Below, one piece after another: positions 1-32,000 of a stretch of DNA of 32,000 nucleotides. The stretch lies in NCBI RefSeq assembly GCF_000014265.1, contig NC_008312.1, positions 3,600,001-3,632,000 on the forward strand. Direction: 5' to 3'. The DNA comes from Trichodesmium erythraeum IMS101 (lineage in GTDB: Bacteria > Cyanobacteriota > Cyanobacteriia > Cyanobacteriales > Microcoleaceae). How positions within the stretch are numbered: position 1 is the first letter of the stretch; each line of letters begins with the position of its first letter. The notes below the pieces were generated by a model. The model saw only the letters and a list, made by a program, of their open reading frames with translations, was not told where the DNA came from and made no database searches. A program made the position numbers and the translations under genes.

Positions 1-225
1 AGGCAAACAGAAATTACTGAACGCCAAGAAGAGGTTGCTCAAAAAAGAAAACCAAGTCAAAGTGATATGATTTTAATAAGTAGTCAAAACACTATGACTT
101 TGCAAGAGTTTACGAGTAATCTTCGTCAAAGAGGTAAAGAAAAAAACAGCAAAGGCAAATACAAATTGCTGAAGGTAGATAATATGTTTGGGATTATTCA
201 ACTAAAGATACTAATGGTGAGATAG
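1..225 (+). CDS. 3' end of a gene truncated by the window edge. Charged Q/E/K/R-rich protein whose tail is paralogous to ORF 515..1087. Possible GvpC-like outer gas-vesicle protein.
   Basis: Frame 1 is open from nt 1 to TAG at 223-225 (RQTEITERQEEVAQKRK...KYKLLKVDNMFGIIQLKILMVR*). The tail (aatatgtttgggattat) matches the tail of ORF 515..1087 (tacgtttggggttat). The downstream DNA (ttaatatagtattgacagtt; ggaataagtaattaagtttttcca) matches the DNA downstream of that ORF (ttaatatagtttag..ttgacaggt; ggaaaaagtaattaagtcgttcca). Confidence 0.4.
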   Translation, partial: RQTEITERQEEVAQKRKPSQSDMILISSQNTMTLQEFTSNLRQRGKEKNSKGKYKLLKVDNMFGIIQLKILMVR

Positions 226-514
226 AAGGACCGATAGCTTAATATAGTATTGACAGTTAACATCAAGATTCTGACTATCACAATTAATGATATTAGGAGT
301 ATGATCATACGAACATTAGGATAGATAAACTAATAGGGTTAAATTCAGAATTTATTGGGGCGGTGCAGATAATATAGTATGGAATAAGTAATTAAGTTTT
401 TCCAACGGGTAACTCTTAATTTTTTCAGTTGTACTTCCTTGATTTCTTTTACTAACTTTACTACTTTATTGTATCTGCTGCTGTTACTTAATTAATAATA
501 AGGCACAGGTTTTT

Positions 515-1087
515 ATGGCTCTTATAGATATATGGGAAAAAAGCACTGAAATTAGGAAAGATGAGGTGCTACAGATTCACGAGACAGGTAAAGAAGAGAA
601 GAAGCAAAGGCAAGATGTCATTGTTCAAAGGCAAAATGAGGTGCAAGTTATTCATAATGAAGCTTTAGAAGAGAAGAATCAAAGGCAAGACGTCATTGTT
701 AAAAGGCAAAATGAGGTGCAAGTTATTCATAATGAAGCTTTAGAAGAGAAGAAGCAAAGGCAAGATGTCATTGTTGAAAGGCAAAATGATACAAAAGCTG
801 ATCATGAAAAAGCTGTAGCAGATAAGTCCCAAAGGCAAGACGTCATTGTTCAAAGGCAAAATGATACGAAAGCTGATCATGAAAAAGCTGTAGCAGATAA
901 GTCCCAAAGGCAAGATGTCATTGTTGAAAGGCAAAATGATACGAAAGCTGATCATGAAAAAGCTCTAGCTGACAAGAAGCAAAGGCAAGATGAAAAGGAT
1001 GAACGGAGATCCTACGTTTGGGGTTATAAAGCTGGAATTGAAACAAAACAAACGAGTAGTAATGATTCATATCAGCAAATAGCATAA
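515..1087 (+). CDS. Tandem-repeat protein with about 5.5 x 25-aa (75-nt) repeats, highly charged and Q/R/E/K-rich. Function unknown; candidate GvpC-like gas-vesicle surface protein.
   Basis: 190-aa ORF. Repeat units are EEKKQRQDVIVQRQNEVQVIHNEAL (x2) and ADKSQRQDVIV(Q/E)RQNDTKADHEKAV (x3), then a partial unit. The period is exactly 75 nt, so the frame is preserved. It lies at the 5' side of the gvp genes. No sequence similarity to Anabaena-type 33-aa GvpC repeats that I can confirm by eye. Confidence 0.7.
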   Translation: MALIDIWEKSTEIRKDEVLQIHETGKEEKKQRQDVIVQRQNEVQVIHNEALEEKNQRQDVIVKRQNEVQVIHNEALEEKKQRQDVIVERQNDTKADHEKAVADKSQRQDVIVQRQNDTKADHEKAVADKSQRQDVIVERQNDTKADHEKALADKKQRQDEKDERRSYVWGYKAGIETKQTSSNDSYQQIA

Positions 1088-1652
1088 GCATCATGATCAT
1101 TGGAATGAATTAATTAATATAGTTTAGTTAAGGATTTCCTTTGACAGGTAGTTAAGAGCACAAAGTGTGGAAAAAGTAATTAAGTCGTTCCAGTTTCCTC
1201 GGAGCAGCTTCTGATTTCCCTCTTTGTGCTTCTTTACTCTATCTTCGACTATACATCTAAGTTTAGAATTGAGGTGTGCGCTTATTAAGCTTAATTTTTA
1301 TTCTTTTGTATGGGATTTTATTAATAAATCTTCTGCCTGAATAATGATATAGAATAGAAGTATGGAAAAACTACAGAGGAGAATAATGATAAGTTTAGGA
1401 AACCAAACCTTAATTAATAAAATCCTAGCTAATTGTTATGAACTGTATGAAGTTATAGCGACCATTAAACAAAAAAAAAGATTTACAGTAAAAAAAAATT
1501 AATTTTATTACTGTAATAAAATATTATATGTACTATACTATAGGATATAGGAAAGAAAAAGAAAGAGAAACTTTTTTTTGATTAGATTTATTGTTTTCTA
1601 TGAATAAAAAAAAAATGTTAATTTCCTGTCACCCTTGATTTTAAAATAACTG

Positions 1653-3533
1653 ATGTATTCCTTTGATAATCTGAACTTAGTAATGTTTAGTGGCAAAGGA
1701 GGCGTGGGAAAAACTACAAATTCTTGTGCTTTTGCTGGCCATTGGGCAAAAAAATCTCCTAATGAAAAGGTCTTGTTAATTTCTACTGATCCTGCACACT
1801 CTTTAGGAGATGTATTGCAAATAAGTGTTACAGATACACCAAGACCTTTAGAAGATTTACCTAATCTTTTAGTCAGAGCTTTAGATGTTAATCTTCTGCT
1901 TGAAGAATTTAAAAAACGTTACGGCGATGTCCTAGAAGTAATTGTAGAGCGAGGTAGTTTTGTTGAGGGGGGAGACCTGACTCCAGTATGGGATTTAGAT
2001 TGGCCAGGATTAGATGAATTAATGGCTTTACTGGAAATACAAAGGCTTTGTAACGAAAAAGTAGTTGATCGCGTAGTAGTGGACATGGCTCCGAGCGGTC
2101 ATACTCTAAACTTATTCAAACTAATGGATTTTTTGGATACTTTTCTCAATTCTCTAGAGCTTTTTCAAGAGAAACATAAATATATAAAGAAAAGCTTCTC
2201 AGGTTCTTATATACCAAATGAAGTTGATGAAGTATTACAAAATCTTAAGGATGAATTAGCAGCAGGTCGTCATTTATTACAAAATTCATCTAATACGGCT
2301 TGTTTAGTTGTAGCACTACCTGAACCGATGAGTTTTCGAGAAACTCAGAGGTTTTTAAGTTCTTTGGAAGAGATCAAAATTCCTTACGCTGGTATTGTTG
2401 TCAATCAAATTGTTGTAGATAAAGATGGTAATAGCGATCGCTACCACGAACAGCAAAAGTTAGTTAATGACTTTATTAAACTCGCGGGGGATAAACCAGT
2501 ATTTTTGGTACCCCAAGAAAAAGCTGAACCTTTAGGTGTAACTGCTTTAGAAAAGCTAACAAACCAAATTAATCAAGCAACAATTCAAGAATTCTCAACT
2601 TCTATAAGCTTCAATATTCAATGGCCAGAAAAGGTTCCTCCTGGTTTTACCGACTTTATCGGAAAGGGTAAACGTTTATTAATTGTTGGAGGAAAAGGAG
2701 GTGTAGGAAAGACTACGATAGCTGCTGCTATTAGTTGGGAAATGGCAAAACGATATCCCGAAAGACAAGTTAGGGCTGTTTCTATTGATCCTGCTCATTC
2801 TTTGGGAGATGCCTTTGGTATGGATCTATGTCATGAACCATCTATAATTAGTTCTAACCTTAAGGGACAAGAAATAGAAGCAAATAAAGTTCTTGAAAAA
2901 TTTCGAGAGGATTATTTGTGGGAATTAGCAGAAATGATGAGCGGAGAAAAATCCGAAAATCAAGCCTCTTTTGAAATGGCTTTTGCCCCTAAAGGATGGC
3001 GTCAAATTGTTGAGCAAGCTTTACCTGGTATTGATGAAATATTATCATTTATAACAGTTATTGAGTTATTGGAGGAAAAACAAGAAGATTTAATTGTTTT
3101 AGATACAGCTCCCACAGGGCATTTATTACGTTTTCTAGAAATGCCCACTGCAATACAGGATTGGTTAGGCTGGATTTTTAAATTATGGATAAAATATCAA
3201 GATATTATTGGTAAAACTGATTTTATGGGACGTTTGCGAACTTTACGCCAACGGGTGGTTAAAGCACAAAAAATTCTCAAAGATCCAAAAAAAACTGAGT
3301 TTATTGGAGTAATACGTCCTCAAAAAGGAGTTATTGCGGAAGCAGAACGTCTTTATAAATCTCTTGCAGAAATGCACATACCACAAAATTATTTAGTTTT
3401 AAACTGTTTTACCTCTAATAGCGTTATCCCTACTGACCAATTTCCGGGGGTACAATTTGTTTGTATGCCAATGTTACCTCGTTCAATTGAACCTATTGAA
3501 CAAATTAAAGGAGCAGCTACTTATATATTCTAA
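1653..3533 (+). CDS. arsA: Two-domain ArsA/Get3-family (SIMIBI class) P-loop ATPase
   Basis: 626 aa with two homologous halves. N half: FSGKGGVGKTT, STDPAHSLGDVL, VVDMAPSGHTLNLF. C half: GGKGGVGKTT, SIDPAHSLGDAF, VLDTAPTGHLLRFL. These are the ArsA P-loop, DPAHS and DTAPTGH signatures. The symbol is given as a family name only; no other ars genes are nearby. Confidence 0.9.
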   Translation: MYSFDNLNLVMFSGKGGVGKTTNSCAFAGHWAKKSPNEKVLLISTDPAHSLGDVLQISVTDTPRPLEDLPNLLVRALDVNLLLEEFKKRYGDVLEVIVERGSFVEGGDLTPVWDLDWPGLDELMALLEIQRLCNEKVVDRVVVDMAPSGHTLNLFKLMDFLDTFLNSLELFQEKHKYIKKSFSGSYIPNEVDEVLQNLKDELAAGRHLLQNSSNTACLVVALPEPMSFRETQRFLSSLEEIKIPYAGIVVNQIVVDKDGNSDRYHEQQKLVNDFIKLAGDKPVFLVPQEKAEPLGVTALEKLTNQINQATIQEFSTSISFNIQWPEKVPPGFTDFIGKGKRLLIVGGKGGVGKTTIAAAISWEMAKRYPERQVRAVSIDPAHSLGDAFGMDLCHEPSIISSNLKGQEIEANKVLEKFREDYLWELAEMMSGEKSENQASFEMAFAPKGWRQIVEQALPGIDEILSFITVIELLEEKQEDLIVLDTAPTGHLLRFLEMPTAIQDWLGWIFKLWIKYQDIIGKTDFMGRLRTLRQRVVKAQKILKDPKKTEFIGVIRPQKGVIAEAERLYKSLAEMHIPQNYLVLNCFTSNSVIPTDQFPGVQFVCMPMLPRSIEPIEQIKGAATYIF

Positions 3534-3599
3534 GATAGAATGATATGAGTTTTGCTAACTTTTTTTTATGTGGACTTAATGTCTATAAAAATCTTCTAA

Positions 3600-4016
3600 A
3601 TGTTTACTAGCCAACAGGTTTATTTATTAGCTATGAATAATTCAGCAAGACGTATAAGTTTTTCAAAAAACCAGAGCATTGTACCTCGGAAAAAATATGA
3701 CTCAAGTACATATTTAAATATATATCAAAGTGTTGTCAGGAAGGAACATTTAAGCAGAGAAATGAACAGAATACAAGAACGTTGTGATCAAATAAAAGAA
3801 GAAATTGCTTTTCTTGATAAAAAAATAAAAAATGAAAAAATGACACTCAAAGATCAAAAAGTAGAAGAAATAAACGAAGAAAAAGAAAGTAAATCATCAG
3901 AAATAAATGAAGAAAAAAAAAGTAAACCATCTTATCAACCTAAAATTAATGAGTTAAAAAATCAGACATCTATGCCAGTCCAATCAAAATTCAAAACTAT
4001 TAATTTCGGGTATTAG
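3600..4016 (+). CDS. Hypothetical K/E-rich coiled-coil protein with a basic N-terminus; possibly GvpV-like
   Basis: 138-aa ORF. The central segment (EHLSREMNRIQERCDQIKEEIAFLDKKIKNEKM) is heptad-like and is followed by the low-complexity repeat EEINEEKESKSS / EINEEKKSKPS. Its 3' end is co-duplicated upstream of gvpN2 (7780-7937). The GvpV call rests on remembered architecture only. Confidence 0.5.
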   Translation: MFTSQQVYLLAMNNSARRISFSKNQSIVPRKKYDSSTYLNIYQSVVRKEHLSREMNRIQERCDQIKEEIAFLDKKIKNEKMTLKDQKVEEINEEKESKSSEINEEKKSKPSYQPKINELKNQTSMPVQSKFKTINFGY

Positions 4017-4109
4017 TAATTAATTATTACCCCTTCATTAATTAACGATTACCTCTGCTTTTTGATGCTTGATATCTCCAAGTGCATCAGAGCTCTGGTT
4101 CAAGTTAAT

Positions 4110-4153
4110 CTTATGGGTATTACGGTATCACCTTATGGGTATTACGGTATCAC
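4110..4153. promoter_or_regulatory. Perfect 2 x 22-nt direct repeat (cttatgggtattacggtatcac) about 50 nt upstream of the gvpN1 start
   Basis: Read directly from the sequence. The gvpN2 upstream region carries a single degenerate unit (tttagggctattacagtactac, about 8072-8094). A conserved taggagg Shine-Dalgarno lies 9 nt before the TTG start in both copies. Confidence 0.4.
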
Positions 4154-4201
4154 ATCTAAAACGTTTATGATAATGTTTAAATATTAGGAGGAAATAATAC
4201 T

Positions 4202-5137
4202 TTGACTACTGTACTTAATGTCTCACCTGATAGATTTGTCAGCACCCCTGGTGTTGAACGTGTAACTCAACGCGCTTCTCGTTATTTAGAATCTGGTTAC
4301 TCAGTTCACTTGCGCGGTCCCGCAGGAGTCGGTAAAACAACTCTCGCATTACACTTGGCTCATTTACGTCAGCAACCTATTTTTTTAATGATTGGGGATG
4401 ACGAGTTTAAAACTTCAGATTTAATCGGTAATAAGTCAGGATATACAAGGAAAAAACTTGTAGATAATTACATCCACACTGTATTAAAAGTTGAAGATGA
4501 ACTGAGAGATAATTGGATTGATTCTAGGTTAACCTTAGCTTGTAAGGAAGGCTTCACTCTGATTTATGACGAATTTAACCGCTCTCGTCCAGAGGTAAAC
4601 AATGTTTTACTCTCTGTTTTAGAAGAAAAAATGTTGGTTTTACCACCTAGCCAAAATCAATCTGAATATATTCAGGTTCATCCCCAGTTTAGAGTAATCT
4701 TAACTTCCAACTCTGAGGAGTGGACAGGAGTTCATGCAACTCAAGATGCTTTATTAGACAGGGTGGTGACAATTGGAATGGAACAACCTGATATTTCGAC
4801 TGAGCAGAATATTGTCATACAGAAAACAGGAATAAACCCTCTGAAAGCTGAAGTCATAATTAAGCTGGTGCGCAGTGTTCGCCAAAGAGTGGACAAAGAA
4901 GATTTAGGTAGTTTGCGTTCTGCTCTAATGATTTCTAAAGTTTGTCACGACCATGATATTCCTCTAGATGGTAAAGATTCTAGTTTTTCAGATCTTTGTG
5001 CTGATATATTAATATCACGACCTAATTTGCCTCGGCAGGAAGCTCTGCAGCAACTAGATGAAGTTCTAGAGGAATTTTTCCCCGCTGATCAACCTTCAAG
5101 TTCTGATGTTGGGCTCGAAAAAGAGGGTAGTTTATGA
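4202..5137 (+). CDS. gvpN: Gas vesicle protein GvpN (AAA+/MoxR-like ATPase), copy 1
   Basis: 311 aa with Walker A GPAGVGKTT. It carries long blocks typical of cyanobacterial GvpN: FGDDEFKTSDLIGN.SGYTRKK.VDNYIH, RLTLACKEGFTL.YDEFNRSRPEVNNVLLS, HATQDALLDR. TTG start preceded by AGGAGG. Confidence 0.95.
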   Translation: MTTVLNVSPDRFVSTPGVERVTQRASRYLESGYSVHLRGPAGVGKTTLALHLAHLRQQPIFLMIGDDEFKTSDLIGNKSGYTRKKLVDNYIHTVLKVEDELRDNWIDSRLTLACKEGFTLIYDEFNRSRPEVNNVLLSVLEEKMLVLPPSQNQSEYIQVHPQFRVILTSNSEEWTGVHATQDALLDRVVTIGMEQPDISTEQNIVIQKTGINPLKAEVIIKLVRSVRQRVDKEDLGSLRSALMISKVCHDHDIPLDGKDSSFSDLCADILISRPNLPRQEALQQLDEVLEEFFPADQPSSSDVGLEKEGSL

Positions 5138-5445
5138 AGACAAGCGCTAATATAGCTACATCAGCCAGTGGAAATGGTCTAGCAGATGTACTGGAAAGAG
5201 TGCTGGATAAAGGAGTTGTAATTGCTGGAGATATTTCTGTTTCTATTGCTAGTACAGAACTTCTGAATATTAAAATCCGCCTGTTAATATCCTCGGTGGA
5301 GAGAGCTAAAGAAATTGGAATTAACTGGTGGGAAAGCGATCCCTATTTCAGTAGTCAAAACAATTCTTTGGTGCAGGCCAATGAAAAACTTCTTGAGCGA
5401 GTTGCTTCTCTCGAATCAGAGATAAAAGCACTTCGTAGTAATTAA
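5134..5445 (+). CDS. gvpJ: Gas vesicle protein GvpJ (GvpA/J/M family), copy 1
   Basis: 103 aa. LADVLERVLDKGVVIAGDISVSIASTELLNIKIRLLISSVERAKEIGINWWESDP matches the GvpJ core. The start overlaps the gvpN stop in ATGA, which implies translational coupling. Confidence 0.9.
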   Translation: MKTSANIATSASGNGLADVLERVLDKGVVIAGDISVSIASTELLNIKIRLLISSVERAKEIGINWWESDPYFSSQNNSLVQANEKLLERVASLESEIKALRSN

Positions 5446-5477
5446 TATTACTCCCTCCCCGGTCGCAAGATTATAAT

Positions 5478-5502
5478 AAGTGTATGATAGTAGCATACAC
5501 TT
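5478..5502 (+). other. Perfect 9-bp stem-loop (aagtgtatg-atagtag-catacactt) in the gvpJ1/small-ORF spacer
   Basis: The reverse complement was checked by eye. It sits in a segment of about 140 nt (5446-5585) that is absent from duplicate copy 2. No T-run follows, so it is not a classical intrinsic terminator. Confidence 0.35.
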
Positions 5503-5595
5503 AAAATCTAGTTTAGCTAAGTAATCTCTTAGTGGGAAGAGAGTAACATCATACCAATGGTATTTTCTAGATCACTCTAACAACAAAGGTAGAAA

Positions 5596-5820
5596 ATGGT
5601 AACTAATACAGCAAAAAAAATCAAAACTAGTTTGAAAAATATCAAAACTCAGGGAGATATTAAAACTCCGGGAGATATTAAAGCTCTGGAAAATATTTTG
5701 AGCAGTTCGGCTGTTCGTGGTTGTTTGTCTTGTGAATCTATAAAAGGTGATAAAACTCGCGTGCTTGAAACAGCTAGAATCTTAGTTGCACAAAATAGAG
5801 TTTTAAGTCAACAAAAATAA
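5596..5820 (+). CDS. Small basic CxxC protein at the position occupied by gvpX (between gvpJ and gvpK) in Microcystis-type clusters
   Basis: 74-aa ORF. The paralogous ORF at 9393..9575 keeps the frame and the core NIL.S...RGC.SC.SI.G....V..TRIL.A...V.SQ. The aa(a/g)gtagaaaa sequence before the ATG is conserved in both copies. Confidence 0.5.
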   Translation: MVTNTAKKIKTSLKNIKTQGDIKTPGDIKALENILSSSAVRGCLSCESIKGDKTRVLETARILVAQNRVLSQQK

Positions 5821-6013
5821 CTTTAACAATGGCGACTTGCTCAATGACAAACTTGTTAGGTGTTGTTAGTTGAGTGTTTCACACAGTAAAAAGCCAATAG
5901 ATAACTAAATAACTTTATATAAAGTTTTAATTGATAGATATTATCTCGTTTCATCTAACTATACCAGAGCGAAGCGCTATATTTTAATATTTTCTTAAGT
6001 AGGATTATTTATT

Positions 6014-6475
6014 ATGTCTCTAGAAAATTCCCCAGAGGAATCTTTAATTGTTCCCATTGACAAATCTAAAAGTAACCCCGAAGCCGGATTAGCTCCATTA
6101 TTATTAACAGTAATTGAGTTACTAAGGGAACTAATGCAAGCTCAAGTAATTCGGAGGATGGATGCCGGAATACTTAGTGATGAACAATTAGAACGTGCAG
6201 CTGAAGGTCTACGACAGTTAGAGGAACAAGTGATTAAGCTCTGCAAAGTTTTTGATATTCCCACCGAAGATTTGAATTTGGATTTAGGTGAAATTGGTAC
6301 TTTGTTACCCAAGTCGGGAGAGTATTATCCAGGAGAAAAATCTGAGAATCCCTCTGTTTTAGAGCTGTTAGACAGAATTTTGAACACCGGAGTAGTTTTG
6401 GATGGCACTGTAGATTTGGGATTAGCAGAGTTAGATTTGATTCATGCTCGTTTACGCTTGGTTTTGACTGCCTAG
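6014..6475 (+). CDS. gvpK: Gas vesicle protein GvpK
   Basis: 153 aa. AGLAPLLLTVIELLRELMQAQVIRRM...LERAAEGLRQLEEQ...LNLDLGEIGTLLP.SG.YYPG...PSVLELLDR.LNTG.V.DG..DLG.A..DLIHA.LRLVLT is the GvpK signature. Confidence 0.95.
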   Translation: MSLENSPEESLIVPIDKSKSNPEAGLAPLLLTVIELLRELMQAQVIRRMDAGILSDEQLERAAEGLRQLEEQVIKLCKVFDIPTEDLNLDLGEIGTLLPKSGEYYPGEKSENPSVLELLDRILNTGVVLDGTVDLGLAELDLIHARLRLVLTA

Positions 6476-7227
6476 CCAATTTTTTAAGGCTAAAAAACAA
6501 ATACCCGATATAAAATTAAAGTGCATTCTGGCACACGAGTATAAGAATCAGGAGATTTTTTTGGCGTTGGTAAACAGCAAGATGAACTGAGTGAATAGGT
6601 AGAGCAAAATAGAGTATATAGGTTGTGCTGGAGCTAAATAAGTTTATGCAATGTTCAGAGTATGCTAGTAAATATAGAGGAATTAGGGGAGTTACTTGGG
6701 TTGCCTGCAGCACAATTATTAACTGGGTTAAACTTGGAGAAAAACTGTTACCTTATACATAAGGTTCTCTAAGTCATCCCAGAATTTCCAGGGTTTGATG
6801 AGTTACAAACTTTATGTCTCCCCAAAAAAAATCAAGTTTTGATTGAGATAGTCGTTGAATAACTTTCTCCAGAGGTTCTTGGTCGGTTAATCAAAAACCG
6901 TAGTTCCGAAATCTTTATTTAACTCTGGGAAGCGATCGCTTTTTAGCAATACTATTTCTGGGTCAGTGATGAAAACCCAGATTCATGAACATTTATTCCT
7001 GAGCAGGAGTGGGTTGTTAGTAAGACCTATATAACAAGAGTGTAAGGAAAAAACACACTCGTTTAGGATACTACTTAGTTAGTTTGACTGCAACGGAAAA
7101 CGCCGTCCTATTTGAAATCTGTATAAACGCTGAAGCATTCCATAAGACTTTTAAATTCATGATCTCAAATTTGTAGATGTACCCCTTCGGTGCCTGATTG
7201 ATCTTTAAATTTACCAATGCCATTTTT

Positions 7228-7643
7228 TTAGCAGCCAACATATGGCTTAAGTAAGTTAGCAGTCAATATATAGTTTAAGTAAGAATAATCAGGCTAATAA
7301 AGTAAGTTTATTGTCATAGTGTGTAATTTAAGTTAGCAGCCAATATATAGTTTAAGTAAGAATAACCAGGCTAATAAAGCAAGTTTATTTTCATAGTGTG
7401 TAATTATTGATAATTTTTTGTGTGTCTAAATTTGATACTTCCTCTTACTTGTTGTCTGTGAAAAAATTGGATATATGATTTAAGTTCTGAAGATCTTATT
7501 TAAGTTTAAAGCAAGTTTATTGTCATAGTGTGTAATTATTGATAATTTTTTGTGTGTCTAAATTTGATACTTCCTCTTACTTGTTGTCTGTGAAAAAATT
7601 GGATATATGATTTAAGTTCTGAAGATCTTATTTAAGTTTAAAG
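7228..7643. repeat. Composite non-coding tandem repeat array at the junction between the two gvp duplicate units
   Basis: The motif ttagcag(c/t)caa(c/t)atat(g/a)g(c/t)ttaagtaag occurs at 7228, 7256 and 7333. A 77-nt unit (7256-7332) is repeated at 7333-7409. A 132-nt unit (about 7380-7511) is repeated almost perfectly at 7512-7643. Confidence 0.85.
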
Positions 7644-7665
7644 TTAGGTATGAGATTAGGGTGCA

Positions 7666-7735
7666 CCGATCAAGTATTACAAAATTTTCAGGATAAATTA
7701 GCAACAGGTCATCATTTATTAAAATAACATTTATT
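7666..7735 (+). pseudogene. Relic fragment of the ArsA-family ATPase gene
   Basis: caagtattacaaaattttcaggataaattagcaacaggtcatcatttattaaaataa aligns with arsA nt about 2230-2290 (gaagtattacaaaatcttaaggatgaattagcagcaggtcgtcatttattacaaaat). At protein level this is VLQNFQDKLATGHHLLK* versus VLQNLKDELAAGRHLLQ. Confidence 0.65.
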
Positions 7736-7779
7736 AAGATAACTGATAAAAGCTCAAAAATTGATATAATGAAATTAAG

Positions 7780-7937
7780 GATAATCTGGCTGTTCTTAAT
7801 AAAGAAATAAAGAAAAAATTTAAGCAAGAATAAAAGCTTAAATAATCTCATCAACTTAAAATTAATTAATTAATTAATTATACATTAACACTACGAGAAT
7901 CACAATTCCAAGTAATTACTTTAGGGTATTAGTAACT
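7780..7937 (+). pseudogene. Relic of the 3' part of ORF 3600..4016
   Basis: gctgttcttaataaagaaataaagaaaaaa matches gcttttcttgataaaaaaataaaaaatg. aatctcatcaacttaaaattaat matches catcttatcaacctaaaattaat. aatcacaattccaagtaattactttagggtattagtaa matches aatcaaaattcaaaactattaatttcgggtattagtaa. The order and orientation match copy 1, with an internal deletion. Confidence 0.5.
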
Positions 7938-8131
7938 AATTATTAATTATTAACTCTGCTTTATTATACTTGCTCCTTACAAGTGCATTAGAGCTTTGGT
8001 GTGAGTTCATCTCATTGAATGCTGTAGCTATGAGTTTGAACTATAACTTGCCCCTACTATCGTTAGTAACATTTTAGGGCTATTACAGTACTACATCTAA
8101 AAATATTTATACTTTAGGAGGAAATAATACT

Positions 8132-9067
8132 TTGACTACTGTACTTAATGTCTCACCTGATAGATTTGTTAGCACCCCTAGTGTTGAACGTGTAACTCAA
8201 CGCGCTTCTCGTTATTTAGAATCCGGTTACTCAGTTCACTTGCGCGGTCCCGCAGGAGTCGGTAAAACAACTCTCGCATTACACTTGGCTCATTTACGTC
8301 AGCAACCTATTTTTTTAATGATTGGGGATGATGAGTTTAAAACCTCAGATTTAATCGGTAATAAGTCAGGATATACAAGGAAAAAACTTGTAGATAATTA
8401 CATCCACACTGTATTAAAAGTTGAAGATGAACTGAAGCATAATTGGATTGATTCTAGGTTAACCTTAGCTTGTAAGGAAGGCTTCACTCTGATTTATGAC
8501 GAATTTAACCGCTCTCGTCCAGAGGTAAACAATGTTTTACTCTCTGTTTTAGAAGAAAAAATGTTGGTTTTACCACCTAGCCAAAATCAATCTGAATATA
8601 TTCAGGTTCATCCCCAGTTTAGAGTAATCTTAACTTCCAACTCTGAGGAATGGACAGGAGTTCATGCAACTCAAGATGCTTTATTAGACAGGGTGGTAAC
8701 AATTGGCATGGGACAACCTGATATTTCGACTGAGCAGAATATCATCATACAGAAAACAGGAATAAACCCTCTGAAAGCTGAAGTCATAATTAAGCTGGTG
8801 CGCAGTGTTCGCGAAAGATTAGAGACAGAAGATTTAGGTAGTTTGCGTTCTGCTCTAATGATTTCTAAAGTTTGTCACGACCATGATATTCCTCTAGGTG
8901 GTAAAGATTCTAATTTTTCAGATCTTTGTGCTGATATATTAATATCACGAGCTAATTTGCCTCGGCAGGAAGCCCTGAAGCAACTAGATGAAGTTCTAGA
9001 GGAACTTTTCCCGGCTGATCAACTTTCAATTTCTGATATTGGGCTCAAAAAAGAGGGTAGTTTATGA
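8132..9067 (+). CDS. gvpN: Gas vesicle protein GvpN, copy 2
   Basis: 311 aa. By my count it has 18 substitutions relative to copy 1 (about 94% identity), mostly in the C-terminal third. It has the same TTG start and AGGAGG site. Confidence 0.95.
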   Translation: MTTVLNVSPDRFVSTPSVERVTQRASRYLESGYSVHLRGPAGVGKTTLALHLAHLRQQPIFLMIGDDEFKTSDLIGNKSGYTRKKLVDNYIHTVLKVEDELKHNWIDSRLTLACKEGFTLIYDEFNRSRPEVNNVLLSVLEEKMLVLPPSQNQSEYIQVHPQFRVILTSNSEEWTGVHATQDALLDRVVTIGMGQPDISTEQNIIIQKTGINPLKAEVIIKLVRSVRERLETEDLGSLRSALMISKVCHDHDIPLGGKDSNFSDLCADILISRANLPRQEALKQLDEVLEELFPADQLSISDIGLKKEGSL

Positions 9068-9378
9068 AGACAAGTGCTAATATAGCTAAATCAGCTGGTG
9101 GAGATAGTCTAGCAGATGTGCTCGAAAGAGTCTTGGATAAAGGAATCGTAATTGCTGGAGATATTTCTGTTTCCATTGCTAGTACAGAACTTCTGAATAT
9201 TAAAATCCGCCTGTTAATATCCTCTGTCGAGAGAGCCAAAGAAATTGGAATTAACTGGTGGGAAAGCGATCCCTCTTTGAGTAGTCAAAACAATTCTTTG
9301 GTGCAGGTCAATCAAAAACTTCTTGAGCGAGTTGCTTCTCTTGAGTCAGAGATAGAAGCGCTTAAATACTCACAATAA
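9064..9378 (+). CDS. gvpJ: Gas vesicle protein GvpJ, copy 2
   Basis: 104 aa, about 87% identical to copy 1 with the same GvpA/J core. It shows the same ATGA overlap with gvpN2. Confidence 0.9.
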   Translation: MKTSANIAKSAGGDSLADVLERVLDKGIVIAGDISVSIASTELLNIKIRLLISSVERAKEIGINWWESDPSLSSQNNSLVQVNQKLLERVASLESEIEALKYSQ

Positions 9379-9392
9379 AAGTAGAAAAAAAA

Positions 9393-9575
9393 ATGAAAAT
9401 TAATAAAGTCAAAAATAATCAACTCAAAAGAATAAAAACTAGGCAAAATATTCTTAATAGTACGGGTCTTCGTGGTTGTTCCTCTTGTAACTCTATTACT
9501 GGACAAAATAATCGGGAAGTTGAAAAAACTAGAATCTTAATTGCACGAGCTAAAGTTTCGAGTCAAAAAAGATAA
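9393..9575 (+). CDS. Small basic CxxC protein, diverged paralog of ORF 5596..5820
   Basis: 60-aa ORF starting 15 nt after the gvpJ2 stop. The shared core is NIL.S..LRGCSSCNSI.G...V..TRIL.A. About 45% aa identity to copy 1 over the aligned C-terminal part. Confidence 0.45.
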   Translation: MKINKVKNNQLKRIKTRQNILNSTGLRGCSSCNSITGQNNREVEKTRILIARAKVSSQKR

Positions 9576-9771
9576 CTTCAACAATGGTGCTTTGCTCAAT
9601 AGTAACCTTATCAGGTATTGTTAGTTGAGTGCTTCACACATAAGGGTTCAGGCAATAGAGAATTAAAAAACTTTATATCAAGGTTTGAGTAATTACTATT
9701 GCCTCCTATATTCTAACTATACCAGAGCAAAGCACTATAACTTAACGTTTTCTTAAGTAGGATTATTTATT

Positions 9772-10130
9772 CTATCCCTAGAAACGTCCTCAAAGGAATC
9801 TTTAATAGTTCTTAATTGACAAATCTAAAAGTAACTCCAAAGCCACATTGGCTCCATTATTTATTATTAACTGTGATTGAGTTACTACGGTAACTAATGC
9901 AAGCTCAAGTAATTTGGTGAATGGATGCCAGAATACTTAATAACAAACAATTAGACCCTGCTACTGAAAGTCTACGACAGTTAGAGTAACAGGTGATTAA
10001 GTCCTGCAAAGTTTTTGATATTGGCACCTAAGATTTGAATTTGAATTTAGGTGAAATTGGTACTTTGTTACCCTATTCGAGAGAGTATTATCCAGGAGAA
10101 AAATCTGAGAATCTTTCTGTTTTAGAGCTA
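9772..10130 (+). pseudogene. gvpK: gvpK pseudogene: start codon lost, several in-frame stops, 3' truncated
   Basis: Collinear with gvpK nt 6014-6367. The ATG is replaced by cta (attctatccctagaaa versus attatgtctctagaaa). Stops occur at aat tga, cgg taa, gag taa and cct aag/taa. Homology ends at gttttagagcta. Confidence 0.85.
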
Positions 10131-10225
10131 ATTGCGAGCTAGTTTACCTAGGAAGAAAGCTCTGCAGCAAATAGATCAAGTTCTAAAGCATTTTTTTAGC
10201 CCTGCTCAACTATTGTTAAGTCATT
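10131..10225 (+). pseudogene. Relic of the gvpN 3' end fused directly to the truncated gvpK pseudogene
   Basis: agtttacctaggaagaaagctctgcagcaaatagatcaagttctaaagcattttttt..ccctgctcaactattgttaagtc aligns with gvpN1 nt about 5025-5105 (aatttgcctcggcaggaagctctgcagcaactagatgaagttctagaggaatttttccccgctgatcaaccttcaagttc). Confidence 0.6.
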
Positions 10226-10405
10226 TTCAATCGTGGCTAACTTTAGCATAACTCTGTCGTACTGCATGGTTATCAACAGTGATAGCAATTTTCATGATTC
10301 AAGAATACAGAGATTTTCCCTTAAAAGCAATTATCCATTTATGAGTCAGGGGGAAGTTTTGTAGTTATGAAGAGAAAACTGTTATCAGTTTTGTTATAAT
10401 TAATA

Positions 10406-10436
10406 AGGGGGAAATGATTTAATATCATGTCCCCCT
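10406..10436. terminator. Strong stem-loop (aggggga-a-atgat / atcat-g-tccccct) between the end of the gvp duplicate array and the 3' end of the minus-strand AAA+ gene
   Basis: 7 bp plus 5 bp of pairing with one mismatch and a 5-nt loop. On the plus strand it is followed by the T-rich gattatttctacttttg. It sits between convergent transcription units. Confidence 0.35.
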
Positions 10437-10553
10437 GATTATTTCTACTTTTGTGTCGGGAAGGCGGAAGAAGGCACTAAGACACAAGAGTTTATTCCAA
10501 TTGTGACTTAGTTTTATACACAAACAATACTACCGGAGTGATATGGCCTAACT

Positions 10554-12473
10554 TTATACACAGATGTCAGAATCAAAATTATTAGACTGTTTTTGACTCT
10601 TCAGAGCGTTGTAAGCATTTTCAAAGTCAGCACTTGTAATCTTGATATCATTTTCCTTAGAAGACTTAATTCCTTGAGCGCTATAACTACGAATTGCGGC
10701 TAAAGCAGCTTGATTAGTCAACAATGCCAAATCTGCTCCATTCCAACCTTCTGTACGACTTGCCCAATCTTCTAAATTGACTTCTTCCAGTGGGCGATCT
10801 TGATTATGAACCTTCAAAATTTCTAAACGACTAGCTTGATCTGGTAAGTCTACCTTGATTTGCAAATCCAATCTCCCCGCTCGAAGTAAAGCTGGGTCTA
10901 GAGCATCAGGACGATTAGTTGCTCCTACTAATAAGAGCTGAGTACAATCTCGCAAACCATCCAATTCCGTTAATAGTTGACCAACTAGGCGATCGCTCAC
11001 TCCTGAATCTCCCATCGTTTTACCACGAGCAGGAGCTAGAGTATCAATTTCATCTATGAAGATCACACAAGGTGAAACTTGTCTTGCCTTAGAGAAAAGT
11101 TCTCGTACTGCTTCTTCTGCCGCTCCTACCCATTTACTTAACAACTCTGGTCCATTTACCGCAATAAAATTAGCCTGTGCTTGAGAAGCAACAGCTTTGG
11201 CTAACAAAGTTTTTCCAGTTCCTGGTTCACCCCATAATAAAATTCCTTTAGGAGCTTTAGCTTTAGTCTTCTCATACAACTCTGGGTAGAGCAATGCACC
11301 TTCAACTGATTCTTGCAATTTTTGTTTAACAACATCGAGACCACCAATATGTTGCCAACTTACATTAGGTACTTCTACTGCCACAGACCTTAATATAGAA
11401 GGTTTAATTTCCTTAATTGCTCTGAGTAAGTCGCTTTGCAATAAACTCATATCTTCTGGAGTCTGAATATTTAAGTTCTCTAGGGATGGAACTTCACGAC
11501 GGAGAGCGAAATAAGCAGCTTTTTGACATACAGCCTTTAAGTCAGCACCCACTAAACCAACTGCTAAATCAGCAATTTCTTCCAAATCAACAGAATTATC
11601 TAATGGCATAGCTTTTGTCAGAATCTGCAAAATTTCTGAGCGTCCATCGCGATCTGGAACATGGAAATAAACCTCTTGGTCAAACCTCCCTGGACGACGA
11701 AGAGCTGGATCGATATGGTCTGGACGATTTGTTGCTGCTAATAGCAGGACACCCTCTAAAACTTCAAATCCATCCATCAGTCCCAAGAGTTGAGCGACTA
11801 ATCGCTTTTCGACTTCTCCCTCAACTTTACTGCGGTCTGGAGCAATGCTATCAATTTCATCAATGAAGATCAGACAAGGAGCAGATTTTTTGGCTTTGGC
11901 AAAAATATCCCGTAACTTTCCTTCTGCTTCTCCATAATATTTGCTCATCACTTCTGGTCCGTTGATGGCAATATAATTTAGCCCCAATTCTTCTGCTATT
12001 GCCTTAGCCGTCAGAGTTTTACCTGTACCTGGTGGTCCAACTAATAAAACTCCACGAGAAGGTTCAAGTCCTAATTTAGTCAACAGATCAGGTCGTTTGA
12101 GTGGGAGTTCTATAACTTCTCTTAATTCTTGAATTACTTCTGACATACCCCCGATATCTCTTAGGGTAGGTCTCAATTTAGTTTCTGGGGATGAGGTTGT
12201 AGAATTAGTTTTCTCTTGAGCTCTGTTTTGTGTTACACTATCTTTGTTTGGGGATTGAACAGTAAAATTAGTATCTTGTGAAGACTGTCCTGTTTGAGCT
12301 TGATAATTGCTTCTTCCCATTCCCCTCGGTATATTCCCATGCCTGGGAATATTTCTCATCGGTCCAGACTGTACCTCAAAGGAAGTTTTGATTTCTCCTG
12401 ATTTGGCTTTTTCTTCTAGAGTTTTTGCCAATTCTACTAGGTCTTTTACATCTAATCCAAAAAAATTATTCAT
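10554..12473 (-). CDS. CDC48/VCP-like ATPase with two AAA+ domains and a low-complexity Q/S/T-rich N-terminal region
   Basis: 639 aa. D1 has GVLLVGPPGTGKT and a Walker B IFIDEIDS. D2 has GILLWGEPGTGKT and IFIDEIDT. Second-region-of-homology motifs ATNRPD..DPALRRPGRFD and ATNRPDALDPALLRAGRLD are present. It has no canonical CDC48 N-domain; the first 120 aa or so appear disordered. Confidence 0.9.
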   Translation of the reverse strand: MNNFFGLDVKDLVELAKTLEEKAKSGEIKTSFEVQSGPMRNIPRHGNIPRGMGRSNYQAQTGQSSQDTNFTVQSPNKDSVTQNRAQEKTNSTTSSPETKLRPTLRDIGGMSEVIQELREVIELPLKRPDLLTKLGLEPSRGVLLVGPPGTGKTLTAKAIAEELGLNYIAINGPEVMSKYYGEAEGKLRDIFAKAKKSAPCLIFIDEIDSIAPDRSKVEGEVEKRLVAQLLGLMDGFEVLEGVLLLAATNRPDHIDPALRRPGRFDQEVYFHVPDRDGRSEILQILTKAMPLDNSVDLEEIADLAVGLVGADLKAVCQKAAYFALRREVPSLENLNIQTPEDMSLLQSDLLRAIKEIKPSILRSVAVEVPNVSWQHIGGLDVVKQKLQESVEGALLYPELYEKTKAKAPKGILLWGEPGTGKTLLAKAVASQAQANFIAVNGPELLSKWVGAAEEAVRELFSKARQVSPCVIFIDEIDTLAPARGKTMGDSGVSDRLVGQLLTELDGLRDCTQLLLVGATNRPDALDPALLRAGRLDLQIKVDLPDQASRLEILKVHNQDRPLEEVNLEDWASRTEGWNGADLALLTNQAALAAIRSYSAQGIKSSKENDIKITSADFENAYNALKSQKQSNNFDSDICV

Positions 12474-12620
12474 TTTTTAATTTTTAATAGTTGAAGTTAA
12501 TACTTTAGTCTATAAGCTATTCTATCACATTTAAGCGGCTCTAGTAAGTTATGATCATAAGTACAAATAAAATACAGAAAAAATGCAGAAAAAGTGATAC
12601 CTCTTCTTGATTTTAGTAAT

Positions 12621-12827
12621 GATGTGAACAAATAGACCAGACTTCTCTGCTCACAATTATTTTTTTCAGTGTAGCTTAATCAAAAAATTGTGTTAGCTAC
12701 ACAGGATAAGTATTCAGCTATTAGATGTGAACACATAGACTAGATTTCTCTGCTCACTATCATTTTGTTCAGTATAGCTTAATCAAAAAATTGTGTTAGC
12801 TACACAGAATAAGCATTAAGCCATTAG
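12621..12827. repeat. 2 x about 103-nt tandem repeat, each unit containing a hairpin (gtgtagc..gctacac), about 150 nt upstream of the AAA+ gene start
   Basis: gatgtgaaca(a/c)atagac(c/t)aga(c/t)ttctctgctcac..gt(g/a)tagcttaatcaaaaaattgtgttagctacacag(g/a)ataag.att.ag.(c/t)attag occurs at 12621-12723 and again at 12724-12827. Confidence 0.85.
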
Positions 12828-13721
12828 CGGTTAGCTCTACTACTTTTGAATGAATAAAACAAATTACTTTACTCAAAATAGCTTTTATACTTAACTCTTA
12901 ATTTTAATTCTTCCTCAATTCAAAAGTACTGACCAGTTGATTTGAGAATTGAGCATCAACAGAAAAGGAAACAATAGCTGTCAACAGTAGTATGTTTGCG
13001 AGGGTGAAAGTTATGAACCAGTCTTCCTCGCTTTCCACTTAATTATAACGCATTATTATTATTAGTATCTTACGGTTTACCCCCCAAGCTATAACCCATT
13101 ATGATTATTGGCATCTTACTTGGCCTAAAAACACCGGGATTTTTACCTAGCTGAATATCAAAGGTAGGTTAATGTTTTCGTTACGTAAGGCAACGCATTT
13201 CACATACTACTAACCAACCCCTATTCGGAGTGATTTGAGGTTGGTTACTTTTGCCTCTGTGCCCGTTTCTTGCCTTTAACTTCCAGTTTGCTAATAATTA
13301 ATTTATAATTTACTATAGCACTTATAACATATGTATTCAAAAAAAAACAACTAAAAAGTTGCCTTATACTAGATAGAGAGAGGCTTTCAACCCAGTTTTT
13401 TATCAAGACTCAACAGAGAAATTTAGTTGCTGTATAAAGAATTATCAAGGTCAATGGCATTGTAGAAAAAAAATTCACCAAACTCTGAGCGCAAAGTTAC
13501 ATCATAGATTGTAGACTTGTTCTAAGACAATAAGAAACTTTTGAAATTATGAGTAGGTAAGGGTTAAAATTTGTCTCTATCTAATAAAATTTGCATTTTC
13601 TCTCAAATCAACTGTATTGAGAAGCTTGGAGTTACTTTTACAAAGTTTAGTATTTTAGTATTATAGTTAGGCTATTTGATCACTATACACTTAACTCGTA
13701 ACTCCTCACTCAATCAATATT

Positions 13722-13979
13722 CTATGCATCTTCCTCTTCTTCTTTAAGCTTTTGTTCTTCTAAGGCCTGAATTGCTAATAAAAGCTCCTCCTCCTGATCT
13801 TCAAAATCTTCTTCCGAAATCTCCCCCATGTCAAAAGCAAGTTGAAGAGTTAGTAGCTTTTTACTAAGATTTTCTGTCTCATCTATTTCTGTATCAACTT
13901 GTTCTTGAAGTTTTTTCCCTAACCACGTAACTCCTTCTAGTGGACCACTAATAGGCAAGGTTAATAAACGTAAAAGCAT
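13722..13979 (-). CDS. gvpG: Gas vesicle protein GvpG
   Basis: 85 aa. MLLRLLTLPISGPLEGVTWLGKKLQEQVDTEIDETENLSKKLLTLQLAFDMGEISEEDFEDQEEELLLAIQALEE matches the GvpG family pattern: PxxGPxxGVxW, LxxLQLxFDxGEIxEEEF and an acidic tail. Confidence 0.9.
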   Translation of the reverse strand: MLLRLLTLPISGPLEGVTWLGKKLQEQVDTEIDETENLSKKLLTLQLAFDMGEISEEDFEDQEEELLLAIQALEEQKLKEEEEDA

Positions 13980-14310
13980 AAGATAATCTCCTTAAATTAG
14001 TTCTATAAGTAAAAACACCCCCACTAGTTACTAACTCTAGCTACTTAACTAATTTTAGCAACTTAAATTAAGGGATTAACTATATGATATACTTATTACA
14101 TAATCATATGTACTAATGTACCTAAAAATTAGAAATTAAAATTCTAAATAATTATTTTGTCTTAACAATTTGTTATAATTTAAAGATTGACATTCAAGTT
14201 GAGATTAAAATAAATTTTGAATAAAAAAAGCATTTAGTTTTGAACACAAAGGGCATTAAGGCATCTGATTGATCACCCAACTAAGTCAAAAAATCATTAA
14301 ATTATTAATT

Positions 14311-15111
14311 ATGGAATTTGGTTTCTACGTTTATGGTCTAATCCAGGAAAAAGGTAAAATGGATGAATCGAAAGATGAATCGAAAAATGGATTAAAAGGA
14401 TCGAATGAATCGAAAGATGAGTTAAAAGGATTGGATAAAGAAGATGTAAAAATTCAAGACGTTGATGAATTTGCAGTGCTTTACTCCATTGCCAAAAAGG
14501 AACGTTATCTAGCAAGTCGTCGTAATTTAATTACCCATGAAAAAGTTCTTGAGTCAGCGATGGAAGCAGGTTATAGAAATTTACTGCCGATGCAATTTGG
14601 TTTAGTAGTTTCTGAGTGGGAAAAATTTTCTCAAGATTTTACTAAACCTTGTGAACAGCAAATTCATGATCTATTCACTAAGTTAAAAAATAATCGAGAA
14701 GTAGGGATAAAAATATATTGGGAGCCAGATGCAGAACTGGAAAAGTTACTGGAAAACGACAAAGATCTAAAAGAGGAAAGAGATAGTTTAAAAGATAAAA
14801 AATTAACCATGGATCAGGTCATTGATATTGGGCAGAAAATTGAACAAGGAATGAATGAACGAAAACAAAATATTATTGAAATTTTTCAAGAAACTCTAAA
14901 TAAAATGGCGATTGAAGTAATAGAAAATGAGGTTCAAACAGAAAAAATGATTTATAATGCAGCTTATCTCATACCTTGGGATCAAGAAGAAGATTTTGGT
15001 GAGAAAGTAGAAACTATTGATAGTAAATTATGTGAACGGGGAAACTTTACAATTCGCTACAATAGTTTTACTGCTCCTTATAATTTTGCTCGAATTAGAC
15101 AACAAGACTGA
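14311..15111 (+). CDS. gvpF: Gas vesicle protein GvpF (GvpL/GvpF family)
   Basis: Strong GvpF blocks are present: YLASRRNLITHEKVLESAMEAGYRNLLPMQFGLVV, REVGIKIYW, MIYNAAYLIPWDQEEDF, IRYNSFTAPYNFA. I prefer the ATG at 14311 (MEFGFYVYGL, the usual family N-terminus) over the TTG at 14269 in the ORF track. Confidence 0.9.
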   Translation: MEFGFYVYGLIQEKGKMDESKDESKNGLKGSNESKDELKGLDKEDVKIQDVDEFAVLYSIAKKERYLASRRNLITHEKVLESAMEAGYRNLLPMQFGLVVSEWEKFSQDFTKPCEQQIHDLFTKLKNNREVGIKIYWEPDAELEKLLENDKDLKEERDSLKDKKLTMDQVIDIGQKIEQGMNERKQNIIEIFQETLNKMAIEVIENEVQTEKMIYNAAYLIPWDQEEDFGEKVETIDSKLCERGNFTIRYNSFTAPYNFARIRQQD

Positions 15112-15164
15112 TCTGGCGATCGCGAAATTCGACAAAATTAAGGTTATTAAAGACTGAAATCAGC

Positions 15165-15350
15165 TTGTGGAGTTTTTTTTACTTAAACTATCAGGTACAG
15201 GTAAAACTTTGATAGCTGAGGTTATAGCAGAAGAACTGAGGCTAAATTATAATGCTATCAATGATTAGAAATGATGAGCAAATATTATGGGGAGTTAGAA
15301 GTGAAATCATGGAAGATGTTTTGACCAATGCAAAAGAAATCTGCTCCTTA
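15165..15350 (+). pseudogene. Relic of the D1 Walker-A region of the CDC48-like AAA+ gene
   Basis: It translates as ..SGTGKTLIAEVIAEELRLNYNAIND*..EMMSKYYGELEVKSWKMF*PMQKKSAP. The intact protein has GPPGTGKTLTAKAIAEELGLNYIAINGPEVMSKYYGEAEGKLRDIFAKAKKSAP. Nucleotide similarity to the reverse complement of about 11880-12050 is obvious. It carries stops and a frameshift. Confidence 0.75.
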
Positions 15351-15411
15351 AGTCTAAGTATAATTACTCCTAACTCATAACTCCCCATCCACTTAACACT
15401 AAGCAGTTAAA

Positions 15412-16089
15412 ATGTCATATTATGTCTACGGTTTTCTATATCTACCCGAATCATGTTTAGCATTGCCAAAAGGTATGGAAAAGGAAGTTGAGCTAGTTCC
15501 ATATCAAAATATTGCTGCTGTAGTTGAAGCAAATGTATCTATTGAAGCAATACAGGAAACAGAAGAAAAATTACTAGAAGCAATATTAGCCCATGATCGT
15601 GTAGTTAGAGAAATATTTCAGCAAGTATCTATGCTACCACTAAGATTTGGTAATGCTTTTGCTCTGCGAGAAAATATTATTAATGATTTACAAAATAATC
15701 AGCAACAATATCTGAATATTTTAACTAAACTGCAACAACAAGCAGAATATACTATTACTTTTACTCCAGTTTCTTATCCTTCTACCCTAGAAGTTAGTAA
15801 AGTTCGTGGCAAAGCTTATTTATTAGCCAAAAAACAACAGTTTGAACAACAACAAGCTTTTCAAACTAAGCAACGTCAACAGTGGGAAAATATACGTCAG
15901 TTAATATTCAAGAATTATCCCAAAGCAGTTTTTAGAGATAGTACGGAAAGTAAAATTAAGCAAGTACATCTGTTGGCCAATCGTGATGCCAGAGTTATAA
16001 CTACTGAAGAACTATCAACTTGGCAAACTGAGTGTTCTTATTGGCAAATTACTTTGAGCGAACAACTTCCTCCTTATCATTTTGTCTGA
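15412..16089 (+). CDS. GvpL/GvpF-family gas vesicle protein (second paralog)
   Basis: 225 aa. The N-terminus YYVYGFLYLPE, the LLEAILAHDRVVREIFQQVSMLPLRFGN block and the position beside gvpF fit the family. The Q-rich central part is diverged. Confidence 0.7.
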   Translation: MSYYVYGFLYLPESCLALPKGMEKEVELVPYQNIAAVVEANVSIEAIQETEEKLLEAILAHDRVVREIFQQVSMLPLRFGNAFALRENIINDLQNNQQQYLNILTKLQQQAEYTITFTPVSYPSTLEVSKVRGKAYLLAKKQQFEQQQAFQTKQRQQWENIRQLIFKNYPKAVFRDSTESKIKQVHLLANRDARVITTEELSTWQTECSYWQITLSEQLPPYHFV

Positions 16090-16505
16090 CTTTTAACTGG
16101 GAAAATAATCAAAAAAATCGTCAGGACTAACAAAAAAACTACGTATTGTGGATATTAATTTAGGCGATCGCTATAGGAGAGTAAAACGTAATTGTTGAGT
16201 GTAATGGTACTGAACTTATCTGGCTAATATAAAAGTATAGCAAGCAATAGCTATTAGTAAAATTATGTTGGTCAAACCTTAGGTATTAGCCAGAATAATT
16301 TCTTAATTATATGGTTATTTTTTATAGTCTTTAAACATAACTTTAATGGCCATTGTCGGCCGATAAATTTTTAGGATATGATCTAAATTGTCAAGATTTA
16401 TAAAAAATACCAAGGTTCTTTTTCCATTGTGATAATGTAAAAAATACAAAGCTTAAAGTTTTAATATTTTAGTAATTAAAATGTTTACATAAGAGGTATT
16501 AAGTT

Positions 16506-17300
16506 ATGAGCGAACATTATCGTCAAGAGTTAGTTCGTGATGGTCAACGTCGTTTTGATGAGTGGCACGGTAAGTTTCTGAAGTATCAGAAAAAATATCT
16601 GAAGTATCAGAAAAAATATCTGAAGTATCAGAAAGAATTTACCCAGTCAGTTGATAATGAGCATTATCGTCAAGAGTTAGTTCGTGATGGTCAACGTCGT
16701 TTTGATGAGTGGCACACTGAGTTTCTGAGGTATCAGAAAGAATATCTGAAGTATCAGAAAGAATTTATCGAGTCAGTTGATAATGAGCATTATCGTCAAG
16801 AGTTAGTTCGTGATGGTCAACGTCGTTTTGATGAGTGGCACACTGAGTTTTTGAGGTATCAGAAAGAATTTATCGAGTCAGTTGGTAATGAGCATTATCG
16901 TCAAGAGTTAGTTCGTGATGGTCAACGTCGTTTTGATGAGTGGCACACTGAGTTTCTGAGGTATCAGAAAGAATTTATCCAGTCACTTGATAATGAACAG
17001 AATAAACAAAAGTTAGTTGGTGATCGTGAAACTCGTTATAAAAAGAAAGAGTCACAGGACAAACTTAGAGTGAAAAAATCTAAGCAACCAGCTAAGAATA
17101 AACCTGATCAACAAAAGTTAGGTGCTGCTGGTAAAAATCCTCGTAAGGAGAAAGAGTTGAACGATAAATTTGGAGGGGAGAAACTTCGGGAGTCAATTGC
17201 TGGTGAACATTATCGTCAAATGTTAGTTCGTGATGGTCAACGTCGTTTTGATGAGTGGCACGAGTCATATCACGGATATATAAAAAAGTTGCGCGGGTAG
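16506..17300 (+). CDS. Tandem-repeat protein with a 35-aa core repeat and 7-aa heptad expansions; candidate GvpC-type gas-vesicle protein
   Basis: 264 aa. The unit EHYRQELVRDGQRRFDEWHTEFLRYQKEF(I/T)(E/Q)S(V/L)(D/G)N occurs four times, with unit lengths of 49, 42, 35 and 35 aa. The length differences are 2, 1, 0 and 0 extra YLKYQKK heptads of 21 nt each. A K-rich linker of about 70 aa follows, then a fifth half-unit (EHYRQMLVRDGQRRFDEWH). It lies at the 3' edge of the gvp island. Confidence 0.75.
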   Translation: MSEHYRQELVRDGQRRFDEWHGKFLKYQKKYLKYQKKYLKYQKEFTQSVDNEHYRQELVRDGQRRFDEWHTEFLRYQKEYLKYQKEFIESVDNEHYRQELVRDGQRRFDEWHTEFLRYQKEFIESVGNEHYRQELVRDGQRRFDEWHTEFLRYQKEFIQSLDNEQNKQKLVGDRETRYKKKESQDKLRVKKSKQPAKNKPDQQKLGAAGKNPRKEKELNDKFGGEKLRESIAGEHYRQMLVRDGQRRFDEWHESYHGYIKKLRG

Positions 17301-17963
17301 CAACAAGAGTAACGAGGAAGTTTATACTCTAGCTCCTTCCTATGGAAAATTTACTATAATTAGTTGATAATGAATATTATCTCTAAAAGTTAATTCCTGA
17401 TTTTCAACTTTTCAACTTTCTTTTAATGAGTAACAGGGGGTTTTTTGAGATATAAAAAATCTCCAAGGTAAGCAACGTCTGGTTTAAGGCGTTGCTAAGT
17501 TTATCTCTGAATTTGTCTAACTGAAGTACTGGAATACTTCAAACTAGCGATCGCTCACAACCCTCGGAAAATTTGTGATTTATTCAAAAGTTTGCTCCCT
17601 GAAATTTTTGTTGGAGCAAGAACATCCTAAAACCGAAAATAGTAAATTAGCAATTGAATTTAGTATTTGAAGATGTCTAATATAAATCTTCAGAAAAGCT
17701 TCTTTTACCCTGACCCTGGCTGTTCCCAAATGGGCATTTTGGATAGTCTCTTGATAGAATAACAAATGGTTTGACAATGTATTCGAGCTATTAGGATATC
17801 TCCCATATCATATTTTTTCCTTCGACTGTTGCCATATCAGTGTTACTAATAGTTTTGATTTGCCTTTGGTATAACAGAGGAATATACTTTCCCATAAATT
17901 AAATCTACTAAAAAATCATTCAATAGCCGAATCATTAATTTTACTCTTCTACAATTTGTTCAT

Positions 17964-18434
17964 CTAGTATTGTTTAATTGCTCTTTGCATAGCCCGTTTA
18001 TCATCTCTACGTTTAATAGTTTCACGCTTATCATAAAGTTTTTTACCTTGTGCTAAAGCAATATCGACTTTTACCCAACCACGCTTAAAATACATTCTCA
18101 ATGGTACTAAAGTTAATCCCTGTTGTTCTACTTTTCCAATTAATTTTCGAATTTCTTGTTTATGTAACAATAGTCTTCTACTACGCCGGGGTTCGTGATT
18201 AAAAAAATCTCCTGCTTTTTGATATGGGGAAATATGAACGTTAAGTAACCATGCTTCATTATTACGAATTAAAGCATAACCATCCCGTAGGTTGACTTTA
18301 CCTTCTCGGATTGATTTTACTTCTGTTCCTTGTAATGCCACGCCAGCTTCATAAGTCTCTATAATATGATAGTTAAACCTTGCCTGGCGATTATCACTAA
18401 TTATTTTTTGTCCTTCACCACTTTTTTTAGCCAT
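17964..18434 (-). CDS. smpB: SsrA-binding protein SmpB (trans-translation)
   Basis: 156 aa. N(R)QARFNY.I.E.YEAG.ALQGTEVKS.R.GK.NL.D.Y....N.EAWL.N.HI.PY and R.R.LLLHK.EI.KL are typical SmpB blocks. Confidence 0.95.
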   Translation of the reverse strand: MAKKSGEGQKIISDNRQARFNYHIIETYEAGVALQGTEVKSIREGKVNLRDGYALIRNNEAWLLNVHISPYQKAGDFFNHEPRRSRRLLLHKQEIRKLIGKVEQQGLTLVPLRMYFKRGWVKVDIALAQGKKLYDKRETIKRRDDKRAMQRAIKQY

Positions 18435-18886
18435 AACATATTTTTAAACATTTTTTGAACTTTAATTTTTTATTATACTATAAAATTATTAGCTACAAAA
18501 ATAGATTAAAGTAAGGGTTAAACCATCAGCTATTATCTATAATTTCTTAACTTATTATACCAAGAAAACTGGAATGTTTGTTACAAATGCTAGAGTGAAT
18601 AAAGAAAAAATTGGCAATACTGAAGTTAGAGTGAATATTTTCAAAAATGGGAAAATTATAGATCTAAATATCTTATAATTAATAATAACTGCTATTTTAA
18701 GCCCCTCTGATTCATCTGGATTTTTTAGTAGTATTTTTTTCCACAGGTGGTATTATTTTGTAAGTACAAAGTACAGAGAAGTATGAAAAAAAAGGTCATC
18801 AGATAACCTTATTAGTTTATTCTGTTCAAAAGTTGATTGGGATTCGATTATCCAGGAAAAGCTGAACAATGAATGCTGAGAATTAA

Positions 18887-19750
18887 CTATTCTTTACTAT
18901 CAAAAGACTCTGGTAATTTTAAAAGCGATCGCTCTAAAATTATCATATAAGAATTAATAACTGAAGTACGAGCTATAGTTCTACCTTGAGAGTTGATTAG
19001 TATCAATTTCTTAAAGTCTAAATCTTGCACTTCTTCAAACATTTGATTGACTAATTTATTTTGTTCTTCTTGAGTCATGTTATACCAATCATTGCTCAGT
19101 TCAGCCATTAATAAATTAGTGGAAAGATAAAATTTTAAAGACTTAATAATTCCACCAGCATATTGATTAGCTAAATCATCAATCTGATTTTGAATTGACA
19201 CTAGAAAAGTTTGCTCTGGAGTCAACTCTGGAGGTGGGGTGATAATGGGCTCTGTAGATTCAAGAGCTTCTTGTAATGCTGTTTCCGAAAGTTGTGGATT
19301 TTTTGAATCTATTGTAGAACTTAGAGATTCTGGGGCGGGAGTTTCTTCATTTAATTCATACTCTGCAACGACGGGAATATCTTGACTAGGTGAAATTGAT
19401 ACAAAAATAACTACCAGAATAAGGGCAAAAATACCTGTGACAGCCACACTCAAAAAGTTATCAGAAAGATTCTTATTTAGAGACTGTGGTAATAAGGAAC
19501 GAACTAACCCCAAAACTTGCTGCCAAAGTCGAGGTTTGGCAACAACTGATTCATTATCAGAAATGGGTTGTTCTGGAGGTTGGGTTTCGGATATCATAGA
19601 AGGATTTTCTGTCGTTTCCTGAGAAATTGCTTCTGTTTGAGGTTGTTCTGAATTTATTTGCTTTGGTTGATCTTCTGACATTTTTTCTATACCTTTTGGA
19701 CTAAGTAAATCAACGAATAATGAGTTGGAGAGAGTTTTAACAGCTTTCAA
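18887..19750 (-). CDS. Hypothetical single-pass membrane protein with an acidic/Pro-rich N-terminal region
   Basis: 287-aa ORF with one clear TM segment (FLSVAVTGIFALILVVIFVSI). The track start at 19750 is a TTG. The ATG at 19681 (MSEDQP...) is an equally plausible start. Confidence 0.6.
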   Translation of the reverse strand: MKAVKTLSNSLFVDLLSPKGIEKMSEDQPKQINSEQPQTEAISQETTENPSMISETQPPEQPISDNESVVAKPRLWQQVLGLVRSLLPQSLNKNLSDNFLSVAVTGIFALILVVIFVSISPSQDIPVVAEYELNEETPAPESLSSTIDSKNPQLSETALQEALESTEPIITPPPELTPEQTFLVSIQNQIDDLANQYAGGIIKSLKFYLSTNLLMAELSNDWYNMTQEEQNKLVNQMFEEVQDLDFKKLILINSQGRTIARTSVINSYMIILERSLLKLPESFDSKE

Positions 19751-19957
19751 ACTTATTGGTCAATTATCCTATTGTTGCGACCCGGAAGTTCAAACTCAAA
19801 ACTCAAAAATTTTGATTTATCAGGGCTTTAGGACTTTGTAATTTAGTGGATTATTTTGACCATACTAAACTATTTTGATATTAGTCATTAATTAACAAGT
19901 ATTTCTCTACTATTTTTAAGTTAAAATAGTGAGTATTTCCATCTACAAATAATTTTG

Positions 19958-20287
19958 CTAACCTTCATTTGGAGGCATTTCTTTGTTGGTAAACCTGTGA
20001 ATTATAGTTTGTATAGCTAAGGCAATTAAACCTAGAGTTACTATGGCACATATACAGGCGACAAGAGCAATAACTCCTACGACTAAAGTACGAACTGCAC
20101 CAGAAAGATTTACTACCAAAAAATTATCTGAAGTAATGGGTTTACTTGCAAATGTCTTAGCAACTGATTGCATTAAGGAATAGGTAACGGTTGCTAGACT
20201 GCCAGAAATTACAGCACTTGCTAAACATTGTAAAGGGTTAACTTTAGGAGTAGATTTTTTATTAGATTTAGGGGTAGAGTTTGTCAT
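19958..20287 (-). CDS. Small two-TM membrane protein, DUF3082-like (cyanobacteria/plastid lineage)
   Basis: 109 aa. PLQCLASAVISGSLATVTYSLMQSVAKTFASKP...AVRTLVVGVIALVACICAIVTLGLIALAIQ resembles my memory of the DUF3082 pattern. Not verified by a search. Confidence 0.6.
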   Translation of the reverse strand: MTNSTPKSNKKSTPKVNPLQCLASAVISGSLATVTYSLMQSVAKTFASKPITSDNFLVVNLSGAVRTLVVGVIALVACICAIVTLGLIALAIQTIIHRFTNKEMPPNEG

Positions 20288-20340
20288 TTCAGTTATTAGT
20301 TATTAGTTATTAGTTTCAGTTATTAGTTTCAGTTATCAGT
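20288..20340. repeat. Heptanucleotide tandem repeats ((t/c)agttat family), STRR-like, directly upstream of the 19958..20287 gene
   Basis: The sequence ttcagttattagttattagttattagtttcagttattagtttcagttatcagt is read directly. Confidence 0.8.
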
Positions 20341-20509
20341 ACCTCCTGTAATATAGAATCCGATTATATAATGTATATTCATAATTCTATCTATACTTTA
20401 TACAAAATTCCCAAAGTGTAAGAGAGTATTTTTTTTAAGTTACAGCCGTTGCTAAGTAAGGAATTTAGGGATTTTTAAAGCCTTTTGTACTGAATTTGGT
20501 ATCAAGATT

Positions 20510-20645
20510 CATTTCCCCCATTTCCCCATCGACCACAATTATATACAGAAGATGAGCGATCAAATGACGTACAGGGTAAATGGTAAAAATATTGGCAAGT
20601 TTTTTTTATGAAATTCGTGTACCTCACATACTTATACCGAACCGC
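20510..20645 (+). repeat. Dispersed intergenic element of about 130 nt, copy A
   Basis: atcgaccacaattatatac..atgacgtacagggtaaatggtaaaaatat..gtgtacctcacatacttataccgaa aligns with copy C (30765-30905) and with the reverse complement of copy B (23557-23690). Confidence 0.6.
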
Positions 20646-20966
20646 TGTAATAATTATTTAACCCTATTTCATATAATAGGGAGGTGAGAAATACAGACTT
20701 TTCTTTTTGAATAATTAAATTAGAAAGAAAAGTTGATAAAATTGACGATGAATTAGATTTGGCAGTAATTTTTTTGACAAAGTTTTGATGTTATGAATAA
20801 TTTAATCACTCCTTAAAAATAGCTAATACTTAAATAAATTGCCTGTAAATAAAGCTGTTATATCTAACCATAATCCCGGAAAATTTTGAATAAAAATAAT
20901 ACTTTTTGCATTATTTTTTTTGAGGCCATACCATTTCCCAAGGAATTTTTTTTTGTAGATTTTGAT

Positions 20967-22208
20967 CTATAGTAATATATTTCTTGCTCTATCAATAAAT
21001 AACTTTGCTTGTTGGGCCCAAAAATCAGAACCCCAATAAACAAAACAACTGGTTTCACACAACAATAACGCTTTACTTTTTTGAACAGAACCCTTGCCCG
21101 ACTCTACAACCTTTGCATAATCTTGACTCAGCTGTTCAACTGCAGCCAATACCTGTTGTCGTAAATCTCCTTCTTGCCATTGCTGATGACCTCCTATCCA
21201 TGAGCCCCCTGTTGACTTCAGTCTAACTTCTGTTATTTCCCCTGGTGATAAATAAGTATCAATATATTCACTCACGGTCATAAAACCTACATCCAACCAG
21301 CGATGACGCTCCCGAAACAGAGGTGCAAAAGAGTTCTTAAAATATTCAAACATCATTACATTGCCATTCTCCCCATCAGAAGTTGGCACGACCAAACCAG
21401 GAGGTTTCATCCCCACTACTCGACTACGATATCGCAGATCATCAATACAACCCTCAGCATTGTGACCGCTTTGTTGTCGAATCCCCATATCGGTATCTCT
21501 TACCACACATAGAATACGTTCTGACTCACCACATGATTCTACTACCAACCAATGCACCCGGTTTTCTAACTCTGGGGTACTCCAACCTTGAGGATGTTCT
21601 AATGCTGCATTGGGTAAAATAATCCACTCATAACCGCACTTTTTCAACAAACGCACAAATCTCAAGGCTTCAGCAGGGTTGCCACTTACTCCCATCTCCG
21701 GTGGCCAAAACCCTCTAACTCTTGATAGTGCTTTTTCACCAAATAAATCTGCAAATACTTTTCGCCATTGCATAATTTGAGCTTCATGGTCTCGTTCAGG
21801 AGTAGCGGGAAAATAACAATGACTATATGCACTACCAGTAAATTCTATGGTATCTGAATATTCAGTGAGAACTTCTTGCCAGAGACTGATGACATCTCCT
21901 ATGCATTTGCCGTCAACATAAATATTGGAAAAAATGCCGTTTTTAGAAAGTTTTGCCATCTCTTCAAGTAATACCCCAGAATAATCTACCATCATTCGGG
22001 GTTGATGACCTTCTAATGTGAGTTGTTGAGCATAACGAGCTGGATTTTTATATGCTTGGGCAAACCATTGAGCATTCCAATGTTCTTCTGAGTTAGCTTC
22101 GCTATTGAGCATTTTTTCCAAGTTACCCTGTAATTTTCCATTATTCCAAACTGGAGGTTGGTGAAAATGTAACCAGGGGACAAATATAACTTGGGAATTA
22201 TTAAACAT
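20967..22208 (-). CDS. Glycoside hydrolase family 57-like protein
   Basis: 413 aa. It has the N-terminal FVPWLHFHQP (GH57 region I, HQP), EFTGSAYSHCYFP (region II-like), FWPPEMGVS (WxPE nucleophile motif) and TSDGENGN (DGE acid/base motif). Confidence 0.7.
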   Translation of the reverse strand: MFNNSQVIFVPWLHFHQPPVWNNGKLQGNLEKMLNSEANSEEHWNAQWFAQAYKNPARYAQQLTLEGHQPRMMVDYSGVLLEEMAKLSKNGIFSNIYVDGKCIGDVISLWQEVLTEYSDTIEFTGSAYSHCYFPATPERDHEAQIMQWRKVFADLFGEKALSRVRGFWPPEMGVSGNPAEALRFVRLLKKCGYEWIILPNAALEHPQGWSTPELENRVHWLVVESCGESERILCVVRDTDMGIRQQSGHNAEGCIDDLRYRSRVVGMKPPGLVVPTSDGENGNVMMFEYFKNSFAPLFRERHRWLDVGFMTVSEYIDTYLSPGEITEVRLKSTGGSWIGGHQQWQEGDLRQQVLAAVEQLSQDYAKVVESGKGSVQKSKALLLCETSCFVYWGSDFWAQQAKLFIDRARNILL

Positions 22209-22432
22209 TTTGGGAGCTTTTTGGTATAAGAGTACTAATTTAATTTATTTATTCTTTATACCACAGAAAGTCAACATAGATTTTTAGTTAAATTCCCGGG
22301 TGCTTTAAAAATAATTAACTCTGGATGCTTTAAAAATAATGAACCATTTAGGTCTTTATTAAAGATACTAATATATTAAATAATTGAATTTTCTCCAACT
22401 ATTATGGCTCTTAATTGGTGAATGCTGATTCT

Positions 22433-22984
22433 TTAAAAACCAACGCTCAAGTCTATAATTATGAATTGACCATCAAAAGCATAAAAAACTACTTTGTAAA
22501 TCTTTTCAGCATTTACGGTTAGTTGAGTTTTAGGAGAAATCATTGAATTAGAGTTAAGTAAGCTTGAAGTAGGAATTTCGTCTTTAGCTAAGAGTTCTTC
22601 ATTTTGATTATAAGCTGACACAATAGTTCGGTGGGAATTTCTTGTCAATGCGCTAACAAACTTGGCTGGAGATCTAAAGTACATTTCTATTCTGCCATTT
22701 TTCGGCCCTCCTATTAGAACTTTTACACCTTCAGGAACTGCAAAAGCTGGGTTAGATGGTTCGATAATGATTGCATTAGAGAAAGTTATGCCCCAATTTT
22801 GAAATTGATTATCTACTTGTTCAAAGCATTTTAAATTGTCTAGGTTAAGGTGAATATAACTAGGCACATTTGAGTCTGATTTAATCTGTTTATATTCATT
22901 AGTACTTGCAAATTTATCTTTATTTTTGACGCTGAAGTTATCGGTCAGAGGATTAATATTCTCTATTGTATTACTGTGTAACAT
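22433..22984 (-). CDS. Hypothetical protein, predicted beta-rich, no recognisable motif
   Basis: 183-aa ORF with no overlapping alternative and ordinary amino-acid composition. Confidence 0.5.
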   Translation of the reverse strand: MLHSNTIENINPLTDNFSVKNKDKFASTNEYKQIKSDSNVPSYIHLNLDNLKCFEQVDNQFQNWGITFSNAIIIEPSNPAFAVPEGVKVLIGGPKNGRIEMYFRSPAKFVSALTRNSHRTIVSAYNQNEELLAKDEIPTSSLLNSNSMISPKTQLTVNAEKIYKVVFYAFDGQFIIIDLSVGF

Positions 22985-23556
22985 TAAGCTTTCTTTATTA
23001 AATTATTAACTAAGTGGTTAAACCCCTGAGGTCTATTACACCTTATTATACTCAATCCATTGAAATTAAGGGGATAGTCATCACAAAATTAAAAAATAAA
23101 TTTTTATAGAATGCTTTGTTTGTTATGATGTGACTGTGCATTATTAAATTCCTAAAATATTAAGAAAATAAGTCAAAAACTACTAACAGTGATTTTGCAA
23201 GAGCGAACGACGAAAAATTTCTCAGTGGGTAAACTAAGTCAATTACACAGTTGAAAAACTAAAATCTAATCTTTATATAAACATTCCACTTTATCAATAA
23301 TTTTGGTCAATGATTTTTTGTGGGTACTTACTGTAAGCTAAATTTATTGAAAATTTAGGGTTATAAAGTACATAGTTGAAGAGAATAATGATTAGTAATA
23401 AAATTATTATTTATATGCTGAAAATTACTTGGCAAAATATAAGCCTCATTAATTAGCTATAAGAAAAATACTTTGATCACATCAGTTGCTAACTTTTTCC
23501 TAACTTTTAATCCCCTAAAATTTTTCCATATTAGGTATTCAAGGAGATATAGGCAT

Positions 23557-23690
23557 ATTTTAGGTTTATGAGCTACGCCTACGGGGGCAAGATGCTGGCG
23601 CGGAGAAGATGCTTGCACTATATTGCTTTTACTAAATACAGCCGTACATCATTTCCCCGAAATTATGTTCTAATGTTATAGAGCGATCGC
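23557..23690 (-). repeat. Dispersed intergenic element of about 130 nt, copy B (inverted relative to A and C)
   Basis: The reverse complement reads aatttcggggaaatgatgtacggctgtatttagtaaaagcaatatagtgcaagcatcttctccgcgccagcatcttgcccccgtaggcgtagctcataaacctaaaa. Copy C reads aatttcccgcaaacgacctacaaagtaaatcgtaaaaatcatccagtgtaggcatctggcccccgtagacatctagcccccgtaggcctacctcataaacctgaaa. Confidence 0.7.
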
Positions 23691-24339
23691 AATAACAGAT
23701 AGATAAAAACACTTCCTCTGTAAATTGTTAACTATTTTTTTTCGCTCACCGTTTTCTCAAAAAAATTTTTGAGATTAATAACATTGCTAAATACTTATGT
23801 TTCTGTTAACAATTTTTCTGATTCTTGTTTAATTTCTTGACTTTCAGGTTCTCTATATAGTCATAAAACAGTGGCCAAGTTTGAATGTTATAAATAGGAA
23901 TCTAAAAGACCTCAGTCAAGGCCAGAAGTTGACAAAAGTATTCTGGTTTTGCATTGTCGCCTTAATAGTTAAGAGATGGTTTCGGGACTTTCTATGGACT
24001 GAACCAAACTCACTTAAAATTTCCTGAAGTAAACTATTGAAATACGAAATGGTAAATTAAGTTAGTAAAATGCCTTTAGCTATAGTTATATTAACTGGAA
24101 AAGACAGATCGTAAAAGTAACTTGAGTGAATGGAGTTTTACAATTAACACCTTACTTCATCTATAATTTGAGCTGGAGCTACTGATAACTAATAACTAAA
24201 ATTTAGCTAAGGGTACTGCAGATACTGATATAGGAAGGTAGTTCTGTGGATGGTGATCTTTTTGGTTAGCTCTTTTTACTATTAAGAGTTTAATTTTAAA
24301 AGTCACTATCTGTAAACCAATACCTATAGGAGAAATATT

Positions 24340-25269
24340 ATGGCGTCAGAACAAGAGGAAAGGATTAAACAATTGTTCATAACAGAAGCAGAAGAACATT
24401 TAGTAACTTTAGAAAATGGTTTGGTAGATTTGAAGTCTACAATATCAGATGTTGAAGTTATTAATGATATGTTTAGAGCGGCTCACTCTGTCAAAGGTGG
24501 AGCTGCTATGTTGGGAATACACAGTGTAAAACAGATAGCTCATCGTTTAGAAGACTGTTTCAAAATAATTCGAGAAAATTCTATTAATGTTAACCAAACG
24601 ATAGAGTCTCAATTTTTAAAAGGATATGATCTTCTCAAATATTTAGTAGAGCTTATGCAAGGTCCTTACGGCTTGAGGGAAGAAGAGGGAGAAAAAATAG
24701 TACAAAATGCTTTACCTATTTTTGCTGAGTTAGAGAATAATTTGAATATTTTAGCTAGTACTGAAACTACTAATCAATCTACGACTACTAGCAATAAGAA
24801 AGAAAAAACTAGTTTTGATCAACAGGTAAAAGAGCAATTAAAGGAAATGTTGGAGCTTTTTAAAAAGGCTGATTCTCCATCTTCAAGGAAACAATTAATA
24901 GAAAGTTGTAATGGTTTGTTGAAGTTGGATACAAATACAAAAGCTTGGCAGGTTTTAGTTACTACTTCTCAAAAAGCTTTGGCTAATTCTAAGTTGTCTT
25001 ATCACGTTTTAGCACCTGTTATTATTAGGGAACTTAATCAAGCTGGTGAGTTTATCCAAGTAGGAAAGGTGAAGGAAATAGTACTAAGTAAAGATTTAAA
25101 AGAAATTGCAATTTCTCCCAAAGCAAGAACTTGTGAAAATACAAAGGTAAGTTTACCAAAAGAACCGAAAGAAATGGTAAAACTAATTATTAATAATTTT
25201 GATTCTCGGCAAAAGGAAGCGATCGCTAAGTTATTAATCAAGCATATAAAGTCGTCTAGAAATCGTTAA
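24340..25269 (+). CDS. Hpt (histidine phosphotransfer, CheA-P1-like) domain protein with no kinase domain
   Basis: 309 aa. The N-terminus FITEAEEHL..LE.GL..L........IN.MFRAAHSVKGGAAMLG is the Hpt/P1 signature, with the phospho-His in AAHSVKGG. The remaining 190 aa or so have no recognisable domain. Confidence 0.8.
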   Translation: MASEQEERIKQLFITEAEEHLVTLENGLVDLKSTISDVEVINDMFRAAHSVKGGAAMLGIHSVKQIAHRLEDCFKIIRENSINVNQTIESQFLKGYDLLKYLVELMQGPYGLREEEGEKIVQNALPIFAELENNLNILASTETTNQSTTTSNKKEKTSFDQQVKEQLKEMLELFKKADSPSSRKQLIESCNGLLKLDTNTKAWQVLVTTSQKALANSKLSYHVLAPVIIRELNQAGEFIQVGKVKEIVLSKDLKEIAISPKARTCENTKVSLPKEPKEMVKLIINNFDSRQKEAIAKLLIKHIKSSRNR

Positions 25270-25723
25270 TTCAGAAATAGTTATATTAACTATCAAAAAC
25301 TTTGCTAGTCTTAAATTTTATATTTTACATACTATTTATTAATGTAGTTTTTTTATTAAATAACTTCTAAGATTTTTTTAGTGATTTTGAAAATTTTTTA
25401 AGTATAGCATTATTTTTGAATAAAAATATCAGAATAACAAGCTTCAGGGTTTTCTACTAGTTTTTTTCATATCAATAAAAAAATTATATAAGTTCAGACA
25501 ATTTTAGATAATTGAAGCTGATTTATGATATAGTTTATAATTTAATTAAAGCTAATTTAATTTATATAATTTCCTGTTTGATATCATCTATTGATGAATC
25601 ACCGAAACTATCCTAAAAAAGTGATCCCTTGTTTTGGCTCTACTATTTTTTAAACTATGGGTGATCAATATCTTTGTGAGGATAAAATTTGAAAAAATAG
25701 AAAGGTTATAAAAGGTAAGCATT

Positions 25724-25748
25724 CAGCTATCAGCTATCAGCTATCAGC
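25724..25748. repeat. Heptanucleotide repeat (cagctat)x3.5, STRR-like
   Basis: cagctatcagctatcagctatcagc, flanked by ggtaagcattc. The same flank-plus-heptamer arrangement occurs inverted at 30627-30654 and in degenerate form at about 12700 and 12805. Confidence 0.8.
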
Positions 25749-26090
25749 AGGAAATTAGCCCCCAAAAAAAATTTAAATTCGGACACGAAAAGGATGATAA
25801 GCTTTACTTTATCTTTTTGCCCAGCATAACCAAGCAAAAGTCTTTGAGCTGACTGCTAAGGTGGGAGTGCTGACTATAAATAGGATATTTCGGAATAGTA
25901 AATATCTTGAAAAATATGTTTTTTTCTGGTGGGTGTAATTCTGCGATCGCTACTCTCCCCCCTGGTCTTCCTGGTCCAGGCTAGAAGTGGGTCCCTATTT
26001 CTATCTTAGAAAATGGTTTGAAAAATTCCTGATCACTGATGGCTCAAAAAAGGGGGGACTTTGGAGACTTTTTTGTAGGCTCCTCGCTTT

Positions 26091-27389
26091 TTAAGGGGAT
26101 AAAGGGAGGTCTAATTTTATTGGGTATTCTTGGCAGCTATCTATTTGAAATAATAATTCATAACATGGTCGTTTTTTTAGGGCCTGGTTTATTTGATTGA
26201 TTATTTTCAGATATTCTGTTTTTTTAGTTTGAATTTGATTTTCAATACTTTGGTTCTCGGGAATATTTTCTAGTTCTTTAATTGCTATTTGTAGTTCGTC
26301 TCTGGCAATTTCTAATTCTGCTTTTTTCTGGGATGTTTTGGCTTTGTTAATGGCTAATTTTGCTTTTTTAATAGTTAAATTTAAGCTTTTCTTGGCTATA
26401 ATTTCTATATTTTCAATATCTATTTTTTTGTATAGCTCTTTGCTTTTGTTCAGGTTTATAAAAATATTTGTTGCTTGGCTAAGAATAGTCACAATAATAG
26501 CAATAAAAGTTAGGGATATTTGTATTATTAATAATTTGCTATTTTGCATTTTTGAACTGGGTGCTGGAGCTGGATTTTGTAATACTCTGGTTGGTATTAG
26601 AGACTGAGGTTTATTTAGTTCGGTTAACATTTCTGTGGCTGTATTGTAGCGATCGCTCAAATTTTCTTCTATGGCTCTACTTAAAATATTGCTAAATTCT
26701 GAGTTAATATTCGGTACGTCTTTGCGCCAGGAAAATGGATCTATGGGTAGTTGGTTGCTGAGGAGATAAATTGCTGTTAGCCCTAAACTATATATATCAC
26801 TAGCATGGGTGGGTTGACCTTTTTTTTGTTCGGGAGAAATAAACCCTGGAGTTCCAATACCGAGGACGGTATAAGGTGTCTTTTGGTTAACTATGGTGTA
26901 AATTTCTTTGACTATACCGAAGTCTATTAATATGGGTAATTTTTCTCTGTTGACCATGATATTACTGGGTTTAATATCTCGGTGAATTATTTGATTTTTT
27001 TGCAGAAATTCGAGTACTGGCAATATTTTTATTAGTATATCTTTCACTTCTGATTCTGTCAGTTTGCCTTGTTTTTCAAGCCTTTCTTGGAGGTTACCTC
27101 CTGCTATCCATTCTTGAATTAAATAAAATTGATTATTTTCTGAAAAATAGCTGTATAAGTCTGGAATTTGTGGGTGGTTTCCTAGTCTTTCTAAAATTTT
27201 TGCTTCTTGTTGAAATCTTTGTTCTAATTGTTTTTTTAATTGGGGGTTGTAGGAGCTTTTAAGTTGTTTGATTAAACATAGACGGTTAAAGTTTTTGGTG
27301 TCTTTTCCCTGGAATGTTATGCTTAAGTTGGTCTCGTGTAATTTGTTAATAATTTGGTATCGGTTGTCTAGAAGTTGGTTTTTGGTCAT
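26091..27389 (-). CDS. Membrane-anchored Ser/Thr protein kinase (Hanks type) with a C-terminal coiled-coil region
   Basis: 432 aa. It has the catalytic loop HRDIKPSNIM, DFG, GTPGFISPEQ and the invariant Lys context (CLIKQL). One TM segment (LLIIQISLTFIAIIVTIL) is followed by a K/E/I-rich helical tail. Confidence 0.9.
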   Translation of the reverse strand: MTKNQLLDNRYQIINKLHETNLSITFQGKDTKNFNRLCLIKQLKSSYNPQLKKQLEQRFQQEAKILERLGNHPQIPDLYSYFSENNQFYLIQEWIAGGNLQERLEKQGKLTESEVKDILIKILPVLEFLQKNQIIHRDIKPSNIMVNREKLPILIDFGIVKEIYTIVNQKTPYTVLGIGTPGFISPEQKKGQPTHASDIYSLGLTAIYLLSNQLPIDPFSWRKDVPNINSEFSNILSRAIEENLSDRYNTATEMLTELNKPQSLIPTRVLQNPAPAPSSKMQNSKLLIIQISLTFIAIIVTILSQATNIFINLNKSKELYKKIDIENIEIIAKKSLNLTIKKAKLAINKAKTSQKKAELEIARDELQIAIKELENIPENQSIENQIQTKKTEYLKIINQINQALKKRPCYELLFQIDSCQEYPIKLDLPLSP

Positions 27390-27593
27390 TGGTCTTTGGG
27401 GTTGGTGCTTAGAGAGCGATCGCTTTTGGGAATGGGATATTTACAGCTGACGCAGAACTACTATATCTAGTAAGGGTTAAGGGGGGTTAGTTACTCCATA
27501 GAGATCGTACTATATTTTCATGTTTTGCGTAAGTGTTGGTTTATATAATAGCTGGTAATAATTTCTAGGGGTGAGGAGAGGCCTAATAACCTA

Positions 27594-27843
27594 TTATGTG
27601 GCAGGTGTCTGGTTTCAGGTGGCAGGTGGTAGGGTTGAATTTCTACTAAGGTTCATTGGTGCTTTTATTTATTTAATGTAGGCGGCAGGTCTCAGGTTTC
27701 AGGCCGCAGGTGGTAGGGTTGAATTTCTACTAAGGTTCATTGGTGCTTTTATTTATTTAATGTAGGCGGCAGGTCTCAGGTTTCAGGCGGCAGGTGGTAG
27801 GGTTGAATTTCTACTAAGGTTCATTGGTGCTTTTATTTATTTA
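27594..27843. repeat. 3 x 84-nt near-perfect tandem repeat, non-coding, about 200 nt upstream of the kinase start
   Basis: The unit is gtaggcggcaggtctcaggtttcagg(c/g)cgcaggtggtagggttgaatttctactaaggttcattggtgcttttatttatttaat. Unit starts are at about 27594, 27678 and 27762. Each unit contains 2-3 ggcaggt sub-motifs. Confidence 0.9.
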
Positions 27844-28412
27844 GTTGTTTGGCATTGTCAAAAAAGTCTAGTTAGGACTTAGGCAAGGAGACTAATGATA
27901 GGGGCGTTATCGGAAAAATGACATTTTTTTTAATTATATATAGTAGCACTGGGTAAGTTTTGAAGGTATTGATTTTTCAGCATTCCCAGATAATATATCA
28001 GGCTGTTAGTACCCATATACAGAATACTGTTTGGCTATGAAAAACCTCAAGCCTAATGTTTTTCTTGATTTCAGTTTGACTGTGACCGGGTTAGGTTAGT
28101 AATACTGTTTTACGGAAGTTATGCACTCATGCATTCAACTACTCCCTTGAACCCAAGGAGGGAAGTTAAAAGTAAGATTTTAAGATTTGAAAGCTTTGAG
28201 AATACATTGGTTTGAGGAAATTATTTGAGGTTTGCTGTTAATAGTCAGTAGTGTCGCCTAAGTTGATGAACTTGGTATCAGGCTTTAGTCCTGAGAGCCT
28301 GATTTAAATTGCCAATAGTTTCGGGTTAGTCGACAGGTTAGGTTATTAAGGGATATGATCTTCTAGTTATATCAACCAATAGAAAACAACTCATTATTTA
28401 GATATGATTTCA

Positions 28413-30362
28413 TTAAGATCCTCGTAATTCTTTGAGTTGATCTAGAGAGTTTTGATACCATGTTTGATTTCCTTGTTGTTTGTATAAGTCGGCAGCTTTT
28501 TCAAAGTCTGATATAGCTTTTTCCATATTTCTTTGATCCTTGTTAGTCAGACCCCTGGTGTAGTAAGCATTAGCATATTTGGGATTAAGTTGAATGGCTT
28601 GGCTATAGTCAGCGATCGCCAAGTCATATTTTCCCTGGTCATCGTAAACATTACCCCTGTTGTAGTAAGCATAAGCATCTTTGGGATTAAGTTGAATGGC
28701 TTGGCTATAGTCAGCGAGCGCCAAATCATATTTTCTCTGGTCATTGTAAACCAAACCCCTGTTGTTGTAAGGCAGCCAAAGCTGAGGGTTATTTAGTCTG
28801 ATGGATTCGTTATAGTCAGCGAGCGCCAAATCATATTTTCCCTGCTTACGGTAAACCGCACCCCTGTTGTTGTAAGCTTCAGCCAATTTGGGATTAAGTT
28901 GAATGGCTTGGTTATAGTCAGCGATCGCCAAATCATATTTTCCCTGCTCAAGGTAAACACCACCCCTGTTGTTGTAAGCCTCAGCATATTTGGGATTAAG
29001 TTGAATGGCTTGGTTATAGTCAGCGAGCGCCAAATCATATTTTCCCTGGTCATCGTAAACCACACCCCTGTTGTTGTAAGCATAAGCATATTTGGGATTA
29101 AGTTGAATGGCTTGGTTAAACTCAGCGATCGCCAAATCATATTTTCCTTGGTCATCGTAAACCAAACCCCTGTTGTTGTAAGCTTCAGCATATTTGGGAT
29201 TAAGTTGAATGGCTTGGTTATAGTCAGCGAGCGCCAAATCATATTTTCCCTGGTTATAGTAAACATTACCCCTGTTTTTGTAAGCATCAGCATATTTGGG
29301 ATTAAGTTGAATGGCTTGGTTTAAGTCAGCGAGCGCCAAATCATATTTTCCCTGCTTACGGTAAACAATACCCCTGTTGTTGTAAGCATCAGCATATTTG
29401 GGATTAAGTTGAATGGCTTGGTTATAGTCAGCGAGCGCCTGTTCAAATTCTTCCCTATCATGGTGTTTATCTCCTTGTTCATAGTAACTTTCGGCATTCT
29501 GAATTTGAGATGGAGTAACATTATCAGTATTTCCAACAGCCCGATTTTTAGGGGAAGGTATCGGAGAAGGCAAAGCAGCAGAAGTTGACCTCACCAAAAC
29601 CCTGCTCACCTGCTGTGGTATATCCCGCAAAAAAGTCGAAACCAAAACCCCCTCCCCATCTCCAGCCTTTGTCAACCCCACATGAATACCCATCAACTGC
29701 CCCGCCTTATTCAAAACCGCCCCCCCACTCATACCAGGATATACACCCTCACCAGGTACAGTAGGCTCATAATTTAAAAGATCTCCTGCCCGTGGGTTAG
29801 TCACCTTCGCCGGAGTGAACTGAAAACCTTCCCTATTCTCAGCCCCAGGCCAACCCCCCACATAAACTTCACTATTTTTCCTTAACTGACTCGCTTCCCC
29901 TACTTCAGCCACCTTATATTGCTTCACACTAGCAAACTTAAACACAGCCAAATCTGCATCTGGATAACGGTAGATAATTTCTAGCTTCAGAATTTCCGCA
30001 TCCTCCCCCGGTTTTTTACTGCGAACAACTACCCGATAGTCATCTTGGTACTGAAAAATATGCTTGGCAGTGAGCACATAATAAGTAGAACCTTGTTTAC
30101 CAATAATAACCCCCGAACCTGACGAGCTAAAAGGGTCACCTCCAGAAACAGTACTACGAGCAACAACTTCTACAGTAATATTTTCAGCTAATCTATATAT
30201 ATAAATTTGGTTGAAAGGAGCATTGTCTTGTCTAGGAGTAATAATTGGATCAGGTCTAGAAATTTTAGTAGAAACATCTGTACTTATTTGTGATTCATAT
30301 TTATTGCAGCTGACCAGAGCAATAGTAATTAACCCAACAGTTAGTTTAGTAATATGTTTCAT
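28413..30362 (-). CDS. Lipoprotein with a trypsin-like (S1/chymotrypsin-fold) serine protease domain fused to about 10 TPR repeats
   Basis: 649 aa. The signal peptide and lipobox are MKHITKLTVGLITIALVSC. The catalytic triad contexts are TAKHIF, DADLAVFKF and GMSGGAV. About 10 consecutive 34-aa TPRs follow (A.AYNNRG.VY..QGKYDLA.ADYNQAIQLNPKY). Confidence 0.9.
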   Translation of the reverse strand: MKHITKLTVGLITIALVSCNKYESQISTDVSTKISRPDPIITPRQDNAPFNQIYIYRLAENITVEVVARSTVSGGDPFSSSGSGVIIGKQGSTYYVLTAKHIFQYQDDYRVVVRSKKPGEDAEILKLEIIYRYPDADLAVFKFASVKQYKVAEVGEASQLRKNSEVYVGGWPGAENREGFQFTPAKVTNPRAGDLLNYEPTVPGEGVYPGMSGGAVLNKAGQLMGIHVGLTKAGDGEGVLVSTFLRDIPQQVSRVLVRSTSAALPSPIPSPKNRAVGNTDNVTPSQIQNAESYYEQGDKHHDREEFEQALADYNQAIQLNPKYADAYNNRGIVYRKQGKYDLALADLNQAIQLNPKYADAYKNRGNVYYNQGKYDLALADYNQAIQLNPKYAEAYNNRGLVYDDQGKYDLAIAEFNQAIQLNPKYAYAYNNRGVVYDDQGKYDLALADYNQAIQLNPKYAEAYNNRGGVYLEQGKYDLAIADYNQAIQLNPKLAEAYNNRGAVYRKQGKYDLALADYNESIRLNNPQLWLPYNNRGLVYNDQRKYDLALADYSQAIQLNPKDAYAYYNRGNVYDDQGKYDLAIADYSQAIQLNPKYANAYYTRGLTNKDQRNMEKAISDFEKAADLYKQQGNQTWYQNSLDQLKELRGS

Positions 30363-30626
30363 TATAGTTATTTTCTTCCTTAAATATTTAGAAATTACTT
30401 TAATATTTTCTCACCATTCAGCTATTAGCATTTACCTCTCAGGTTTTAAACCTATGCAAGTAACTACTAAAGTTACCTAATGACCAAATTCCCTTCCTTT
30501 CTTTTCCCCTCTTTTCCCTTCCTTTCCTAACATACAGAATGCTACACAAACCGAGCTTTACCAACATAACTTTTTAACTATCCTTTGAGATAAACTCCTC
30601 CTTCCCACGTAACCAGTTAATAACTC

Positions 30627-30654
30627 ATAGCCGATAGCCGATAGCCAATAGCTG
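30627..30654. repeat. Heptanucleotide repeat (atagccg/atagcca), STRR-like, an inverted relative of the one at 25724-25748
   Basis: The sequence is atagccgatagccgatagccaatagctg. Its reverse complement gives cagctattggctatcggctatcggctat, followed by the same ...aatacttac flank. Confidence 0.75.
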
Positions 30655-30764
30655 AATACTTACTATCTTTTAAATTTTAGCCATATTATAACAGCAACTC
30701 CCACAATAATAGACTTAGTTAACCATTCTTGATTTACTAATATTTCTTCACCATTAGTTTATAT

Positions 30765-30905
30765 ATATCGATCCAATTATACCCATCAAATTACAGCTAA
30801 TTTCCCGCAAACGACCTACAAAGTAAATCGTAAAAATCATCCAGTGTAGGCATCTGGCCCCCGTAGACATCTAGCCCCCGTAGGCCTACCTCATAAACCT
30901 GAAAC
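30765..30905 (+). repeat. Dispersed intergenic element of about 130 nt, copy C
   Basis: See copies A and B. It contains the internal 17-nt duplication catctggcccccgtaga / catctagcccccgtagg. Confidence 0.7.
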
Positions 30906-31291
30906 ACCCTGTATATAGATTATGGTAAAACCCCACAAACAGAATAGTTTGTAGTAGAAAACCAGGCCACCAAGTAACTGCTCTCCAGATAACTGACCTC
31001 AGAGCATAGCCTAACTGAAACCTCCGTCAAGGCCCATAACCAAAAGGAGGCTAGTCCTCTATCATCTCCCTATTCCTGATGTAGAGAGATTATATGCAAC
31101 CTCCCTACCCACAGTCCTTTGTATGGAACCTCCCTACGGACCCCCTTCCCCTAGTCCTGAAAAATCCTTTTTGAGCCCACCCTACCTTAAAGTTGGGATA
31201 AAAAAAAGGAGAATCAAAAAAAAGTCCCCCTTTCAGATAAAGACTTAGGGAGAGCAGAAAAATACCATTAAATTAGGTAAGTTGCCAGAAA

Positions 31292-31861
31292 TTATTTAGT
31301 AGGTGAAGAATACCGCAACATTGAATTAATATCAAGAACCTTAATATCCCCATATTGTTCAAAAATAGTAGCTGAATGTCTCAGAGGCTCAACAGAATCT
31401 TTGAGATTTAATTCACCCATTTGATTAACCATTTCTTGAGCATTATCACCAGGTTTAAGAGTCATCAAAACATTAGTATTAGGACAGCTACCAGTATAGC
31501 CATCTAGACTAGAAAGAGCACATAATACAGGTAAGTTATTTGTACGACTAGGAACAATTTTCCTCAAACTTCCTATACTTTGAAAACGATTAAATCTATT
31601 AGAAATTATACGGCAACGCTTCTGGGGATCATATCCAGCATTAATGAAATAATTACTTTCCCAAATAATGAGAGTTATTTTCCCCCGAATGGGATGGTCT
31701 GCAATAGTAGCAGACTTACCATTATCAGTACCACAGTAGAAACTAGCCAAGCCACCATTTTGTTGAGCCCGACTATGGTGAGTTAGACCAAAAATTACAG
31801 CCAAACTAAAACAACTAATAGTTGCCCATCGTTGGACAAATTTAAAATTCATACATAGCAC
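31292..31861 (-). CDS. COP23-family (circadian oscillating protein 23-like) secreted protein
   Basis: 189 aa with an N-terminal signal-like segment. FYCGTDNGKSATIA....G...LIIWESNYF.NAGYDPQKRCRIISNRFNRF matches the remembered COP23 pattern: F.C....G.P.T.A, I.W.S..F...G..P..RC..VS.RF. Confidence 0.7.
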   Translation of the reverse strand: MLCMNFKFVQRWATISCFSLAVIFGLTHHSRAQQNGGLASFYCGTDNGKSATIADHPIRGKITLIIWESNYFINAGYDPQKRCRIISNRFNRFQSIGSLRKIVPSRTNNLPVLCALSSLDGYTGSCPNTNVLMTLKPGDNAQEMVNQMGELNLKDSVEPLRHSATIFEQYGDIKVLDINSMLRYSSPTK

Positions 31862-32000
31862 TCCTTTACCAACAAAGATATAGTAATTATAGTCAAATTT
31901 TTCCTTGAGTTGCTATTTGGAATATAGCTTTAAATTTTTTGTAGTATTCTGCCTTTAAAGTTGGTATCAACAAATAGAAACTTTCAGGTAAAAAAAAAGT

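Follow-up and report, generated by a model that had tools for sequence, protein, structure and literature searches.

A tandem ArsA/Get3-family ATPase within the gas-vesicle gene cluster of Trichodesmium erythraeum IMS101: a candidate accessory component

Some sources use the name 'arsenite-transporting ATPase' for a protein whose gene, in Trichodesmium erythraeum IMS101, lies among gas-vesicle (gvp) genes. Why is it there, and what might its product contribute to gas vesicles? We addressed this question in a window of 32 kb, meaning the whole stretch of DNA analysed, to which all coordinates refer. The genomic link itself is already known and 15 years old. Castillo and Saier listed Ter2 of T. 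erythraeum IMS101 (626 aa) in a gvp-associated 'Cluster 4', reported gvp linkage in further phyla and the loss of the As(III) cysteines, and proposed for Cluster 4 that it energises gas-vesicle biogenesis (Castillo and Saier, 2010; PMC2963123). A phyletic-profile study of 2017 recovered a cluster of eight Gvp proteins together with this ArsA type, whose orthogroup is found in only about 25% of cyanobacterial genomes (PMC5464585). In Nodularia, nsp15480, listed as ArsA, is numbered right after the gvp genes nsp15380-15470 (PMC3610870), and a Get3 survey of 2019 described the cyanobacterial tandem group, whose members carry TRC40-type inserts (PMC6593721). The present analysis adds the GvpV-like nature of the neighbouring ORF138, the pairing of the ATPase with an AAA ATPase, and the relics of a duplication in which only gvpN2 and gvpJ2 are intact. 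An earlier sequence-only reading of this DNA had proposed the ATPase as a member of the gas-vesicle module; its account of the family, the non-arsenic identity, the cluster membership and the co-duplication stands, while the link was not new (PMC2963123) and ORF138 turned out to resemble GvpV.

Family and identity of the tandem ATPase

The gene at 1653-3533 (plus strand, ATG start) encodes a tandem, pseudo-dimeric SIMIBI ATPase of 626 aa that carries the ArsA_ATPase Pfam domain twice (E 1.3e-106). Residues 9-251 align with residues 342-584, with 72 of 232 positions identical, and a regular-expression search located the nucleotide motifs in each half: GKGGVGKTT at residues 14 and 347, DPAHSLGD at 46 and 379, DMAPSGH at 144 and DTAPTGH at 484. 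The open reading frame, the Pfam domains and these motifs bear out the original description of an intact, two-halved ArsA-family ATPase. Against TIGR00345, the model of the TRC40/GET3/ArsA transport-energizing ATPase subfamily, the protein scores 355.6 bits (cutoff 135), and the P-loop and switch motifs of this subfamily are present in both halves; MinD/ParA models match weakly in the P-loop region, whereas over its full length the protein matches the ArsA/Get3 family. It is 78% identical to an Okeania protein, and its AF2 model reaches a pLDDT of 81.5 and a pTM of 0.82. Judged by its sequence, the protein belongs to the cyanobacterial two-domain (tandem) Get3-like group. It is the 'Cluster 4' type of Castillo and Saier (2010), being cyanobacterial, within the range of about 620-640 aa, two-domained, encoded inside or beside a gvp cluster and equipped with a tryptophan at the position of C113, and by its features it corresponds to 'Group 7' of the 2019 Get3 survey.

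Could it nevertheless be a genuine arsenite/antimonite pump ATPase (ArsA) that came to lie inside a gvp cluster by chance? We give this explanation practically no credence. ArsA structures do match the overall fold (query-normalised TM-score 0.60-0.70), and two homologous SIMIBI nucleotide-binding domains per chain, an ArsA criterion, are present in the protein. However, it scores only 185.4 bits against the ArsA equivalog model TIGR04291 (cutoff 650) and 213.8 bits against NF041417, ArsA_halo (cutoff 800), and it keeps none of the three metalloid-binding cysteines. The triad of an Enterococcus ArsA whose gene lies in an arsR-arsD-arsR-arsA context is C117, C176 and C419; all 25 cyanobacterial orthologs compared have tryptophan, a non-cysteine residue and glycine, respectively, at these positions. 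In the alignment with E. coli ArsA, C113 falls on W113, the position of C172 holds no cysteine, and C422 falls on G459 (HMMER, MAFFT) or on V453 (manual re-registration). The absence of arsR, arsB, acr3, arsC and arsD from the 32 kb, asserted earlier, was likewise upheld: Pfam gave no match to ArsR, ArsB, ACR3, ArsC or ArsD among 20 ORFs, which comprise every long non-shadow ORF of the window, short and shadow ORFs being partly covered. Nor were ars neighbours found at nine further cyanobacterial loci and one acidobacterial locus, where the neighbours are gvp or AAA genes. Model cutoff, cysteines and ars-free context in practice refute the reading as an arsenite pump.

Several features point towards Get3. 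In the two halves, 64 and 57 residues separate switch II from the following strand; yeast Get3 has 63 residues there, and ArsA has 50 and 38. Judged by length only, an extended helix 7-9 insert of the TRC40 type is thus present. AF2 predicts long helices at residues 148-183, 190-210, 488-519 and 523-543, and the invariant aromatic residues W504, W507, F509 and W512 lie in these helical inserts, which look like a client site of the Get3 type. Compared with archaeal TRC40, each half shows about 30% identity and a target-normalised TM-score of 0.82-0.84; identity to ArsA structures is 20-22%. As a whole, the structure comparison does not discriminate between ArsA and Get3: per half the best matches are TRC40/Get3, and globally they are ArsA, because ArsA structures are also tandem. 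The best PDB sequence match is ARSA1 of Chlamydomonas reinhardtii (5zme/5zmf), with 161 bits, or 219 bits when a profile is used. The ATPase has no CxxC zinc motif, its cysteines standing at positions 25, 133, 217, 393, 585 and 604; the tandem fusion stands in for zinc-mediated homodimerisation through CxxC.

The gas-vesicle genes and their partial duplication

The ATPase gene lies physically inside the gvp cluster, followed on the plus strand by ORF138 (3600-4016), whose true start is likely the ATG at 3633 (Met12); the Okeania homolog, encoded directly downstream of the ATPase, begins at the Met12 equivalent. The sequence-only reading had described a K/E-rich coiled-coil ORF of 138 aa. Such an ORF exists, but it is not a new coiled-coil gene. 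Single-sequence searches of Pfam, NCBIfam and a large protein database returned Trichodesmium matches only, among them a 96% identical protein of Trichodesmium sp. ALOHA_ZT_67, and GvpV surfaced through a family profile alone. This profile, built from Trichodesmium and Okeania sequences only, retrieved in hmmsearch the 104-aa 'gas vesicle protein' of Nostoc whose gene lies between gvpG and gvpW (E 1.9e-11 and 5e-9), and hhalign aligned the ORF138 family with cyanobacterial GvpV (104-106 aa) at 97.8% probability (E 7.3e-13). Both proteins have an N-terminal basic PK-x-S-x-MPR motif, an L-x-x-Y-x-x-V/I coiled-coil core and a terminal tyrosine. ORF138 differs in being longer, in carrying a K/E-rich insertion and a tail of the form SKFKTIxxGY, in sharing only 15-19% identity, and in lying upstream of gvpN on the same strand, whereas the cyanobacterial GvpV gene lies between gvpG and gvpW. 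On this profile homology we regard ORF138 as a diverged GvpV, a name that rests on the gene order gvpG-V-W.

Further downstream on the same strand follow gvpN1 (4202-5137; TTG start after AGGAGG; TIGR02640 at 383.9 bits, cutoff 266.8; Pfam AAA_5), gvpJ1 (5134-5445; Pfam Gas_vesicle domain), a small ORF of 74 aa (5596-5820) and a gvpK with a C-terminal GvpA/J-like domain (6014-6475; Pfam GvpK and Gas_vesicle). The small ORF is conserved in Okeania (45% identity) and in the second gene copy (49% to 9432-9572, tblastn). A scan of the plus strand between arsA, ORF138 and gvpN gave no terminator-like site; this is weak negative evidence, as sites were no more frequent than in shuffled sequence, and the same holds for the promoter scan. 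The ATPase is probably co-expressed with gvpV (ORF138) and gvpN.

The second copy, also on the plus strand, contains a relic of the ATPase gene (7668-7736, corresponding to 2226-2295). Its segment 7668-7724 matches 2226-2282 with 88% identity over 57 nt (blastn E 7e-15), the match extending to about 7736. A decayed relic of the ORF138/gvpV 3' end (7789-7945, repeat family D8) is contiguous with the region upstream of gvpN2: positions 7826-9363 match 3910-5433 at 88%, joining the ORF138 3' end to gvpN2-gvpJ2, while 7789-7819 matches 3807-3841 weakly (E 0.006). Relics of both genes upstream of gvpN2 had been noticed before; blastn confirms their order and orientation and moves their coordinates by about 10-50 nt, and the claim that ATPase and ORF138 were carried along in a segmental duplication is borne out by the relics and the duplicate block. 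Intact in this copy are gvpN2 (8132-9067, 311 aa), which differs from gvpN1 by 10 synonymous and 18 nonsynonymous codons, and gvpJ2 (9064-9378, 104 aa), which lies inside the 88% block. They are followed by a 3'-truncated gvpK2 pseudogene (9772-10133; four in-frame stops and frameshifts across three frames by tblastn), abutted by an isolated gvpN 3'-end fragment (10135-10210, repeat family D6), a third partial copy.

Contigs of three separate marine metagenome assemblies show the structure with its relics again, at 98-99% identity, and it is therefore not an assembly artefact of the window. One block, arsA-gvpV-gvpN-gvpJ-smallORF-gvpK, was duplicated, after which the second arsA, gvpV and gvpK decayed and gvpN2 and gvpJ2 alone stayed intact. 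Such co-duplication only shows that the genes were adjacent when the duplication took place. The loss of the second ATPase copy after the duplication is an observation that counts against a dedicated gvp role.

Linkage in other genomes and a Cdc48-like partner

In six of ten cyanobacterial loci the ATPase ortholog has gvp genes no more than 10 kb away, in several arrangements and once on a plasmid; these counts refer to sampled loci (the encoding contigs of individual proteins) and not to a survey of the whole phylum. Linked loci occur in Okeania, Trichocoleus, Nostoc UHCC 0870, a 5.2-Mb JGI genome and the 35.8-kb plasmid p4 of Nostoc sphaeroides, which carries the ATPase together with a gvp set. 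Immediately upstream of gvpV-gvpN is where the gene lies both in the window and in Okeania. A 32%-identical homolog in an acidobacterium (a Vicinamibacterales MAG) is also gvp-linked; it came from an ortholog-alignment scan of genome contigs in which the matches listed were distant, non-cyanobacterial relatives. The association that the sequence-only reading had expected is thus found, including outside cyanobacteria, but it is not universal: no gvp gene lies within 10 kb in Leptolyngbya BL-A-14, Oculatella FACHB-28, Stenomitos and Planktothrix serta, the last of which has the ATPase alone and away from gvp genes. The assemblies of the first three are GCA_041937185.1, GCA_014696015.1 and GCA_014695795.1, respectively. 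That four of the ten cyanobacterial loci are unlinked at this distance also counts against a dedicated gvp role.

On the minus strand of the window, at 10554-12473, lies a gene for a Cdc48/VAT-like double-AAA ATPase without an N domain. It scores 685.6 bits against TIGR01243, covering profile positions 167-712 only, and has Walker A motifs at residues 146 and 415 and pore loops KYYG at 178 and KWVG at 447. Orthologs with 65-79% identity are found next to or near the ArsA-like ATPase in seven other loci, and in cyanobacteria the ArsA-like gene is usually accompanied by one for this N-domain-less Cdc48-like AAA protein. The pair occurs with no gvp gene within 10 kb in three loci (Leptolyngbya, Oculatella and Stenomitos), and no Cdc48-like gene is found near the gvp-linked homolog in the acidobacterial locus. 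Identity reaches 58-62% for the ATPase and 65-68% for the AAA protein, compared with 45-48% for GvpF; as both are at least as conserved as core Gvp proteins such as GvpF, a more general role would also fit.

Possible functions and comparison with known systems

We lean towards regarding the ATPase as an accessory member of the gas-vesicle module that is no shell protein but an ATP-driven SIMIBI pseudo-dimer, one that may act as a clamp for hydrophobic Gvp proteins. Using ATP, it would clamp and release very hydrophobic segments, from GvpA, from GvpJ or from the GvpA-like tail of GvpK, and would either keep these segments soluble or pass them to the growing vesicle; in cyanobacteria it may act together with the N-domain-less Cdc48-like unfoldase. 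Chaperoning of GvpA/GvpJ, as the sequence-only reading had suggested, is plausible. Since the Anabaena 7120 genes gvpABC-NJKFG-VW alone rendered E. coli buoyant, with vesicles present though irregular (PMC7204071), the ATPase is not strictly required.

The absence of gvp genes from some loci suits a different explanation, in which a Get3-like holdase and a Cdc48-like unfoldase of filamentous cyanobacteria would form a general triage pair for hydrophobic or tail-anchored proteins in membrane or thylakoid biogenesis, and gvp adjacency would be inherited synteny. The pairs of Leptolyngbya, Oculatella and Stenomitos, the solitary gene of Planktothrix serta and the high conservation of both proteins agree with it, as does the tendency of tandem-Get3 bacteria towards more predicted tail-anchored proteins (PMC6593721). 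We nevertheless hold it to be unlikely, given that the orthogroup, confined to about 25% of cyanobacterial genomes, clusters with Gvp proteins in presence and absence (PMC5464585), that the ATPase travels with the gvp set on the Nostoc plasmid, and that the linkage outlasts several rearrangements, recurs in Acidobacteria without a nearby Cdc48-like gene and extends to further phyla (PMC2963123). Membership of the SIMIBI class and the weak MinD/ParA matches would instead allow a nucleotide-dependent assembly or positioning factor without hydrophobic clients, a switch in the style of MinD/ParA that recruits or regulates GvpN, GvpF or GvpV or that spaces the vesicles. The location directly upstream of gvpV-gvpN fits such a role, and in Serratia, genes that bear the names gvpN and gvpV both act at the step from bicone to cylinder (PMC4982088). 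The full-length family match and the aromatic helical inserts resembling a Get3-type client site speak against this switch, which we consider improbable.

Returning to the accessory clamp, we speculate that it could form with the Cdc48/VAT-like unfoldase a dedicated two-ATPase triage system for shell proteins, a tentative and rather doubtful extension. In this scheme the unfoldase would pull out or disaggregate GvpA-family proteins, for instance from collapsed vesicles or aggregates, and the clamp would keep hold of their hydrophobic segments and bring them to vesicles that are still growing. If this were true, a bacterial Get3 homolog would for the first time have a defined client, one other than a membrane protein. 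Gas vesicles are the subject of engineering work on acoustic and MRI reporters, and their heterologous assembly is often inefficient or irregular; should the ATPase and its Cdc48-like partner handle GvpA-family proteins, adding the ATPase could improve vesicle yield or shape.

Among known proteins, Ter2 of Cluster 4 shares the length, tandem architecture, phylum, tryptophan at the C113 position and lack of any other triad cysteine, and differs in nothing essential. The tandem Get3 homologs of Group 7 have the same double domain, TRC40-type inserts in both halves, no CxxC/CxC and a cytoplasmic location; the corresponding paper leaves their function open and makes no mention of gas vesicles (PMC6593721), whereas here the context is gvp. 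The ArsA pump (E. coli R773, 1f48; L. ferriphilum, 9nbo) has the same tandem two-domain fold and the best global query-normalised TM-score (0.70), in contrast to which the 626-aa protein lacks the cysteine triad and ars partners, has longer helical inserts and stays below the equivalog cutoff. [quoted passage not shown] Get3/TRC40 proteins (yeast 2woj and 4xtr; M. thermautotrophicus 3zq6; M. jannaschii 3ug6) have the same SIMIBI core and motifs and helices 7-9 of the same length, each half being 25-30% identical to them at target-normalised TM-scores of 0.75-0.84. Get3 forms a homodimer via a CxxC zinc site and works with the partners and receptors Get1/2/4/5, none of which is known from bacteria. 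The client of Get3 is a membrane protein, whereas the putative client of the ATPase would be the shell protein of a soluble organelle.

The gas-vesicle cluster and its partial duplication

The gas-vesicle (gvp) genes of a Trichodesmium-type cyanobacterium are clustered in the initial 17 kb of the window. On the forward strand lie a gvpC-like repeat protein gene (515-1087), an ArsA-family ATPase gene (1653-3533), ORF138 (3600-4016), gvpN1 (4202-5137), gvpJ1 (5134-5445), a 74-aa ORF (5596-5820) and a gvpK with a C-terminal GvpA-like domain (6014-6475), followed by a repeat-rich spacer (about 6500-7660) and a further copy of the unit that has partly decayed (7668-10210). Further downstream, a Cdc48-like double-AAA ATPase (10554-12473) and gvpG (13722-13979) are encoded on the reverse strand, and two GvpL/F-family genes (14269-15111 and 15412-16089) on the forward strand. 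A C-terminal GvpA/J-type 'Gas_vesicle' domain accompanies the GvpK domain in the cyanobacterial gvpK ORF at every locus examined (window 6014-6475, L030 from Okeania, and the related loci L031, L034 and L039). The repeat proteins are of two different kinds: the gvpC-like one repeats every 75 nt (25 aa), for 5.3 copies, and a 264-aa protein (16506-17300) with 105/126-nt repeats (EHYRQELVRDGQRRFDEWH) matches the FRAT-87 model weakly and may be another protein of the outer vesicle surface. Tandem repeats outside coding sequence (77 nt x2, 132 nt x2, 103 nt x2) occur at 7228-7643, in the spacer directly upstream of the arsA relic, and at 12621-12827; the 132-nt unit is single-copy in other metagenome contigs.

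The sequence-only reading held that the ATPase gene and ORF138 were duplicated together with the gvp module, and all elements it listed (ATPase, motifs, relics, no ars genes) are present. The ATPase-gene relic at 7668-7724 is 88% identical to 2226-2282 (E 7e-15), and the block 7826-9363, which begins within the ORF138 3' end and runs through gvpN2 and gvpJ2, matches 3910-5433 at 88%. Since contigs of three independent metagenome assemblies repeat this relic-bearing structure at 98-99% identity, the duplication is real. The relics thus place arsA and ORF138 within the duplicated unit, of which only gvpN2 and gvpJ2 afterwards stayed intact. The gvpK2 pseudogene (9772-10133) is interrupted by four in-frame stops and by frameshifts and has lost its 3' end. 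It runs straight into a lone piece of a gvpN 3' end (10135-10209, 56% aa identity). This junction suggests a more involved history, perhaps with a third partial unit or with a deletion spanning one. One metagenome contig (ENA ERZ23499267) carries a single hybrid unit, arsA-ORF138-gvpN followed by copy-2-type gvpJ and small ORF and then the AAA gene, with its junction near window 4238/8114; it represents either a variant within the population in which recombination deleted one repeat, or a collapse during assembly. Co-duplication itself is evidence of adjacency, not of function.

ORF138, genomic linkage and the Cdc48-like partner

ORF138 had been described as a K/E-rich coiled-coil ORF; its coiled-coil core stands, and profile matches point to a diverged gvpV rather than a new gene. 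Single-sequence searches matched Trichodesmium only (96% identity in Trichodesmium sp. ALOHA_ZT_67), and tblastn identified a 35% identical 114-aa ORF directly 3' of the Okeania ATPase gene, beginning at the equivalent of Met12. Common to the family are the coiled-coil core and the tail SKFKTIxxGY, which is invariant. A profile built from these Trichodesmium/Okeania sequences alone retrieved a 104-aa "gas vesicle protein" of Nostoc whose gene lies between gvpG and gvpW (E 1.9e-11 and 5e-9; profile-profile probability 97.8%). As gene order identifies this Nostoc gene as gvpV, ORF138 is most likely a diverged, relocated gvpV.

Linkage was assessed in ten cyanobacterial loci including the window, and gvp genes lie within 10 kb of the ATPase gene in six of them. 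The window has the order ArsA-gvpV-gvpN-J-X-K (X, the small ORF), and Okeania has ArsA-gvpV-[IS605]-gvpN-J-X-K; in Trichocoleus, ArsA is divergent from the AAA gene and sits between gvpA and a gvpF/L gene. Nostoc UHCC 0870 (gvpA-A-C-N-J-K-F-G-V-W-ArsA-AAA) shares its order with Nostoc sphaeroides plasmid p4 (35.8 kb), and a 5.2-Mb JGI genome has gvpJ-K-F-G-W-ArsA. The four loci with no gvp genes within 10 kb comprise Leptolyngbya BL-A-14 and Oculatella (divergent AAA/ArsA pairs), Stenomitos (AAA two genes away from ArsA) and Planktothrix serta (lone ArsA). A Vicinamibacterales (Acidobacteria) MAG encodes a 32% identical tandem homolog between gvpJ/A/F/G and gvpJ/K. Together with the ten loci, this shows that the proposed tie to the gvp module is frequent, outlasts rearrangement and recurs across phyla, without being obligatory. 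The Okeania IS605-family element (OrfB/TnpB plus Y1 transposase; L030 12437-14376) separates the gvpV-like ORF from gvpN. Plasmid p4 (NZ_CP031945.1), typed non-mobilizable, carries a complete gvp set with the ArsA-like and AAA genes and might serve to transfer the entire module horizontally.

The CDC48 model matches the AAA protein over D1 and D2 alone, so that it lacks the N domain; its aromatic pore loops read KYYG and KWVG. Its orthologs (65-79% identical) directly adjoin the ArsA-like gene in five of the nine non-window loci and lie within 10 kb in two more, as in the window. This pairing includes the three AAA-bearing loci without gvp genes within 10 kb. The ArsA-like/Cdc48-like pair is thus the most stable unit in cyanobacteria; the acidobacterial locus has no Cdc48-like gene. 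Genes of the fraC-fraD-fraE type come after the ArsA-like gene in Leptolyngbya and Stenomitos.

A Get3-like pseudo-dimer and its possible role

The 626-aa ATPase contains two Pfam ArsA_ATPase domains, and a motif search found GKGGVGKTT, DPAHSLGD and D(M/T)AP(S/T)GH in both halves, as first read from the sequence. Its score exceeds the cutoff of the TRC40/GET3/ArsA subfamily model (355.6 versus 135 bits) and falls far below that of the arsenical-pump equivalog (185 versus 650 bits). When aligned with a bona fide plasmid ArsA (context arsR-arsD-arsR-arsA), all three metalloid-binding cysteines are replaced, by W, a non-Cys residue and G, in 25/25 cyanobacterial orthologs; C113 of E. coli ArsA pairs with W113 (HMMER). 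The client groove and lid of Get3 are formed by the segment from switch II to the following beta-strand. This segment spans 64 and 57 residues in halves 1 and 2 of the ATPase, 63 in yeast Get3, and 50 and 38 in the halves of ArsA; the half-2 segment contains the invariant aromatics W504, W507, F509 and W512. The AlphaFold model is confident (pLDDT 81.5, pTM 0.82). As a whole it matches tandem ArsA structures (query-normalised TM-score 0.60-0.70). Taken singly, the halves resemble archaeal TRC40/Get3 (30% identity, target-normalised TM-score 0.82-0.84) more than ArsA (20-22% identity). The top PDB sequence match is Chlamydomonas ARSA1. Proteins identical to the ATPase come from marine metagenomes only, including Tara Oceans. 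Model scores, lost cysteines, segment lengths and structural matches therefore identify the ATPase as a Get3-like pseudo-dimer and not an arsenite pump subunit. A true pump is effectively excluded by the missed equivalog cutoff, the lost arsenite site and the lack of any ars-related Pfam match among the 20 window ORFs scanned.

The observation made in the sequence-only reading is confirmed, and the interpretation placed on it is supported in part. Given intact ATPase motifs, a lost arsenite site, Get3-length inserts and the gvp gene context, its likeliest role would be that of an ATP-regulated clamp that shields hydrophobic segments of GvpA-family proteins, possibly cooperating with the Cdc48-like unfoldase in cyanobacteria. 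It might instead belong to a general triage pair for hydrophobic proteins whose tie to gvp genes is merely historical, or serve as a nucleotide switch governing assembly factors; the pair does persist at loci with no gvp gene within 10 kb, and gvp linkage does recur beyond cyanobacteria.

Relation to published systems

No paper in the literature searched combines "gas vesicle" and "Get3", so that the specific proposal of a Get3-type holdase for GvpA/GvpJ may be unstated, yet it joins two published observations; that literature also yielded no experimental test of any family member and no description of the ArsA-like/Cdc48-like pairing. A 2019 Get3 survey described cyanobacterial tandem homologs whose two halves each contain a TRC40 insert, leaving function open and gas vesicles unmentioned (PMC6593721). 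The core finding, the ATPase-gvp association, is already in the literature. Castillo & Saier (2010) placed two-domain ArsA homologues, explicitly including the T. erythraeum IMS101 626-aa protein, in "Cluster 4", noted that C113, C172 and C422 are replaced and that in several phyla the gene co-locates with gvp genes, and proposed that the protein energises one step of gas-vesicle biogenesis (PMC2963123). A 2017 phyletic-profile study grouped this ArsA type with eight Gvp proteins in one presence/absence cluster (PMC5464585), and Nodularia nsp15480, listed as ArsA, is numbered right after the gvp genes nsp15380-15470 (PMC3610870). The Anabaena 7120 gvp set without the ATPase gene still formed irregular vesicles in E. 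coli (PMC7204071). Beside these systems, our analysis offers a hypothesis open to clear tests, together with three minor additions: the probable identity of ORF138 with GvpV, the pairing of ArsA with AAA, and the unequal retention of genes after duplication.

Follow-up and report, generated by a model that had tools for sequence, protein, structure and literature searches.

The gene at positions 16506-17300 of the window (the whole 32,000 nt stretch of Trichodesmium erythraeum IMS101 DNA analysed here) is real, and it represents a tandem expansion, specific to Trichodesmium, of a single-helix domain which is conserved in cyanobacteria. We consider it probable, with moderate confidence, that its 264-aa product acts as a multivalent accessory protein of gas vesicles or as a multivalent, shell-binding protein. 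In the repeat array, four full units are followed by a decayed one and by a C-terminal unit.

Gas vesicles serve as buoyancy organelles, and acoustic reporter genes have been engineered from them. The proteins encoded in gvp clusters are generally regarded as well catalogued.

Gene and repeat architecture

The annotated features of the gene and its direct neighbours, with the underlying evidence in brackets, are:

13722-13979, minus strand: gvpG (Pfam and NCBIfam scans)
14269-15111, plus strand: gvpF (Pfam and NCBIfam scans)
15412-16089, plus strand: gvpL/F paralogue, adjoining the repeat gene on its 5' side (Pfam and NCBIfam scans)
16491-16496, plus strand: Shine-Dalgarno-like AAGAGG, 9 nt 5' of the ATG (read from the sequence)
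16506-17300, plus strand: coding sequence, including the stop codon, for the repeat protein of 264 aa (ORF listing; ATG start; units match a conserved family)
16512-16658, plus strand: unit 1, 49 aa, a 35-aa core with two extra YLKYQKK heptads (unit alignments)
16577-16638, plus strand: nested 21-nt tandem repeat, 3.0 copies, 97% matches (Tandem Repeats Finder)
16659-16784, plus strand: unit 2, 42 aa, a 35-aa core with one extra heptad (unit alignments)
16785-16889, plus strand: unit 3, 35 aa (unit alignments)
16890-16994, plus strand: unit 4, 35 aa (unit alignments)
16995-17051, plus strand: decayed unit remnant EQNKQKLVGDRETRYKKKE, the 19 residues which open the linker (repeat array extending to 17024; codon-by-codon resemblance to the unit start)
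16995-17204, plus strand: Lys/Arg-rich linker, 70 aa, pI 10.1, with a pLDDT below 50 over approximately residues 191-242 (composition; AlphaFold2)
17205-17297, plus strand: C-terminal unit, 31 aa (aa 234-264), with the full conserved core and the variant tail ESYHGYIKKLRG (unit alignments)
17363-17407, plus strand: possible decayed remnant of a unit boundary (VDNEYYL*), 3' of the stop codon (tblastn, weak, E = 2)
17471-17496, plus strand: terminator-like hairpin 3' of the gene, with a 10-pair stem and a T-rich tail after it (promoter/terminator scan; consensus match only)

The ORF is the only one longer than 60 aa on the plus strand at this position and its frame is intact. The local gene order is gvpG (minus strand), gvpF, gvpL, the 264-aa gene and smpB (minus strand), so that the location at the edge of the gvp island, as given in the initial annotation, is confirmed by gvpL upstream and smpB downstream. 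An Rfam scan of the whole window returned no RNA family, and no identical protein product was on record in an exact-product lookup.

Four units of 49, 42, 35 and 35 aa, carrying 2, 1, 0 and 0 copies of a 7-aa/21-nt element, had been proposed from a reading of the sequence, and this is borne out by the unit alignments, where the units exceed a length of 35 aa by exactly 14, 7, 0 and 0 residues of YLKYQK[KE]. All indels between units are in frame and heptad-sized, and the 19 leading residues are identical across all five units. Besides the nested repeat listed above, Tandem Repeats Finder detected a second 21-nt repeat of 2.0 copies inside unit 2 (16724-16764), a 126-nt period of 2.2 copies at 16598-16869 (96% matches, score 509) and a 105-nt period of 2.7 copies at 16745-17024 (91% matches, score 469). 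The protein has a mass of 33 kDa and a pI of 9.5, and 38 residues of its 161-aa repeat block are aromatic or His, in agreement with the aromatic and charged composition that had been described.

Two elements at the C-terminal side had to be reinterpreted. The Lys-rich linker is present, but its first 19 residues are considered a decayed unit because the 105-nt array extends into them. The supposed C-terminal half-unit turned out to be near-complete, as its 31 aa span the whole family core of approximately 30 aa; its tail is of a type shared with the first unit of a two-unit homologue from Microcystis. The putative remnant beyond the stop codon is possibly the trace of a past rearrangement.

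The unit belongs to a family of cyanobacterial mini-proteins

A whole-protein search with a word index returned one Trichodesmium relative only, because words from Lys-rich low-complexity regions swamped the candidates. Family X (see below) came to light through a search with a profile of the unit.

Judged by sequence similarity, the 35-aa unit is the domain of an unannotated family of cyanobacterial mini-proteins, designated X, most of which have a length of approximately 48 aa. The family motif is (K/R)YI(S/D)SExYRQMLVRDG(D/E)RRFxEWHxxFLxYQxxFL, and family alignments show that it is strongly conserved even between cyanobacterial groups of distant relationship. All five intact units carry the nine invariant residues (E, Y, R, L, V, D, R, W, H), and the units of the window are 67-76% identical to single-unit members of the family. 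Examples are P0033, P0010 and an 89-aa two-unit form from Microcystis.

When the unit profile was used for hmmsearch against 1.84 billion representatives, 30 matches were obtained (12 at E <= 1e-10, best E 5e-22), with sizes of 34-111 aa except for one protein of 336 aa (P0021). When 5.8 billion proteins were searched by profile, 233 clusters were matched. Among the 120 matches listed, no Pfam domain was found, and the source names are all "hypothetical protein" or similar, the exception being P0134, for which "vacuolar-type H+-ATPase subunit B/Vma2" is an evident misannotation. A genome scan yielded 141 confirmed stretches, and 80 species loci were kept for context counts. The named records among these 80 loci are cyanobacterial, except for one MAG labelled Candidatus Obscuribacterales (L017), and several loci are labelled only "uncultured bacterium". 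We found no published name and no Pfam or NCBIfam model for family X. A prior description of a Trichodesmium gvpC, of genes intervening between gvpJ and gvpK, or of the motif string was not found in the literature either.

The 264-aa protein and family X have the motif and the predicted single helix in common, and both show linkage to gvp genes, which in the family extends to 29 of 80 loci only. They differ in architecture, since family members consist of a single unit, or in rare cases of two, within 40-92 aa, whereas the Trichodesmium protein has 4 + 1 units and a decayed unit within 264 aa. More than two units were found in no other member among the 30 representative matches or the 80 loci. 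The Trichodesmium protein also differs by the heptad insertions within its units and by the 70-aa basic linker, and its gene follows gvpL at the island edge, whereas family X genes are typically found upstream of gvpK.

Pfam-A and NCBIfam scans of the 264-aa protein revealed no credible family, the sole notable match being a sub-threshold one to NCBIfam model NF045479 ("FRAT-87 protein"). It scored 32.8 and 30.4 bits (E = 7e-8 and 4e-7) and covers approximately 30 residues around ...EHYRQxLVRDGQRRFDE..., corresponding to profile positions 7-38 of 86. As both scores are below the curated cut-off of 50, membership in this family was rejected. Nor does the model recognise any of the other members of family X that were compared, and a literature search on the meaning of FRAT-87 found nothing.

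Linkage of family X to gas vesicle genes

Genes of the gvp type occur within 10 kb of family X at 29 of the 80 species loci and at 16 of the 42 loci which have at least 5 kb of flanking sequence on both sides. With a null which we call generous, namely that approximately 0.6% of a genome lies within 10 kb of a gvp cluster, we infer that 16 of 42 is far outside chance. The order gvpJ-X-gvpK, all on one strand, is found at 20 loci, and X-gvpK at 5 more. Clusters typically have the order gvpN-gvpJ-X-gvpK-gvpF-gvpG, with X directly upstream of gvpK; at several loci the gap between these two is approximately 30 nt or less, as inferred from coordinates. The gvp-linked X genes thus almost always occupy a single slot, and such clusters also hold a GvpC-like gene. 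There are a few special cases. In Microcystis, the X gene is located approximately 1.1 kb upstream of gvpA, outside of the operon, and at the Roseofilum locus (L075) no gvp gene other than gvpK was detected within 10 kb on either side of X. In Trichodesmium, the slot between gvpJ and gvpK holds an unrelated 74-aa ORF and not the 264-aa gene; the order gvpL-X-smpB is kept in other Trichodesmium genomes. Okeania, a close relative, has a 1-unit homologue of 90 aa at the edge of its gvp island.

Approximately 60% of the family members are not found beside gvp genes. Examples are the arrangement serA-X-prmC in Pseudanabaena and other gvp-free contexts in Planktothrix, Tumidithrix and Thermostichus. 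As members occur in such unrelated contexts, the domain may have a more general partner. According to the initial annotation, homologues common in genomes that lack gvp genes would speak against the protein being a non-canonical GvpC; this applies in part, as some homologues are encoded at a distance from gvp genes. For Planktothrix, gvp clusters have been reported in all 15 genomes compared (PMC5259702). Linked and unlinked members do not differ in their closeness to the unit from the window (P = 0.18).

These data point to family X as a putative overlooked component of gas vesicles. A conserved, unnamed single-helix protein in the fixed gvpJ-X-gvpK slot of many cyanobacterial lineages would add a component to be considered for vesicle assembly and reconstitution.

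Predicted structure and the heptad pattern

For a homologue with a single unit, supplied with an alignment of 65 sequences, the AlphaFold2 model is one uninterrupted helix at residues 10-50, with a pLDDT above 90 over the conserved core. The full-length protein, modelled alone, is predicted to have one helix per unit with breaks at the unit borders, but at low confidence (pLDDT 49). The hydrophobic moment (z ~3) is that of an amphipathic protein, and together with the predicted helices this agrees with the long amphipathic helices which had been expected in the initial annotation. A helix-turn-helix reading of the 35-aa unit (TPR- or PPR-like) was rejected because the alignment-based model is unbroken at RDG. 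The single-helix model had no Foldseek matches in PDB, as expected of a lone helix, and a sequence search of PDB returned nothing below E = 0.35.

In unit 1, the residues F W F Y Y Y Y Y F S occupy heptad positions a and d. This aromatic seam grows by exactly one heptad, with Y at a and Y at d, per 7-aa insert. As the 7-aa element equals one heptad, expansion would lengthen the helix by two turns and leave the seam unbroken. That such heptad steps re-register the helix on the vesicle shell is speculation. If the protein has no role in vesicles, the locus would still be a clean example of the in-frame, heptad-quantised expansion of an amphipathic helix.

Evolution within Trichodesmium

Between Trichodesmium lineages, the 264-aa gene has a dN of 0.12 with an omega of approximately 0.9, compared to dN <= 0.015 and omega <= 0.26 for neighbouring genes. 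When unit 4 and the C-terminal unit from the window were compared to a T. thiebautii-like MAG, none of the 14 residue changes affected one of the 18 family-invariant positions (P = 0.006). T. thiebautii-like MAGs have two genes in place of one at this locus, the upstream one having two units that are devoid of the invariant W-H. The split and the loss of W-H fit a relaxed constraint on extra copies. Repeat number, which was to be compared between strains, appears to differ between Trichodesmium lineages (4+1 in the window, 3+1+1 or 2+1+1 in the MAGs). Other Trichodesmium assemblies have N gaps within the array, and copy number therefore depends on assembly quality.

Relation to GvpC

GvpC (PF01304) is a cyanobacterial outer-layer vesicle protein built from 33-residue repeats, which are poorly conserved between genera. 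It is bound to the outer face of the vesicle, comes off with urea or SDS and raises the collapse pressure. The length of GvpC varies between Planktothrix strains (PMC5259702). The HMM comparison with the GvpC family which the initial annotation had suggested was negative: the 264-aa protein has no Pfam match to Gas_vesicle_C at E <= 1, and hhalign against an alignment of 8 cyanobacterial GvpC sequences gave a probability of 0.1%. When the window was searched by tblastn with an approximate Anabaena GvpC query, nothing was found.

It had also been argued that the window contains no candidate for gvpC. This is a weak premise, as the canonical gvpC slot is occupied by an ORF with GvpC-like termini, which follows copies of gvpA located upstream of the window:

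515-1087, plus strand: protein with 5 x 25-aa repeats in the canonical gvpC slot (Tandem Repeats Finder; position; termini)

The termini of this protein are MALxDxW... and ...YVWG. Comparison to GvpC-like proteins by hhalign and BLASTP revealed short collinear matches at the termini only (E = 0.016 and 0.09), which are suggestive of a relationship. We consider ORF 515-1087 a rival candidate for the outer-layer protein. Relatives were found in four metagenome protein clusters (115-140 aa, 44-74% identical) and none beyond these. Like the 264-aa protein, it is a charged, length-variable repeat protein of the same island, but its sequence is unrelated, with a 25-aa period, no aromatic seam and a low hydrophobic moment. 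A single Trichodesmium island codes for two independent length-variable repeat proteins. With these, it becomes directly testable how the vesicles of Trichodesmium resist exceptional pressure without a recognisable GvpC, which is a long-standing question.

GvpC and the 264-aa protein are alike in being encoded in the gvp island, in consisting of tandem alpha-helical repeats of approximately 33-35 residues, in length polymorphism and in fast evolution, and multivalent binding is plausible for both. They differ in period (35/42/49 aa compared to 33 for GvpC) and in location, gvpC being found directly after gvpA and the 264-aa gene behind gvpL at the distal end of the island, approximately 15 kb past the gvpC slot. 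In addition, the 264-aa protein lacks the C-terminal ...VWG motif of the GvpC-like proteins collected here, and free-standing mini-proteins made of its repeat unit are encoded in clusters together with GvpC-like genes. As single-unit X and a GvpC-like gene are found in the same clusters, the ancestral role of X would not be that of GvpC. The proposal that the 264-aa protein is an analogue of GvpC therefore stands only in part: the protein is predicted to be helical and amphipathic and is gvp-linked, but it has no similarity to GvpC and the gvpC slot is filled otherwise. It may work somewhat like GvpC, by analogy, yet without being a member of the GvpC family.

Functional interpretation

We propose that the single helix of X would dock on a gas-vesicle protein. 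As gene adjacency is fixed, the candidates are the GvpA-fold proteins GvpK, GvpJ or GvpA itself. The helix of the unit combines a highly conserved, charged N-terminal half with an all-aromatic a/d seam (F-W-F-Y...). In Trichodesmium, five such docking helices would be joined by short breaks (SVDN/SVGN) and by the flexible basic linker of 70 aa, and the product would be a multivalent binder able to bridge several subunits, either during assembly or on the shell. A more specific version, which we put forward tentatively and do not regard as likely, is that X is a conserved part of the cyanobacterial gas-vesicle machinery which binds to GvpK, GvpJ or the GvpA shell, and that in Trichodesmium, whose vesicles are the narrowest and strongest known, the string of five helices is a second, non-homologous GvpC-like reinforcer or cross-linker, the length of which is tuned by heptads and units and would affect vesicle strength.

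Another possibility, which we also consider unlikely, is that the 264-aa protein is the functional GvpC of Trichodesmium, lying on the GvpA ribs, with the number of repeats and heptads tuning the collapse pressure. Amphipathic helical tandem repeats of approximately 35 aa, close to the GvpC period of 33 aa and encoded within a gvp island, would fit this, as would a unit number which apparently varies between lineages (4+1 as compared to 3+1+1 or 2+1+1 over two genes) and the fast evolution, given that Planktothrix GvpC is variable in length as well (PMC5259702). The vesicles of Trichodesmium are the narrowest and densest known (PMC4187190), so that an extra reinforcing layer would make sense. 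However, similarity to GvpC was found neither by Pfam nor by hhalign nor by PDB sequence search, the gvpC position is held by ORF 515-1087 with its variable length and GvpC-like termini, single-unit relatives share clusters with GvpC-like genes, and many relatives are found outside of gvp clusters. The high conservation of the motif across distant cyanobacterial groups is also unlike that of GvpC repeats. A rather improbable alternative is that the array is an unstable by-product of slippage or unequal recombination, with little or no function in vesicles, its units drifting neutrally and the family having its role elsewhere. This could account for the omega of approximately 0.9 and a dN at least 8-fold above that of neighbouring genes, for the near-identity of the DNA repeats (91-97% matches), which indicates recent expansion, for the split T. 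thiebautii-like copy with units that lost W-H, and for the decayed unit within the ORF and the possible remnant past the stop codon; the majority of family X members is not gvp-linked. It is difficult to reconcile with an intact ORF preceded by a Shine-Dalgarno-like site, nine family-invariant residues kept in all five intact units, substitutions between lineages which avoid the invariant positions (P = 0.006), and indels that are all in frame and heptad-sized. Nor would it explain why family linkage to gvp genes and the fixed slot are far beyond chance, and why the place at the island edge is kept in the compared Trichodesmium lineages, with the Okeania homologue likewise at an edge.

We give little credence to the view that family X, instead of binding structurally, acts as a small regulator or in the manner of a chaperone, e.g. 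by modulating an ATPase such as GvpN or the expression of gvp genes, and that the array is a multimerised regulator. The polar face of X (E, R, D, G, R, R, E, H) shows the very high conservation typical of an interface with a specific partner, the family occurs both within and outside of gvp clusters, and the Microcystis gene upstream of gvpA is not part of the operon. On the other hand, Pfam, NCBIfam and the protein profile search revealed no DNA-binding or known regulatory domain, and most gvp-linked X genes are inside the structural operon, with gvpK at a distance of approximately 30 nt or less in several cases. With its 40 residues and its aromatic seam, the lone helix resembles a docking element more than a regulator, as assumed in our preferred reading of the 264-aa protein as a multivalent string of vesicle-associated helices.

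The repeat protein at the edge of the gvp island

The gene codes for a single intact repeat protein of 33 kDa with a pI of 9.5. AAGAGG is found 9 nt ahead of its ATG as read from the window sequence, and no Rfam family overlaps the region.

Features of the repeat protein gene (ORF listing and Tandem Repeats Finder)
16506-17300 (+): CDS, single intact ORF, 264 aa
16577-16638: nested 21-nt repeat, 3.0 copies
16724-16764: nested 21-nt repeat, 2.0 copies

Tandem Repeats Finder also detects arrays at the larger periods of 105 nt (score 469) and 126 nt (score 509), with 91-96% matches. In the unit alignment, the leading 19 residues are identical across all five units, and the only difference between the four units of 49, 42, 35 and 35 aa is the presence of 2, 1, 0 and 0 extra copies of YLKYQK[KE]. 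The architecture with 7-aa steps described in the initial annotation is thus confirmed by ORF, repeat and alignment data. The 31 aa of the presumed C-terminal half-unit span the entire conserved core. The Lys-rich linker is basic (pI 10.1), and its initial 19 residues are a decayed extra unit; the repeat block is aromatic-rich with balanced charges. About 60 nt past the stop codon, a weak match points to a possible decayed unit boundary (VDNEYYL*, 17363-17407 (+)), perhaps left over from a formerly longer array or from a rearrangement.

Gene order in the window, from Pfam and NCBIfam scans
515-1087 (+): ORF of 190 aa with five 25-aa (75-nt) repeats, in the gvpC slot
ArsA-like ATPase, then a 138-aa ORF
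4202-5445 (+): gvpN, then gvpJ
5596-5820 (+): 74-aa ORF
6014-6475 (+): gvpK fused to a GvpA-like domain
8132-9378 (+): second gvpN-gvpJ pair
CDC48-type AAA ATPase (-)
gvpG (-)
gvpF (14269-15111, +), then a gvpL/F paralogue
The repeat protein gene, then smpB (-)

The window is devoid of gvpA; related contigs carry 5 or 6 gvpA copies directly upstream of ORF 515-1087. The nearest relatives of the repeat protein are from Trichodesmium MAGs, in which synteny is kept.

Relationship to GvpC

Repeats and length variants of GvpC have been described (PMC5741684, PMC5259702), and the gas vesicles of Trichodesmium are the narrowest known (PMC4187190). The repeat protein had been proposed as a non-canonical GvpC, but profile comparison did not reveal a relationship: there is no match to Pfam Gas_vesicle_C, the hhalign probability for eight cyanobacterial GvpC-like proteins is 0.1%, and a PDB sequence search found no relative.

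ORF 515-1087 occupies the classical gvpC slot, which directly follows gvpA. Relatives of this ORF were found only in four unnamed clusters of metagenome proteins, which have 115-140 aa and 2-3 repeats; the lengths of 115, 140 and 190 aa correspond to 2, 3 and 5 repeats. At its ends (MALIDIW... and ...RRSYVWGY) the ORF product looks like cyanobacterial GvpC-like proteins (MALKDQW... and ...AYVWGE). Similarity to the latter is weak (collinear BLASTP matches with E = 0.016 and 0.09; just 10 columns in hhalign), and no significant profile match to them was obtained. ORF 515-1087 probably encodes the divergent GvpC of Trichodesmium. Having a repeat protein with GvpC-like ends in the gvpC slot makes the premise that the window lacks a gvpC candidate doubtful.

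A family of mini-proteins sharing the repeat unit

A profile of the five units, searched against 1.84 billion representative proteins, retrieved 30 proteins at E <= 1e-3, of which 12 also reach E <= 1e-10. Almost all of them have 34-111 aa with one copy of the motif YRQMLVRDGxRRFxEWH, the lone exception being P0021 with 336 aa. With a 23-sequence alignment of this family, here called X, 233 protein clusters were found, as well as 141 confirmed stretches in species-representative genomes, of which 80 loci were kept. None of the 120 cluster matches listed carries a Pfam domain, and all are named "hypothetical protein" or similar except P0134, an evident misannotation. Neither the motif nor a gene in the gvpJ-gvpK slot is described in the literature searched.

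Named records among the 80 loci are cyanobacterial, except for L017, a MAG with the label Candidatus Obscuribacterales; several others bear just the label "uncultured bacterium". The genera include Pseudanabaena, Planktothrix, Leptolyngbya, Microcystis, Okeania, Dactylococcopsis, Roseofilum and Thermostichus. X proteins at these loci have 40-92 aa, mostly about 48 aa, and consist of one unit, rarely two. Window units are 67-76% identical to X members, and among the members found only the Trichodesmium protein has more than two units.

NCBIfam NF045479 ("FRAT-87 protein", cut-off 50) gives sub-threshold matches to aa 225-255 of the repeat protein (32.8 bits) and to aa 31-60 of its relative in a T. 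thiebautii-like MAG (L001 7765-8103, 30.4 bits). These are limited to Trichodesmium units with GQRRFDE; other X members have no match.

Linkage of X to gvp genes

When the Gvp proteins of the window were compared by tblastn to the 80 X loci, gvp genes were found within 10 kb of X in 29 loci, and in 16 of the 42 loci flanked by 5 kb or more on each side. The order gvpJ-X-gvpK, on one strand, occurs in 20 loci and X-gvpK in 5 further ones. Okeania has a one-unit X of 90 aa at the edge of its gvp island. In Microcystis, a two-unit X is located 1.1 kb upstream of gvpA, where a canonical GvpC with 33-aa repeats is also present; in X-bearing clusters, the interval from gvpA to gvpN also holds a GvpC-like gene. 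The context in Pseudanabaena is serA-X-prmC, and X has different, other neighbours in Planktothrix, Tumidithrix and Thermostichus; for Planktothrix, one paper reports gvp clusters in each of the 15 genomes that it compared (PMC5259702). With the remaining loci in such other contexts, the association of X with gvp genes is strong but not exclusive.

In Roseofilum acuticapitatum (L075), an X-gvpK pair (9992-10608) lies amid unrelated genes (a DNA methyltransferase, a PIN-domain toxin pair and a reverse transcriptase), with no gvp gene besides gvpK detected within 10 kb either side of X. The pair is either what remains of a decayed cluster or a two-gene module that still functions.

Predicted structure

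The expectation of helices was borne out by AlphaFold2 and by a significant hydrophobic moment of the units (z ~3). With a 65-sequence alignment, the X protein P0033 is modelled as one continuous helix (residues 10-50, pLDDT >90 over the conserved core) with no turn at RDG; Foldseek found no matches to this lone helix. The repeat protein alone is modelled at low confidence (pLDDT 49), with helices that break at unit borders and a disordered linker. Placed in a single heptad register, the units show F-W-F-Y-(Y-Y)n-F-S at a/d from residue 15 on. With every YLKYQKK insert comes exactly one further Tyr at "a" and one at "d"; the sequence thus shows that length variation extends an aromatic seam by whole heptads. 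We infer that this seam binds a partner.

Function and evolution

We lean, by a modest margin over even odds, towards the view that an undescribed, gvp-associated single-helix protein has been expanded in tandem specifically in Trichodesmium. The fixed adjacency of X to gvpK and gvpJ suggests a GvpA-fold protein as the docking partner of the helix. Five such helices, strung together by flexible joints, would form a multivalent binder, which could act like GvpC without being GvpC. The protein would then be a gas-vesicle cluster protein built from a family that apparently has no name. That it is a true functional analogue of GvpC is rather unlikely, and the earlier proposal finds only partial support: the protein is gvp-linked, helical, repeated and variable, but it is no relative of GvpC, is encoded outside the gvpC slot and has a competitor in ORF 515-1087. 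A role of X as small regulator or chaperone appears the least probable.

Somewhat less probable than a GvpC analogue is a largely neutral, unstable expansion. Compared with L001 over 138 alignable codons, the gene has a dN of 0.12 and a dS of 0.14 (omega ~0.9), against dN <=0.015 and omega 0-0.26 for neighbouring genes; in unit 4 and the C-terminal unit, none of 14 residue changes affects the 18 family-invariant positions (P = 0.006). Two genes make up the locus in the T. thiebautii-like MAGs. The downstream one has one unit, the linker and the C-terminal unit. The upstream one has 3 or 2 units (one MAG each), a difference that may be genuine or may stem from a collapsed assembly; in two of its units, invariant residues are replaced (W->S and H->R). 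Repeat number seems to differ within Trichodesmium, but N gaps inside the array of other T. erythraeum-like assemblies blur copy number, so that the differences between assemblies are provisional. The 5' region of the MAG locus is duplicated, including upstream non-coding sequence (L001 7765-8650, L002 7763-8543).

Other observations in the window

The duplicated gvpN-gvpJ modules encode protein pairs that match in 311/311 and 103/104 aa. The GvpA-like domain of GvpK is C-terminal (PF05121 and PF00741), and this fusion also occurs in the X-adjacent gvpK of Roseofilum and Microcystis. The gvpJ-gvpK slot, held by X in many other cyanobacteria, contains the 74-aa ORF, for which relatives were not detectable outside Trichodesmium. 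In GvpF, which scores just under its NCBIfam cut-off (327 versus 350 bits), a 30-nt repeat (14375-14431) codes for an N-terminal insert rich in Lys, Glu and Ser. Non-coding tandem repeats occur between gvpK and the second gvpN (7228-7643, periods 77 and 132 nt), between the AAA ATPase gene and gvpG (12621-12827, 103 nt x2) and elsewhere (27600-27843, 84 nt x2.9). A 649-aa protein (28413-30362, -) combines a trypsin-like N-terminal part with 8.7 near-identical 34-aa TPR repeats (102-nt period).
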